Shown here: positions 1-57,467 of the stretch, piece by piece
How the letters are laid out: the number at the start of each line of letters is the position of its first letter
Numbering within the stretch: the first letter of the stretch is position 1
Assembly: GCA_013694695.1 (NCBI GenBank)
Contig: JACDBX010000045.1
Span: 1 to 57,467, forward strand
From: Gemmatimonadales bacterium
GTDB taxonomy: Bacteria > Gemmatimonadota > Gemmatimonadetes > Gemmatimonadales > GWC2-71-9
Direction of reading: 5' to 3'
Length of the DNA stretch: 57,467 nucleotides
Notes under the pieces: model-generated
Databases searched by the model: none
What the model was told of the DNA's origin: nothing
Seen by the model: the letters and a program-made list of their open reading frames with translations, nothing else
Translations under genes and position numbers: made by a program

Positions 1-24
1 GCTCCAGCCAGCTCGGCACACACT

Positions 25-2232
25 TCACGACACCGTCACCCGCACGATCACATTCCTCCCCGCATCGTCCGCGTACCGCTTGTACCGACTGAGGAATGAT
101 CGATACGACGTGTCGAGGATGTTCCGCGCCTGCAGGTCGAGCAGCACGCGCCGACCGGCGACATCGAACGCTCCACCAGTGCTGACGTTCACGAGGGTGT
201 ATCCCGCGGGTGCGAAATCGTCGGGGTCGAGCCGGCGCTGTCGTGCGTTCGTCTCGCCACCGACCTGAACGTAAATGTCGTGCACGGTGGGGACCCTTGG
301 CTCGAGCCGAACATTGTACGTGAACCGCACCGGTGCCACGAAGGCCAGCGGCAGGTCGGTCGTCGTGTTCTGGCCGCGGGTGTAATCCACGCCACCGCGC
401 AGGTGGAGCCATGTTCGGAGGTGCACATCGGCCGACGCCTCCATCCCGGTCAGGACTGCATCGCCCTGTTCATACCGATACACCTGAAACCCCGATTCCG
501 GATCCGTCTCGCCAGTGGGATCGGGGTAGATGTAGTTGGTGATGGCGTTGCGGAACACCCCGATCTCTCCCTGCACGCCGTGTCCCTGCATCCGAACCGC
601 AACGTCGACGTTCAGCGATGCCTCGGTGCGCAGGGCGGAGTTGCCGACCTCGTAGCGCACGGTTCCCTCGTGAACACCGTTGGCGAAGAGCTCGAACGCT
701 GAGGGGGCCCGGAAGCCGCGACCGATGTTCGACACGAGTGCCACCGATTCCGTCACGCGCAGCAGGGCGCCAGCGTTGCCGGTAACGGCGCTCCAATCCT
801 GTTCGCCTCCGTCGAGTCCGAGCGCTTCGTTGGCCTCGTGCCGAAGGCGCCGCCAGTCGGCGCGCGCCCCGACCGAGAACTGCCACCGCCCGGCGTCGAT
901 CTGCTCGAAGGCATAAGCGCCGACATTGTCGGTCACGGAAGCCGGCACCAGCACCTCCTCGCCCGAGATCGAAACGGTGCTGCGCATGGCACTGATCCCG
1001 AGCACGCCGGCGAAGCGTCCTCCGGTCGCGTGATGGAGATGGATGTTTCCCATCGTGTTGATCGACTGCAGGCCGAGGGCGAAATCGGTGGTGCTCGCAT
1101 CCTCGAATTCGCGTCGATGATTGCTCTCGCGACCGAGATCGACCTCGATGCGGGCGGAGCCGAGGGCGATGTTGCCGGTGAGCGTCCCGCGCGACACCCC
1201 AACCCGCTGAAACGGGGTGGCACCAGGCTCCTCAGCGGGATCCTCGTGGATCTCCAGGCGCTCGCTGCGTCCGGTGAAGCTGGCTCCGAGTGTGCCCCAG
1301 CCGCCTCGTACAGCGAGCGCGGCCGAGCCGCCGTGCATGTCGAGCCCGGAGTTGGCGAGCGTCCCCGATGGGGTGCGCAGGTCGCCCTGGGTGCGCGCCG
1401 TGAGCGTGGTCCGGAAGCCGACTGGTCCGCGAGCGCCCTCGACCAGCAACGACCCGTCGGGCGCGTCGCCGTTGGTGCTGAACGATCCCGTGAGCCATTG
1501 GGAGACGAATGCCGGCCGGCCGGTCGCATCGGGCAGCTCGCGCTGCACCACGTTGATCACGCCGCCGAGTGCGTCCGACCCGTACAGCACGCTGGCTGGC
1601 CCGCGGATCACCTCGATTCGCTCGGCGGTTGCCGTCTCCACGTTCGGGGCATGTTCGTCGCCCCACTGCTGGCTCTCGATCCGCTGGCCGTTCTCCAGCA
1701 CGAGCACGCGGTTGGATGTCAGCCCGCGAATCACCGGTTTGCCCACGCCGGAGCCGGTCGAGAAGTTGCGCATTCCGGGCAGTGCCTCGAGTACCGCGCC
1801 GAGCGATGGCGCCTGTGCATTGGCGAGCCCGTCACCCTGCAGCACAGCCAGGGGCTGCGGCGACTCCAGGGCGGTGGTCGCAAGGGGCGTGGCGGTGGTC
1901 TGGATTGCGGCGAGCTCGATGATGGTGCGCGTGAGCGCCACGTCCAGTCGGGTGTCCTGCCCGCGAATCGTGACGCGCATCACCCGTGGACGGAACCCGA
2001 TCGCGGCGACGGACACGCCGTAGGTACCATCGGCAACATCGGTGAGCAGGAACCGGCCGTCCGCATCGGTACGGGTCGAGCGCGACGCCTCGAGGATCAC
2101 GATCCTGGCATCGGCGACCGGCCGTCCTGTGGTGTCGGTGACGCGGCCGACAAGTGAGTAGGCCCCGGGCTCATTGTGCGGCACCGGAAGTGGAAACATT
2201 GCGGTGGCAACCGCAAGCAGGATTGCAAGCAT
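25..2232 (-). CDS. TonB-dependent receptor with N-terminal carboxypeptidase-regulatory-like domain (probably metal uptake)
   Basis: Signal peptide, plug motif RIEVIRGPASVLYGSDALGGVINV, KPVIRGL, QQWGDEH, barrel motifs GFRAPS..ELF and NILD. Start moved to ATG 2232, which has a GGAG SD 5 nt upstream. Confidence 0.92.
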   Translation of the reverse strand: MLAILLAVATAMFPLPVPHNEPGAYSLVGRVTDTTGRPVADARIVILEASRSTRTDADGRFLLTDVADGTYGVSVAAIGFRPRVMRVTIRGQDTRLDVALTRTIIELAAIQTTATPLATTALESPQPLAVLQGDGLANAQAPSLGAVLEALPGMRNFSTGSGVGKPVIRGLTSNRVLVLENGQRIESQQWGDEHAPNVETATAERIEVIRGPASVLYGSDALGGVINVVQRELPDATGRPAFVSQWLTGSFSTNGDAPDGSLLVEGARGPVGFRTTLTARTQGDLRTPSGTLANSGLDMHGGSAALAVRGGWGTLGASFTGRSERLEIHEDPAEEPGATPFQRVGVSRGTLTGNIALGSARIEVDLGRESNHRREFEDASTTDFALGLQSINTMGNIHLHHATGGRFAGVLGISAMRSTVSISGEEVLVPASVTDNVGAYAFEQIDAGRWQFSVGARADWRRLRHEANEALGLDGGEQDWSAVTGNAGALLRVTESVALVSNIGRGFRAPSAFELFANGVHEGTVRYEVGNSALRTEASLNVDVAVRMQGHGVQGEIGVFRNAITNYIYPDPTGETDPESGFQVYRYEQGDAVLTGMEASADVHLRTWLHLRGGVDYTRGQNTTTDLPLAFVAPVRFTYNVRLEPRVPTVHDIYVQVGGETNARQRRLDPDDFAPAGYTLVNVSTGGAFDVAGRRVLLDLQARNILDTSYRSFLSRYKRYADDAGRNVIVRVTVS

Positions 2233-2313
2233 CGGATCTCCATCCATGATGACAGGGCGCGGCATGGCCGCATGGTCCCGCAGGGCGGGATGAGCAGATC
2301 TTTGAAACGCCTG

Positions 2314-2643
2314 TCAGGCGGGAGGAGCGCGGGATCCTGGCGGAAGCGGAGGGAGGCGATCGAGGTGGGAATCATCGGGCGTGAGGATGGCGACCCGGCG
2401 GGTGGCCATCTCGAACCGTGGGGCATCGACGGAACTGCTGACCGGTGACGCCGAAGCGACTGGAGCTCCGATCACGCACCGTTCGGCGTGACAGGCCGGC
2501 CCATCGGCGGACTCGATATGGTGCACGCCCGCCGACTCGGCGTCCGCGTGGTACCAGATGGCGTCCGCGAGCGGCCCGATGAACGCGGCCCATGCGAATG
2601 ACAGCGCCGACATAAAGGCGATCGTGCGGCGAGCAGTGTTCAC
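2314..2643 (-). CDS. DUF2946/CruR-like leader protein with C-terminal RAPP arrest motif
   Basis: GTG start overlaps the kinase TGA (GTGA); 109 aa. N-terminal hydrophobic segment, WYH..VHH..CHAERC metal-ligand cluster, Pro-rich tail ending GSRAPPA. Lies directly upstream of the TBDR. Confidence 0.75.
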   Translation of the reverse strand: MNTARRTIAFMSALSFAWAAFIGPLADAIWYHADAESAGVHHIESADGPACHAERCVIGAPVASASPVSSSVDAPRFEMATRRVAILTPDDSHLDRLPPLPPGSRAPPA

Positions 2644-4280
2644 GCGACCGCAGCCTCCTGCAACGCCTCGCGCACCGCCGGGGGGCCGTCGCTCGGGATC
2701 AGGAACCAGAACGTGCTCCCCTTCCCGTGGATCGATTCCACACCAATCTGTCCGCCGTGCATCTCCACGAAGCGCTTGCACAGCGCGAGCCCGAGCCCGG
2801 TTCCCTGCACGGCGCGGGACGCGGTCGAGTCGACCTGGCTGAACTCACGGAAGAGTTTGTCCATGTCTTCTTGACGAATCCCGACCCCTGTATCGGACAC
2901 CGACACCCACACCACGTCGCGGGTCGCAAGCTTCGGCACCTCTCCGAGTCGGCCAGTGCTGGCCGTCGTCGGCATGGGCGCGACGGTGCGCACCGCCGAG
3001 ATGGTGATCTGGCCGCCTTCGGGGGTGAACTTCGATGCATTGGACAGGAGGTTGAAGAGGATCTGGCGGATCCTCGTGCCGTCGGCGATCACCTCGAGCT
3101 CGGCATCGGGGAGTTCCATCGCGCAGTCCTGTGTCCTCGCGGTGCGCAACGATGCCGTGTCCGTGATGGCACCGGTGACCGCGTCGCGCAGATCGAAGCG
3201 CGCAAGATTGAGCGTCATGCGACCGGCCTCGATCTTCGAGAGATCGAGCACCGAATTGATGAGGCCAAGCAGGTGGTTGCCGTTGCGCAGGATCGCCTCG
3301 AGAAACTCCTTCTGCTGCTCTTCCAGGGGCCCGAGACCCTCGGTCAGGAGCAGGTCGGAGAATCCGATGATTGCATTGAGCGGGGTACGCAGCTCGTGCG
3401 ACATGTTCGCGAGGAACTCGCTCTTGAGTCGCGTTGCACGCTGCAGTTCCTTGTTCTTGAGGGCGAGCATGCGCTCGTTGCGGCGCAGCTCCTCCAGTAC
3501 CGTAGTCCGGTCGAGGCCGAGCACCACCTGATCGCCGAGCGTCTGCAGGAGCTGGAGATCGTGGCCGGTGAACTGTCGACCGTCGCGCCGGTTGTAGGCA
3601 CAGAGCGCCCCGACCACCAGGCCAGCCGACCGCAACGGCACCATGGCAGCGCTCTGGAGCCGATCGTTCAACTCGTCATGGCGATGGTTGCGAGGGTCGG
3701 TTTCCATGTCATGCACGATCGCGGCCTCGTCGGCGGTGATGACGTGGCCCGCGAGCGACCGATCGATCGGGAGCAGCGACCCGACGGCTGGCATCAACGG
3801 CCCCGCGCCGGCCACAACCTTCACGAACCGACCCTCTTCCACCACCAGCATGATCGCGCCGCCCTCGGCCTCCAGGAGGTCAGCAGCGGCTTGGGCAATC
3901 TGGCGGTTGAGAGCGAGCAGGTCGTTGCCGGCCAGGAGCGCGGCGGAGAGATCGCGGAGGCGTTCGAGCTCACTGTTCCGGCGAGCCGATGCGTCGAGGG
4001 CCCGGGAGAGTGAATCCTTCTGGTGGTCAGCGAGAACTCGCCCCCGGCGCAGCGTGACGAAGGCGAGTGCCGACGAGACCGCGGCGAAGGCGAGTCCGCC
4101 ATCATACCTGCCGAGCGCCAGGAGCCCGACCGACGCCCAGCCGCAGAACAGGGCGAGGAACAGCATCGTGCCAGTGCGTGACAGGGCTGTATATCCGGGA
4201 CTGGGCTCGGGGGTGGCGGCCGTGTAAGAGGCCGTCACCATCGAAACGCTCGGTCCGTCCGGAACCCCGCCAGCGCTCAC
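2640..4280 (-). CDS. membrane GAF-domain sensor histidine kinase
   Basis: Two TM segments, GAF domain, H-box FLANMSHELRTPLN, NLLSNASKF, DTGVGI, GTGLGL. Confidence 0.92.
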   Translation of the reverse strand: MSAGGVPDGPSVSMVTASYTAATPEPSPGYTALSRTGTMLFLALFCGWASVGLLALGRYDGGLAFAAVSSALAFVTLRRGRVLADHQKDSLSRALDASARRNSELERLRDLSAALLAGNDLLALNRQIAQAAADLLEAEGGAIMLVVEEGRFVKVVAGAGPLMPAVGSLLPIDRSLAGHVITADEAAIVHDMETDPRNHRHDELNDRLQSAAMVPLRSAGLVVGALCAYNRRDGRQFTGHDLQLLQTLGDQVVLGLDRTTVLEELRRNERMLALKNKELQRATRLKSEFLANMSHELRTPLNAIIGFSDLLLTEGLGPLEEQQKEFLEAILRNGNHLLGLINSVLDLSKIEAGRMTLNLARFDLRDAVTGAITDTASLRTARTQDCAMELPDAELEVIADGTRIRQILFNLLSNASKFTPEGGQITISAVRTVAPMPTTASTGRLGEVPKLATRDVVWVSVSDTGVGIRQEDMDKLFREFSQVDSTASRAVQGTGLGLALCKRFVEMHGGQIGVESIHGKGSTFWFLIPSDGPPAVREALQEAAVA

Positions 4281-4495
4281 GCCGTGCCCTCCGAATCATT
4301 GGTTTCGACCAGCACCTGATGGAACACCGTGGTGCCGATCCGGATCATTTCCCGTAAATACGGCCGGCAGAGGCCGCATTGTGCGCCGCAACCAGTTTCC
4401 CGCATCAGCCGATCAAGGTCCCAACTCCCTGCCCGGACCCTCGGCAAGAGCTGTGCAAAGAGCGTGCGCTGGCATACACAGCGGTCGATATCCAC
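4277..4495 (-). CDS. Bfd-like (2Fe-2S)-binding protein
   Basis: CxC ... GxxCGxC pattern in 72 aa; stop overlaps the kinase start. Confidence 0.75.
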   Translation of the reverse strand: MDIDRCVCQRTLFAQLLPRVRAGSWDLDRLMRETGCGAQCGLCRPYLREMIRIGTTVFHQVLVETNDSEGTA

Positions 4496-4507
4496 GCCCT
4501 GGCCCTG

Positions 4508-5224
4508 TCAGGGGGCCGCGGGACGGATATCGAGCTCACTCACCAGCGCCCTGTCCGGGAGGGATAAGGCATCGATGATGACAGCGGCAACATCTTCCGA
4601 TCGCAGCATGCGCTCAGGCGGCATCTCGCCCAGCAGGTGCTGATCGCGGCGGAGATCGGTGTCGACCGAACCGGGGCAGACCGTCAGCACCCGGACACCG
4701 TCGTGGCGTACCTCGGCCAGGAGCGACGACGAAAACCCGAGGACGGCATGCTTCGAAGCGGCGTAGGCCGTCCCGCCCTTGAAGCCGTTCCTGCCCGCCA
4801 GCGACGAGACGTTGATCACGAATCCCCGCTGGCGTTGGCGCATCCCACTCAGCACTGCCTGGGTCACCACGAAGAGCGACCTGACGTTGCTCGCGAAGGT
4901 GGTGTCCCAGTCCTCGAGCGTGAGTTCGCTGAAGGGCTTCAGGATGCCGACGCCGGCGTTGTTGACCAGCACGTCGGCCGGGCCCAGTCGCGACTCGACG
5001 TGATCGACGAGGGCGCGGACGCCGTCAGGATCGCTGACGTCGCAAGGCTGGCCAGCGGCGTCGATCCCCTCGGCACGCAGCTCCGCAATTACATCGGCGA
5101 GCGGGCCGGGCCGCCGCGCGCACACGCCCACGGAATACCCGGCCCGACCGAGTGCAAGGGCTGTGGCCCGACCGATCCCGGCGGACGCCCCGGTGACGAG
5201 CGCGACGCGTTGCGGTGTGGTCAT
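4508..5224 (-). CDS. SDR family oxidoreductase
   Basis: TGASAGIG, NNAG, YAASK. Confidence 0.93.
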   Translation of the reverse strand: MTTPQRVALVTGASAGIGRATALALGRAGYSVGVCARRPGPLADVIAELRAEGIDAAGQPCDVSDPDGVRALVDHVESRLGPADVLVNNAGVGILKPFSELTLEDWDTTFASNVRSLFVVTQAVLSGMRQRQRGFVINVSSLAGRNGFKGGTAYAASKHAVLGFSSSLLAEVRHDGVRVLTVCPGSVDTDLRRDQHLLGEMPPERMLRSEDVAAVIIDALSLPDRALVSELDIRPAAP

Positions 5225-5976
5225 ACCTTGTGGTGCACCACGCGCCCGGCCTGTTCGCCGTCATCGGCGGGGTACAGCTCGAAATCATGGAAGAACGCCG
5301 GCGCCTCGGCCCGCAACGTCTCCAGTATCCTGACGGCGCACCGCCGGATCTCGCGTTCGGCGCCTTCGCCGAGGCGCAGTTCAAGCATGGTACGCCATGC
5401 GCGGGTGTTTCCGCTCACGACGATCTTCGTTTCGGTTGCATTGGGGAGCAGCGACCGCGCGGCCTCGCGAGCCATCTTCCGCCGGTGCACCTTGCTCTCG
5501 ACCCACGCGTAGCGCTCCATCAATCTTTCGACGGCGGTGACGTAACTGTCCTGGGCAGCGGCGACCTGGGTGCCCCACGCATCCTCCAGCTCCGCGTCGC
5601 CCTGCATCGCGGGCGGCATCACGAATGCCGCCTCCGACTCGTCGACGTAGCGCTGCGAGAGCTGCGAATAACCGAACCCGGCGCGGTGTCGGACCAGCTC
5701 GTGTGTCAGCGAGCGCGAGACCCCCTCGATGAGCACCACGTACACCGCGTGCTCGAACACCGATCCGTGTCCCTGCTTCAGGATGTTGCCGAGATACTCG
5801 GCCGTACTCCGTCCGGCCGGGTTGTGCTGGCTCATGTAGCAGAGCCGGCCGGCGAACTCGGCCAGGCGCTCGCCGTCGGTGCCGGGCTCGTGCCATTGCA
5901 CGGCGAGATGCGCCGGCTCGACAAACTGCGGGCGGGCGATCAGGGTGACAACGGGTTCGCGGTAAATCTTGATCAT
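5221..5976 (-). CDS. thyX: FAD-dependent thymidylate synthase
   Basis: GHGSVFEH, ThyX signature HELVRHR..YSQLSQRY, REAARSLLP; start moved to ATG 5976. Confidence 0.95.
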   Translation of the reverse strand: MIKIYREPVVTLIARPQFVEPAHLAVQWHEPGTDGERLAEFAGRLCYMSQHNPAGRSTAEYLGNILKQGHGSVFEHAVYVVLIEGVSRSLTHELVRHRAGFGYSQLSQRYVDESEAAFVMPPAMQGDAELEDAWGTQVAAAQDSYVTAVERLMERYAWVESKVHRRKMAREAARSLLPNATETKIVVSGNTRAWRTMLELRLGEGAEREIRRCAVRILETLRAEAPAFFHDFELYPADDGEQAGRVVHHKV

Positions 5977-6022
5977 GGATGCGGGCGGGTTGGAGTCGGG
6001 GGAAGGTAACGGGTTGGAGCAC

Positions 6023-7615
6023 TCACCAGCGGCATCGCCCCCAGTCAGCGGTGCGTTCCAGGTCGGCGAGCCATTCGTCGGCATCCGCAGGGATTGCCGG
6101 GGCATTCGGGCCAAGCTTGAGGCTGGCGAGCGGATCGGCCCGACCAATGATGACGCCCGGATTGAAGAGGCCGATCGGGTCGAAGGCATCCTTGACGGCT
6201 GCGTGACATTGCATCACCGCCTCCCCGTACAACGCGCCCAGCAGCGGCGCGCGGAGGCGGCCCGCACCGTGTTCCCCCGACGGCGTTCCGCCGAGCGCGA
6301 TCACGTCGCCAGACACGCGGCGGTAGACTGCCGCGATGCGATCAGGCCATGACGGGTCGCCGGTACGTGGCAGAAGATTCACGTGCACGTGACCGTCGCC
6401 GGCATGCCCGAAGATGACCACATCCACCCCGGCACTTCGGCAGGCCGCGTCGACCGCCTCGATATAGGCCTGCAGCGCTCCAGGCGGCACGCATCCGTCC
6501 TCGACCACCTGCAGTGACCGGCGGCCGTCTTCCAGCGCCGCGAGCGCGGGTGACGCACCGTGGCGCACCGCCCAGAGCCGCTCGATCTCGTCGGGCCGGA
6601 GGGCAAGGTCAATCCGGGCATGCGGCGCGGTGGCTGCAGCCGCGGCGGCCATCCGGGCACTGACCTCGCTGGCGTCATCCCCGGTGAAGTCGGCGAGCAG
6701 GATACTGCCGGCGCCGAGCAGCGCCGCATCGGTATCGACGGACTGCTGGGTGCGCCGGATCACCCCGAGAAACGATTCGTCAAGGAACTCGAGCGTCTCG
6801 GGGTCATACGGACGAATGGCCTCGATCGCGGGCTCCAGGTGGTCCCGCCGATCCAGCACGGCACGGAGCGACATCCGCACGGCGGGCTGGGCATCGAGTC
6901 GCACGGTGAGCCGGGTGATCACGCCGAGTGTACCCTCGGACCCGATCACGACATCGATCAATTCGCGATGAGCGAGCCAGTGGTCGAGTGCGTAACCGGC
7001 GCTGTTCTTCCGCACTGCTGGATACCGTCGCCGGATCTCGTCGCGGTGCTGCTCCAGCACCGGCACGACCTGTTGCGCCCAGCGACCAACTACCGGATGG
7101 GTGCCCGGCGGTGACTCGCCCCGCGCGAGATGCAGCGGTCCGTCAACGGTCTCCAGGGTCAGCGCTTCGATCCACGGCCTGATGCTTCCATGTCGGAGGC
7201 TCGCCGCGCCCGCCGCATTGGTCGACACCATCCCGCCAAGGGTCGCCCATGCTGCACTCGATGGCTCGGGCGGGAGTCGCAGCCCGTGCGGCGCGGCGGC
7301 GGCGCGGAGTTCCGCGAGTGTCAGTGACGGGGAAACGATGGCCCGCCGCGCGATCGCGTCAACGTCACACCCACCGCTGTCGAAAGAGGAGAGGTCGAGC
7401 ACCAGGCCGGGGCCGATGTTCCCGCCATCCATCGCGGTGCCAGCGCCGCGCGGCGTGATCGACAGTGATGCGTTCCGCGCGTCACCGATGGTTGCGCGCA
7501 GCATGCCAATGTCGCGGGGCCGCGCCACCGCGGCGGGGATGATCCGCATGATGCCGGCGCCCTGGCTATATCGGGCGCGCCGGGCCATGTCACGGTCGAG
7601 GAGTTCGGGCGTCAC
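6023..7615 (-). CDS. FAD-binding oxidoreductase (GlcD/D-lactate dehydrogenase-like)
   Basis: PRGAGT, TLGGMVSTNAAG, GSEGTLGVIT, GHAGDGHVH, SGEHG, DP.GLFNPG; GTG 7615 overlaps the upstream TGA. Confidence 0.88.
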   Translation of the reverse strand: MTPELLDRDMARRARYSQGAGIMRIIPAAVARPRDIGMLRATIGDARNASLSITPRGAGTAMDGGNIGPGLVLDLSSFDSGGCDVDAIARRAIVSPSLTLAELRAAAAPHGLRLPPEPSSAAWATLGGMVSTNAAGAASLRHGSIRPWIEALTLETVDGPLHLARGESPPGTHPVVGRWAQQVVPVLEQHRDEIRRRYPAVRKNSAGYALDHWLAHRELIDVVIGSEGTLGVITRLTVRLDAQPAVRMSLRAVLDRRDHLEPAIEAIRPYDPETLEFLDESFLGVIRRTQQSVDTDAALLGAGSILLADFTGDDASEVSARMAAAAAATAPHARIDLALRPDEIERLWAVRHGASPALAALEDGRRSLQVVEDGCVPPGALQAYIEAVDAACRSAGVDVVIFGHAGDGHVHVNLLPRTGDPSWPDRIAAVYRRVSGDVIALGGTPSGEHGAGRLRAPLLGALYGEAVMQCHAAVKDAFDPIGLFNPGVIIGRADPLASLKLGPNAPAIPADADEWLADLERTADWGRCRW

Positions 7616-8625
7616 GCCCGCCGCCAGGCGCGTTGCAGGCGACCGGCAACCGCGGCGATCGCGGTGCTTGAGGGAAGCAGCAGCGCCGCGGTGCCGAGAA
7701 GGAGGTACACCTCGCGGCGGGGCATTTTCACGGTGGTGCTTGCCACACCTTGCGCCGCGTTGCGCCGGACCAGCGCCAGCGTGCGGAGGGCGAACAGCAG
7801 CTGCACCACGCAGAAGAGCCGGATCCGGAAAGCACGGCGTGGCACGGCAAGCGAATAAGCGAGCGCGTCCCGCAGCATTCGCTCGGCAAGCTCGATCAGC
7901 GGTTGGACCACCTGCCACGATTCTGCCGTGTGGCCCGGCGCGAGGAACTCCAGCGGCGTGATGCCAGCTGCCGCCCAGTGTGACGCCGGGAAATACACCC
8001 GTCCCTCAGCGAGGTCGTTGCCGACGTCACGAATCACGTTGGTGAGCTGCAACCCGACCCCGAAATTGACAGCGTGGCGGTGCATGATCGCCAAGCGGGC
8101 ACCGCGAACACCGTGGGCGTGGTTCTGGTACAGGTCGGTGAGCATCAGGCCGACGGTCCCCGCCACGTAGTAGCAGTACTGCTCAAGCTCGGCCTGCGTG
8201 GCGAAGAGCGGGGTGGTGCTGTCGGGGCGCGGGGCCAGGGACACCGACATGCCGTCGATCATCTCGACCGCGTACCGCGCGATGGCATGCACATCCGCTG
8301 CACCGAGGCGGTGGAGTTCGCGATGCACGGAATCCGCAATCCGCATCAGCGCGTGCTCATCGGCAGTGTGCCCGATGCCGTCAACGGGAAGCGCACTCGG
8401 CTCACCCGTCTGGACGGCCGTTCGCCAGGTGGCAAGCAGTTCGCGACGCCGGGGAATGGGGAGGGCGGAATCATCTTCGATCGTATCCGCGACCCGGCAG
8501 ACCAGGTATGCGATCGCAACCGCGCGGGAGAGCGGCGCGGGCAGCATTCGAATGGTTAGCGCAAAGGACCGGGACACCCGGGGGAGGATGGCCTCGCACT
8601 GGCGCCAGTCGTCGAAAGGATTCAG
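7612..8625 (-). CDS. squalene synthase-type head-to-head prenyltransferase (squalene/phytoene synthase family)
   Basis: VSRSFAL, YLVCRVADTIEDD, YCYYVAGTVG, GLQLTNVIRD, GRVYFP, RLFC. Start proposed at CTG 8625; first canonical start is GTG 8577. Confidence 0.85.
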   Translation of the reverse strand: MNPFDDWRQCEAILPRVSRSFALTIRMLPAPLSRAVAIAYLVCRVADTIEDDSALPIPRRRELLATWRTAVQTGEPSALPVDGIGHTADEHALMRIADSVHRELHRLGAADVHAIARYAVEMIDGMSVSLAPRPDSTTPLFATQAELEQYCYYVAGTVGLMLTDLYQNHAHGVRGARLAIMHRHAVNFGVGLQLTNVIRDVGNDLAEGRVYFPASHWAAAGITPLEFLAPGHTAESWQVVQPLIELAERMLRDALAYSLAVPRRAFRIRLFCVVQLLFALRTLALVRRNAAQGVASTTVKMPRREVYLLLGTAALLLPSSTAIAAVAGRLQRAWRRA

Positions 8626-9152
8626 GGCTTTGCCGGTGTGGTGTCGGTCGCCACGCTCGGTGGGATGGCGACCGAGTCCGCAGCCTCCAGCGGCTCGCCA
8701 TGGGCCAGCGTGAGACGGTTGACGATGCCCGCCACCCGGATCGAGATCGGGTGCTGGATCGGCACCTGTCGCTCAAGCGACCGGCCATCGCGTGATGGAT
8801 CTGCCACCGGGCGGTACACCGTCTCGATGGTAACGAGGGAATGGTTGGCCTTCGATGGCTCGATGAAAGCGCGAACCTTCACTACGTCGAGGCCCAGCGG
8901 CCGACGCCGGGTGGGGCGCAGCGTGGCGGCGTCGAACCATTCGGACTCCAGCCAGCCGTCTTTCGCCTCGGTGCGTCGGACGGGTATTGAGTCGGCATCG
9001 AGCGCCAGTGCGACTTCCCGGGTTGCCTCGGGGAGGAACAACTCGAGCTCCATCACCGCCGAGCCGGGCTGGGGCACGAAATGCGGGCGCGTGGTGGTGG
9101 GGTAGCATGCGAGTGCCGAGATGACGCCAAGCGTTGTCAGGGTGCGGTTCAC
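8622..9152 (-). CDS. hypothetical lipoprotein
   Basis: Lipobox-like ALAC after a hydrophobic N-terminus; 4-nt overlap with the upstream gene. Confidence 0.75.
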   Translation of the reverse strand: MNRTLTTLGVISALACYPTTTRPHFVPQPGSAVMELELFLPEATREVALALDADSIPVRRTEAKDGWLESEWFDAATLRPTRRRPLGLDVVKVRAFIEPSKANHSLVTIETVYRPVADPSRDGRSLERQVPIQHPISIRVAGIVNRLTLAHGEPLEAADSVAIPPSVATDTTPAKP

Positions 9153-10033
9153 AGGCCCAGCTCCATTGGCACCGGCTCATCGCCGCGCCAGTCATAGAAT
9201 CCCTGCCCGCTCTTGCGACCCGTATAGCCGGCGCTCACCATCCGCCGCAGCAGCGGTGGCGGAGCGTAGCGCGTCTCGCGGTACTGGTCGAACATGATGT
9301 CCGCGATCCGGACGACGGTATCAAGCCCGACGAAATCGAGGAGCGTGAGCGGTCCCATCGGATGGCCCGCACCCAGGTGCATCGCGGCATCGAGATCGGC
9401 GATCGTCGCGACCCCCCGCTCGAGTGCGCGCACGGCATCGAGAAGATACGGCACGAGCAGCAGGTTGACGATGAATCCCGACTCGTCGCGGGCGACCACC
9501 GCAGTCTTCCCCACCGCGCCGACGAACGTGGTGGCGACCTCCAGCGCACGGGCGCTGGTGCGAACGGAGCGCACCACCTCGACCAGCGCCATCATCGGGA
9601 CGGGATTGAAGAAGTGCAGCCCGAGCATGCGTTCGGGGTGCTGCAAGCCCGCTGCCTGCTCGACCACCGACAGCGACGACGTGTTGGTGGCGAAGACGCA
9701 ATCATCGCGACAGATCGACTCGAGCGCACGCCAGAGAGCCTGCTTGGGGGCGAGGTCCTCGACGATAGCCTCGATCACGAGATCACAATCGTGCAGCGCA
9801 TCCAGGGATGTCGCCAGCATCAGGCGCTCCAGCGCGGCATCGCGCGCTTCAGGGGCCAACGTGCCCTTGGCCACGAACCGGTCGAGTGAACGCGTGATGC
9901 CAGCCACGGCGCGCGGACGCTGCGCAGCGTCATGCTCGAAGAGCCGCACGCTCATCCCCGCGGTCGCCGCAACCTGCGCGATGCCCGATCCCATCAGGCC
10001 GCCACCGGCAACTCCCACCACCTGGGTGGTCAT
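9149..10033 (-). CDS. 3-hydroxyacyl(butyryl)-CoA dehydrogenase
   Basis: GGGLMGSGIA, EAIVE, NTSSL, GLHFFNP, HPMGPLTLLDFVGLD, GRKSGQGFY. Confidence 0.94.
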   Translation of the reverse strand: MTTQVVGVAGGGLMGSGIAQVAATAGMSVRLFEHDAAQRPRAVAGITRSLDRFVAKGTLAPEARDAALERLMLATSLDALHDCDLVIEAIVEDLAPKQALWRALESICRDDCVFATNTSSLSVVEQAAGLQHPERMLGLHFFNPVPMMALVEVVRSVRTSARALEVATTFVGAVGKTAVVARDESGFIVNLLLVPYLLDAVRALERGVATIADLDAAMHLGAGHPMGPLTLLDFVGLDTVVRIADIMFDQYRETRYAPPPLLRRMVSAGYTGRKSGQGFYDWRGDEPVPMELGL

Positions 10034-10887
10034 TTCTCGAGCGCCCGGCGCACTTCGGTGCTGATCTCGCGCACCACCTCGCCCACCCCTCGCGCGATCC
10101 GACCTGGCGGGCCAACGGGATGTGGTCCCGGAAGGGCCGGGTTGCGCTCGAGCGCATCAAGTGCGCGTTCAAGTCCGAGCTGCGCCCGGTGCGCCACAGG
10201 TCGATATGCGCGCGCCGCGAACCACGCGGTACCCAAGCCGCCGATCACCGGGATGAGCGGGACAAGCAGGGCCGACCCGACCAACGCGACGCCGCCTGCG
10301 CCCAGGAGCCCAGCGGTGGCCAGCGCGCTGGCGCCGCCGATGTAGCTGGTGCGGGTGGATCGCAGGGTGGCCGCAAGCGAGACATGACAGAATCCCGCCT
10401 CGAGAGGCGTCACGACCGCCGCGACGAGTTCCGCCCGGCCGAGGTAGGGCCGGTTGTGGCCGCCCCGCAGCGCCGAGCTCATGCGACGCATCGCGCCAGC
10501 CAGCGCGTGCATCGGCTCGAAGGTTGTCCGGCCGATCGTGGCCCGCTGGACCACGAAGTGCTCATGGATGTCGAGCCACTGGGACAGCGCCGTCAGGATG
10601 GCGGCCTGGCTTCCCTGCACCACGCGTTCTGCGCTCAGCTCCGCGACACCCACCAACCGGTCAACGACGGTTTCCGGCGCCGCCACCACGGCACGGGTTC
10701 GCTCCTCGAGCAGTGCCTGCTTCAGCGCCTGAACGGGAATGCCCACCTCTTCGCCAAGCGCCAGGATCTCGTCCTCGGTAAGTCCCTCGCCAATGTCGCG
10801 CGAGGTCGCCTGGATCTCAGCGGCGCGCTGCAGCACCCGGTCGAATGTGGTGCGGTCGATCCGCGCCGGAAGGCGATTGTCGGTCAC
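10030..10887 (-). CDS. hypothetical membrane protein
   Basis: GTGA and ATGA overlaps at both ends; two C-terminal TM helices. Confidence 0.72.
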   Translation of the reverse strand: MTDNRLPARIDRTTFDRVLQRAAEIQATSRDIGEGLTEDEILALGEEVGIPVQALKQALLEERTRAVVAAPETVVDRLVGVAELSAERVVQGSQAAILTALSQWLDIHEHFVVQRATIGRTTFEPMHALAGAMRRMSSALRGGHNRPYLGRAELVAAVVTPLEAGFCHVSLAATLRSTRTSYIGGASALATAGLLGAGGVALVGSALLVPLIPVIGGLGTAWFAARAYRPVAHRAQLGLERALDALERNPALPGPHPVGPPGRIARGVGEVVREISTEVRRALEK

Positions 10888-12077
10888 GTCCCGAGTCCCT
10901 CGATGATGACCGCGATCCCCTGCCCGCCACCAATGCATGCCGCGCCGAGCCCGAGTCCACCACCGCGAGCGCGGAGCGCGTGGAGCAGGTGCGAGATGAT
11001 CCGCGCCCCGCTCGCGGCGAGTGGATGGCCGATCGCGATTGCGCCCCCGTGCACGTTGGTGCGGGTGCGGTCGAGTCCGAGTTCGCGCTCCACCGCGATG
11101 TACTGCGCGGCAAACGCCTCATTGATCTCCACGAGGTGCATCGCATCAATCGACAGCCCGGCCATCGCCATGGCCTTGCGGGCGGCCGGCACCGGCCCGA
11201 TCCCCATGATGTCGGGAGGGACGCCCGCCACGCCCCACGCGACCAGCCGGCCAAGGGGGACGAGCCCGTGTGCCCGGGCGGTGTCGGCGGTGGTCATCAC
11301 CATCATCGCCGCACCGTCGTTGATACCCGAGGCGGTGCCCGCCGTGACCGTCCCGCCTTCGCGGAAGAGTGCCGGCAACCGCGCAAGCGACTCCGACGAT
11401 GTCTCGGCACGGATGTGCTCGTCGGCAGCCCATGCGGAATCCTGTTTGGTGCGGCGATCGCGCACCGGCACGGGGATCACCTCGTCCCGGAATACGCCAG
11501 CGTGCCAGGCCGCGTGGGCGCGCGCGTGCGACGCGATCGCGATCTCCTCGCATTCGGCGCGAGTGATCCCGTGGCGCGCGGCGAGGTTCTCCGCGGTGTC
11601 GGCCATGGTGCACCCGGCGTGTGCGTCCCGCAGCCCCTCGAACAACGAGTCCTCCAGTGGTGGCGGTGCGCCGTAGCGAATACCCCAGCGCGCGCCGCGA
11701 AGCACGTGCGGGGCCTGGCTCAGCGACTCGGTGCCCCCCGCCAGCACTGCGGTGGCCTCGCCCAGGAGGAGCCGGTGCGCACCCTGCACTGCCGCCTCGA
11801 ATCCCGAGCCGCAAAGGCGATTCACCGTGACCGCCGGCGTCTCGACCGGAAGTCCGGCACGCAGGGCCACATGGCGCGCGCAATACATCGCGTCCCGCGA
11901 TGTCTGCAGGGCGTTGCCGATGATGGCGTGATCGATGTGGGAGGGATCGAGACCGGACCGCGCGACGGCCGACTCAGCCGCGAGCACACCGAGGTCGGTG
12001 GCGGTCAGCTCCTTGAGTGTGCCACCGAACGAACCGAAACCGGTGCGGACCGCCGAGGCGAATACGATGTCTTCCAT
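10884..12077 (-). CDS. acetyl-CoA C-acyltransferase (thiolase)
   Basis: NRLCGSG, NEAFA, GHPLAASG, ACIGGGQG. Confidence 0.95.
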   Translation of the reverse strand: MEDIVFASAVRTGFGSFGGTLKELTATDLGVLAAESAVARSGLDPSHIDHAIIGNALQTSRDAMYCARHVALRAGLPVETPAVTVNRLCGSGFEAAVQGAHRLLLGEATAVLAGGTESLSQAPHVLRGARWGIRYGAPPPLEDSLFEGLRDAHAGCTMADTAENLAARHGITRAECEEIAIASHARAHAAWHAGVFRDEVIPVPVRDRRTKQDSAWAADEHIRAETSSESLARLPALFREGGTVTAGTASGINDGAAMMVMTTADTARAHGLVPLGRLVAWGVAGVPPDIMGIGPVPAARKAMAMAGLSIDAMHLVEINEAFAAQYIAVERELGLDRTRTNVHGGAIAIGHPLAASGARIISHLLHALRARGGGLGLGAACIGGGQGIAVIIEGLGT

Positions 12078-12125
12078 GCGGGAAATAAAGCGAAAAAACC
12101 GGACAACGTGGATCGTCGCCCGCGA

Positions 12126-12890
12126 TCAGGCATCCTTGTTGACCCGGATGCCGCATTCGGGGCAGTGCTTCCAGGCACGTTCGACCGCGGTCCCGCAGGC
12201 CCCGCATGCGGGCGGTTGCTGAGATGCGCCACAAAACGGACAGAACTTCACCGCCCGCTCGGTCGGCAACTCCTCGGTGCAGCTCCAGCAGGCCGCCTCG
12301 GGGGGAACGAACGCCGCAGGGCCGGTGAGGTAGGCTGGCGGGGGTCCGGGCGTCGCGGTGGGCGGCGCCACCCGGGTGGCGTCGCGCGCGACCGGAAGCG
12401 GGATCACGTCGGAGAATGGCTTCGGGTCCCCGGCGTCGGCGTCGGCGTCGGCGTCAGGAACGGTGGGTTCGGCGGCGGGGTTTGTTGATGGGGTCGATCC
12501 CATGGCCCGCCACTTTTCGTTGGCCTCCGCCCTCGCCTCGCCGAACGATGCATCCGCAAGCCGGGCCTGCGCATCATCGGTGAGCGTCAGTTCGGCCGAG
12601 CGCAGCAGGCGCAGGGTGTCGAGATCGGGGATGCGATCAGCCATCGTGGCGCGGGCCATCTCGCCTGCCTCCTCCGGATGCGTGGTCGCGAGTCCTTCCT
12701 CCCCTGCGATGAGGCGCAGCACCAGCGCCTCGTAATCCTCACTGATGTCGATGCCGAGCAGGCGACGGGCGGTCCGGTAGGGCATGGTGCGATCGAGCAG
12801 CGTGCCGACATCGATCGGTCCGCCACCCGCGCCACCGTCGGCCCGCCATTGCACGAGCAGCGCGGCGACAAATCGTTCGAGGTCGGTCAC
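12126..12890 (-). CDS. double zinc-ribbon domain protein
   Basis: Four C-terminal CxxC pairs (CWSC, CPFC, CGAC, CPEC) after a Pro/Ala linker. Confidence 0.8.
   Translation of the reverse strand: MTDLERFVAALLVQWRADGGAGGGPIDVGTLLDRTMPYRTARRLLGIDISEDYEALVLRLIAGEEGLATTHPEEAGEMARATMADRIPDLDTLRLLRSAELTLTDDAQARLADASFGEARAEANEKWRAMGSTPSTNPAAEPTVPDADADADAGDPKPFSDVIPLPVARDATRVAPPTATPGPPPAYLTGPAAFVPPEAACWSCTEELPTERAVKFCPFCGASQQPPACGACGTAVERAWKHCPECGIRVNKDA
12431..12454. repeat. in-frame hexamer tandem repeat (CGGCGT)4
   Basis: Encodes the DADADADA linker. Confidence 0.8.
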
Positions 12891-13519
12891 GATCCCTCCG
12901 AGCGCGCAAAGCGGTCGTCATCGAGCAGTCGTTGCTCAATGGTCCCGAACGCAGCATCGGCATCGTAGCCCGGGAACTTGCCCTTCGCCACCCGCTCGGC
13001 GAGCCACGCGTCGTATCCCGACGCCACCAGGCCCTCGGAGGTCCGCTGGGTGGTGGCGGCGAGCACGGCAAGATCGTTGGCGTACTCGTTCTTGGGATGC
13101 CCGGCGTGGCCGCGCACCCAGGTGAACTGAGCGTCGTGCAGGGGGAGCGAAGCCCAGAGTGCACGCCAGAGCTCGAGGTTCTCGATCACCCCGCCCTTGC
13201 GAACCCATCCGCGCGCCTTCCAGCCCGGAGCCCACTCGCGAATCCCTTTCACCAGGTACTCCGAATCGGATACCAGCAGCACCCGCATCCGGTTTCCCTT
13301 GCCGGCAAGCAACTGGAGTACGGCGATCGCGCCGGCGAGGGCCATGCGATTGTTGGTGGTCGAGGGAGCGTGCAGGAAGAAATCGCGGCGCTCCACCCCA
13401 CTACCGGTGCGCACCTCGACCAGTCCACCGCTGCCGCCGGGGTTGTCCCCAGCACGGCCGTTCCCGAGGCAGCTCTCATCGAGATGCACGACAGCCGCCC
13501 GTGTCGCCGGAGCGCTCAC
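12887..13519 (-). CDS. rnhA: ribonuclease HI-family protein with variant active site
   Basis: DESCLGN, TTNNRM, SDSEY, W..GW...GW, NLELW, WVRGHAGHPKNE. Confidence 0.88.
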   Translation of the reverse strand: MSAPATRAAVVHLDESCLGNGRAGDNPGGSGGLVEVRTGSGVERRDFFLHAPSTTNNRMALAGAIAVLQLLAGKGNRMRVLLVSDSEYLVKGIREWAPGWKARGWVRKGGVIENLELWRALWASLPLHDAQFTWVRGHAGHPKNEYANDLAVLAATTQRTSEGLVASGYDAWLAERVAKGKFPGYDADAAFGTIEQRLLDDDRFARSEGS

Positions 13520-13743
13520 GTCTCGATGACCTGGAAGTGGTCGAGTTCGGCGAGGACGAACACGAGCTCCTCGCCGGTCATCGCGAGGTAGGCACTGAGT
13601 GCGTCGCGCCCGCGCGACGTCGTGAGGGCGGATGCAACGACCACGTACTCGTTGCCTCGGCGCCGGAGCGACACCCGCTTGCGGCGGAGCACCGCGTGTT
13701 CAAGCTGTTCCATGCGCTCCGGGGTCCATCGGAAGGTGCCCAT
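13516..13743 (-). CDS. small hypothetical protein
   Basis: 75 aa; TAACTT 6 nt before the ATG; stop overlaps the rnhA start. Confidence 0.65.
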   Translation of the reverse strand: MGTFRWTPERMEQLEHAVLRRKRVSLRRRGNEYVVVASALTTSRGRDALSAYLAMTGEELVFVLAELDHFQVIET

Positions 13744-13766
13744 GCCGGGAAGTTAGCGCCCCGATG

Positions 13767-13800
13767 CGCGATGCGCCCCGGGGATCCGGGGCGCATCGTG
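13767..13800. terminator. GC-rich hairpin downstream of the histone-like gene
   Basis: CGATGCGCCCCGG-GGAT-CCGGGGCGCATCG, 13-bp perfect stem; no U tract. Confidence 0.55.
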
Positions 13801-13819
13801 ATGGCTCGAACTACCGGGA

Positions 13820-14653
13820 TCAGCGGCGACGACCGGTCGCCTTCTTCACGCGCTTCACGGCCTTCTTCGCGGCATTCTTCGTGGCCGACCGCGCCGGAGC
13901 GGTCGCACGCTTCGCCGACTTCTTCATCGACTTCGCGGTCGACCTGGCGCTGGTCGTTGCCCGCGTCGCGGTGCGCTTGGCCGCCTTCTTCGTTGACCTG
14001 GCCGTGGACCTGACCGTCGCCTTGGCACTCTTGACCGCGCGCTTGGCCGACTTCTTCGCCGACTTGGCCGTGGACTTGGCCGTTGACTTCGCGCTCGCCT
14101 TGGCGCTCGTGGCGGTGCGCTTGACCGTGGCCTTTGCGCTTTTCGCCACCGACGCGGTCGACCTCGCACCCTTCTTCCGGGTGGTCCGGGCTGCGCCGGA
14201 CACCTTCGAGACCAGACTCGACGCTGCGTCCTTCACCGCGGCGGATGAATCGCTCGCCGCACGGCCGACCTTCTTCCGGACCAACTTCGCGTCCTTCACC
14301 GCCTCCTTGCGCACCTTCTGCATGGTGCGTCCGACTTCCTTCTTCACCGCCTTCACGTCCTTGCGCACTTCCTTGCCCACACTCTTCGCGGCTTTCGTCC
14401 CGGCCTTGCGGGCGTCAGTGAGCATCCGGCCGGCGGCGTCGGACGATTTCTCCGCGATGTTCGAGGCGGCGGCGGCAACCGACGCCGCGGCGCTGGCGAC
14501 GACCGACGGCTTCTTGCGCACGCGGCGCTTGGGGGCCGGCAGGCCACCCGGGGCGGGTTCTGGGATGTTCAGTGGCACGGGCGCTCTCTGGACAGCGTTG
14601 GGTTTCTCGAGTGAGCCATACTGGAATTCAAACGTATCATCAGGCATCTCCAT
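13820..14653 (-). CDS. Lys/Ala-rich histone H1-like protein
   Basis: ATG 14653 with GGAG SD; long STAK/SAKK/KKAAK low-complexity basic region. Confidence 0.75.
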   Translation of the reverse strand: MEMPDDTFEFQYGSLEKPNAVQRAPVPLNIPEPAPGGLPAPKRRVRKKPSVVASAAASVAAAASNIAEKSSDAAGRMLTDARKAGTKAAKSVGKEVRKDVKAVKKEVGRTMQKVRKEAVKDAKLVRKKVGRAASDSSAAVKDAASSLVSKVSGAARTTRKKGARSTASVAKSAKATVKRTATSAKASAKSTAKSTAKSAKKSAKRAVKSAKATVRSTARSTKKAAKRTATRATTSARSTAKSMKKSAKRATAPARSATKNAAKKAVKRVKKATGRRR

Positions 14654-14734
14654 GAAACGCTCCTGCTCTGTCCAGTGGATGTGGTCGGGTTGCGACCCAC
14701 GGACAACATCGCCCGGGGGCGCACGCGACGCGGT

Positions 14735-14759
14735 TGACGCGCTATAATATGTCGCGTCA
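14735..14759. promoter_or_regulatory. inverted repeat enclosing overlapping divergent -10 boxes
   Basis: TGACGCG-N11-CGCGTCA with TATAAT (+, 14743-14748) and TATTAT (-) inside. Confidence 0.5.
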
Positions 14760-14794
14760 CGCTCCTCCTTCTGCAAGGTGTGGTCACACCCACG

Positions 14795-15838
14795 ATGCGC
14801 GCACTCTGCCTCACCGCGACCCGCGGAACCGACCACCTCGCCCTGTGCGACATGCCCGTTCCCGCCCTCACAGACCCTGGCGAGGTTCGGGTGGCGATCA
14901 AGACGGTTGCCCTCAACCACCTCGACCTGTGGGTGGCCGAAGGGCTCCCGGCAGTGCCCATCAAAAGTTTCCCGCACGTTGTCGGTGCAGACGGAGCCGG
15001 GGTGGTGACGGAATGTGGCGCAGCCGTGACCCACGTCTCCGTGGGTGATCGCGTGGTGATCAATCCCGGGATCTCGTGCGGCCACTGCGAGGCATGCATC
15101 GCCCTCGACGAGCCGTTTTGCCGAGAGTTCGCACTTCTCGGCGAGCACCGCCATGGCACGGCCGCCGAGCAGGTGGTGCTGCCGGGTCGCAACGTGCTCC
15201 GGATCGAGGGAGAGTGGAGCTGGGCCGAGGCAGCGGCGTTCTCGCTGGTCACCCTCACCGCCTGGCGAATGCTCGCGCATCGTGCCCGTATCAAGGCGGG
15301 AGAGGTGGTTCTCATCTGGGGCGCGGGCGGTGGCGTGGCCCTGCAGGCGCTGCAGATTGCCCGTCACCTTGGCGCCCGCGTCGCGGTGACCTCGTCGTCC
15401 GATGCCAAGCTCGCGCAGACCACTGCGCTCGGCGCCGAATTGCTGATCAACCATCGCGAAGAACCCGACGTCCCCGCCGCCGTGAGGACACATTTCGGGC
15501 GACGGGCGGATGTGGTGGTCGACACCGTGGGGGCGCCGACCTGGGCTCGCTCGCTCAAGGCACTGCGACCCGGTGGGAGGTACGTGACGTGCGGGGCCAC
15601 AGGTGGGCACGATGTCGCACTTGACCTGCGCCGACTCTTCTGGTTCCAGTGGTCGATCCTGGGGTCGACCATGGGAAGCTCGGTGGAGTTTGGCGAGATC
15701 GTCTCACTCGGAAACCGGGGACTGCTGCGCCCGGTGATCGATGCTGTCTATCCGCTCGCCGAGGGAGCCGACGCATATCGGCGTTTGGGCGACGCGCAGC
15801 AATTCGGAAAACTCGTTCTCGAGGTGGATCGTGACTGA
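14795..15838 (+). CDS. zinc-binding alcohol dehydrogenase family protein
   Basis: LNHLD, PHVVGADGAG, CGHCEAC..C, GAGGGV. Confidence 0.92.
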   Translation: MRALCLTATRGTDHLALCDMPVPALTDPGEVRVAIKTVALNHLDLWVAEGLPAVPIKSFPHVVGADGAGVVTECGAAVTHVSVGDRVVINPGISCGHCEACIALDEPFCREFALLGEHRHGTAAEQVVLPGRNVLRIEGEWSWAEAAAFSLVTLTAWRMLAHRARIKAGEVVLIWGAGGGVALQALQIARHLGARVAVTSSSDAKLAQTTALGAELLINHREEPDVPAAVRTHFGRRADVVVDTVGAPTWARSLKALRPGGRYVTCGATGGHDVALDLRRLFWFQWSILGSTMGSSVEFGEIVSLGNRGLLRPVIDAVYPLAEGADAYRRLGDAQQFGKLVLEVDRD

Positions 15839-16538
15839 CATCCTGGATCGCCTGCAAACTGGCGCCCTGCAACTGTGGTTCGTCCTCCCGGCCATTCTGG
15901 GCGCGATCATCATCCTCCTCGCAGGCTACTTCCTTGCCCGCCAAGTCGAGAAGTGGGTCGACAACACCCTCAAGCGCCTCGACTTCAACCGGGTCGCCGA
16001 GGAGGGCGGACTGCGCGAGGTGGTCGACCGGACCGGGGCACGTCTCGATCCCGTACATGCAGTGGGCAAGCTGGTCTTCTGGCTGGTGATGCTCGTCGTG
16101 ATCCTGCTGGCCTCGGCGGCGCTCGGGCTGGAGAGCATCAACGAGATGTTCGGGATCATGATCTCGTTCATCCCGACCCTGATCGCGGCGATCGTGATCG
16201 TGATCCTGGGGATGCTGGTCGGCGAGTTCGTGCGCAGCGTCATCCTCGCCTCCGCGGGCCACGTCGAGGGCGTACCTACGCTTGCCAACGTGGCGAAGGC
16301 ATCAGTGGTGCTCATCTCGATTTTCATGGCGCTGCAGCAACTCGGTGTGGCCGAGGAGATCGTCACGTCGGCGTTCAGCCTGATTCTGGGTGCCGTGGCG
16401 CTGGCGGTGGGACTGGCGTTCGGGCTCGGCAACACCAAGCTCGCCGGCGAGATCACCCGCCGCTGGTACGATGACAATCGTGACCCGCCGCACCGTGATA
16501 ATCATCTGCGGCGGGACGACAGCCGCATGGAGCCCTAG
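15831..16538 (+). CDS. CmpX-like mechanosensitive-channel TM-helix protein
   Basis: Repeated P.ilgAiiIll.G helices, ALQQLGV, LAFGLG. Confidence 0.8.
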   Translation: MTDILDRLQTGALQLWFVLPAILGAIIILLAGYFLARQVEKWVDNTLKRLDFNRVAEEGGLREVVDRTGARLDPVHAVGKLVFWLVMLVVILLASAALGLESINEMFGIMISFIPTLIAAIVIVILGMLVGEFVRSVILASAGHVEGVPTLANVAKASVVLISIFMALQQLGVAEEIVTSAFSLILGAVALAVGLAFGLGNTKLAGEITRRWYDDNRDPPHRDNHLRRDDSRMEP

Positions 16539-17635
16539 CGGCGCTCGGTTCGAGCGGCGACCACCTGTTCGGGAACGAGGTAGCGAAGCAGGCGCACGCC
16601 ACCGGGAAATTGCTCGGCAAGCAACAGGTGGGATCCGTCGAATCCCAGTGCATTGCCCCGGCTCGGCGCGACGACTCGCCGAATCACGCCGTCGCCATCG
16701 ACCACCTGGAAGGCGCGGGTCGAGTCGAGCGCGAGTCCGTTCTTCTCGATCAGGAACATCCCCGGTCGCATCGGCATCACCGCCTCGAACGGCGGCTTGA
16801 GCGCGGCGAAGGGGAGCTGCCGCGCGGTCGCACGGTATTCCTCCGGAAACCGGTTGATGTGCATCTGGCGGTCCATCTCCTGCACCGGGAGTATCGGGTC
16901 GGGGAGGCGCACGCTCTTCCGTGTTTTAGCGCCGCCCGGCGGATGCCACTCGATCTGGTTCTGGTCAACTCGCGCGATCCACAGCGTGCCGTCACGCTCC
17001 ACCCCCCACTGATCGTGGCCAGCGAGCGCGAGCCGGAGCATGCGGGTCCCCCCGGGCGTGGCCACCTCGGCGAGGTCCACCGGCGCAAGGAATGCCAGGG
17101 TATCGAACCGGGTCAGCATCGCATCGCTGCGCACCACCGCAGCACTGTCGCCCAGACCGCGACCCTCGGGACCGGGTGGCGGTCCGATCTCGAAGTACCA
17201 CTGACCGGCCGCATCGCGCGCCCGGGGGAATGCGCCGACGAGCGCGTCTGGTGCCGGATGGGAATCAACCGGTGTGCCCGCCGGCAACCATGACGTGAAG
17301 CGCCGCGTGCTCCAGTCGCCGACGATCACAGTGTCGCCGATCGCCGTGAGGACCGTTGGCCCGGGCGACGGCGCGTCAGGAGATCCCGCGAAGGGCGTCG
17401 CGGTCCGGTTGGTGAAGTCGATCACCCGTACCGCACCCTCTTCCGGCGCCAGCACCACCCAGCGACCGTCGCTGAGCGGTGCAGCCGCCGATACTCCGAC
17501 CACTGGCACCACCACGGTGTCGGCGGTCGGCGCGAGCAGCACTTCGGGCGGCGGAGGCGCGGGCTTGCTGCACGCCGACAGCGCAACCGCAGTGGCCAGC
17601 CCGAGCAGGCCCGGGATCGCGCGCGGAACTCTCAT
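16535..17635 (-). CDS. hypothetical lipoprotein (probable beta-propeller)
   Basis: Lipobox LSAC; ATG 17635 overlaps the upstream TGA. Confidence 0.72.
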   Translation of the reverse strand: MRVPRAIPGLLGLATAVALSACSKPAPPPPEVLLAPTADTVVVPVVGVSAAAPLSDGRWVVLAPEEGAVRVIDFTNRTATPFAGSPDAPSPGPTVLTAIGDTVIVGDWSTRRFTSWLPAGTPVDSHPAPDALVGAFPRARDAAGQWYFEIGPPPGPEGRGLGDSAAVVRSDAMLTRFDTLAFLAPVDLAEVATPGGTRMLRLALAGHDQWGVERDGTLWIARVDQNQIEWHPPGGAKTRKSVRLPDPILPVQEMDRQMHINRFPEEYRATARQLPFAALKPPFEAVMPMRPGMFLIEKNGLALDSTRAFQVVDGDGVIRRVVAPSRGNALGFDGSHLLLAEQFPGGVRLLRYLVPEQVVAARTERR

Positions 17636-18651
17636 GGGACCAGCTGCACGGCGCGCGCCGGCACCGGTACGCGTCCGATGGTGTTGAGGTCGGAGCCGTA
17701 CCAGATCATGCGTGTCGGCGCGTGGAATACCATGTGACGGATCGTATTGGCCGCTGCATCGCCGACCGGTTGCTGCACGGTGAACTGCCGGGTGCGGGAA
17801 TCGAAGGCAACCATCCGATTGGGCTTCACCCCGGTCTCCACGTACCAGAGTCGGTCCTGGTCGTCCACGGTCATCGCGTAGGGCAGTGCCAAAGGCCCGG
17901 CGGGACTGGTCCATTCATCAACGCGGCGTGAGGCCGGGTCGAGCCGACCGAGATATCCCCGCGCATAGTCGACATACCATATCGCGTCGTCGGACGTGAT
18001 CGCGATGCGGCGGGGCCGTGCACCCTCGGGCAGGGTGTACTCCACCAGCTTGAGCGTGGCCGGATCGATCATGGCCAGTCGGTTGGTGCCGAACTCGCAG
18101 AACCAGGGTCGTCCGCGAGAATCGATCGAGATGCCGTACGGTCGGCTCCGATCGGCGTCCACCCTGATGAGATCGATTTTCCCGGTGGCCGTCGCGAGGC
18201 GGCCAGCATGGCCGGCCTGCTGCGCCGTGAACCAGATGTGACCCTTCCCGTCGAACACCAGCGTGTGCGGATCACCGACCGAGTTGTCGGGCATCGGGTA
18301 GCGGGTGATGGCTCCGGTTGTTGGGTCGAGGCGCCCGATCATCCCGTTGCGATTGCCGGCAAACCACACCATTCCTGCCTGGTCGACGATCTGGTTGTGC
18401 GGATTGGTGCCGGAATCGATCTCGAACCGGGTGAACTCGCCTGAGCGGGGATCGAGGTTCGCGATGTAATTCCCCACCTGCCCCACGAACCACACCTTGC
18501 CATCGGGGGCGACGAACGGATCTCGTGGTCGCGAGCGCTCCCACGGCACCTCCCATTCCTGCACCGCGAGGTTGGACTGCTGGGCCGCGCCAGGTGTGGG
18601 CAGGAACGCCGCGGCGACAATCATCGCGAGGGTGCTGGTCATGGTGCGCAT
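17632..18651 (-). CDS. secreted Vgb (virginiamycin B lyase)-like beta-propeller
   Basis: Signal peptide; repeated P..i..d.dG.vWF blades; GGAG SD. Confidence 0.85.
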   Translation of the reverse strand: MRTMTSTLAMIVAAAFLPTPGAAQQSNLAVQEWEVPWERSRPRDPFVAPDGKVWFVGQVGNYIANLDPRSGEFTRFEIDSGTNPHNQIVDQAGMVWFAGNRNGMIGRLDPTTGAITRYPMPDNSVGDPHTLVFDGKGHIWFTAQQAGHAGRLATATGKIDLIRVDADRSRPYGISIDSRGRPWFCEFGTNRLAMIDPATLKLVEYTLPEGARPRRIAITSDDAIWYVDYARGYLGRLDPASRRVDEWTSPAGPLALPYAMTVDDQDRLWYVETGVKPNRMVAFDSRTRQFTVQQPVGDAAANTIRHMVFHAPTRMIWYGSDLNTIGRVPVPARAVQLVP

Positions 18652-18848
18652 ATGGACTCCTCCCGGAATGATCCACTCTCGATTCACCCAATCTACGGCC
18701 TTTGCGACGCAGGGGATTCGCACCTGTGCAGACGTGTGCAGCGCCGTTCGGGGCCGCCGTCTCCCCCAAAACCGGGGCCAACGGCTGCGCTCCCGACGCA
18801 TCGCATCCCGGTGCGGCTACCCGCAGCCGACCATAGATGAGGGCAACG

Positions 18849-19340
18849 ATGGAACTCGAAACGCTGGAAAAATTGTATGTCGACGAGCTCAAGGATCTCT
18901 GGAGCGCCGAGAACCAGATCCTCAAGGCCCTGCCGAAGATGATCAAGGCAGCGTCCCACCGCGAGCTCAAGCAGGCCTTCACCGCCCACGAGAAGCAGAC
19001 CAAGGAGCACGTGAAGCGCCTCGAGCAGGTGTGTGACAAACTCGGATACTCACCCCGCGGGAAGAAGTGCATCGGCATGGAGGGCCTGCTCAAGGAAGGT
19101 TCGGCGCTGATCAGCGAACGGCCCGACCCGGACGTTCTCGACGCCGGCCTGATCTCGGCGGCACAACACGTCGAGCACTACGAGATGGCGGGATACGGGA
19201 CGGCGAGAACCTGGGCGCGGCTGCTGGGATACGACGACCAGGCCGACATCCTGCAGAAGACGCTCGATGAGGAGGGGGATACCGACAAGCTCCTGACCGA
19301 GCTTGCCGAGAAATCGATCAATATCCAGGCGGTCGCCTGA
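18849..19340 (+). CDS. ferritin-like DUF892 (YciE/YciF) protein
   Basis: ELKDLWSAENQ, HEKQT..HVKRL, QHVEHYEMAGYG, TLDEE..TD. Confidence 0.92.
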   Translation: MELETLEKLYVDELKDLWSAENQILKALPKMIKAASHRELKQAFTAHEKQTKEHVKRLEQVCDKLGYSPRGKKCIGMEGLLKEGSALISERPDPDVLDAGLISAAQHVEHYEMAGYGTARTWARLLGYDDQADILQKTLDEEGDTDKLLTELAEKSINIQAVA

Positions 19341-19347
19341 GGACATG

Positions 19348-19378
19348 AAAAAGCCCGTCCTCCATGCGGGGGACGGGC
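19348..19378 (-). terminator. intrinsic terminator after tRNA-Cys (possibly bidirectional)
   Basis: Minus strand GCCCGTCCCCC-GCAT-GGAGGACGGGC followed by TTTTT. Confidence 0.75.
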
Positions 19379-19380
19379 AG

Positions 19381-19451
<71 letters not shown>

Positions 19452-19462
19452 GAAGAGCGCGG

Positions 19463-19491
19463 ATTCTAGCCCCGCCCGCGGTTCCGGGCAA
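19463..19491 (-). promoter_or_regulatory. sigma70-like promoter of tRNA-Cys
   Basis: TTGCCC-N17-TAGAAT. Confidence 0.65.
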
Positions 19492-19500
19492 ACGTCCGGG

Positions 19501-19926
19501 TCAGGCGGGGCCACCGACGCGACCCGCAAATACGCCGATGCAGCGATCCTCGACCACCATGATCCCTGCCTCCCGCAGCCGCCGTGCAGCGTCGGCATCT
19601 GCCAGACCGGTCTGGAACCAGACCGCCCGCGGGCGCCGGTCCGGTGCCATGGCGAGCACATCGTCGGCTACCCCGGGAAGGGCATCGACGCGACGGAAGA
19701 CGTTGACGATGTCGGGCACCACGTCGAGCGCGGCCAGGTCGGGGACACTATCCCGGCCCAGGGCGGAGGTGATCGTCGGGTTGACGGGACGGACGTCGTA
19801 ACCGAGTTGCTGCAAGCGCCGTGGCACCGCGTGCGCGGCCTCATGCAGTTCCGTGTCATCCTTCATCCCCACCACGGCAATCGTGCGGGCCGCGCGGAGC
19901 AGCTCCGGAATTTCCGAATCATCCAT
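19501..19926 (-). CDS. CoA-binding protein (YccU-like)
   Basis: TIAVVG, GYDVRPVNP, DIVNVFRR, VWFQTG, VVEDRC. Confidence 0.88.
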   Translation of the reverse strand: MDDSEIPELLRAARTIAVVGMKDDTELHEAAHAVPRRLQQLGYDVRPVNPTITSALGRDSVPDLAALDVVPDIVNVFRRVDALPGVADDVLAMAPDRRPRAVWFQTGLADADAARRLREAGIMVVEDRCIGVFAGRVGGPA

Positions 19927-19977
19927 CCTGGGTCAACTCCCCCATAAAAAGAACCGCCACGGCCACCGTCGACGCGA

Positions 19978-20145
19978 TCACCGAGAGCGCCCGTCGGTGA
20001 ATCCTGCCACGCTCGTGACCAGGAAGATCACCAGCAACAGAAAGAAGAGGATCTTCGCGATCGACGCCGACGGACCGACCACGCCGAACCCGAACACCGC
20101 CGCCACGAGCGCCAGCACGAGGAAGATGACTGCGAACCATCTCAT
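19978..20145 (-). CDS. DUF1328 (YtjA-like) small membrane protein
   Basis: FLVLALVAAVFGFG...IAKILFF. Confidence 0.85.
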   Translation of the reverse strand: MRWFAVIFLVLALVAAVFGFGVVGPSASIAKILFFLLLVIFLVTSVAGFTDGRSR

Positions 20146-20257
20146 GGCATCCCTCTGGTAGAGCATCCGGGTTGCAGCATCGAACTCGTTCCTGAGGATT
20201 GACGGCCGAACGGTGCGCCGCCGACACAGCAGCGGTTGCCGTGGAGTGCGGCCCCGT

Positions 20258-21475
20258 TCAACGATCGGCCCGGAACAGGCGCAAATCGGACGGTGGTGCG
20301 CCGAGGCACGCGGAGGCGAGGAGACGCGCAGCTACCACTGCGAACGTGATGCCGTTTCCCCCGTAGCCGAGTGCGTACCATGCGCCCGGCATGCCGCCGA
20401 CCGGCCCGATGATCGGCAGGCCATCGTCGGTCGCGACAAACGTCCCAGCCCACGAGAACTCCATGCTTGCGCCGAGCGCGGGGAGCATCCGATCGAGCTT
20501 GCGTTGCAGCATGCGGGTCCGCTGCGGCAGCAGCCGATCGCGGTCGTCGGCAGACGTGAAGTCGACATCGCCGCCTCCCACCAGGATGCGCCGCTCGTCA
20601 GTGGTTCGCAGGTAGGTGTACGGCCGTCGTGTTTCCCACACCATGCAGCCATCCTCCAGCGGACCGAGATCGTCGAGCGGTTCGGTGACCATCGCGTATG
20701 TGCTGTGGCGCGTGACCTGGGAGCCGAGCAGTGACTCCGGAACCTCGTACCCGATTGCCAGCACGACTTGTCGCGCCTGGAGCGGGCCGCGGTCGGTCTC
20801 GATCACGAAACCGCCCTCGGCCGGGACCACACGGGTCGCCGTTGTTCGCGGCATGAGGCCGCCACCGCGCGCGAGGGTGCGCGCCAGCAGTGCGCGGCAG
20901 AGCCGCACCGGATCGACCACCGCGGCGTGCTCATTCCGCAGGGCCCCTCGCGAGAGAAGCCCGTAGCGACGGCGCACCTCGGCCGCGCTCCATTCTGCCA
21001 CTTCAAATCCGGCGGCCGTGCGCGCCGCCACCTCCCTCGTCACCTCTGCTGCGCCCGCCTTCGACGTCGCGAGATAGAGTGAGGGACGCGGCGCATACCC
21101 GCAGTCATCCCCGAGCGAGCGGACGATCTGGCTGAGTTCCCGCACGGCATCAAAGCAAAGGGTGTACGCACGCCTCGCATCGTCCGCGCCGGTGCGTGCG
21201 GTGAGCTGGTAGAGCTGGGTATCGAGTTCGTACTGCACGAGGGCAGTGCTGACTGCCGTGCTGCCGTAGCCGGGGGCGCGGCGATCGACGAGTGTCACGT
21301 CGAGGCCTGCGTCGGTGAGGCGATCCGCCACCATAACTCCGGTGATCCCCGCGCCAATCACCGCCACGTCACATTGTGCGCGGCGCACTTCCGGCTGTTC
21401 GGCCAGGCCATTCCGGACCAGCCACCATGGCGCGCCGGAGTGGAGTTTCCGGGGATCGTCGAGGAGGTTGATCAC
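20258..21475 (-). CDS. FAD-dependent oxidoreductase (DAO/PuuB-like)
   Basis: IGAGITG, GSTAVST, DGLPIIG, GYGGNGITF; GTG overlaps the upstream TGA. Confidence 0.88.
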   Translation of the reverse strand: MINLLDDPRKLHSGAPWWLVRNGLAEQPEVRRAQCDVAVIGAGITGVMVADRLTDAGLDVTLVDRRAPGYGSTAVSTALVQYELDTQLYQLTARTGADDARRAYTLCFDAVRELSQIVRSLGDDCGYAPRPSLYLATSKAGAAEVTREVAARTAAGFEVAEWSAAEVRRRYGLLSRGALRNEHAAVVDPVRLCRALLARTLARGGGLMPRTTATRVVPAEGGFVIETDRGPLQARQVVLAIGYEVPESLLGSQVTRHSTYAMVTEPLDDLGPLEDGCMVWETRRPYTYLRTTDERRILVGGGDVDFTSADDRDRLLPQRTRMLQRKLDRMLPALGASMEFSWAGTFVATDDGLPIIGPVGGMPGAWYALGYGGNGITFAVVAARLLASACLGAPPSDLRLFRADR

Positions 21476-21882
21476 TGCTCGTGCGGGGCTGTCGGCCCGG
21501 GTTCGACGGTGAGCGTCAGCAGCCGCCGGCAACTGTCGCACGTCATCGGGATCGGACCGTCGATACTTGGAAACCCGAAACCGCCTCCGATCGCCTGCGG
21601 GGCGGCGCACTTGGGACAGGCCACCCCCACCCGCCCGAGCCGCGCGGCAACGCGGAGCTGCTTCACGGCAATCACGATCGCCGTGAGAAGCGCCAGCGGA
21701 ATGCCCACCAGGTGGATGATCGGGATCGGGATCAGCGCGGCCGCGGCCGCGGCACCGATCAAGAGCGCAACAATCGCGCGCCGGGTGCGCTGACGGGGCG
21801 AGAACACCGTCACGGTGGTGGTGGCGTGGGTCGACGCGGCGCCATCGGTGCTCAGGGTAAGCGTGGCGCTGCGTTCAGGCAC
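21472..21882 (-). CDS. membrane protein with C-terminal CxxC..CxxC zinc ribbon
   Basis: Two TM helices (IPIIH loop), CPKC and CDSC. Confidence 0.7.
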   Translation of the reverse strand: MPERSATLTLSTDGAASTHATTTVTVFSPRQRTRRAIVALLIGAAAAAALIPIPIIHLVGIPLALLTAIVIAVKQLRVAARLGRVGVACPKCAAPQAIGGGFGFPSIDGPIPMTCDSCRRLLTLTVEPGPTAPHEQ

Positions 21883-22669
21883 CGGCGTTGCTCCGGGTGT
21901 GGGCGGTTCCCCTGAAGAATATGACGGCGGTGGCGATCCACAGGGGGATGTCGCCGAACAGCTTCATCGTCAGGCCGGCAAGCTGGATGTCCTCGTTGGC
22001 GGAGAAGTGGGGGACGACGCGGGGCGCCAACTCATACAGCTCGTAAAGGGGCCAGTCGCTGAAAACCATCATCATTGCGGGAATTGTCGGGATGATCGTC
22101 GCGGCGAAGAGAAATCCCATCTTGCCGAACATACCGAGCCGGCCGATCGGTGCGGGCGCCGCGATCGGCCACCAGAGCAGCAGTCCCGCCACCAACCACG
22201 CGAGATCGATCCCGAACGATCCGAGCTGCGTCGTCATTGCGCCATCGACCACCGAGGGGAAGTGGGTCACCACCACCAATGTGTCGTAGGCAACGAGGGC
22301 GATGAGTGGGTGCGCCAGCAGGCGAAATGCGCCGAACGTCCGTGACCCGGGGCGTGCGGAGTGAGGCCAGCCGTCGTCGGGGATGCTGCGGATCAGCGCT
22401 GGCGCCACCAGCAGCGTGAGCAGCAGGAACTGCAGGGTGTGGACCGACGCGAGATAACCGGCTCCCAGCTTGCCGACCGGCCAGTCGAGCGTCGCCAGCA
22501 GCGCCACCATGGCGGTCAGGAACCATCCCCATGGGCGGGTTGACCATCGCTGCGCGCGACCCAGCAGGTACCAGGCGACGCCCAGCACCACCACGGCGAG
22601 ATGCACGCCGGGATACCACTGCCAGGTCCAGCTCCACGGTTCGCCGGTCGCGGCGCACCACCATTGCAT
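21875..22669 (-). CDS. ctaG: cytochrome c oxidase assembly protein, Caa3_CtaG family
   Basis: YLASVHTLQ..L, HP, THFP, LLLWWP, DIQLAGLTMK. Confidence 0.82.
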   Translation of the reverse strand: MQWWCAATGEPWSWTWQWYPGVHLAVVVLGVAWYLLGRAQRWSTRPWGWFLTAMVALLATLDWPVGKLGAGYLASVHTLQFLLLTLLVAPALIRSIPDDGWPHSARPGSRTFGAFRLLAHPLIALVAYDTLVVVTHFPSVVDGAMTTQLGSFGIDLAWLVAGLLLWWPIAAPAPIGRLGMFGKMGFLFAATIIPTIPAMMMVFSDWPLYELYELAPRVVPHFSANEDIQLAGLTMKLFGDIPLWIATAVIFFRGTAHTRSNAGA

Positions 22670-22671
22670 CG

Positions 22672-23295
22672 CTAGTCTGTTCCCGCGTCGGGGGGGCGAC
22701 CGAATGCCACCAGCTTCGGGATGTCCTCGGCCCAGTCGCGCTGCCGGGTTCCGAACGGGTACTGCACCCGGGCGAGGCCGTCGCGCGTGAACGCGATGAC
22801 CTGCGTCGCGTGGCCGACGCCATAATGATTGCGCTCCTGCGCAGCAGTCCGAAGGGCGGGAATCAACCCGAGCTGCGCCTGCGCATCGGCGATCGTGGCG
22901 CTGTCGCCTGTGAGACCGACGAATCGCGAGTCGAACCCCGTGACCCAGCGGTCGAGCACCGCGAGCGAATCACGGGCCGGATCGGTCGTCACGAACACGA
23001 CCATCACGTCACGCTGCACGTCGTCCGGCATCTTGTCGAGCACGGCAGCAATGTTGGCGAGGTGCACCGGACAGATGTCAGGGCAGTGCGTGTACCCGAA
23101 GAACAGCAGGGTCACGCGGTCGGCGGTGGCCTGCACGAGATCGAAGGGCTGGCCGCGCGAATCGGTGAACACGAGCGCCGGTTTCGGCAACGGACGGTCC
23201 AGCTCTGCGCCCCGGAACGGACCCGACGAGGGGGGTGCGCCGGGTGCGCAGGCAGCGATCGCCAGGGTGGCGATCACCGCCCTGCCGAAGCGCAT
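22672..23295 (-). CDS. SCO family copper chaperone (lipoprotein)
   Basis: Lipobox IAAC, FGYTHCPDICP, TDPARD, YGVGH. Confidence 0.93.
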   Translation of the reverse strand: MRFGRAVIATLAIAACAPGAPPSSGPFRGAELDRPLPKPALVFTDSRGQPFDLVQATADRVTLLFFGYTHCPDICPVHLANIAAVLDKMPDDVQRDVMVVFVTTDPARDSLAVLDRWVTGFDSRFVGLTGDSATIADAQAQLGLIPALRTAAQERNHYGVGHATQVIAFTRDGLARVQYPFGTRQRDWAEDIPKLVAFGRPPDAGTD

Positions 23296-23654
23296 CACTC
23301 GACCGGGTTGATCGTGAACGCGTACGTCCCGCGAATGGCGTGGCCGTCTGCACCGGCAGTGCGCCACCGCACCAGGTAACGGCCCGCCGGAAGCGGCCGG
23401 GCGAGCTTCCCTTCGACCATCGTCGGCTTCGCCCCCACCGCGACCGCGAGCTTGGCCACCTCGGTAGAGTCCTGCGCGAGGATTGAAACCGCCGACAGCT
23501 TGATGTTGACCGGTGCCGAGAAAGTGAGGGCGACCTTGGAAAGCGGCGCGTTCACCACTTCGTCCTTGCCGGGAAAGGAGCTAACGAGGCTGAGATGCCA
23601 CGTGCCCGCGGCGAGGAGGACAGCAGCAGCGAGAGCGACCAGGGACCTCGGCAT
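23295..23654 (-). CDS. copC: CopC copper-binding protein
   Basis: Signal peptide then HLSLVSSFP; GRYLVRWR..GADGH.IRG. Confidence 0.88.
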   Translation of the reverse strand: MPRSLVALAAAVLLAAGTWHLSLVSSFPGKDEVVNAPLSKVALTFSAPVNIKLSAVSILAQDSTEVAKLAVAVGAKPTMVEGKLARPLPAGRYLVRWRTAGADGHAIRGTYAFTINPVE

Positions 23655-23737
23655 CTGACACCTCGGGCAAATGTGTGGCGGAGTGGCTGGACAGGGCCCA
23701 GACATAATAAACGCCGCCTGCTACATGGGAGTTTCGC

Positions 23738-24799
23738 TCAGGAATCGAGCAGCACGCCGAGCGGCTCCAGCGACGGGATCCGATCGACAATCACCTTGAC
23801 CATCACCGTGAGCGGCACGGCCAGCACGGCCCCGGTGATCCCCCACACCCAGCCCCAGAAAAGAAAGCCGAGAAACACCGCGACCGGGTTGAGCGGGAGG
23901 CGGCGTCCCATGAGGGTCGGTGTCACGATGTTCGCCTCGATGAGGTTGATCGCGAAGAATGCCCCCACGGCCATGAAGGCCTGGGAGGGCGCATCGAAGG
24001 ACACGAGGCCGGCGAGGCCGATGATGACCATTGTCGCGATCGCGCCGATGTAGGGGAGGAAGTTGAACACTCCCGCAACCACGCCCCAGAGTCCGGGATT
24101 CGGCATCCCGATCAGCAGGAGCGCTCCGTAGGTGCAGAGCCCCACGCCCACGTTGATCATCGCAGCGGTGAGCAGGAACGTCGACATCTGCGCCTGCATG
24201 TCTCGCAGGAGGTCCTGCACGTTGCTGTGATGCCGCCGGTGCACGAACTCCGCGACTTTCTCGCGGAACCGCTCACCCTGCGCCAGCAGGAAGAAGCTCA
24301 GGAAAATCACCGTCGCAAAGCTGCCCAGGAAGTGCAACGTCGTGCCGGACACCTTCGACATCAACCCGTCCTGGGCAACCTTGACGGAGCGGACGGGGTC
24401 GTTGTTCGGGCTGGTGATCTCCTCGACCTTCTCGGCGGTGCGCTGCAGCTTCTCGATTGGCTTCATCAGACGATTGATCTTCACCTGCGCAGTGGTGAGG
24501 GTGCGGGGCGCCCGCTCGATCCACGACGCGGCCGGCGTCGCAAAGAGGTAGACAAGGGTTCCGAAGGCGATCACGGTGCCGAACACCACCACGCCCGCCG
24601 CAAGGCTCGTGGGGACCCTGCGTCGTACCAGCCAGCGCACCGGTTTCGCGAGCAGCAGCGCGAAGAGCGCGGCCACGGCCACCGGGAGCAGTAATGCACT
24701 CGCCAGGCGCATGGCAGTGATCGCGAGGATGATGAAAATGCCGGGCAACGCCCACCGCTGGATCAGGCCGAGCGGTGTGCCGGGCGTCGGACTTGTCAT
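23738..24799 (-). CDS. AI-2E family transporter
   Basis: NFLPYIG, EANIVTP.LMG, WGWVWG..GAVLAVP. Confidence 0.92.
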   Translation of the reverse strand: MTSPTPGTPLGLIQRWALPGIFIILAITAMRLASALLLPVAVAALFALLLAKPVRWLVRRRVPTSLAAGVVVFGTVIAFGTLVYLFATPAASWIERAPRTLTTAQVKINRLMKPIEKLQRTAEKVEEITSPNNDPVRSVKVAQDGLMSKVSGTTLHFLGSFATVIFLSFFLLAQGERFREKVAEFVHRRHHSNVQDLLRDMQAQMSTFLLTAAMINVGVGLCTYGALLLIGMPNPGLWGVVAGVFNFLPYIGAIATMVIIGLAGLVSFDAPSQAFMAVGAFFAINLIEANIVTPTLMGRRLPLNPVAVFLGFLFWGWVWGITGAVLAVPLTVMVKVIVDRIPSLEPLGVLLDS

Positions 24800-24845
24800 C
24801 GGTCACTCCAGCCGCCGGTGCGCCGTGGGGCGCGACGCGCCGTAA

Positions 24846-26441
24846 TCAGCGGCTGCGCGTCGAGGTCGAGAACGTGAATCCCTTGCCCACCACCAGTACC
24901 CATCCCGCCGGTTCGCGATCGGTGGCAAATCGTCGGGCGATGTCGATGCGAGTCGCTTCCTGGTCGGGTGCCCGTGACGGCCCAAGTCGCACGCCGACTC
25001 CCGCGTCCCAACCGCTACGACGTTTCTCTCCCTGCCACCATGCACCGCCATGGTCGACAAAACCGGCGAGACCGATCCCGGTCACGTCGAGGAAATCCCG
25101 CGCCACCGTATACCGGTACTCCGCCGTGACGGTGTACTGTCGGTCGCCGGTGAAGGCGTGTTCCTGGAAGGCACGGGGGCCGGTGCCGAGGCCGAGGTCG
25201 AACTCGCTCCCCGGCGCGGGGCGGGAGAGCGCCCCCACATCGGCGTGCAGCACGACATGGTGCCGATTCGAAGGGAGGAGCACCGCCGTCAACCCGAGGT
25301 AGACCTGCCCCGAATCGAGCCCGGTGCTGCTGAACAGGCCGCTGGCCGCCAGATCGGCCACCGCGAAGCCGCCCGCAAAGGATCGGCCGGCGTGCACGCT
25401 GACGCCCGGGGCAATGCCGTCGCGGTCGTACCCGAACGCGCGCGGCGCCAGCAGCATGGAGAAGCGGACCACGCGGCTGAGGTCGATATCCTCGCTGCGG
25501 CCGAAGCTCTCATACCCCTCGACCTCCAGGAACTTGGCTTGGCGCCACTCGGCAAATCCACCCACCGCGCCAGTGACGGTGCGGGTGAGCCCCGCAGCGT
25601 CGGACACCGCCTGTGTGGCGTAGTCATCGCGGCGAAGTTGCGCGAGCACTCCGGCCCGGAGGTAACCCGCACTGGACGCTCGCAGCGCTCGTGCAGCCTC
25701 GACGCGCGCCAGCACATACCGCCGCTGCAGGGTATCGCTGGCGGTGTCGGCGAGTCCACCGCGAAACCGCAGCACCCGTTCACGCCGGGTGTCGAACGTC
25801 AATGCTCCGCCGAACGGCGACGTCAGCGAGAAGAACGGATACGACGTCGTCGCGTTGAACAGCTCGCCGTCGCTGCGGTTGAAGAACGTCGCGGCAACGC
25901 CGACCTTTCCCGCAATGAGGCGGCGCTTCCGGAAGCCCAGGATCGTGGTGGTCCGATCCGGATCCTTGCGGTACAGCACCTGTGTCTGGGTAGCCGTGCC
26001 GAGGAGGTTGTCCTCGATCAGCGCGGCGGTGTAGACGATCGAACCGCCGGTCGAACGAAAACGGAAGTCGGGCCGGGTGCTCCAGCCGTCGTGAGTCGTC
26101 ACGGCAATGGTGAGGCCGGAGTCGGTCCGGACACTGTCGATCGAGACATCGCGGAAGATGCCGAAGCGTCGGAGGTTCCGCTCCGTCTCCGCCACCCGGG
26201 CCGAATCGTAGGGTTCCCCCTCGCTGAACAGGAACTCGCGCCGAATGACCGCAGCCTGGGTGCGGATATGGAGCCGGTTCACGATCCGGGTGATCCACGA
26301 GCGGCCGTCGTCGTCGAAGATGTTGCGGCGATCGAGCGTGATGCGCGAGACGACCGGGACGGTGTCGGCCGGGGCCTGCGCCACCACCGACCAGGGAGCG
26401 AGGAGAAGAATCAGCGCCGTGCGCAGCGCCTGGCGGGGCAC
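24846..26441 (-). CDS. BamA/TamA-like outer membrane protein with a single POTRA domain
   Basis: Signal peptide, VIRREFLF.EG..ETERNLR, GPRAF loop, AEYR, FVDHG. Confidence 0.8.
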   Translation of the reverse strand: MPRQALRTALILLLAPWSVVAQAPADTVPVVSRITLDRRNIFDDDGRSWITRIVNRLHIRTQAAVIRREFLFSEGEPYDSARVAETERNLRRFGIFRDVSIDSVRTDSGLTIAVTTHDGWSTRPDFRFRSTGGSIVYTAALIEDNLLGTATQTQVLYRKDPDRTTTILGFRKRRLIAGKVGVAATFFNRSDGELFNATTSYPFFSLTSPFGGALTFDTRRERVLRFRGGLADTASDTLQRRYVLARVEAARALRASSAGYLRAGVLAQLRRDDYATQAVSDAAGLTRTVTGAVGGFAEWRQAKFLEVEGYESFGRSEDIDLSRVVRFSMLLAPRAFGYDRDGIAPGVSVHAGRSFAGGFAVADLAASGLFSSTGLDSGQVYLGLTAVLLPSNRHHVVLHADVGALSRPAPGSEFDLGLGTGPRAFQEHAFTGDRQYTVTAEYRYTVARDFLDVTGIGLAGFVDHGGAWWQGEKRRSGWDAGVGVRLGPSRAPDQEATRIDIARRFATDREPAGWVLVVGKGFTFSTSTRSR

Positions 26442-26451
26442 GACGATCAGC

Positions 26452-26715
26452 TCAGCTCAGGCTCTCGAGCAGGCGCCACAGCTCCAGAGGAGAGAATTCC
26501 GCGAAGCGGGCCTTCACGTCCTGTGCGCTCCACTCGCGGAAGATCCACGCCGAGCTGCGCCGGACGTCACCGGCGACGAAATGCACCCGCCCGGTGGCAA
26601 CGGGGCCGTCCTGGCGCGTCTCGAGATGCACCGACCACGTCGTGCCGCCCCGGGCCAGGTCGCCCATGTGGTCGGCATTCGAGAGGTCGATGGTGTCCGG
26701 GGATGGTGTGGTCAT
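26452..26715 (-). CDS. small hypothetical protein
   Basis: 87 aa protein-like ORF ending 10 nt upstream of the BamA-like start. Confidence 0.6.
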   Translation of the reverse strand: MTTPSPDTIDLSNADHMGDLARGGTTWSVHLETRQDGPVATGRVHFVAGDVRRSSAWIFREWSAQDVKARFAEFSPLELWRLLESLS

Positions 26716-26790
26716 CAGTGCCGTGAGAAGGATTCCAAAGGGTAGCGAGAGAGGCCACCCAGCGCCAGCGGAGGCCGATGCCTTGAGGAC

Positions 26791-26796
26791 TATAAT
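26791..26796 (+). promoter_or_regulatory. -10 box
   Basis: Perfect TATAAT in the divergent intergenic region. Confidence 0.5.
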
Positions 26797-26856
26797 TCGG
26801 CGCTTGGATGCGCCCGGCAGGCGCATCGACCGACGTCCCGATCCCGGAGCACCAGC

Positions 26857-27648
26857 TTGAGCGCGCCCACCACCTGTGCCCGATGCGACAACCCGGCCAG
26901 CGGAAATTTCTGCGCCACCTGTGGCGCGACCCTCGCGCCGGGTATCTGCGCGGGCTGTGGCGCCGAGCTGGGTCCGGGCGCGCGCTTCTGTCATCGGTGC
27001 GGGATTGTCGCGCCGGGTGCCGCACCCGCCCCGGGGATGACGCCGACTCCACGCAGCAGTTCCACCCCATGGATCGTCGCCGCGGTGCTGATCGTCGCGT
27101 CGGTCGGCGCGGTCGCGTGGGCCGCCACCAACCGGGACGACCCGAAGACACCGTCAATGGCCAATCCGGGCAACGCAGCGACCACGGGGACAGCTCCTGC
27201 CGGGCCGGCCCCCGACATCTCGTCGATGTCGCCGCGAGAGCGGTTCGATCGCCTGCACGACCGCGTGATCAGCGCGGCGGAGCGGAGCGATACCAACACC
27301 GTGATCCAGTTCTGGGACATGGCCGCAGAGTCGTACAACATGTTGCCGGCGGCCGACCGCGACACCGATGCCCGCTATCACATGGCGGCGCTCCACCTGC
27401 TGGTCGGACGATTCCCATCGGCGCTGGCGCTCGCCGACTCGATCCTCACAGCCTCACCCGGTAACCTGACGGCGTATTACATCCGCGGGATGGCAGCCGA
27501 TTTCGAGGGGAACACCGCTGCACTGCGGGTCGCGCAGCAGGACTTCCGCAGTCACTACGCGGCGGAGATCAACAAGCCGCAACCGGAGTACACCCACCAT
27601 CGACCGATGCTCGATGCCTACCTGACGTCGATTGGAGACGCGCCATGA
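26857..27648 (+). CDS. double zinc-ribbon, single-TM protein with TPR-like C-terminal domain
   Basis: TTG start with GGAG SD; CARC/CATC/CAGC/CHRC; one TM; helical C-terminus. Confidence 0.78.
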   Translation: MSAPTTCARCDNPASGNFCATCGATLAPGICAGCGAELGPGARFCHRCGIVAPGAAPAPGMTPTPRSSSTPWIVAAVLIVASVGAVAWAATNRDDPKTPSMANPGNAATTGTAPAGPAPDISSMSPRERFDRLHDRVISAAERSDTNTVIQFWDMAAESYNMLPAADRDTDARYHMAALHLLVGRFPSALALADSILTASPGNLTAYYIRGMAADFEGNTAALRVAQQDFRSHYAAEINKPQPEYTHHRPMLDAYLTSIGDAP

Positions 27649-28484
27649 GCCAGGTGATCCGGGTGGCACATAGCCCCGATTCGGACGACGCATTCATGTT
27701 CTACGCGCTCGCCAAGGGAAAGATCGACACCGGAGCGCTCCGCTACGAGCACGAACTCCAGGACATCGAGACGCTGAACCACCGTGCCCGCCGACGGGAA
27801 CTCGACGTGTCGGCCGTGTCGATCCACGCCTATCCGTACATCGCACGGGATTACGCCCTGCTCTCGAGCGGATCATCGATGGGCGATGGTTACGGCCCTC
27901 GCCTGGTTTCCCCGCAACCGCCTCCGGAGGATCCGCGCGCCGCCGCACGGGGCCGCCGGATCGCGGTGCCGGGACTGCTCACCACGGCGTACCTCGCCCT
28001 GCGCCTCTGGCAGCCCGACTTCGAGCCGGTGGTGATGGCGTTCGACCAGATCGAACCCGCACTCCACCGCGGCGACATCGACCTGGGCCTGCTGATTCAC
28101 GAGGGCCAGCTCACCCACGCCGACGACGGGCTGCAGCTCTGGGTCGACATGGGCGCTTGGTGGCTCGCCGACACCGGCCTTCCGCTTCCGCTCGGTGGCA
28201 ACGTGGTGCGGCGCGACCTGGGTGCGGAGGTGATCGCCCAGGTCTCGCGCGACCTGCGCGCCAGCATCGAGTACGCCCTGGCGCATCGTGACGACGCACT
28301 CGCCCACGCCTCGCGGTACAATCGCGGGATCTCGGACGAGCGCACCGATGCATTCGTGGGGATGTATGTCAACGACTGGACGGTGGATTACGGTGCCCGC
28401 GGACGAGAGGCGGTGCAGTTGCTGCTCGATCGCGCCGCCGCAGCAGGCATCATCCCCGAGCGCGTGTCGGTCGACTTCGTGTAG
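27645..28484 (+). CDS. mqnD: MqnD-type 1,4-dihydroxy-6-naphthoate synthase (futalosine menaquinone pathway)
   Basis: HSPDSDDAFMFYAL, DIETLN, GYGP, LLIHEG, LPLPLG, MYVN. Confidence 0.82.
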   Translation: MSQVIRVAHSPDSDDAFMFYALAKGKIDTGALRYEHELQDIETLNHRARRRELDVSAVSIHAYPYIARDYALLSSGSSMGDGYGPRLVSPQPPPEDPRAAARGRRIAVPGLLTTAYLALRLWQPDFEPVVMAFDQIEPALHRGDIDLGLLIHEGQLTHADDGLQLWVDMGAWWLADTGLPLPLGGNVVRRDLGAEVIAQVSRDLRASIEYALAHRDDALAHASRYNRGISDERTDAFVGMYVNDWTVDYGARGREAVQLLLDRAAAAGIIPERVSVDFV

Positions 28485-28491
28485 GTGGGTG

Positions 28492-28515
28492 GGCGCGACC
28501 CCGATGGGTCGCGTC
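28492..28515. terminator. hairpin between convergent genes
   Basis: GGCGCGACCC-CGAT-GGGTCGCGTC; no U tract. Confidence 0.45.
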
Positions 28516-28528
28516 GCCGGGAGCCGCG

Positions 28529-30358
28529 TCAGGGCCGTCGGGGTCCAGCCGATTCGAGCGCGCCGATCAGTCGCAATCCCCCCGCCACCGCGCCCACCAG
28601 CAGGTCGATCACGCCGTCGCCATCGAGATCCCCCGACGCCACCGACGAGTACGCATCGGCCTTCATCGTGATCGCGGGGTCGAGCTCGAAACGGATCTCA
28701 CCATCACGGGTCGCATTGCGCCACACCCTGATGGTGCCGTCCTCCGATCCGATCAGCAGCTCGAGCGTGCCGTCGCCGTCTAGGTCCGTGAGGTGCGGAG
28801 TGCTGCGTCGGCCGACGTCGATCCCCTGGAACGCATCGCTCACCAACTCGAACTTCGGCGCGACGCGGGTGCCGATGTTCCGGTAGAGGTTGAGCGCTCC
28901 CGATGCCTCGCCGACAAGCATGTCGAGGTCGCCGTCGCCATCGAGGTCGCCCAGCGTGGGGGCGGTGTTGCTGCCCCGGGTGATCACCACCAGCCCGCTG
29001 TCCGCCAGCGTCCATGCCGGCACGACGGGGGTGCCAGTGTTCCGGTACAGCATCACCCGGTCCCGCCACGTTCCAACGACCAGGTCCTGGATGCCGTCGC
29101 CGTCGAGGTCGCCCATCGCCGGGGCGTAGTGGAACTCACCCCGGATGCCGATCGGTCCGCGCTCCCGCAGCACCGGTGCCGTGCGGGTTCCGACATTCTC
29201 GAAGTGGATCACCTCGGCGGAAGTGATATCGTCGGGGGCAATCTTGTTGCCGATCAGGAGGTCGAGGTCTCCGTCGCCGTCGAGGTCGGCAACCAGCGGC
29301 ATGCTCTCACTGCCCACGTCGACGGTCGGGATCATGCGGCTTGTCCGCACCTCGAAGCTGCCCGGTGCAATCTGCTCGAGCAGGTAGAGATTGTTGACGC
29401 TGCTCTGGCTCGGGGTGTAGGCCCCCCCGATCACGCCGATCACGACGTCGAGGTCTCCGTCGCCGTTGATGTCGCCCACCGCCGGCGCGTTGTACCCCGT
29501 GGTATTGAGCGGATTGCCTGTCGGAAAACGCTGCGGCGGGTTACGCAGGTTGGGGTGTTGGCAACTGCCGGTGTTCGAGATCAGGAGCAGGCCGGGCTCG
29601 AAGAAATCGCCCCAGAGCAGGTCGAGGTCACCGTCGGCGTCTATGTCACCGAATGCCATCGTATTCGCGCCGTGCATCGATGGCCGCTCGGGGATGATCC
29701 CCGGGCTGCCGGGTACCTGCCCGATGATCTCGATGCCCTCCCAACGCTCGGTGAGCAGGCGGAAGCGGGGGAAACCGTCGGAACCGGTGCGATCCTGTTC
29801 GTACCGGTCGATCGTACCGGTCACTCGGCCGAGGAAGAGGTCGAGCCGGCCGTTGCAGTCGATGTCGACGACGTTGAGGATGTTCTGGCGGTCGGCGAAG
29901 ATCGGCACGCCATCGGAGTCCCGCAGCGAGTCGCTCGCCACGGTAAAGTGCGGTTCGGTGCGCGAGCCCGTGTTGCGCCACGCCTTGATGTAGCCGAAAC
30001 GCGCCTCGCCGAGCAGGTCGGCGTCGCCATCGCCGTCGAGGTCGACAAACCGGTACCACTCGCCGACGTCGAGATCCTGGAACACGTCGGTTTGCCATTT
30101 CCAGGCGTCGCCCACGCGCTCGAAGAAGATCAGCTCGCCGCTGCGCTCCTGGAGAAAAAGGTCGACGTCGCCATCGCCATCGATGTCGACCAGTTGCGGG
30201 CGCGGCACATCGAATCCCCCGAGGAAGGGGTGCGGCATCTCGCGGCCCTCGCGGTCCTGCACGGCAATCGGGGCGGCGTGGGGCACGAATTGGGCACCTG
30301 CCCTCGCCGGGGCGCAGGCGCCAAGCCCGACCGCCAGCACCGCGGCCAGTCGTTTCAT
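28529..30358 (-). CDS. FG-GAP/VCBS repeat protein
   Basis: Ten D(I/L)DGDGDxD-type Ca-binding repeats; signal peptide with LGAC. Confidence 0.9.
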   Translation of the reverse strand: MKRLAAVLAVGLGACAPARAGAQFVPHAAPIAVQDREGREMPHPFLGGFDVPRPQLVDIDGDGDVDLFLQERSGELIFFERVGDAWKWQTDVFQDLDVGEWYRFVDLDGDGDADLLGEARFGYIKAWRNTGSRTEPHFTVASDSLRDSDGVPIFADRQNILNVVDIDCNGRLDLFLGRVTGTIDRYEQDRTGSDGFPRFRLLTERWEGIEIIGQVPGSPGIIPERPSMHGANTMAFGDIDADGDLDLLWGDFFEPGLLLISNTGSCQHPNLRNPPQRFPTGNPLNTTGYNAPAVGDINGDGDLDVVIGVIGGAYTPSQSSVNNLYLLEQIAPGSFEVRTSRMIPTVDVGSESMPLVADLDGDGDLDLLIGNKIAPDDITSAEVIHFENVGTRTAPVLRERGPIGIRGEFHYAPAMGDLDGDGIQDLVVGTWRDRVMLYRNTGTPVVPAWTLADSGLVVITRGSNTAPTLGDLDGDGDLDMLVGEASGALNLYRNIGTRVAPKFELVSDAFQGIDVGRRSTPHLTDLDGDGTLELLIGSEDGTIRVWRNATRDGEIRFELDPAITMKADAYSSVASGDLDGDGVIDLLVGAVAGGLRLIGALESAGPRRP

Positions 30359-31455
30359 CGCGCTCCCGCCGCGCCCGCACCGGTGGGGCCGGCGCCGAGC
30401 ATCAGCGTCTTGACCACTTCTCCATTGGTCAGGTCGATAACAGTCAGCCAGCCGTCGGTCGTGCTGGCGCCGCCCGCCATCCCGTGCATGGCGTGACCGC
30501 TCTCGCCGGGCTTGAGAGCGCCCGAATTCTGGTTTATCACGAACGCATAGCGCCCGTCAGCGCGGATGATCAGTCCGTAGGGCTGTGCCATCATCCCCGT
30601 GATCGTGCGGAGCACCGTTCCCGACGCCACATCGATCTCGGCGAGTGCGTTATCGGCGAGGACCGTGGTGAACAGAGTGCGGCCACCGGGCCGATACATC
30701 GGGTCCCACGGCTTGCCACCCGCCTGGATCTCGCGCACCGGCTGCATCGGCGGCGGTCGCGTGAGGTCGAACACGAGGACGGTGTTCGACAGCTCGCCGC
30801 CAGCCACCATCGTCCCTCCATCAGGCGAGATCGCGAACTGCACCATCGACCGTGGACCGCCAGCGATCGTGGTGAGGGTGACCCGCCCGGTGGCGACCTC
30901 GACCGAGGCGATCCGGTTCTCCGCGAGCGAAGCCGTGTGCACCCACTTGCCGTCGGGGGTGACGACCAGCGCATGTGGTCGCGGCAGCACGATCTCCTGT
31001 TCATCGACGAGTAAGAAGTTCCTGCGACTGATCACACCGAGCGAGCGCGGCGGGTTGACGGCCGTCATCGAGCGGCCGACGTAGAGCGAATCGTGCACCG
31101 GGTCGAGCGCGAGGAGCCCGGGCGTCTCCATGTTCACCTGTCCAACCAGACGGTTGGATCGGTCGAGCTTGAGCACGCGTCCATCGCCGATCAGCGACAC
31201 ATACCAGAACGAGCCGTCCGGCTCGACGGCCACGTGGTGCGGTTTCGCATTGGCGGTGAAGCCCATCGTCCGGAGGTCGAGCACCGTGTCGACCACGAGC
31301 CGTTGCTGGTCGATCACCGAGATGGTCGCGCCGCCCTGGTTCACGACGTACAGCTTGGCGCCGCCCGCGGGGGCGGGCGCCCCCGCGGGGGCACCACTGC
31401 CCCCGGCGCAGGCCGCAAGCACGAGTGCCGCGACCCCCACCAGGGTGTTTCTCAC
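30355..31455 (-). CDS. YncE/YVTN-type beta-propeller lipoprotein
   Basis: Lipobox LAAC, LYVVNQ..TISVID, PH..avtPDG blades; GTG 31455 overlaps the upstream TGA. Confidence 0.85.
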   Translation of the reverse strand: MRNTLVGVAALVLAACAGGSGAPAGAPAPAGGAKLYVVNQGGATISVIDQQRLVVDTVLDLRTMGFTANAKPHHVAVEPDGSFWYVSLIGDGRVLKLDRSNRLVGQVNMETPGLLALDPVHDSLYVGRSMTAVNPPRSLGVISRRNFLLVDEQEIVLPRPHALVVTPDGKWVHTASLAENRIASVEVATGRVTLTTIAGGPRSMVQFAISPDGGTMVAGGELSNTVLVFDLTRPPPMQPVREIQAGGKPWDPMYRPGGRTLFTTVLADNALAEIDVASGTVLRTITGMMAQPYGLIIRADGRYAFVINQNSGALKPGESGHAMHGMAGGASTTDGWLTVIDLTNGEVVKTLMLGAGPTGAGAAGAR

Positions 31456-33845
31456 GGGACGGCCTCGGTGCGATCGCGAACGAAGAACACGCCCTCGCCG
31501 ATGCTCGTCACGATAATCGTGCCACTCTTGAAGTACGGATACGTGCTCCACGCACCATTGAAGCTCGGTGAACCGTCGTCACCCGGGTGGGTGTCGATGT
31601 AGCCGACCTCCCGCGGGTTGCGCGGGTCGCTGATGTCGAGGATCCGCAGGCCCGAGGTGTAGTTGGCCTGGTACATCCGGTTTCCCTTGACGTAAAGGTT
31701 GTGGTCGATCGCGCGTGAGGTGCCGACATGTTCCTTCACCAGCACCGGATCGTCGAGGTCGCTCACGTCCCACACCAGCGTGCGGGTGCCCTTGGCTGCC
31801 TCGCCCTTGCCCGAACTCTCGTCGGCCTCATCGTTGAGGTAGTAGAAGCGGTGGTCGTCGGTGAGCCATCCCTGGTGCGCATAGCCCACGTTGGGGTAGC
31901 TCGCACGGGAGATCGCGACCGGGTTCTTCTTGTCGGTCACGTCGGCGATCGAGATCGCTGTCTCGTTCGAGCCCATGCAGATCTCGTGACCCTTGTACTT
32001 CTCGTCGGGGCCCTTGTAGGTCACGCACTGCGCGTCGTGACTGTACCCGGTTCCCGAATTGCCGGTCTTGGAATCGGAGAAGCAGCCGGCGAACGTCGGG
32101 TGCCTCGGATCGCGCACGTCGATCATGTGCAGCCCGCCACCACAGGTCTCGCCCCCCGACGAGGCGCCAACGGCGTACGCGAAGCCGCTCTCGTCATTGA
32201 GCACGATGTTGTGCGCGCTGGCGATGTTGGTGTAGTGCGCGTCGGTGGTGAACGCCTGCGGCGCGCGGACGGTGCGCAGCCGGGTGAGGTCGAAGACCTG
32301 CATCCCGTGGTCGCCGGAGTTGTCAGCCACAATGAACACGTGATTCTTGTACACCTTCATGTCGCGCCAAGCTGCCGACGGCGAGCCTTCGGTCTTCGGC
32401 AGGTCGCCGAGGTATCGCGGCGCCGACGGGTTCGACACGTCAACGAACGACGTGCCATCGGTCCGACCCAGGATCGCGTATTCCTTGCCGTTCTCGGGGT
32501 CGGTCCATCCCCAGTTGTCGTTCATACGCGTGCCACGCTTGCCGCCGATCTCGGAGATCGGCAGGAATGACAGCAGGCCGGTGTTGCCGCATTCGAACTT
32601 GTTCGCCTTCCCCTCGGCGCAGCGGACTTCGCTGCCGGTCACCCGCGCGAATTCGATCGACGGCGGGAAGAACGTGCCGCGGGCGACCCACCCGCCGGCG
32701 GGAGTGCGGGCGAGGAACTTGACCGTTCCCTCGCCACCACCATCACCCGGCATTCCGACGATGACGTTGTTGCCGTCCGACGCCATGGTGGCGCCGAACT
32801 GCGACGAGAGGTCGACGGAATCGATTGCAAGCTTGGTGAGGCCGGTCCAATTGCCGGCCTTGTCGCGATGCATCCGGTAGATCCGGCCGGTGCGATCGCC
32901 CCGCGGCGCGCCGATCCAGAGCTCGTCGCCAACCGTGGCGAACGACGAGCCGAATCCGTTGGCGCTCACCTCGAACGGCCGGACGGCTGTGCGCTCGACC
33001 CAGTTGCCGCTCTTCGCGTCGCGCTCGAAGATCACCACGTAGCCGTTGAACGATGCCGCGTTGGGTGCACCCGCCACGAGGCGGTCGCCACTGAATGCCA
33101 GCGTGGAGCCGAGCCGACCATTGTCCGGCGTGGTGCGACCGGAGACAGCGGCCTGCTGCGTCCAGGTGCCATCGCCACCGCGCTTGAAGATCAGGATCTC
33201 GCCCTTGCCGGCGTTGCGGCCGGTCGCGCCGACGGCAATCAGGTCGCCTGACGCCGCGAGCGAGGCGCCGAACGCGTCGCCCTTCGCCAGTGCCGTTCCG
33301 GGAAGAGTACCGGCGGCGCTCCAGGTGCCGTCGGAACCGCGCCGGAAGACGTGCACTGCACCGGTCGATGAGGCGGTCGGACCGGGCTGGCCCACGAACG
33401 CCCAATCACCGTTCACCAGGATCGAGGCACCGAATCCTGAACGCGCCTCGGGCGTCTCGGCGCCGAGCTTGCCAGCAGCGGTCCACTTGCCATCAGCACC
33501 GGCGCGAAACACGTGCACCCCGCCCCGCCCGCTGTCGCCCAGCTCGGCCACGAGGAGCGTGCGGCCGTCGGTCGCCAGCCCCATCCCGAATGCGGAGCCG
33601 GTTCCGCTGGCCGGCACCAGGTCGGCCCCCGCCGCCCAGCGTCCGGACGCGGCGCGGCGATACGTGTGCACCACCCCCGGCTTGCCGGCCACGAGGGGCT
33701 CGCCCACGAACGCCTGGTCCCCGGAGATAGCCACTGCCCGCCCAAAACCGGGGAGTGCGTTGTCCGGCCAGTCGCCGGTGCTGGCAACGGCGGCGCCGAC
33801 GCTCGTGACCAGCAGCGTCACGGCGAACAGACTTGCTCGCATCAT
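31452..33845 (-). CDS. choice-of-anchor B family protein with N-terminal FG-GAP propeller
   Basis: NDNWGWTDP, WRDMKVY, HGMQVFDL, SAHNI, YSHDAQC, YAHQGW, IDHN, GAWSTYPYF.SG. Confidence 0.9.
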   Translation of the reverse strand: MMRASLFAVTLLVTSVGAAVASTGDWPDNALPGFGRAVAISGDQAFVGEPLVAGKPGVVHTYRRAASGRWAAGADLVPASGTGSAFGMGLATDGRTLLVAELGDSGRGGVHVFRAGADGKWTAAGKLGAETPEARSGFGASILVNGDWAFVGQPGPTASSTGAVHVFRRGSDGTWSAAGTLPGTALAKGDAFGASLAASGDLIAVGATGRNAGKGEILIFKRGGDGTWTQQAAVSGRTTPDNGRLGSTLAFSGDRLVAGAPNAASFNGYVVIFERDAKSGNWVERTAVRPFEVSANGFGSSFATVGDELWIGAPRGDRTGRIYRMHRDKAGNWTGLTKLAIDSVDLSSQFGATMASDGNNVIVGMPGDGGGEGTVKFLARTPAGGWVARGTFFPPSIEFARVTGSEVRCAEGKANKFECGNTGLLSFLPISEIGGKRGTRMNDNWGWTDPENGKEYAILGRTDGTSFVDVSNPSAPRYLGDLPKTEGSPSAAWRDMKVYKNHVFIVADNSGDHGMQVFDLTRLRTVRAPQAFTTDAHYTNIASAHNIVLNDESGFAYAVGASSGGETCGGGLHMIDVRDPRHPTFAGCFSDSKTGNSGTGYSHDAQCVTYKGPDEKYKGHEICMGSNETAISIADVTDKKNPVAISRASYPNVGYAHQGWLTDDHRFYYLNDEADESSGKGEAAKGTRTLVWDVSDLDDPVLVKEHVGTSRAIDHNLYVKGNRMYQANYTSGLRILDISDPRNPREVGYIDTHPGDDGSPSFNGAWSTYPYFKSGTIIVTSIGEGVFFVRDRTEAVP

Positions 33846-34017
33846 CTAAACTCCTGCGAAAATTGAGGATCCTGAAGGTAATGCCGGCCTCCTGGCCGGT
33901 GCCCCGTTTTCCTACGGGCAGCGCGGCCCGGGGTTTCCGGACTGGATTTCGGGCACTGGCGGACCGACGATTAAGATTGATAAATCGGCAGGGCATCGCC
34001 CACCCCCTGGAGCCTGA

Positions 34018-35106
34018 ATGACGCAGTCGACCGAAGTGACGCCGCCCGAAAGCGCCCTCGTCACAACGCTGATCATCGAGGATGCCGACGAGGTCCGCAC
34101 CGCGCTTGCCCGCTTCCTCAAGGGACTGGGCCACGAGGTGGCGCTGGCGACCAGCAGCGCCACGGCGTTCGCGGAGCTCCGGCGCCGCAAGGTCGCCTGC
34201 ATCCTGCTCGATGTGGGGCTTCCCGACGCGTCCGGGCTCGACCTGGTGCCGAAGCTGCTCGAGGAGGAGCCCCACGCCGCCATCCTGATGCTCACCGCCG
34301 TCAACGACGCGCAGGCCGCCGCACACTGCATGCAGCGCGGTGCGATGGACTACCTGGTCAAGCCGGTCGACCTCGCCGATCTCGAGCGCGCCATCACCCG
34401 AGCCCTGGCTCGACGGCGCGACATGATCGAGCAGGCGCAGACCCAGGCATGGCTGAAGCAGGAAATCGTGCAGCGCGGCGCCGAGTTGCGGCGTGAGCGC
34501 GGCAATCTCGAGCGCGTCTCGGTCGCGACGCTTGAGGCGCTGGTCAACGCCCTCGAGGCCAAGGACTCCTACCTCCGCGGCCACTCGGCACGGATCGCCG
34601 ACCTTTCGGCCGCGGTGGCGTCGGAGATGGGGATGCACGACGAGCAGGTTGAACTGGTCCGGACTGCGGGCCGGCTGCACGACATCGGCAAGATCGGTAT
34701 CCGCGAAACCGTCCTCGCCAAGCAGGGCGCCCTCAGCGGCGACGAGTACGACCACGTCAAGACCCACGTGCTGATCGGCGCGCAGATCCTCGCCCCGCTC
34801 ACCCACCTGCGCGAGGTGATCGCCTACGTCCGTTCGCACCACGAACGTTGCGATGGCACCGGCTATCCCGACGGACTCTCGGGTGCATCGATTCCGCTCG
34901 GCGCCCGCATCCTGGGCGCGGCCGAGGTGTACGACGCCCTGACCACAGCCCGCCCGTACCAGGAAAAGATGACCCCTGCCGAGGCGGTATCGCGGATGCG
35001 CGATCTGGTGGGGACGGTGATCGATCCCAAGGTGCATGCTGCGCTCGAGGCCGTCGTGAATCGTCGCGGCGCGCTGGTTTTCATCGACGACCACCCCGCC
35101 GCCTGA
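34018..35106 (+). CDS. response regulator with HD-GYP phosphodiesterase domain (RpfG-like)
   Basis: REC domain (LLD, YLVKP), LHDIGK, HHERCDGTGYP, RPY. Confidence 0.93.
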   Translation: MTQSTEVTPPESALVTTLIIEDADEVRTALARFLKGLGHEVALATSSATAFAELRRRKVACILLDVGLPDASGLDLVPKLLEEEPHAAILMLTAVNDAQAAAHCMQRGAMDYLVKPVDLADLERAITRALARRRDMIEQAQTQAWLKQEIVQRGAELRRERGNLERVSVATLEALVNALEAKDSYLRGHSARIADLSAAVASEMGMHDEQVELVRTAGRLHDIGKIGIRETVLAKQGALSGDEYDHVKTHVLIGAQILAPLTHLREVIAYVRSHHERCDGTGYPDGLSGASIPLGARILGAAEVYDALTTARPYQEKMTPAEAVSRMRDLVGTVIDPKVHAALEAVVNRRGALVFIDDHPAA

Positions 35107-35130
35107 ACGGTCAGCGCGGCGCCGCCGCCT

Positions 35131-36138
35131 TCAGCCCGAACGTCCCGCCATTGCCCTGAGCCGTCGTACCCGCTCCTCCACTGGCGGGTGCGATGCCATG
35201 ACGTCGCCGAGCAGTCCCTTCCACCGCTGGAACCGGCGGTCGGCAGGATCGACGATGCAGAGATGTGCCGCCCCGCGACCGACGGCGGCGGTGGGCATCC
35301 GCGAGGCCTCCAATTTCTCCAGCGCGGAGGCGAGCGCCGCAGGATTTCGCGAGTACTGCGCGCCGGTGGCGTCGGCCAGGAACTCCCGCTTCCGTGATAT
35401 CGCCATCGCCACGAGACGGGAGACAAGCGGCGCGAGCACCAGCGTGGCCAGCCACGCGACCAGCACGAACGCTCCAGAGACCACGTTGCGCGATCCCCGG
35501 CCCCCCAGCGCACGGGCTGCCGACGCGCCGGTGCGTCCCGAATGCCAGAGAAATCGCCCGAGTCCGTCGGAAAGCAGCGCTATCGATCCGACCATCGCGG
35601 CGACGAGTGTCATGAGCTGGGTGTCCTGACGGGCGATGTGCGCCATTTCATGAGCCACGACCGCCTGCAGTTCGTCGCGATCCAGCGCGTCGAGCAGCCC
35701 GTCGGTAACGGCAATGGCGGCGTGGCGTGGGTCGCGACCGGTCGCGAAGGCATTGGGATCGGTATCCGGGACCAGATAGAGCGTCGGGCGGGGCATGCCA
35801 GACGCGATCACCATCTCATCGACGACGTTGATGAACTGCTGTTGCGCGGGCGTGCCGGGATGCACCAGTTCCATCGCATGGGTGGCCCACAGCACCTGCC
35901 GGTCGCCCCATTGCCATGAGGCCCACGCAAGCGCGGCAGCCACGAGTGTCGCGACGATACCGACGACCGGTGCGCCGTGGCGGTAGTCGCCCGGCGCAGC
36001 GTCGGCAGTGAGCAGATAGAGTGCCGCGTCGCCGCCGAATCCGACCCATGCAAAGAAGAAGATGAATCCGATGAGCAGCCACGACGATTTCCGCCGGTTG
36101 CTCTCCTGCTGGCTGAAGAGGTCCCCGGCAACGGGCAC
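35131..36138 (-). CDS. htpX: HtpX-like M48 zinc metalloprotease
   Basis: PNAFATG, AHEMAH, SRKREFLAD, SHPP. Confidence 0.9.
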   Translation of the reverse strand: MPVAGDLFSQQESNRRKSSWLLIGFIFFFAWVGFGGDAALYLLTADAAPGDYRHGAPVVGIVATLVAAALAWASWQWGDRQVLWATHAMELVHPGTPAQQQFINVVDEMVIASGMPRPTLYLVPDTDPNAFATGRDPRHAAIAVTDGLLDALDRDELQAVVAHEMAHIARQDTQLMTLVAAMVGSIALLSDGLGRFLWHSGRTGASAARALGGRGSRNVVSGAFVLVAWLATLVLAPLVSRLVAMAISRKREFLADATGAQYSRNPAALASALEKLEASRMPTAAVGRGAAHLCIVDPADRRFQRWKGLLGDVMASHPPVEERVRRLRAMAGRSG

Positions 36139-36144
36139 GTATGC

Positions 36145-36705
36145 TCAGCGCACCGAAATGTCGACCCGCGGCACGTCCCGCTCACCGGGATCGGTGATCT
36201 CCCACAGCTCGGCCGGCGATGCCTTCGCGAGTCCGGCCACCAGCATCGTGGGGAACTGCGCCTGGACCACGTTGTACTGCGTTGCCACGTCGTTGTAGTG
36301 CTGCCTCGCGAACGCGATCCGGTTCTCCGTGCTGGCAAGTTCTTCCTGGAGCTGGCCGACGTTGCCCAGCGCCTTGATATCGGGATACGCCTCCGCGACC
36401 GCAAACAGCCGCCCGAGTGCCTGGGTGAGTGCTCCTTCAGCCCGTGCCGTCTCCGCGACCCCTTGTGCGGACACCGCACGGGTCCGCGCCGAGATGACGG
36501 CCTCGAGAGTGTCGCGCTCGAACTGCAGCGCTCCCTTTACCGTGTCGACCAGGTTGGGAATCAGGTCGTGGCGGCGGCGGAGCTGAACGTCGATCTGCTT
36601 CCAGCCATTGGCCACCTGACCCTTCAGTCCGATCAGTCGATTGAAGGCCGAGATCACCCATAGGACGATTGCGGCGAGCACGAGAAGGAAGATCACGCTG
36701 CCCAT
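36145..36705 (-). CDS. lemA: LemA family protein
   Basis: QIDVQLRRRHDLIPNLV, AEAYP, TENRIAFARQHYN. Confidence 0.94.
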   Translation of the reverse strand: MGSVIFLLVLAAIVLWVISAFNRLIGLKGQVANGWKQIDVQLRRRHDLIPNLVDTVKGALQFERDTLEAVISARTRAVSAQGVAETARAEGALTQALGRLFAVAEAYPDIKALGNVGQLQEELASTENRIAFARQHYNDVATQYNVVQAQFPTMLVAGLAKASPAELWEITDPGERDVPRVDISVR

Positions 36706-36864
36706 CGAGGCTCCTGGATCGGGATGGTCGTGCAGTGTGGGACGGTGCGCGGAAGTATCCAGTGGGAACGCGGACGAGGCAACAGGCAGCTGACTGGCGT
36801 TTGTGCGTGCCCCCCTGGCGCATGACGGCGTCCCGTTCGCGGCGCCGACGAGCGATTGTGCCAC

Positions 36865-37293
36865 ATGTCACGCTCGGGGACCACGATTGTCGACCTGCTG
36901 CTCGCGATGATCGTGCTCGCCCTCCTGCTGGCGATTGCTGTCCCGCGGGTGGTGCAGGTCGTGGACGGCGCCGCCGTGAGGGAGGAGGCGGCGCGAATCA
37001 TCGGCGCGCTCGACGAAGCGCGGGGCGCGGCAATCCGACTCGACCGGAACGCGTCGCTGGTCCTCGGCCCGGCCCGTTGGGTGGTCTGGGTGAGGAACGG
37101 CACCGACTCCATGGTCGCGTGGCAATCCGGGGGCACCGGCAATGCCGGCGTGACGCTGAGCGGCGCGGGCGCACCGATCGTGTTCGGCCGCTCCGGGATT
37201 GCGGTGGGCGCGTCAAACCGGACACTCCTGCTCTCGCGGGGCAGCGCAAGCCGGCGGGTGACGGTTTCCCGCCTCGGGCGAATCACGCCATGA
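36865..37293 (+). CDS. FimT/GspH-like type IV (pseudo)pilin
   Basis: MSRSG|TTIVDLLL.. hydrophobic helix to AVP; AR..AI; F..SG; VTVSRLGRI. Confidence 0.72.
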   Translation: MSRSGTTIVDLLLAMIVLALLLAIAVPRVVQVVDGAAVREEAARIIGALDEARGAAIRLDRNASLVLGPARWVVWVRNGTDSMVAWQSGGTGNAGVTLSGAGAPIVFGRSGIAVGASNRTLLLSRGSASRRVTVSRLGRITP

Positions 37294-37299
37294 TGCCGC

Positions 37300-37620
37300 T
37301 CAGAGTCCGTGACGGCGGACCCGAGCCAGCAGGGTCGAGCGCGCCACGCCCAGGATGAGTGCGGCCTGGCGCTTGTTGCCGCCGGTGTGGCGAAGCACTG
37401 CTGCCACGTGACGGGCGATCGCTGCGTCGAGCGATTCCGGCACGGGGACCGCCGCGCCCTCGCTCACCACAAAATCCGGCGCCTCCGGCACCCCCGGTGG
37501 CAAGGGCGTGCGGCTGTTGTCGATCGTCACGTGGCCGGCCGCGCGCAGTGCTTCCCGCAACGCGGCAACGTCCTCTCGCGCCGAGTCGGTCACCAGGAGG
37601 AGCACATGGAGGGGGCGCAT
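37300..37620 (-). CDS. Fis-type HTH protein
   Basis: SL...HVAAVL..TGGNKRQAALILGVARSTL. Confidence 0.78.
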   Translation of the reverse strand: MRPLHVLLLVTDSAREDVAALREALRAAGHVTIDNSRTPLPPGVPEAPDFVVSEGAAVPVPESLDAAIARHVAAVLRHTGGNKRQAALILGVARSTLLARVRRHGL

Positions 37621-37656
37621 CGATCGAAGGTACAGTGCGGAGCTAGATTGGGCGAC

Positions 37657-38670
37657 ATGCTCGACTTCAAGACGATCGCCATCGGCGCCGACGTGCACCA
37701 TCCCCTGCTCCTGCTCGACGTGCTGGTCCGTTCCGGCGAGCACGCGCGGACCATCCTGGTGCTCGGCAACCGGACCGGTCGCATCGACTCCTCACCCTTC
37801 TGGGCGGGACGCGACGAAATGGTGCGGGGGCTCACCAAGGGGATGCTCGTCCAGGTCGTCGGGAAGGTGAGCAGCTACCGCGATGCGAGGCAGCTCGAGG
37901 CCGTGTCGATTCGCCCGCTGCCGCGCGGTAGCGTGCCGCTCACCGATCTGGTGCCGAGCGTGGGCGACGTCGACCGCTACTGGCAGTATCTCGACGACAT
38001 GCGCACCCGGGTCACCGCACCGCGCCTGCGCGCGGTGCTCGACCTCTTCTACAACGATGACACCTTCCGGCTCGCGTACGAACAGTGCCCCGGCTCGCCC
38101 GGGACCGGCCACCACGCCGCACTTGGTGGGTTGCTGCAGCACACCACCGAAGTGGTGCGCATCGGCGTCGCGATGGCGCGGGTGGCCCATGCCGATGCAG
38201 AGCTGGTGGCGGCGGCCGCGATGCTCCACGACATCGGCAAGATCCGGAGCTATGCGTGGGAGACCGGCGTCTTCGAGATCACCGAGCCGGGTCGGATGAT
38301 CGGTCACGTCGTGCTCGGCGCCATGATGCTGCACGACGCGATCGCGGCGTGCACCGCACCGCCCTGCACCGACGACGAGATTATGGTGCTGATGCACCTG
38401 GTCCTGTCTCACCATGGCAAGCTTGAATACGGGTCACCGGTGCGCCCGCTCACGCTCGAGGCGGACGTGCTGCATCGCGCCGACGATGCGTCGGCTGGCA
38501 CCGCGTCGATCACCGAGGCATACGATTCACCCGAGTATTTCGCGGGGGACGCGCGCGTCGCGAGTCGGGGCGTCTGGGGAGCCGACAACCGGCGGCTCAT
38601 GCGAATCACGGCAGCGTTCGGTCGACCGTCAGAGGGGGGAGAAAACGAAACGGTCGATCAGTCAGGCTGA
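37657..38670 (+). CDS. yhaM: OB-fold/HD-domain 3'-5' exoribonuclease, YhaM-like
   Basis: HHA..GGLLQHT, LHDIGK, GHV, SHHGKLEYGSPV.P, D. Confidence 0.85.
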   Translation: MLDFKTIAIGADVHHPLLLLDVLVRSGEHARTILVLGNRTGRIDSSPFWAGRDEMVRGLTKGMLVQVVGKVSSYRDARQLEAVSIRPLPRGSVPLTDLVPSVGDVDRYWQYLDDMRTRVTAPRLRAVLDLFYNDDTFRLAYEQCPGSPGTGHHAALGGLLQHTTEVVRIGVAMARVAHADAELVAAAAMLHDIGKIRSYAWETGVFEITEPGRMIGHVVLGAMMLHDAIAACTAPPCTDDEIMVLMHLVLSHHGKLEYGSPVRPLTLEADVLHRADDASAGTASITEAYDSPEYFAGDARVASRGVWGADNRRLMRITAAFGRPSEGGENETVDQSG

Positions 38671-38682
38671 TCGACCGTTTCG
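38642..38682 (-). terminator. intrinsic terminator, minus-strand polarity
   Basis: Perfect 16-bp stem 38646-38661/38667-38682, followed by TTTT on the minus strand. Confidence 0.75.
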
Positions 38683-38825
38683 CAGGCATCCGGAGCACGC
38701 TCGGGGGCGTCACCAGAGGCCTGCAGCGCTACGAGTCAGAGCGGCTCGCGGACCACTCGCTCGCACGGCTCTCCGAGGCGCCAGATCGGAGAGGTATGGA
38801 ACGCGCGAAACGCCCCATCACCTGA
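38642..38825 (-). ncRNA. candidate structured sRNA (about 180 nt), family unassigned
   Basis: Upstream TTGCGG-N16-TAGTTT, nested stems, own terminator, no convincing ORF. Confidence 0.45.
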
Positions 38826-38830
38826 CATCC

Positions 38831-38868
38831 AAACTATGGTCTCGGCGAAATCCCGCAAGTGCCTGATT
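38831..38868 (-). promoter_or_regulatory. sigma70-like promoter with overlapping IHF-like site
   Basis: -35 TTGCGG 38853-38858, -10 TAGTTT 38831-38836; AATCAGGCACTTG (38856-38868) fits WATCARNNNNTTR. Confidence 0.45.
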
Positions 38869-38954
38869 TTATTCGGGTTAGCTCACTTCTATGTGCACAC
38901 GTATGTGGATTTCAAGTGCTTTCTGCGGCAATGTTTACATGGGTTTTCAACGTC

Positions 38955-38986
38955 ATGTGGGAACTGTGTATCCACAGTTCCCACAT
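38955..38986. repeat. perfect 14-bp inverted repeat containing DnaA-box-like 9-mers
   Basis: ATGTGGGAACTGTG-TATC-CACAGTTCCCACAT. Confidence 0.85.
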
Positions 38987-39017
38987 CGCGTTTAGTTCCC
39001 GGAACGGCGGGATGAGC

Positions 39018-39590
39018 TCAGATCTGGATCGCCGACTTGTGCCCCTTGGGATCGAGCGGGATTCCCAGCGTCTTCATGAGCTCCTCCACGGTCATCTCGT
39101 AGCGAGCGGTCGCCTTCACTGCCAACGTACGGATCTTCAGCAGGCGGTCCCCGTGAGGTGACGCAGCCAGCGCGGACAATGCGTCGGTGTTGCACGTCGT
39201 CATGTCGCGCTGCAGCGTGAGCAGCGACCGGCGGAATTGTTCGAGCACGGCGTCGCCGCGCTCCTCACTGGTCGAGAAGCCGCCGATCCGCGCCTGAACC
39301 CAGCTTGCGCTGCGGGCGGCACGCTCACAATCGACCGCGAGCGAGCGGGCGCTCGACGTCAGCACCGCGCCACGACCAGCGAGGTGCGCACGCTCAAGGC
39401 GCTCGGAGGTGGACTGGACGACACGGAGGGTGTCGCGGAGGATGACCACCGCATCCTTGAGGTCCTTCTGTGCCGGGGAGAGCGTCTTTTCGGGCCAGAT
39501 GCCCGGCGGCGTGACCTGTCCGGCCAGGGGCCCGGCGACAAGGGGAGTGACCATCAGGGAGAGCATGAGTCCAGCGATCCGATAGCTCAC
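39018..39590 (-). CDS. hypothetical secreted helical protein
   Basis: Signal peptide ending LAG-Q; two Cys; GTGA overlap. Confidence 0.7.
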   Translation of the reverse strand: MSYRIAGLMLSLMVTPLVAGPLAGQVTPPGIWPEKTLSPAQKDLKDAVVILRDTLRVVQSTSERLERAHLAGRGAVLTSSARSLAVDCERAARSASWVQARIGGFSTSEERGDAVLEQFRRSLLTLQRDMTTCNTDALSALAASPHGDRLLKIRTLAVKATARYEMTVEELMKTLGIPLDPKGHKSAIQI

Positions 39591-40201
39591 GATTCCATTC
39601 CTGCTTCGATGTAGCGATATGAGGTTTCACCGGCATCATCGCCGATGAAAAGTGCGCCGCCAGCCGACGCTGCGAACCAGCCACCGATCAAACGGCGGGG
39701 TCCATCGAGTTCCTGCACGATCGGGGCGAGCCATCGCCGCAGGTGTCGCAACTCGGGAGCCCGCCGGCCCAGTTGGGCGAGAAGGGCGCCCGTGCCCGAC
39801 GTTACCCGTAAGAAATGCGCCAGGGCACTCGCGCGTTCCCGAAAGCCGATCGCCCGAACCCCGGGTTCGTCGACGAGGACCTCGCCGTCGACCGGTTCGA
39901 CACCCGGAATATCCATCCGCGGCCCGACGAAAACCCACCGCCGACCCTCGGGAAGCTTCCGCTCGACGACTGCCGCTGCGGTGTCGGCGGTGAGTCGGCC
40001 GGCGTGGAGGAGGTCCTCATCGGGCAGGAGTCCCACCACCCGGGTCCACTCCAGCGCCGAGATAGCCTGCTCGAACTGACAGCCGATCGTGTCGTCGAAG
40101 GCATGCAGCCGGGGCGCCTCGCCAGCCCTGAGGACGCAATGGGAAAGCGCCTCCGCCCGGTCGGTGAAGGTCCGAATCATGACTGACGTCGGAGTGATCA
40201 T
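39587..40201 (-). CDS. hypothetical protein with apparent internal duplication
   Basis: F.DRAEALSH.VLRAG versus F.ERASALAHFLRVTS; TATCTT 6 nt before the ATG. Confidence 0.7.
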   Translation of the reverse strand: MITPTSVMIRTFTDRAEALSHCVLRAGEAPRLHAFDDTIGCQFEQAISALEWTRVVGLLPDEDLLHAGRLTADTAAAVVERKLPEGRRWVFVGPRMDIPGVEPVDGEVLVDEPGVRAIGFRERASALAHFLRVTSGTGALLAQLGRRAPELRHLRRWLAPIVQELDGPRRLIGGWFAASAGGALFIGDDAGETSYRYIEAGMES

Positions 40202-40284
40202 TTCCCAAAGATAGCTGCCGGTGGCTGGTGGGGCACGCCCGGGAAACTTGCGTTCATGAGCCGGGCGACCGCATCGTTCACCCC

Positions 40285-41943
40285 GTGAATGACCTCCCCT
40301 CGATCCGCAATCGGGTCACCGGCGGCACGATCCTCCTCCTCCTCCTCGTCTTTGTGATGACCCTGATCGGGGTGCGCGGAATCAATTCGCTTGACCGCGA
40401 CGCGCAGAGGGAGCTGGGGGCGCTTCGCGAACGGACCATCCTGGCCCAGACCATGACCCGGGCCGCCGTCGACGCCGTCCGCACCGGCGATCTGCTCGCG
40501 TTCCTTCCCACCACCGGGAACCGCTCTCGTCTCGATTCGGCGGTCGCGACCATACGGGTTTCTGGCGAAGCCTACGCGAGATTCGACCCGACGCCGGCAG
40601 AGGTCGATGCGATCCGTACCGTCACCGACCTTGCCTCCAGTCTCGGCCTGGCCTCCCCCGGCGCAGTTGGCGCCAACGAAACGCGACGCTCGATCGTGGC
40701 CGATTCGCTGCTCACGGGAATGCAGCAGCTTGTCATGATCCAGGAGGGTGCCGCCGCCGAACGGGCCACAGCGCTCGCATCGGGAAGCGAGAAGCAGCGG
40801 ACCTGGATCTGGATCCTGTTCATGATCGCGCTGATCATCGGCATCTGGTCGGCGGTGACGACGGTGCGCAACGTGATCCTCCCGTTGCGCCGCCTGGTCG
40901 AGGCCACCGAACGAGTCGGCGCCGGTGACCTTCGACCCCTCGACCTGGGCCCGATGCCGCGGGAACTCGCCCTCCTTGCTGCGGCAGTGCGTCGCATGAG
41001 CGAAAGCCTGCGCGCCGTGGTGGGTAGCGTGGCCGAGGTGTCGGCAACGCTGACCGACAGGGCGTCGCAGCTCTCCAGTCGTTCGGAGCAGCTTTCAGAG
41101 AGCGCAACGCAGGTGTCCCGCGCGATCGGCGAGGTGTCGGCGAGCGCAGAGCGACAGGCCACGGGGATGCGCGAGAGCGACGAACTGCTGGGCGACCTGC
41201 GTGCCGCGGCCGCACGGAGCGCAGGCGCCGGCCAGCGCGTCGTCGCTGTGGCCGACGGCATCCGTCGCACTGCAGCACTCCATCAGGGCCATCTTGGTGC
41301 AGCGTCCGAGACATTGCTTGAGCTGCACGAGGTGGTGGAACGCACCACGTCGTCAGTCGATCGCCTCACCAAGGCGGCGGAGTCCGTTCTCGAGTTCGTG
41401 TCGCTCACCGGCCAGCTTGCGGCGCAGACAGAATTGCTTGCACTCAACGCGGCGATCGAGGCGGCGCGTGCGGGCGGTGCGGGCGAGGGATTCGCCGTGG
41501 TGGCCGGCGAGATTCGACAGCTCGCCGAGACCAGTGCGGAGGGTGCGCGGCGGATCGCAAAGACGGTCGCCACGCTCGACGAGCAGGTTCGACTGGTGGC
41601 GGCAACGGTGGGCGCGGGGAAGGAGCGGGTCGCGGGCGTCGAGGGTGTGGCGGGCGGCGTCACCCGCGCGCTGGCCGAGATCGTGGGCTCGGTGGAGGAG
41701 GTCAGCGCGGCGGCAGGCACGGTGGCCCGCGAGGCAGCTGCGCACCGTGAACTCGCGGATCGACTCGCAGCCACCGCTGCGGATGTCGCCCGGTCAGCGC
41801 AGATCAACGCCCACGCCGCCCAGGCAGTAACTGATTCGGCGGAAGAGCAGAGTTCCGCCACCGTCGAAATCACGACGGCGGCGACCACGCTCGTGGCCAC
41901 CGCCGATCGCCTCAACCAACTCGTGACGGGTTTCCGGGTCTAG
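40285..41943 (+). CDS. methyl-accepting chemotaxis protein
   Basis: Two TMs, HAMP domain, QTELLALNAAIEAARAG..GEGFAVVAGEIRQLA. Confidence 0.93.
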   Translation: MNDLPSIRNRVTGGTILLLLLVFVMTLIGVRGINSLDRDAQRELGALRERTILAQTMTRAAVDAVRTGDLLAFLPTTGNRSRLDSAVATIRVSGEAYARFDPTPAEVDAIRTVTDLASSLGLASPGAVGANETRRSIVADSLLTGMQQLVMIQEGAAAERATALASGSEKQRTWIWILFMIALIIGIWSAVTTVRNVILPLRRLVEATERVGAGDLRPLDLGPMPRELALLAAAVRRMSESLRAVVGSVAEVSATLTDRASQLSSRSEQLSESATQVSRAIGEVSASAERQATGMRESDELLGDLRAAAARSAGAGQRVVAVADGIRRTAALHQGHLGAASETLLELHEVVERTTSSVDRLTKAAESVLEFVSLTGQLAAQTELLALNAAIEAARAGGAGEGFAVVAGEIRQLAETSAEGARRIAKTVATLDEQVRLVAATVGAGKERVAGVEGVAGGVTRALAEIVGSVEEVSAAAGTVAREAAAHRELADRLAATAADVARSAQINAHAAQAVTDSAEEQSSATVEITTAATTLVATADRLNQLVTGFRV

Positions 41944-42566
41944 CGGCGCTTCGCGACCTTCGACACGGGCTTCCGCGCGGCAGGCTTGGCCTTCGGCTTC
42001 GCCGGCTTCGGCTTGGCCGCCGACTTGGCGGCCTTTGTTGCCATCGGCTTCGCGGCCTTCGGCTTGGTCGGCTTCGCGGGTTTTGCTGACCGGGACGGCG
42101 TCGCCGCCGTGGCGCCCTTCGTCCCCTTCACCGCCTTGGAAGTCCTGGGCGTAGTTGCAGCCTTCGGTGCCTTCGCGGCGTGTGTTTCCTTGTCCGGCTT
42201 GCCCGCGGCGGGCTTCGCCGGCGGAGGAGGGGCGGTCTTCGCCGGAATCGGCGGCCTGGCGGGGCGGGTCTCCTTGGGGGCTGCGGCCTTTGCGGCGGGA
42301 GCCGGCTTGGTCGGGGCCTTCACACCCCGCTTCTCCCCCGCGCCAACTTCGGCGAGGAGCCCGTCGACTTCCTCCTGCGTCAGCAGGTTTCGACGCACGC
42401 CGAAATGGAGGAGTTCCTCTGCCTCGGACGGGCGAAACTCCTCGAGGCCGGCGGCGGCCCGCACCAACGAAGCCATCGCCGACGCGACCGGACTGCGCAG
42501 CACCTGCGCGATGCCGGGGAGAGCTTCCATCAGGGACGAGATCTGCGGTGCCGCAAGTTCAGTCAT
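41940..42566 (-). CDS. protein with helical N-domain and AAKP-rich basic tail (PhaF/AlgP-like architecture)
   Basis: About 75 aa folded-looking N-terminus, then KPA/AAKP repeats. Confidence 0.72.
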   Translation of the reverse strand: MTELAAPQISSLMEALPGIAQVLRSPVASAMASLVRAAAGLEEFRPSEAEELLHFGVRRNLLTQEEVDGLLAEVGAGEKRGVKAPTKPAPAAKAAAPKETRPARPPIPAKTAPPPPAKPAAGKPDKETHAAKAPKAATTPRTSKAVKGTKGATAATPSRSAKPAKPTKPKAAKPMATKAAKSAAKPKPAKPKAKPAARKPVSKVAKRR

Positions 42567-42600
42567 GGGAAGCCCTTGGGGTTGGCCCAGCAAAAGGGCG

Positions 42601-42678
42601 AAGCTATCCGTCGGCGGGCGGCCGCGTCAAGGTCGCCGGTTGATAGCCCTTGACGCGCCGTCCATCTGGCGGTACCTA
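42601..42678. promoter_or_regulatory. back-to-back sigma70-like promoters
   Basis: Minus: TTGACG-N18-TAGCTT (42601-42630); plus: TTGACG-N17-TACCTA (42650-42678). Confidence 0.55.
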
Positions 42679-42736
42679 GAAAGGACGCGAAACGGGCCGG
42701 ATTCCCCGGTCCTGCAGCGTGGAAAGGACACCCGCC

Positions 42737-42973
42737 ATGGGACGTCGCCACGTCAAAGAGTTTCGCCCCGACGAGGCCCTGAGCCTCATCAGCGCCGATC
42801 GCGAGATCAAGGCCCTCAGCTGCCCGTCCTGCGGCAGCGACGCCATCGAGCGCACCCCGGGACGTTCGAAGACCAGCCTTCCCGCCGCCGGACGAGTCGT
42901 CCTGACGTGCGGTGCATGCGGCCGCCTGGTCTCGTACATCGACCGGGTCGAACGGTCGGTGGTGGCGCACTGA
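42737..42973 (+). CDS. small zinc-ribbon protein
   Basis: CPSCG ... CGACG; AAGGA SD. Confidence 0.65.
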   Translation: MGRRHVKEFRPDEALSLISADREIKALSCPSCGSDAIERTPGRSKTSLPAAGRVVLTCGACGRLVSYIDRVERSVVAH

Positions 42974-43035
42974 TCGTCGGGCGAACCTGACAACCGCTTG
43001 ACCACTGGCCGGGGGAGGACCATTGTCCGCCCCCA

Positions 43036-44220
43036 ATGAGCCAGACTGTCCAGGCGCGATCCGCCATCCCGATCGTGGTCGCCACCGTTTTTGTCGACGT
43101 AGTCGGCTTTGCGATGGTCCTGCCACTGCTCCCCAGCTATGCCGCCCGATTTGGCAGTTCGCCGTTCATGATCGGCGTGCTGGTCGCATCGTATTCAGCG
43201 ATGCAGTTCGTCTTCGCCCCACTTTGGGGGAGGGTCAGCGACCGGATAGGCCGCCGGCCGGTGCTCCTCCTCGGACTCGGGGGAAGTGTCGTTTCGTACC
43301 TGCTCTTCGCGATGTCCAACGGGTTCACGCTGCTGTTGATCTCCCGCCTGTTTGACGGTGGATCGGGCGCGACGATCAACGTGGCCCAGGCGTATCTCGC
43401 CGACGAGACATCACCGGAGCGGCGCACCCGGGCGATGGGGATCGTGGGCGCGGCGTTCGGCCTCGGCTTCATCGTGGGGCCGATACTCGGCGGTATCACG
43501 TCATCGATCGATCTCGCGCTGCCCGGCTACGCCGCCGCCGCGCTCACCGCGGCCAACATGGTGTTCGCGTGGATCAAGCTCCCCGAGTCCCACCATGCAT
43601 TGACCCCGCAACGGACCTCGCACGCCCCGCTGCCGTGGCGCGTCATCGGCCCGCCGGTTGCCGTTCTCTTCGCGGCGACCATCGCCTTCAGCGTCATGTA
43701 CGTCGTGTTTCCTCTTTTCGGCGAGCTTCGGTTCGGTGCGACGCGCAGCACGGTGAGCTACTGGTTCGCCTTCGTCGGCCTGGTGACGGCGATCGTGCAG
43801 GGCGGCCTCCTCGGACGACTCGTCGCACGCCTCGGCGAGACCCGGGTGGCCAGGATCGGCACTGCGATGCTTGCCGCGGGTTTCTTCCTGGTCCCGCTGG
43901 CGGGAGCAACGAGCCGACCCACCGTGTTGTTCTACGGCGTCCTGGCGCTGCTGGGGGCGGGGTTCGGGATGACCGGCCCGTCGATGATCGGCATGGTGTC
44001 ACGGTTCACCGATGCCGCCCGACAGGGACGGGTGCTCGGCGTCACCCAGAGCGCGTCGTCGATGGCCCGAATTGTCGGACCGATCGTCGCGGGGCTGATG
44101 ATGCAGTCGCGAGGTGCGGAGGCCGCGTTCCGGACATCAGCCGTGCTCGCAGCGACGGGCATGATCATCGCCATCGCAATGCGGCCCGCACATGACAAGG
44201 GAGCGGATGGCGCACGATGA
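43036..44220 (+). CDS. MFS transporter, TetA/DHA1-like
   Basis: GRVSDRIGRRPVL, GLGFIVGP.LGG, about 12 TMs. Confidence 0.92.
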   Translation: MSQTVQARSAIPIVVATVFVDVVGFAMVLPLLPSYAARFGSSPFMIGVLVASYSAMQFVFAPLWGRVSDRIGRRPVLLLGLGGSVVSYLLFAMSNGFTLLLISRLFDGGSGATINVAQAYLADETSPERRTRAMGIVGAAFGLGFIVGPILGGITSSIDLALPGYAAAALTAANMVFAWIKLPESHHALTPQRTSHAPLPWRVIGPPVAVLFAATIAFSVMYVVFPLFGELRFGATRSTVSYWFAFVGLVTAIVQGGLLGRLVARLGETRVARIGTAMLAAGFFLVPLAGATSRPTVLFYGVLALLGAGFGMTGPSMIGMVSRFTDAARQGRVLGVTQSASSMARIVGPIVAGLMMQSRGAEAAFRTSAVLAATGMIIAIAMRPAHDKGADGAR

Positions 44221-44238
44221 CCTGCGCGCCCCGCTCCC
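44199..44238. terminator. hairpin between convergent MFS and lepB genes
   Basis: GGGAGCGG/CCGCTCCC outer stem with GCGCA/TGCGC inner stem. Confidence 0.4.
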
Positions 44239-44265
44239 TCGCATCAATGCACCACCCGGGTCCGG

Positions 44266-44991
44266 TCAGTCCGGCGTGCTGAAAACCCGGTCCCAGCGCA
44301 CCTCGGTCAGGAAGGGAAAAGCCTTCCAGCTTTCCTGGTCATACGAGAAATAGACGAGGAGAGGGCGACCGCGGACATTGATCCGCGGGAGGAACCCCCA
44401 GTAGCGACCATCGTAGGAGCCATCGCGGTTGTCGCCCATCACGAAGAGCGATTCCGCAGGGACCACCACCGGGCCCCAGTCGTGCAAGTCGGGGGCGTAG
44501 CCGAGCGGAACAGGGCCGGCGTAATGTTCCACCTGCCACTCGCGCATCCGCGCACGCATCATCGGCTCCTCGCTGCGAAGCGGATCGCTGTTGATCGCGT
44601 ACGGCTCGGCCAACTCCTCGCCGTTGCGATACACGACCCCGCCCCGCATCGCCAGCGTGTCGCCCGGGATCCCGATCAGGCGCTTCACGATCTTGAGGTC
44701 CTCGGACCCCTCCTCCACCGAATCAAAGACGATGATGTCGCCCCGCGCCGGCTCGCGCACCGCCGGCAACCGCTTGTGGATGAACGGTACCTCGGCCCCG
44801 TACAAGAACTTGTTGACGAAGAGAAAATCACCAACGAGGAGGGTGTTCTGCATGCTCCCGGACGGAATCCGGAACGCCTCGAGCAGGAAGACGCGCAGCA
44901 CCTGCCAGACCACGAGCGCCACCGCGATCGACTTGGTCCATTCAAGAAGCCACCGCCCCAGCGACGAACCCCGCCCCGCCGTTTCTGCCAT
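44266..44991 (-). CDS. lepB: signal peptidase I
   Basis: IPSGSM..TL..GD, VKRLIG.PGD, MGDNRD.S.DGRYWG. Confidence 0.95.
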   Translation of the reverse strand: MAETAGRGSSLGRWLLEWTKSIAVALVVWQVLRVFLLEAFRIPSGSMQNTLLVGDFLFVNKFLYGAEVPFIHKRLPAVREPARGDIIVFDSVEEGSEDLKIVKRLIGIPGDTLAMRGGVVYRNGEELAEPYAINSDPLRSEEPMMRARMREWQVEHYAGPVPLGYAPDLHDWGPVVVPAESLFVMGDNRDGSYDGRYWGFLPRINVRGRPLLVYFSYDQESWKAFPFLTEVRWDRVFSTPD

Positions 44992-44993
44992 GA

Positions 44994-46064
44994 CTACTCC
45001 CTCCAGTCGGCGATGAAGAGGTTCGTCTCACCATCGATCGTGCCATGGCGGTTGGAGGCAAACACCAGGTGACGTCCATCCGGCGAAAACATCGGGAAGC
45101 CGTCGAAATCCGGTGAATGCGTCAGCCGCTCGATCGCAGTGCCATCGATCTTCACCATGTAGAGCTCGAACTCCCGGCCCCTGGGATCCTCGTGGTTCGA
45201 CGTGAAGATGATCCGCTTGCCGTCAGGATGGAAGAACGGCGCAAAGTTGGCCCGACCCAGCGATGTCACCCGGCGCGCATTGCTGCCGTCGGCGTTGGCG
45301 ACCCACAGCTCGAGCTGCGAGGGACGCACCAGCCGCTCGCCGAGCAGCTGCTGATAGTCGGCCGTGTCGGCGGCCGTCCCGGGATACTGCGCCCTCCAGA
45401 CGATCATCGAGCCATCGGGCGAGAAGAATGCGCCGCCGTCGTAGCCCACACGGTTGGTGATCCGGCGCACGTTGGTGCCATCGATGTTCATCACGTAGAG
45501 CTCGATGTCGCCATCACGGGTCGACGTGAAGATCACCTGCCTGCCATCGGGCGAAGCCGTGGCCTCCGCATTGTACGCGCCGTTGTTCGTGAGCTGACGC
45601 CGGTCGGTGCCGTCAGGTTTCACGGTATACAGCTCGAAATGTCCGATCGGCCAGACATACCCGAGCGATCGGTCGGGAGGTACGGGGCACCGCAGGTCGT
45701 GACCGTGGGTCGAGCTGTAGATCACGCGGCGATCACCGTCGATGAAGTAGCCGCAGGTCGTGCGCCCCTCGCCGTTGGAAATCCGACGCAGCCCCGATCC
45801 GTCGATCCGCATCACGTACTGCTGGTCGCAGCCCCGACCGACACTGTCCTGGCGCTGGAACGTCAGCCACTGGCCGTCGCGCGAGAAGTACGATTCGGCG
45901 TTGTTACCGCCAAATGTCAGCTGCCGGATGTTCGAAAGGTGGGTCTCACCGGGCATGGGCGCGTGGATGACCGCAGACGCGGGAGTGGACGATACCGGAC
46001 GGGCGGTCGTGCGGGCACATCCGGCGATGACGATGCCGATGAGGACAAGTGATACAGTACGAAT
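44994..46064 (-). CDS. TolB-like PD40-repeat lipoprotein
   Basis: NAESYFS.DG, YDGGAFFSPDG, FDGFPMFSPDG; lipobox IAGC; start proposed at ATT 46064 behind AGGAG. Confidence 0.85.
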   Translation of the reverse strand: MRTVSLVLIGIVIAGCARTTARPVSSTPASAVIHAPMPGETHLSNIRQLTFGGNNAESYFSRDGQWLTFQRQDSVGRGCDQQYVMRIDGSGLRRISNGEGRTTCGYFIDGDRRVIYSSTHGHDLRCPVPPDRSLGYVWPIGHFELYTVKPDGTDRRQLTNNGAYNAEATASPDGRQVIFTSTRDGDIELYVMNIDGTNVRRITNRVGYDGGAFFSPDGSMIVWRAQYPGTAADTADYQQLLGERLVRPSQLELWVANADGSNARRVTSLGRANFAPFFHPDGKRIIFTSNHEDPRGREFELYMVKIDGTAIERLTHSPDFDGFPMFSPDGRHLVFASNRHGTIDGETNLFIADWRE

Positions 46065-46090
46065 GGCGATTCTCTCCTGAGCGGTGGCGG

Positions 46091-46549
46091 TCAGCGTTCG
46101 AGCACCGCCAGCACCTCGGCAGCGTGTCCCTTCGGCTTGACCTTCTCGAACACGTGCTGCACGACACCCTGCGCGTCGATCACGAACGTGTTGCGGATGA
46201 TTCCCTGGTACTTGCGGCCGTACATCGACTTCTCGCCCCACGACCCGTACGCCTCGGCGACGGTGTGGTCCTCGTCGGCCAGGAGCGGGAACGGCAAGTT
46301 GAACTTGTCGCGAAACTTCCCGTGCGACGCGAGGCCATCGGGCGACACGCCGAGGATCGTCGCTCCGCTCGCCTGCACAGCCGCCCACGAATCGCGAAAC
46401 TCGCACGCCTGGGTGGTACAACCGGAGGTGTCGTCCTTCGGGTAGAAGTAGACAACAACCGGCGTGCCGCGCAGCTCGCCGAGACTGACTGTTCCGCCAT
46501 CGGACGACGGAAGCGTGAAATCTGGGGCCATCATGCCTGCCTTGAGCAT
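46091..46549 (-). CDS. bcp: thioredoxin-dependent thiol peroxidase (BCP)
   Basis: YFYPKDDTSGCTTQAC, GVSPD, FPLLAD. Confidence 0.94.
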   Translation of the reverse strand: MLKAGMMAPDFTLPSSDGGTVSLGELRGTPVVVYFYPKDDTSGCTTQACEFRDSWAAVQASGATILGVSPDGLASHGKFRDKFNLPFPLLADEDHTVAEAYGSWGEKSMYGRKYQGIIRNTFVIDAQGVVQHVFEKVKPKGHAAEVLAVLER

Positions 46550-46565
46550 CCGTATCTCTCCGGAG

Positions 46566-48161
46566 TCAGCGAACGAGGGTGCGGGGCACGGGCGGAATGA
46601 CGGCGAGCCGCCGAACCGGATGGGCGGCCCGCGCCCTGAGCGCCCGATCGAAAAAGTTCCACGTGGTGTATCCGTCCTCCGACGCCGGCTCCAGCAGAAA
46701 GGCCGCCAGCATTCCCAGCCGCTGGCCGGTCGGGACCAGGAAGGTGCCCACTGGAAGCGAATCGCGTGCTGCAGCGGTCCATGCACCCTCGACCCGCATC
46801 ATCCGGTGACCCTCGAAGGCTCGCGGCGAGATTACGGTGGAATCGACCGTGAATCGCTCGCTGCGGCCACTCCACGGCTGCTGGAGTTGCTCAACGACTA
46901 TTCCCTGCCGGCGCAGCCGGTCCACCACGTCAGTCCACTGCGGATCAAGCGCGTACGCCACCGGGATCGCCTCGCGCCGGGTAGCCATGAATCGGTCGAC
47001 GACCGGCATGACGATCCGGCGCATCTCGCCGGTGCGCACGCGGCGGGCGAACGGCCCCGCGCCCTCGCCGGCGGCGCGAGTGATCTCCGCCACCACCGTG
47101 TCGCTGTGCGGCGGGGCGAAGTTGCTCCGGATCACCACCGAGTCGGGGCGAGCAGAGATCGTGCTGGCCAGCACGCGCCGCGCATCGTCCCAGCGCACCG
47201 CCATGTATCGGATCGTCTCGACCACGAATGCGAACGTCGCCGCGATTCGCCGCTCGAACGTGTCGTTGCTGTATGCCTCGCTCAGGATCGAGAGGCGCGA
47301 CATGCCCATGAGGTTGGTGCCAAAGCGCGGGCCCGACTCGTACGTGACCCAGCCGAGCACCAGCGAGTCGGGGTCCTGGTTCCGAAAGTTCCCGTAGGCG
47401 AACGTTTCCACGGCATGGCGGGCGTGCATGCGCTGGCGGATCTCCGGCAGTGCACCGTCCTGCACCCAGGTGTTTGCGGTGGTGACATTGGCATTGAGCC
47501 CCGGCGACCACGTCAGGGCATAGCCGTGATAGCTGCCGTTGGTGGTGTGAAGGTCCATGAACAGGTCGGGATCCCACTCGGCAATGAACGCAAGCGATGC
47601 GCGGGTTTCGGGGGCCTCCTGCTTCACGTAGTCGCGGTTCAGGTCGTATCCCTGACCGTTTGGGCGCAATCCGACCACACCCGGACCATTCTGCCCCGGG
47701 CGGTTCCGGTCAGACGGACCAAGGGCCTCGTTGCCATCAGTGTTGTAGATCGGGACCGCCAGCACGACCACGCTGTCGAGCAGCGGGCGCAGCGACCCCA
47801 GCGTCAACTCGCGAAGGAGTGCCTGCACGGCTTCCTTCCCCTCCACCTCACCGGCGTGGATGTTGGCCTGGATGTACAACACCGGCTTACCCGAGCGCCG
47901 TGCCTCGGCGGGCGTCGCCACCATAGGACGGGCAGCGATCACGTAGGGAATCGGTCGGCCCTGCGTCGATGTCCCGAGCTGTCCGACGGTCACGCCGGCT
48001 CCGCGCGCCGCCAGTGAATCGAGGAATGCGAGCACCTCGGCATGGGTCGATGTCCGCGCGAACGCCGTACGCTCGGGCACCGTCTGCTGTGCAGCACCGG
48101 GCATCGCGAGAACCAGCGTGATGCAAGCGACGCGGCAGAGGATCGGTGTGATGCGGGTCAT
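46566..48161 (-). CDS. secreted M14 zinc carboxypeptidase
   Basis: NIHAGEVEG, DLNRD, DLHT; signal peptide. Confidence 0.9.
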   Translation of the reverse strand: MTRITPILCRVACITLVLAMPGAAQQTVPERTAFARTSTHAEVLAFLDSLAARGAGVTVGQLGTSTQGRPIPYVIAARPMVATPAEARRSGKPVLYIQANIHAGEVEGKEAVQALLRELTLGSLRPLLDSVVVLAVPIYNTDGNEALGPSDRNRPGQNGPGVVGLRPNGQGYDLNRDYVKQEAPETRASLAFIAEWDPDLFMDLHTTNGSYHGYALTWSPGLNANVTTANTWVQDGALPEIRQRMHARHAVETFAYGNFRNQDPDSLVLGWVTYESGPRFGTNLMGMSRLSILSEAYSNDTFERRIAATFAFVVETIRYMAVRWDDARRVLASTISARPDSVVIRSNFAPPHSDTVVAEITRAAGEGAGPFARRVRTGEMRRIVMPVVDRFMATRREAIPVAYALDPQWTDVVDRLRRQGIVVEQLQQPWSGRSERFTVDSTVISPRAFEGHRMMRVEGAWTAAARDSLPVGTFLVPTGQRLGMLAAFLLEPASEDGYTTWNFFDRALRARAAHPVRRLAVIPPVPRTLVR

Positions 48162-50038
48162 CGTTGCCCTTGGGTGAAGGGGACGATAAGTCGCCGCTGC
48201 ACGAACTCGGCAACGCCGTCATCCCATGTGAAGGTGATCTCCGGAATGACGGCTCGCGTCACCGGCCTGGACAGCGTGAGGGCTGGCGCACCGTCGGACC
48301 GGATCCACCCGGACGCCGCCGCGAGCGCCGCCGGGTCGTGGAGGTGGCGCAGCAGCTGGTCGCGCACCTGTGCCGCGTTGTCGGCACGCTGCGCCAGCGC
48401 GCGCACGAGCAGGTACCCGAGCACGTGCGGGTCGTCGTTGCTGGCGAGCGCAATGCCGCTGCGCTTTTCAGCCTCCATGAATGCGAACATCGGCATCCCG
48501 CGATGCACCGGTTCCAGCGTCACCTCGGTGGCCCACTCGGCGGCACCCTCACCGAGCCACGGATCGGAATCGAGGATACGCAACCAGCGACCGGATTCCA
48601 CGACTCCCCATCCGGCGCCCTCGAGGCGCGCTCCCTCGAACAGCAGGTGCTGCCATTCGTGAATCAGCGTGGCCACGGCCAGCACCGGCATGATGCCTGG
48701 CTCGATGCGGATCGCGTCTTGCGCACCAAGGAACCCCCCGAGCCGCCCGCGTGCCACCGCTGCGGGGGTAGTGACGCGCGCCGACATCCCACCCATGTCG
48801 AGGACGATCGAATCGTCCGCATCGAGATCGTGCCAGGTCCGGAGTGCCGCGTCCACGCCGCCGTGAGCCAGCCATTCCGCGGCGCTTGCGTTTCCCGGGC
48901 GCACCAGGCGCACTCCGAGCCGGGAGCCACCGACCACTGGGACCGCTTGCACGCCCCCGAACCGGGTCGGTTCGATCGCGGGGAGCGGCAGTGACGCCTT
49001 CCCCCAGAATCCCGACACCAGGTCGACCGGGCTGGTCAGCGTGCCATCGTCACGCTCCAACCAGCGGTGTGTCATCAACCATGCGACGGCCGCGATCCAC
49101 CAGCGGCTTGCATCGGTGTACCCCGCGAGGAGGGCGCGGATGTCGCGCGCGCTGACGACATCGGTCAGGGCGAGTGAATCGAGTTGGCGGAAGACGCGGG
49201 CGGAATCACGGCCCATCCGGCTCCAGAGTCGCCACGCCCCCTCGTACGTCGCGATCGTGTCGCGGTTGCCGGGCACCACCAGTTGCAGGCGAACCAGGGC
49301 ACGGTTTGCGGCATCGACGCCGAATTCCGGCGCGCGCATCCGCGCCGCCTGAACAGCGACCTCATGGAGGTCGAGGCGCAGGCCACCTGGTCCACGGAAG
49401 ATGCGGGTGAACTCGCCGTCGGCGGCCGGTCCCCTCGCGATTCGCTCGAGGACGTTGCGCACGGCGTCACGCGACGGACGGTCGAAGCCCAGCGCGAGCC
49501 GCTGGCTGCGGCGAATCAAGTCAAATCCCGTCGCGCCAACGATGCCGGCGCTCCGGGCGAGGGAGTCGTACTCGACGAGGATCTGGCGTGGGGTCGGTGC
49601 GGATGCGTGCCACACTGCGGGAATCGACGTGACACCGGCGGAGCTGCCGATGTCGAGCTGGCGCACGATCACGCGCGGGCGCACCGGCCACCGTTCGGTC
49701 CCGGCAGCGATCACCTCCGCGCGCCACGGCACGACCCGTCCGTCCGCCTCGTGCACGACGCCCTGCATCGCGTCGCCGGTGCGGACACCCTCGAAGCGCC
49801 GGTTGCCGGCGGGTGACGTGAACTGCACCCTGGAACTGTCGATCACCACATCACGCAGCGCCACATACGCCGAGTCCGCTGATTCCATCAGCAGCTGTCC
49901 GGCGCTTCCGTTCAGCCGCAGTTCACCGCGCTCGATCGTGGCCGGCCCGCGAACCTCGATGGCCCAGCGCGTCGTTGGCGACTGCATCACGGGCGCGCCG
50001 GAGCCGAGCAACACGGCGACCAGCAACAGCAACGGCAT
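48158..50038 (-). CDS. hypothetical secreted protein with gluzincin-like HExxH..E motif
   Basis: LIHEWQH ... WLGEGAAEW; hydrophobic N-terminus. Confidence 0.7.
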   Translation of the reverse strand: MPLLLLVAVLLGSGAPVMQSPTTRWAIEVRGPATIERGELRLNGSAGQLLMESADSAYVALRDVVIDSSRVQFTSPAGNRRFEGVRTGDAMQGVVHEADGRVVPWRAEVIAAGTERWPVRPRVIVRQLDIGSSAGVTSIPAVWHASAPTPRQILVEYDSLARSAGIVGATGFDLIRRSQRLALGFDRPSRDAVRNVLERIARGPAADGEFTRIFRGPGGLRLDLHEVAVQAARMRAPEFGVDAANRALVRLQLVVPGNRDTIATYEGAWRLWSRMGRDSARVFRQLDSLALTDVVSARDIRALLAGYTDASRWWIAAVAWLMTHRWLERDDGTLTSPVDLVSGFWGKASLPLPAIEPTRFGGVQAVPVVGGSRLGVRLVRPGNASAAEWLAHGGVDAALRTWHDLDADDSIVLDMGGMSARVTTPAAVARGRLGGFLGAQDAIRIEPGIMPVLAVATLIHEWQHLLFEGARLEGAGWGVVESGRWLRILDSDPWLGEGAAEWATEVTLEPVHRGMPMFAFMEAEKRSGIALASNDDPHVLGYLLVRALAQRADNAAQVRDQLLRHLHDPAALAAASGWIRSDGAPALTLSRPVTRAVIPEITFTWDDGVAEFVQRRLIVPFTQGQR

Positions 50039-50367
50039 TACCCCTCCCTGGCTTCCTGCGGACGACGCTCCACGATCGTGGCGCGCACGGCGACTCCATC
50101 AGACAGGCGTTCCAGGCCACCGACAATCACCTGATCGCCGGTATCGATGCCCTTGGTGACCTCCACGAGCACGTCGGTCACCGACGATTCCATGACCCGC
50201 GGATTGGCACCGCGCAACGTCGTCTGCACCGAGATGATCGGCGGATCGATATCGGGGAGCTCGCGGACCGTGAGGCGCTGGTACCCGAGGACCCCGAAGA
50301 GGATCAGGGCGAGCGACATCATCGACGCAAAGACGGGCCGTTCGATCGACAGGTCGGAGAGTTTCAT
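50038..50367 (-). pseudogene. in-frame chimera of RND permease N-terminus and RND membrane-fusion-protein C-terminus
   Basis: aa 1-67 SIERPVFA..L.VRELPDIDPPII.V...GA...ME..VT (AcrB-like); aa 68-109 VEVTKG...GDQVIVGG...L.DG..V (MFP tail). Confidence 0.7.
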
Positions 50368-50458
50368 GCTATCACCCTATCTTGGACGCGGAGACCGGAG
50401 CCTGCGGTGCGTACGGTATCGAAACGGGTCGGTTTCACCCTGCAACTGGAAGGGCATC

Positions 50459-50833
50459 GTGGCTGTCAAGCTCACCTCGCGGCAGCAGGCACAGCTCCAG
50501 TGGCTGCAACTGCTCCCGCCAAAATTCGACCGGATCTTTCGCGTGGTGGAACAGCTCTCGACCCAGCAGGCCGACGACGTCCAACTCCGCGGGCTCGCCC
50601 GGATGCTCGACGAGCTCAAGGCGCAGGCGTCCGGGCTGGGCATCGGCGCCCTTGCTGATACGTTCGGCTATATGGGAATGTTGATGCGACGGGGAGGCGG
50701 GCACCAGCTGAAGGTCCGCGGCCTTCGCGAGCTGCTGGTGGGCGCGAAGATCAACTATGAGGGTGCGTTGCGATCCGCCTCCGAGGAGATCCGCGTGGAG
50801 GGAGACGGGACGAACCCTACGCCTTCTCCTTGA
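50459..50833 (+). CDS. hypothetical helical protein (degenerate Hpt-like)
   Basis: GTG start after GGAAGG; LDELKAQASGLG..ALAD. Confidence 0.65.
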   Translation: MAVKLTSRQQAQLQWLQLLPPKFDRIFRVVEQLSTQQADDVQLRGLARMLDELKAQASGLGIGALADTFGYMGMLMRRGGGHQLKVRGLRELLVGAKINYEGALRSASEEIRVEGDGTNPTPSP

Positions 50834-50975
50834 ACACCTTGTCGAGCACCGGTGCCGCAGTGAACGCGAACATCGACATGATCACAAGGCCGAGCATCGT
50901 GGTGACATATGTGAGCGCCCCGATCAGGACCGCCGCACCCACGCCCGCCATCACCATTCCGAAGTAGTAGAGCAT
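50817..50975 (-). CDS. small two-TM membrane protein
   Basis: GGAGG SD before ATG 50975; 52 aa, hydrophobic with basic tail. Confidence 0.55.
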   Translation of the reverse strand: MLYYFGMVMAGVGAAVLIGALTYVTTMLGLVIMSMFAFTAAPVLDKVFKEKA

Positions 50976-51103
50976 CGTCCCTCCGAGGGTCACGCCGGAC
51001 AACGCCAGCGTCCGCAAAATACCGAGTGCCCCAGCTTCCGGAAAGGTGACTGCGCGGGACCACCGACCTAGCCCCGGATGCGCTGCCCGGTCACCTTTGC
51101 CCG

Positions 51104-52393
51104 ATGCAGGTTCACATGCCGGTCACCGCCACCGCAGAGCTCGCCGATGCGGCCTTCCAGGCCCTGGTCACGGCCGGCCTCGTCCTCTTCGCGCTTGCCC
51201 TCTATCGCCGGATCCGCCAGCGATGGGTGGCGTGGTGGGCGATCGCCTGGGCGCTCTATCTGGTCCGGCTCGGCGCGATCATCACATTTCTCGCGACCGG
51301 GAATCTTGTGTGGCTGTTCTGGCACCAGGTGATCACCGGCTGGGTCGCCCTCGTGATCCTGTGGGCGGCAATGGTGTTCTCGCGCGACGCGCGGTGGAAA
51401 CCGTGGTACGCAGCGATTGCCATCTTCCCGCCCTGCTGGGCGTGGGTCGCCGTCAATGGCCTCGACCGGTTCCTGCTCGTCGCGCTTCCGATGGTGTTGT
51501 TCCTCTCCGGCGCCACCATCTGGACCGCGTGGGTATTCTGGCGTCATGCCCTCCGAACCGACTCGAATGGGGCGCGCTTCGTGGCCGCGGCGTTCCTGCT
51601 CTGGGGTCTGCATCACCTCAATTACCCGTTCCTGCGGGCACGCGGCGCCTGGCAGCCGTGGGGCTACTACCTCGACATCCTCTTCGAGCTGGCGGTCGGC
51701 ATCGGCTTCGCTCTGATGGTGCTCACCGACCTGGCGCGCGGACTGTCGAACCGCACCGACGAACTGGCACACCTCTCGATGCTTGCACTGCGCCAGCAGG
51801 AGGGGGAGCGCCGGCGGCTGTCGCGCGAGCTGCACGATGAGACGGCACAGACACTCTCAGCCGTCAAGCTGGAAGTCGGGATGTTGCGCGAGGGCGCGAG
51901 CGACCACGTACGCGATCGCCTCGACCACGTGCTGGGACTCGTGGACAGTGGGATCCGAGGGATTCGGAGGGTGATGAACGATCTTCGTCCCGCGCTCCTT
52001 GACGACTTGGGGCTGGGTGCCGCGATCCGGGCGTTGGCCACCGACGTCGAGTCCAGAAGCGCGCTCACCGTACACCTTCGGATGAACGATTCGATCCCGC
52101 GACTCCCCGCCGAGGTCGAGCTTGCCGTCTTCCGGGCCGCGCAGGAAGCCCTCGTCAACACCGTGCGCCACGCGGAAGCCACCGACATCGAGGTGACGCT
52201 GGTGGCGGACGCACGCGGCGTGCAGCTCGAGGTCCGCGACAACGGGCGCGGCATCACGGGGGCACGACCCGCGCCCGGTGCATCGGGCCAACTCGGGCTC
52301 GCCGGCATGCGCGAACGGATCACCGCCGTTGGCGGCACGGTGTCGGTCGAGGGGTCCCCCGGGACAACCATCCGCGTCGACGTGCCGCTGTGA
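51104..52393 (+). CDS. multi-TM sensor histidine kinase (HisKA_3, UhpB/NarX-like)
   Basis: About 7 TMs, ERRRLSRELHDE, QEALVN..RHA, DNGRG, GLAGMRER. Confidence 0.92.
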   Translation: MQVHMPVTATAELADAAFQALVTAGLVLFALALYRRIRQRWVAWWAIAWALYLVRLGAIITFLATGNLVWLFWHQVITGWVALVILWAAMVFSRDARWKPWYAAIAIFPPCWAWVAVNGLDRFLLVALPMVLFLSGATIWTAWVFWRHALRTDSNGARFVAAAFLLWGLHHLNYPFLRARGAWQPWGYYLDILFELAVGIGFALMVLTDLARGLSNRTDELAHLSMLALRQQEGERRRLSRELHDETAQTLSAVKLEVGMLREGASDHVRDRLDHVLGLVDSGIRGIRRVMNDLRPALLDDLGLGAAIRALATDVESRSALTVHLRMNDSIPRLPAEVELAVFRAAQEALVNTVRHAEATDIEVTLVADARGVQLEVRDNGRGITGARPAPGASGQLGLAGMRERITAVGGTVSVEGSPGTTIRVDVPL

Positions 52394-52424
52394 ACCGGTG
52401 ACGATGCCCACCTTACCTTCAGCC

Positions 52425-53075
52425 ATGGAAGAGAATGGGATTCGGGTGGTGGTGATCGATGATCACGCCGTCGTGAGGGAGGGCATCCGACGCGTGCTCG
52501 AGGGCGAGGCCGGAGTAGAGGTCGTGGCGGAGGGAAAGGACGGCGACGAGGCGATCGCCGCGGTGGAGCGAGACCGCCCCGACGTCCTGGTGCTGGATGT
52601 GGCGATGCCCGGAAAGTCGTGGCTCGAGGTGATTCGCGAGGTGCACCGGCAGGCGAGGCGGACCCGGGTGTTGGTCCTGTCGATGTACGACGACCCGGAG
52701 TATGTGGTGGAGAGCGTTAGGGCTGGTGCGCGCGGCTACCTGCTCAAGGACTCGGCCCCGGCAGAACTGCGCCGCGCGGTCCGGACCGTCCACCGCGGCG
52801 AGACCTACTTCCCGGCCGCCGTCACCGCCAGGCTCGCCGAAGCGGGGAAGCGACCGGACCCCGTCCAGCCGGCCACCGCGATCCTCTCCCCGCGCGAGCG
52901 CGAGGTGCTCATTGGCATCGCGCAGGGGCTCACGAACAAGCAGATCGCCGCCGGGCTCGGCATCTCGCACCGCACTGTCGAAACCCATCGCGAATCACTG
53001 ATGGAGAAACTCGACGTCCGCACCGTCGCAGGCCTCACCCGGCTCGCCCTCGAGGAGGGCCTCGTCACGAGCTGA
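52425..53075 (+). CDS. NarL/LuxR family response regulator
   Basis: DDH.VVREG, VLDVAMP, GYLLK, LSPREREVL..IAQG.TNKQIA. Confidence 0.94.
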   Translation: MEENGIRVVVIDDHAVVREGIRRVLEGEAGVEVVAEGKDGDEAIAAVERDRPDVLVLDVAMPGKSWLEVIREVHRQARRTRVLVLSMYDDPEYVVESVRAGARGYLLKDSAPAELRRAVRTVHRGETYFPAAVTARLAEAGKRPDPVQPATAILSPREREVLIGIAQGLTNKQIAAGLGISHRTVETHRESLMEKLDVRTVAGLTRLALEEGLVTS

Positions 53076-53084
53076 CGCCGCCGC

Positions 53085-54746
53085 TCAGCGGTCGCGGTAC
53101 ACCACCTCGCCGTTGATGATTGTCATCACGTTGCGCGTCTCGAGAATCTGTCGCTCGGGGATCGTCATGATATTGCGATCAAGTATCGTAAAGTCGGCCA
53201 TCTTGCCTACCGCAATCGTGCCCCGCCGGCTTTCCTCGAACGCCGCGAACGCCGGATACCACGTGAACATCTTGAGTGCCTGCGCGCGAGTGACCTTCTC
53301 CTCGGGGTGCCACCCCGGCCCCGACCGCCCCTCAAGGTCCTTCCTCGCCACGGCGGCATAGAACTCGATCATCGGTTCGCCCCGCTCCACCGGCGCGTCG
53401 GACCCGCCCGCCACCGGCACGCCCAGCTTCAGCAGCGTTTGCCAGGCGTAGGCACCCTTGGTGCGCGCCAAGCCAATCCGGCTGGGCACGAAGTGCAGGT
53501 CGCCGATGGCGTGCGATGGTTGCATCGAGGCGATCAGCCCGAGCGAGCGGAATCGTGCGAGATCGCGCGGCTCGACGATCTGCGCGTGCTCGACCCGCCA
53601 GCGCGGCTCACGAACCTTTCGCTGCGCCGGCGGCACCGCCTTGAACGCTGCCGCATACATGTCGAGGACGATCCGGTTGGCGCGATCGCCGATCGCGTGG
53701 GTCTCGACCTGAATCCCCTGGCGGAGCGCACGTTCAAGCATGCCGCGCAGTGCCACGGTGTCGGTGGTGATCAACCCGCGGGTATGAGGATCGTCGGAGT
53801 AGGGCTCGACCAGCGCCGCCCCGCGCGAGCCCAGCGCGCCGTCCATCACGATCTTGATTCCCCGCACCGTGAAACGATCGTCGAACTCGGCTGGCCCCGG
53901 TCCCAGCCGGATCAGGCTGTCCGCGCCGGCACCGGGTCCGCTGATCGTCTTGTAGATCCTGATCTTGAGCCGGCCGTCTGCGTAGAGGCGTCGCATCCGC
54001 GCGACCTCGCTCCAGCTCCCGTGCGCGTCCTGCACCTGCGTCCATCCCAGCGAGAGTTCACGCTGCGAAGCGATCTCCAGCGCCCTGTCCTGGTCCGCCT
54101 CGGTCGGACCGGGGACCAACGTGCGGACAACGCCCTGCGCCCGGTCGATCAGCATGCCCGTCGGCTGGCCGTCGGCGTCGAGGTTGATCGCCCCACCCGG
54201 CGGCGACTCGGTGGCACCGGTGACACCGGCGAGCCGGAGCGCCGCGCTGTTGACAATCGATGCATGTCCGTCGGCCCGCGTGAGCATCACGGGGTTGTTC
54301 GGCGCGATGCGATCGAGATCGGCCCGCGTCGGGAAGATCGGCGGGCTCCAGAATGTCTCGATCCACCCCCGCCCCGTCACCCATGCACCGGGACGGGCCT
54401 GCTTGACCGCAGCCTCAACCCGCGCAAGGAAGGCATCCTTCGTGTTGGTGCCCTCGAGGTTCAACGTGAGTTCGCGCGCTCCGATGCCGCCGAAGTGCGC
54501 ATGTGCGTCGACGAATCCCGGGAAGACAAACCGCCCCGAAAGGTCCAGCACCTCGGTCTTTGGTCCCACCAGGCGCGCCGCACCGGCATCAGTCCCGACA
54601 TACACCACTTTTCCGTCGCGCACGGCGACGGCCTGCACCGGCCGGGTCGCCACGCCGGTGTACACCGTCGCGTGCCGGAGGACGAGATCGGCGGCCTGCG
54701 CAGGGAGGGCCACGGGCAATACGAGGAGCAGCGCGAGTGTGCGCAT
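53085..54746 (-). CDS. secreted amidohydrolase (YtcJ-like)
   Basis: PGFVDAHAH, DGALGSRGA, HAIGD, RVEHAQ, GSDAP. Confidence 0.92.
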   Translation of the reverse strand: MRTLALLLVLPVALPAQAADLVLRHATVYTGVATRPVQAVAVRDGKVVYVGTDAGAARLVGPKTEVLDLSGRFVFPGFVDAHAHFGGIGARELTLNLEGTNTKDAFLARVEAAVKQARPGAWVTGRGWIETFWSPPIFPTRADLDRIAPNNPVMLTRADGHASIVNSAALRLAGVTGATESPPGGAINLDADGQPTGMLIDRAQGVVRTLVPGPTEADQDRALEIASQRELSLGWTQVQDAHGSWSEVARMRRLYADGRLKIRIYKTISGPGAGADSLIRLGPGPAEFDDRFTVRGIKIVMDGALGSRGAALVEPYSDDPHTRGLITTDTVALRGMLERALRQGIQVETHAIGDRANRIVLDMYAAAFKAVPPAQRKVREPRWRVEHAQIVEPRDLARFRSLGLIASMQPSHAIGDLHFVPSRIGLARTKGAYAWQTLLKLGVPVAGGSDAPVERGEPMIEFYAAVARKDLEGRSGPGWHPEEKVTRAQALKMFTWYPAFAAFEESRRGTIAVGKMADFTILDRNIMTIPERQILETRNVMTIINGEVVYRDR

Positions 54747-54782
54747 GGGCGAGTCCGGAACGGGAGGGTTCAGAAGAGTGAC

Positions 54783-54824
54783 GATGACCGATGACCGATG
54801 ACCGATGACCGATGACGGATGACG
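54783..54824. repeat. intergenic heptamer tandem repeat GATGAC(C/G) x6
   Basis: (GATGACC)4(GATGACG)2 read directly. Confidence 0.9.
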
Positions 54825-54839
54825 GAAGATACCGCATGC

Positions 54840-55397
54840 TCAACGCATGGCACGATCCGCGGCACGATCGATCACGTACCGAAAGCACGGACGGGGCACG
54901 TCACTGATGTTCGGATGTGGCAAGTCGGTGAAAGTCGAGACCTGTCGCATCCCGATCTTCTCGGCGACGCGTGCCGATGCGGTGTTCTCGGTGTCGAGTA
55001 CGGCAATCACGTGGGTGACCGATGGCACGGAAAAGGCCTCACGCAGGAGCGCGCCGGCGACCTCGGTGATGAGCCCGCGCCCCCAGCATGACCGCGCCAG
55101 CGAGTAGCCGATTTCCGCCTCCTCCCCGCGGAAACGAACCAGGCCGAGTCCGACGGGATCGTCCGATGGGGGAAGGGTGATCATCCAGGCATGCGCCGAC
55201 CCTTCCTCCCACTTCACGCCCAGTGATTCGAGATAACTGGCGGCCATCGCCACGGTCTCGTGACGGCGCCAGGGGAGGAACCGGGTGACGTCGGGGTCGG
55301 AGGTCCAGTTCGCGTGCACCTGCGCGGCGTCGGCGGCACGTGGTCGCCTGAGCCTTGTGCGGTCGGTGTCAATCACCTCCGGTATGCCACTCAGCAT
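54840..55397 (-). CDS. GNAT N-acetyltransferase (RimJ/RimL-like)
   Basis: T.R..LR, EIGY, WGRGLITE, ENTASARVAEKIGM. Confidence 0.88.
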   Translation of the reverse strand: MLSGIPEVIDTDRTRLRRPRAADAAQVHANWTSDPDVTRFLPWRRHETVAMAASYLESLGVKWEEGSAHAWMITLPPSDDPVGLGLVRFRGEEAEIGYSLARSCWGRGLITEVAGALLREAFSVPSVTHVIAVLDTENTASARVAEKIGMRQVSTFTDLPHPNISDVPRPCFRYVIDRAADRAMR

Positions 55398-55416
55398 GAC
55401 GGCAGCGATGCCACCA

Positions 55417-56643
55417 TCATTGGCGCAGCAGCGTGCGCACCGAGTCGAGCGTCCCATCGTTGGGCGCCGGGTTGAGTCCCATGATGTGGGTCATCAGCGA
55501 GTAGACGTGAATGTTCTGAAACGGATCGACAACCACGCCCGACCGGAATGCCGGACCCGCCGCCACGAAGATCGCGCGCATCGAGGGGAGGGCATTGTCC
55601 CAGCCATGCCCACCGCCCTGCGCGCGCCACGATGCCACGCGACTGCGCGACGTGATCGACCAACCCTCGTCGGCCACCAGAATCAGCGGCGGTATCCGGG
55701 GGCTGTCGCGAAAGTGGAATCGCTCCGGCACATCGGCACGCCGGTACACAGACAGATGGGGCGAGGCGGCGCGCAGCTTCTGGTACACGTCGTCGTCCCG
55801 GCCGGGTGCCGGGATCAACATGCCCACCGGCGACCACTCGACCACGTTCACGTCACTCAGCGATATGAAGTCGTCGAGCGCGATAAGCTTTGTTGCCGGA
55901 CGCGGCGCCATGCCGTGATCGGACACGACGACAATGTTGGTCCGGTCGGTCAGCCCCCGCTCGCGGAGTCCGGTCACGAGGCGACCCACCATCCGGTCGA
56001 CATGCACGATGGCGGAATCGACGTCGGGCGAGTCCGGCCCCGAATCGTGTCCCGCGTGATCGACGTTGCTGTAGTAGAGCGTCGTGATCGCGGGAGCGGT
56101 GCCGGGTGGCTGCGACGCCCAATGCAGTACGCTGTCGACGCGCGCGGCGTCGGGAAACTTGTCATCGAATGGCAGCCATCGCGACGGCGCACGGCCCCCT
56201 GCGCCCGATTCCGATCCGGGCCAGAAGAATGCTGCCGCCCGCCGCCCCTGCTTCTCGGCGGTCGCCCAGATCGGCTCGCCACCCCACCAGCGCGGGTCAC
56301 GGTTGGCCATCGTATCCGACATCCGGAACACGCCGAGTGCGGAGTCCCGGATCGTGTTGGCGACCATCCCGTGGTGGGCCGGATGGAGGCCGGTCACGAT
56401 CGTGTAGTGGTTGGGGAAGGTCAGCGTCGGGAATGCCGGTGTCATCCAGCGGGCCCGGACGCCGCGATCAGCGATCGCTGCCAGGTTTGGCGACAGGCCC
56501 CGGTCGAGAAAATCGGCACGAAATCCATCGAGCGAGATCAAGATGACGCGCTGATCAGGCAACGGCGCCAGGGTGTCGGGCTTGATCGGCTGCGAACAGG
56601 CGGCCAACGCAAGTGCGAGCAGCAGCAACGGATGGCAACGCAT
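55417..56643 (-). CDS. nucleotide pyrophosphatase/phosphodiesterase lipoprotein
   Basis: Lipobox LAAC, SLDGFR, TLTFPNH, VDHAGH, SDHG, HGWD. Confidence 0.93.
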
Positions 56644-56803
56644 GCCGGAAGGTGGCAGGCCCAGGACCGGGTCGCCACCCCCCGCATCTTCGTGCGCGTC
56701 GATTCTGATAGACGCGGCCGTGGCGGATCGATCAGACCGGCACGGCGCCGGTCAATCCGACAGGGCGGTTAGCATTGGGGAACCACCATCTCGGAGTCCT
56801 GCC

Positions 56804-57467
56804 ATGTCGATCGATCCGTCCCACTACCGTGTCCCCGGCGGCAAGCCCATCGACCTTGATGACTGGGACACCCGGGCGGACGTGATCGAGGCTGACGGCG
56901 ACGGCTACAAGAAGCAGCTCCGGAGCCGTACCGACGAACTTCACTCCATGCAGGAATCGCTCTACGCCGACAACCGGCATGCCCTGCTGCTGATCTTCCA
57001 GGCGATGGATGCGGCGGGCAAGGACGGCGCGATCGAGCACGTCATGTCGGGCGTCAATCCGCAGGGCTGTCAGGTCTACTCGTTCAAGCGCCCGAGCGAG
57101 GAGGAGCTTGATCACGACTTCCTCTGGCGCACCACCCGGGCGCTGCCCGAGCGAGGCCGGATCGGGATCTTCAACCGGTCGTACTACGAGGAGGTGCTCG
57201 TGGTGCGCGTACACCCCGGGATCCTGCAGGGCCAGCGGTTGCCTGTCGACCTCGCCGCCGCCGACGACATCTGGGACGGGCGGTTCACCTCGATCCGCGA
57301 CTTCGAGGCGCACCTCGCCCGGAATGGCACGACCGTGGTCAAGTTCTTCCTGCACCTGTCGAAGGAGGAGCAGCGCAAGCGATTCCTCGCCCGTATTGAC
57401 GAACCGGAAAAGAACTGGAAGTTCGCGCTCGCCGATGTGGAGGAGCGGGCACACTGGGATGCCTACC
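56804..57467 (+). CDS. ppk2: polyphosphate kinase 2 family protein (class III-like), 3' truncated by the window edge
   Basis: Own translation: [10 protein letters not shown]...[25 protein letters not shown]...DHDFLWR...[16 protein letters not shown]; absent from the ORF track because there is no stop. Confidence 0.93.

Follow-up and report, generated by a model that had tools for sequence, protein, structure and literature searches.

A 109-aa open reading frame (ORF) located ahead of a TonB-dependent receptor gene in a Gemmatimonadales genome is quite probably a variant form of the metal-sensing arrest-peptide leaders known as CruR and CutF, from a branch of the DUF2946 superfamily that has diverged in the Gemmatimonadota, as judged from profile comparisons and from the spacing of its conserved residues. 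We likewise consider there to be a good chance that it acts in cis as a regulatory leader peptide of the CruR/CutF kind, and that it probably tunes the outer-membrane receptor gene up or down with metal supply. Metal-sensing arrest peptides are a recently recognised bacterial way of controlling metal transport without a transcription factor. To our knowledge, CruR and CutF are the only ones studied, and these two show opposite responses to copper. [quoted passage not shown] In addition, the leader flags receptors and pumps that are probably metal-regulated in these soil and sediment bacteria.

The leader ORF and its gene family

In the window (the whole stretch of DNA that was analysed, 57,467 nt), the leader ORF comprises 109 aa plus stop at positions 2314-2643 of the minus strand, on which all features described here are located, and runs from a GTG start (2643-2641) to a TGA stop (2316-2314). 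An earlier sequence-only reading had described a 109-aa ORF with a RAPP-type end, 81 nt ahead of a TonB-dependent receptor, and re-reading of the coordinates confirmed this ORF as real. Its GC content by codon position is 0.69/0.61/0.75. The encoded protein contains, in this order, a basic N-terminus, a hydrophobic stretch, a D27-A28-x3-H32 motif (2548-2565), H41-H42, the presumed metal-binding core C51-H52-A-E-R-C56 (2476-2493) and a Pro-rich tail, and it ends in G-S-R105-A-P-P108-A109 followed by TGA. In the pattern WYH-x7-HH-x8-CHAERC reported previously the x8 was right, while the gap between WYH and HH is eight residues, not seven. The hydrophobic segment, which follows Arg-Arg and was delimited by sequence reading and the hydropathy maximum to about residues 8-24 (2572-2622), is presumed to be a Sec signal or signal anchor of ~17 residues. 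The core is followed by a 48-residue spacer (2332-2475) of fixed length and variable sequence, the 3' part of which is C-rich and G-poor, and by the RAPP codons CGC GCT CCT CCC (2320-2331), the presumed stall site. In the presumed stall, the P site would hold CCT (2325-2323) and the A site CCC (2322-2320), an assignment modelled on ApdA/ApdP and CruR as far as these are described in the available text of PMC10951233 and PMC12992588.

On sequence grounds, the leader ORF is a member of a conserved gene family. A search with an HMM of the family retrieved 390 cluster representatives at E<=1e-3 (104 at E<=1e-10), a profile search gave matches in 48 of the 151 genomes sampled from the phylum, and the leader was matched in 19 of 41 related genomes, among them the window's own. 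Seven proteins were found by a word-indexed search, every one of 109 aa and ending in GSRAPP[AV], while an 8-member alignment of close relatives led to four Gemmatimonadales MAG loci. A protein-pattern scan of metagenome contigs found no relative of the leader; a DNA pattern (CHAERC codons, 144 nt, RAPP codons) identified ten leader-like loci, which were left out of the family statistics. A chance ORF in high-GC DNA was ruled out as an explanation because the motifs are conserved across the 390 representatives.

The conservation of the leader motifs is more than chance. In an alignment of 23 members, which share only 21-88% identity with the window's protein, RAPP, D27, H32, H52 and C56 do not vary at all; among 146 representatives D27 is likewise invariant, H32 reaches at least 90% conservation, and the invariant positions of the family are D27, H52, C56 and R105-x-P107-P108. 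RAPP itself is present in all 23 aligned members and in 139 of the 150 best representatives, the other 11 having tails among which RSPP, RGPP and RPPP are listed, and it is followed by only 1-6 residues before the stop in 138 of the 139 RAPP-bearing representatives. Of 150 representatives, 149 have 46-49 residues between H-x3-C and R-x-P-P (precisely 48 in 122 of them), and in 18 of 19 genome loci 48 residues separate C56 from RAPP, despite a spacer sequence that varies across the 23-member alignment. The ligand set proposed earlier, Cx4C with extra His residues, holds in part: of the Cys/His cluster, only H52 and C56 never vary across the wider family, unlike C51 and H42, and 42 of 150 representatives lack C51, with no Cys within four residues upstream of H52. 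When the ORF upstream of orthologous receptors was checked, RAPP and the His/Cys ligands proved to be conserved there, the opposite of what the sequence-only reading had named as refuting its proposal.

These patterns bear on a different function for the ORF, namely that of a small, stable protein that is exported and binds metal, as a chaperone or an accessory factor of the receptor, with RAPP being a conserved C-terminal feature unrelated to stalling. The export-like N-terminus and the conserved His, Cys and Asp residues would suit such a protein, and CutF was initially taken for a chaperone (PMC9426467). We nevertheless regard this function as improbable: a spacer that is fixed in length and variable in sequence points to a ruler rather than a fold, the ESM Atlas model of the leader is poor (pLDDT 0.55, pTM 0.26), RAPP is held next to the stop, and the RAPP codons are under synonymous-site constraint (see below).

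Relation to the DUF2946 superfamily

The leader had been proposed to be a divergent DUF2946/CruR relative in a non-proteobacterial host. The host belongs to the Gemmatimonadales, and profile-profile comparison supports homology to CxxC-45-RAPP proteins, while the suggested check with the DUF2946 HMM gave no score above the cut-off. With the window's leader protein as query, neither Pfam nor NCBIfam gave a match (for DUF2946 none at E<=1), and a genome-wide search for the DUF2946 family found no match in genome G000. Only four of 23 family members were matched by DUF2946 (PF11162), with a best E of 0.09, and the leader is below its gathering cut-off of 23.7 bits. On the other hand, an hhalign comparison of the leader family with eight canonical CxxC-RAPP proteins of the phylum, of which three exceed the Pfam DUF2946 cut-off, gave a probability of 95.9% (E 5.3e-9) over 108 columns, and a second comparison with the canonical set gave 96.0% (E 4.7e-9). 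In these alignments C56 is matched with the first Cys of the canonical CxxC, being the only match to a cysteine of that motif. The canonical proteins of the phylum have CxxC followed by 43-45 residues up to RAPP, and the register of the leader equals this canonical/CruR register once C56 is set on the first CxxC Cys. These comparisons show that a sizeable part of the superfamily escapes the Pfam DUF2946 model, and surveys using this model consequently under-count such switches.

The upstream kinase gene

The leader is preceded by a gene for a sensor histidine kinase of 546 aa (2640-4280; GAF-HisKA-HATPase_c according to Pfam), the TGA stop of which (2642-2640) shares four nucleotides with the leader start, in the sequence GTGA. 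The suggestion that the leader is translationally coupled to an upstream kinase gene rather than standing first in its transcript found support, as the 4-nt overlap recurs in 13 of 22 loci, including the window. Kinase orthologues, 75-100% identical, are located on the same strand upstream of the leader in 17 of the 22 loci, and no same-strand kinase gene was found upstream of it in the other five. An in-frame kinase-leader fusion was also considered, the leader frame being open far upstream in some loci, and was rejected because the open stretch is the conserved G-box of the kinase read out of frame and the kinase stop lies at the leader start. Further upstream in the same-strand array, a 72-aa ORF (4277-4495) overlaps the kinase start by 4 nt and bears a weak resemblance to a BFD-like [2Fe-2S] domain (22.9 bits against Pfam Fer2_BFD, under the 26-bit cut-off); the syntenic ORF in genome G020 had no Pfam or NCBIfam match at E<=1e-5. 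A sigma-70 promoter scan of positions 1-5400 found none.

The receptor, its neighbours and the putative sensed metal

The TonB-dependent receptor (25-2232) is 735 aa long and consists of CarboxypepD_reg, Plug and beta-barrel domains, based on Pfam, NCBIfam and PDB searches. Its start was assigned to the ATG at 2232-2230, 81 nt 3' of the leader, and not to position 2265 as in the mechanical ORF list, because a Shine-Dalgarno GGAG (2238-2241) is located 5 nt before this ATG and GGAG or GGAA is found at the same place before the receptor start in 22 of 22 related loci examined. Over these 22 loci the distance between the leader and the next gene ranges from the 81 nt of the window to 143 nt. In 18 of 19 loci the next ORF begins like a CarboxypepD_reg-type receptor, an identity that was Pfam-confirmed for the window and eight other genomes. 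In the single exception the leader precedes OEP-HlyD_D23-CusA/CzcA genes, the next gene being of the CusC/CzcC-like efflux type. TonB-like receptors and OEP/RND genes have been described as the commonest neighbours of CutF-like genes, a wider family with varied Cys/His motifs (PMC9973294). With the same type of leader preceding both importer-like receptors and an efflux system, one polarity of response cannot fit all cases.

As to the metal, Zn, Ni or Co had been put forward; the gene context in the window's genus (CopZ, CopA, CsoR) favours copper over Ni/Co, and Zn is kept as a possible metal. CopZ-like, CopA and CsoR/RicR-like genes adjoin the receptor in relatives (CopA scoring above the TIGR01511 cut-off), a multicopper oxidase is additionally present at the locus of one relative, and in the window's own genome the CopZ-CopA-CsoR genes open contig C174. 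Copper is most likely the metal of the leader in the window's genus, to judge from this context. We keep as a tentative alternative that the leader senses zinc, or another divalent metal, via its Asp/His/His/Cys residues and controls a ZnuD-like zinc receptor, because the zinc receptor ZnuD matches the receptor much better in the PDB search than any other solved structure (E 5e-28, compared to near 1e-6 for OprC). ZnuD is also among the best NCBIfam matches of the receptor, although all family scores of the receptor are far under the cut-offs. In the sister genus g3, genes near the leader include one that is ZnuA/AztC-like, metalloprotease-like genes and those of a pump of the CusA/CzcA family, the adaptor of which gets its best score as CzcB/NccB, and CutF-like clusters with His-only motifs have been linked to Ni/Co genes (PMC9973294). 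Zinc is harder to reconcile with the CopZ, Cu-type P1B ATPase, CsoR/RicR-like and multicopper oxidase genes of the window's genus, and with the fact that both characterised relatives of the leader respond to Cu.

Presumed stall codons, predicted RNA pairing and Rho

Folding models predict that the receptor Shine-Dalgarno is masked by the RAPP-to-stop codons. The RAPP codons contain CUCC at 2327-2324 and at 2324-2321, and its predicted partner is the Shine-Dalgarno. In the folding ensemble the receptor GGAG pairs with the RAPP-to-stop segment with a mean probability of 0.74, compared to 0.23 after shuffling of this segment; 16 of 22 loci reach 0.70 or more, and the predicted pairing is not seen in the other six. 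CUCC is found within the RAPP-to-stop segment in 20 of 22 loci, versus about 0.09 expected, and 19 of 22 loci have CCT or CCA as the first Pro codon of RAPP, two codons that together make up 14.5% of the Pro codons in 47 genes of the window. Synonymous recoding of RAPP-to-stop with G/C-ending codons lowered the mean pairing to 0.25, and that in the window from 0.81 to 0.00.

A further helix is predicted to close the intergenic region, with a 5' arm CCUGACAGG (2310-2318) that includes the stop UGA (2316-2314) and a 3' arm CCUGUCA (2250-2256) just 5' of the ribosome-binding site; it is treated as a prediction only, because there is little covariation. Consensus folds of the leader/receptor loci contained almost no compensatory change, and consensus folding of two more divergent clades, in which intergenic lengths vary and the pairing register shifts between the Pro codons and the tail codons, yielded no usable common structure. 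The fold of the window has a z-score of -1.22, with 20 of 200 shuffles folding equally well, and native leader/RBS duplexes gain only 3.4 kcal/mol over swapped ones, with poor ranks in three loci. When the footprint of a stalled ribosome was forced to be single-stranded, the unpaired probability of the Shine-Dalgarno rose from 0.09 to 0.27 on average, and in the window only from 0.05 to 0.08.

This weak unmasking in silico would fit a possible, less favoured output of the same leader and stall, in which Rho-dependent intergenic termination is decisive and Shine-Dalgarno pairing secondary. The last ~120 nt of the leader form a C-rich, G-poor tract (C/G 2.7-2.8 in 60-nt windows from about 2403 to 2314), the genome has a gene for Rho, a scan of positions 1-5400 for intrinsic terminators found no such site, and Rho-dependent intergenic termination has a precedent in CruR (PMC9426467). 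A pure Rho model, however, does not account for the fact that the presumed stall codons are predicted to pair strongly with the Shine-Dalgarno in a way that depends on synonymous codon choice, and Rho may act jointly with unmasking instead of replacing it.

Proposed mechanism

The mechanism that we favour builds on what was observed here, i.e. conservation, the ruler, homology, gene context and a predicted RNA pairing that depends on synonymous codons. Ribosomes would enter the leader mostly through coupling from the upstream kinase gene. The nascent leader would carry its export segment and a metal site made up of D27/H32 and (C51)H52/C56, and translation would pause at R105-A-P107 with Pro108-tRNA in the A site. 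During this pause the fixed 48-residue spacer would put H52/C56 just beyond the exit tunnel or, if the chain is exported, at the periplasmic mouth of SecY, and occupancy of the site by metal would alter the duration of the stall. The stalled ribosome would sit on the RAPP-to-stop codons, which in free RNA are predicted to pair with the receptor Shine-Dalgarno, and would also shield the C-rich, Rho-loading-like tract. A long stall would favour receptor expression because the ribosome covers both the Shine-Dalgarno partner and this tract, and after a short stall the ribosome-binding site would stay masked and/or Rho-dependent termination would take place. We infer that the leader would stall and bind metal, with copper favoured and zinc possible, and that in the window's genus the response to copper would have the polarity of CruR, the metal shortening the stall and the receptor being shut down. 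A bolder version appears rather unlikely to us. [quoted passage not shown]

Comparison with known arrest peptides

CruR (Bp2923 of Bordetella pertussis) is a DUF2946 protein that needs RAPP for regulation (Roy et al. 2022, PMC9426467), and its arrest in vitro has been reported in the available text of PMC12992588. Both CruR and the leader are small ORFs in which a metal motif containing Cys is set at a fixed distance from a RAPP that ends a few residues short of the stop, and the N-terminus of the leader looks like an export segment, as in CruR. Both also have a C-rich 3' part, a long structured intergenic region ahead of a TonB-dependent receptor, and copper-homeostasis genes nearby. The Cys-to-RAPP spacing of the CruR type is 45 plus or minus 1-2 residues, and that of the leader, 48 from C56, is equal when counted by the shared Cys. 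The two differ in that the leader has C-H-x3-C (Cx4C) with an invariant H-x3-C core in place of the invariant CxxC, and overlaps a histidine kinase gene by 4 nt, whereas CruR is first in its operon. Also unlike CruR, the leader has presumed stall codons that are predicted to pair with the receptor Shine-Dalgarno, belongs to the phylum Gemmatimonadota and is below the Pfam DUF2946 threshold.

CutF of Rhodobacter capsulatus had been cited as a leader with CxxC and a Pro-rich/RAPP tail; the Pro-rich character stands, but its motifs are CxxxC and PPP instead (PMC9973294, 10.1101/2025.02.05.636593). It resembles the leader, itself presumed to be exported, in that the sensor is a nascent chain whose Cys motif comes about 45 residues ahead of a Pro-rich stall motif, and its stall would, as has been proposed, unfold RNA that masks the Shine-Dalgarno of the next gene (PMC9973294; 10.1101/2025.02.05.636593). 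CutF precedes a multicopper oxidase, whereas the window's leader precedes a TonB-dependent receptor, and the shielding stem-loop of CutF is intergenic, whereas the predicted anti-Shine-Dalgarno element of the leader is the stall site itself.

The class of RAPP/RGPP small ORFs described in EMBO J 2025, which the available text of that paper reports across Gram-negative phyla, shares with the leader a C-terminal RAPP, a localisation signal (presumed for the leader) and a downstream TonB-dependent receptor (PMC12992588); its main text contains no occurrence of Gemmatimonadota, kinase coupling, a ruler or Shine-Dalgarno pairing. ApdA/ApdP and SecM regulate the next gene in cis through a stall, as the leader would, and ApdA/ApdP combine RAPP and an N-terminal segment for export, according to the available text of PMC10951233 and PMC12992588. 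The leader could on this basis be a secretion monitor of the SecM/ApdP style, the stall being released only by Sec pulling force and with no metal input, a role that we consider very unlikely. ApdA/ApdP and SecM monitor Sec/YidC activity, precede sec genes and are without metal ligands, whereas the gene downstream of the leader encodes a receptor or efflux protein and not a Sec/YidC component, and the invariant D/H/H/C residues and the metal-gene context would have no role in such a monitor. Two more differences from CruR concern the presumed stall site of the arrest-peptide leader favoured here: RAPP is followed by one residue in the window's leader and by three in CruR, and the RAPP codons are rare in the leader, whereas frequent codons have been reported for CruR.

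The leader gene and its neighbourhood

The leader lies on the minus strand, starts at GTG 2643-2641, ends at TGA 2316-2314 and translates into 109 aa. Its N-terminus consists of two arginines and a hydrophobic stretch of ~17 residues, followed by D27-A-x3-H32, H41-H42 and C51-H52-A-E-R-C56; 48 residues rich in Pro, Ala and Ser separate C56 from the RAPP motif, and the protein closes with R105-A-P-P108-A109 directly before the TGA. The sequence-only reading had described the leader correctly apart from the gap between its WYH and HH motifs, which comprises 8 residues instead of 7. The next gene on the same strand, annotated as a TonB-dependent receptor (CarboxypepD_reg, Plug and barrel by Pfam), starts at ATG 2232, 81 nt downstream. 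This start is supported by a Shine-Dalgarno GGAG at 2241-2238 and by the presence of GGAG or GGAA at the same place before the next gene in all 22 related loci.

Upstream, and likewise on the minus strand, thyX (5221-6189), a short-chain dehydrogenase (4508-5224), a 72-aa Cys-rich ORF (4277-4495; weakly similar to BFD-like [2Fe-2S] proteins at 22.9 bits, under the cut-off) and a 546-aa sensor kinase (2640-4280; GAF, HisKA and HATPase_c by Pfam) follow in succession, with junctions consisting of 4-nt overlaps or a 12-nt gap. The 72-aa ORF and the start of the kinase share 4 nt, and an ORF of the same length occupies the matching position in another genome of the genus (G020, locus L021 7891-8109). 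A scan of positions 1-5400 found neither a sigma-70-like promoter nor an intrinsic terminator. In the mechanical ORF list, two minus-strand ORFs (6023-7918 and 7612-8577) overlap by ~300 nt, and the 631-aa frame involved is probably non-coding in its upstream part.

The kinase stop TGA (2642-2640) overlaps the leader GTG, and an overlap of 4 nt between the leader ATG/GTG and the kinase TGA was found in 13 of the 22 loci compared, with one further locus overlapping by 1 nt, three showing gaps of 69-120 nt and five lacking the kinase. An orthologous kinase on the same strand precedes the leader in 17/22 loci, with 75-100% identity, and is far more conserved than the leader itself. Conservation of the start-codon position also fixes the leader N-terminus. 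In PMC9426467, CruR genes are described as first in their operons, whereas the leader here stands behind a conserved kinase gene.

Conservation and distribution of the leader family

Several searches show that the leader ORF is a genuine gene. A word-indexed search returned seven proteins, each of 109 aa and 53-95% identical, all ending in GSRAPP[AV]. The leader was matched in 19/41 related genomes (the window's own counted), and 19 full-length homologues were taken from the matched loci; these include L013 (genome G024), on which no statement rests alone. The resulting 23-member alignment (21-88% identity to the window protein) showed M1, D27, H32, H52, C56, R105, A106, P107 and P108 to be invariant, while A28 and C51 were at least 90% conserved. 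The ORF following the leader starts like a CarboxypepD_reg-type receptor in 18/19 loci, confirmed by Pfam in the window and eight other genomes, and the expectation that RAPP and the His/Cys ligands would be kept before orthologous receptors was therefore borne out for H52, C56 and RAPP.

An HMM built from this alignment and run against 1.84 billion cluster representatives matched 390 at E<=1e-3, of which 104 reached E<=1e-10; almost all matches are 105-120 aa long. In 146 matched representatives D27, H52, C56, R105, P107 and P108 were invariant, and H32 and A106 at least 90% conserved. According to a profile search, the family is present in 48/151 sampled genomes of the phylum, among them 33/71 from the taxonomic family of the window; a single genome may hold as many as four copies, which are often separated by 3-6 kb. 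Four related loci come from Gemmatimonadales MAGs, and the ESM Atlas neighbours of the leader belong for the most part to Gemmatimonadota. In several genomes of this phylum two to four members occur at 3-6 kb spacing on one contig (e.g., G137:C108:74686-82692, G173:C186:6055-10165 and G178:C10:71664-74696), and such contigs look like tandem leader-plus-receptor cassettes.

Relationship to DUF2946, CruR and CutF

The Pfam DUF2946 model did not match the window's leader at E<=1, matched only 4/23 family members (best E 0.09), and yielded no match in a genome-wide family search of the window's genome. The same model identified canonical CxxC-spacer-RAPP proteins elsewhere in the phylum, in 21/151 genomes at E<=0.01, four of them over the cut-off. 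These canonical proteins display a hydrophobic N-terminus, often [IV]-x-D-A, then H-x3-C-x2-C, a spacer of 43-45 residues, RAPP and 2-5 further residues. Profile-profile comparison with eight of them aligned the 23-member family over 108 columns (95.9% probability, E 5.3e-9), and the 146-member profile gave a similar result (96.0%, E 4.7e-9). In this alignment C56 is matched to the first CxxC cysteine and H52 to the His located four positions upstream, and RAPP, counted from the shared Cys, lies at a distance of 48 residues in both groups. The proposed DUF2946 relationship, invisible to the Pfam HMM, thus stood in the profile comparison, which together with the shared Cys/His register places the leader, at the sequence level, in a divergent branch of the DUF2946/CruR/CutF superfamily; the second Cys of CxxC has been lost in this branch.

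PMC9426467 (Roy et al. [quoted passage not shown] It reports that the receptor gene bfrG needs RAPP to be expressed, that copper repression requires CXXC, and that five residues added to the spacer impair control. The leader differs in having H-x3-C and 48 residues, an equal register when counted from the shared Cys, and, in the window, one residue after RAPP instead of three. PMC9973294 (Ozturk et al. 2023) describes 5,334 CutF-like proteins in 29 clusters with differing Cys/His motifs, most commonly beside OEP/RND genes and secondly TonB-like genes. Small ORFs with RAPP/RGPP before TonB-dependent receptors have been reported across Gram-negative phyla in PMC12992588 (EMBO J 2025), together with in vitro arrest of CruR while the P site holds the first Pro codon, and PMC10951233 (Morici et al. 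[quoted passage not shown] Gemmatimonadota are not mentioned in the searched main texts of these papers, whose supplementary lists may already include this cluster, and a literature search found no paper combining Gemmatimonad-, RAPP and arrest peptide.

The residues linking C56 to RAPP are little conserved in sequence but hardly vary in number: there are 48 in 18/19 genome loci and 47 in the remaining one. Among the best 150 representatives, 149 have 46-49 residues between H-x3-C and R-[ASGP]-P-P (exactly 48 in 122), while the distance from D-A-x3-H to H-x3-C varies from 18 to 23 residues. RAPP is followed by 1-6 residues in 138/139 representatives carrying it, in most cases by 3-4. A Cys directly precedes the invariant His in about half (78/150), lies three residues before it in 26/150 and is absent nearby in 42/150. 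The leader of L015 (G001:C1) reads T-H-A-A-S-C, with Thr replacing the first Cys and H-x3-C, the 48-residue spacer and RAPP retained, which fits the wider pattern of a dispensable first Cys. The observation is real, and the initial reading of a divergent DUF2946/CruR-like leader was essentially right.

Codon choice and predicted RNA pairing

In the window RAPP is encoded by CGC GCT CCT CCC, of which GCT represents 6.4% of the Ala codons and CCT 5.3% of the Pro codons in 47 window genes. Across the 22 loci, which are relatives and hence do not provide independent counts, the first RAPP Pro codon is CCT in 11, CCA in eight, CCG in two and CCC in one, and 20 have CUCC between RAPP and the stop, against an expectation of ~0.09 for a stretch this long. 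Each locus was folded with a partition function over the segment starting 30 nt ahead of RAPP and extending 15 nt into the next gene; in these folds the GGAG of that gene is predicted to pair with the RAPP-to-stop stretch at a mean probability of 0.74, compared to 0.23 with the stretch shuffled. This probability was at least 0.70 in 16/22 loci, the pairing being absent in the other six, and in 15/22 the observed value was reached by at most 1/30 shuffles. Synonymous recoding to G/C-ending codons lowered the predicted mean to 0.25, and the window from 0.81 to 0.00.

The near-clade consensus fold pairs CUCC (2324-2321) with GGAG (2241-2238) and CCUGACAGG (2318-2310, stop included) with CCUGUCA (2256-2250), with two hairpins between the paired arms. 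Compensatory changes are few in the consensus folds, and the stability of the window fold is unremarkable (z -1.22). The average advantage of native over swapped leader/RBS duplexes was only 3.4 kcal/mol, and the native ones ranked poorly in L002, L005 and L014. When the footprint of a stalled ribosome was held single-stranded, the fraction of the Shine-Dalgarno predicted to be unpaired rose, averaged over the loci, only from 0.09 to 0.27, and in the window from 0.05 to 0.08. Over its final ~120 nt the leader is rich in C and poor in G (C/G 2.7-2.8), and Rho is encoded in the window's genome, so a CruR-like Rho route is also possible.

Proposed mechanism

From its sequence, the leader is a candidate metal-sensing arrest switch of an already known type and not of a new kind. 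[quoted passage not shown] On the model of ApdA/ApdP and CruR, the ribosome would pause with RAP-tRNA on CCT 2325-2323 and Pro-tRNA on CCC 2322-2320. At this predicted stall C56 lies 51 residues from the P-site residue; since PMC9973294 allows ~30 residues for the tunnel and ~17 for membrane crossing, H52/C56 would be located just beyond the tunnel or, if the chain is undergoing export, at the periplasmic mouth of SecY. D27/H32 would already be outside and free to complete a metal site, the occupancy of which may change the force on the nascent chain and hence the duration of the stall. While paused, the ribosome would cover both the Shine-Dalgarno partner and the C-rich tract, so that a long pause would favour receptor synthesis.

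Downstream genes and metal context

Two types of receptor follow the leaders: one of ~740-790 aa with Plug and TonB barrel, and one of ~800-825 aa scoring as OMP_b-brl_3. In NCBIfam the best receptor family scores were those of heme-receptor and ZnuD models, far under every cut-off, and the closest solved relative of the receptor is ZnuD (E 5.2e-28), with OprC at ~1e-6. In the window's genus the region downstream of the receptor holds a GAF-like gene, which is encoded on the other strand, and genes for a CopZ-like protein, a P1B ATPase that exceeds the copper cut-off of TIGR01511 and a repressor resembling CsoR/RicR, joined in one genome by a multicopper oxidase. The window contig ends 24 nt past the receptor, and CopZ/CopA/CsoR-type genes stand at the start of contig C174 in the window's genome, where CopA is 82% identical to that of the neighbour genome. 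The motifs CPC, YN and M-x-x-S-S, which are marks of Cu(I) pumps, are readable in this CopA. The context in the sister genus comprises a ZnuA/AztC-like gene, metalloprotease-like genes and an RND pump. For the window's genus, copper is the better guess as the sensed metal, with zinc a less likely possibility.

One genome, G032, encodes a second, paralogous leader in front of OEP, HlyD_D23 and a pump over the CusA/CzcA cut-off. The two leaders (locus L024, G032:C5; 14736-15218 and 8993-9343, both minus strand) are 5.7 kb apart, and the one standing before a TonB-dependent receptor is followed after this by a Peptidase_M6-like gene. The occurrence of one sensor type before an importer-like gene as well as an exporter implies that the responses have opposite polarity or that the ligands differ. 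For an importer adjoining copper-efflux genes, a sensible guess by analogy is the CruR-like polarity, in which metal would end the pause and switch the receptor off, while the efflux-preceding paralogue would need that of CutF; no feature of the sequences separates the two polarities. Metagenome loci from a DNA-pattern scan add more leaders of the efflux-preceding type. Of eight canonical CxxC leaders of the phylum, six precede receptors of this kind, one an OEP gene and one an ABC ATPase. In L033 (G125:C15), a canonical CPAC-44-RAPP DUF2946-like leader stands directly before an OEP efflux gene, and both leader types thus coexist in the window's genus.

Finally, a conserved protein of ~335 aa with only a weak GAF-like match is encoded in this genus between the receptor and copZ, on the strand opposite to them (L045, G000:C174, 3-1004 on the minus strand; L021, 12391-13404 on the minus strand), and could be a regulator of the island.
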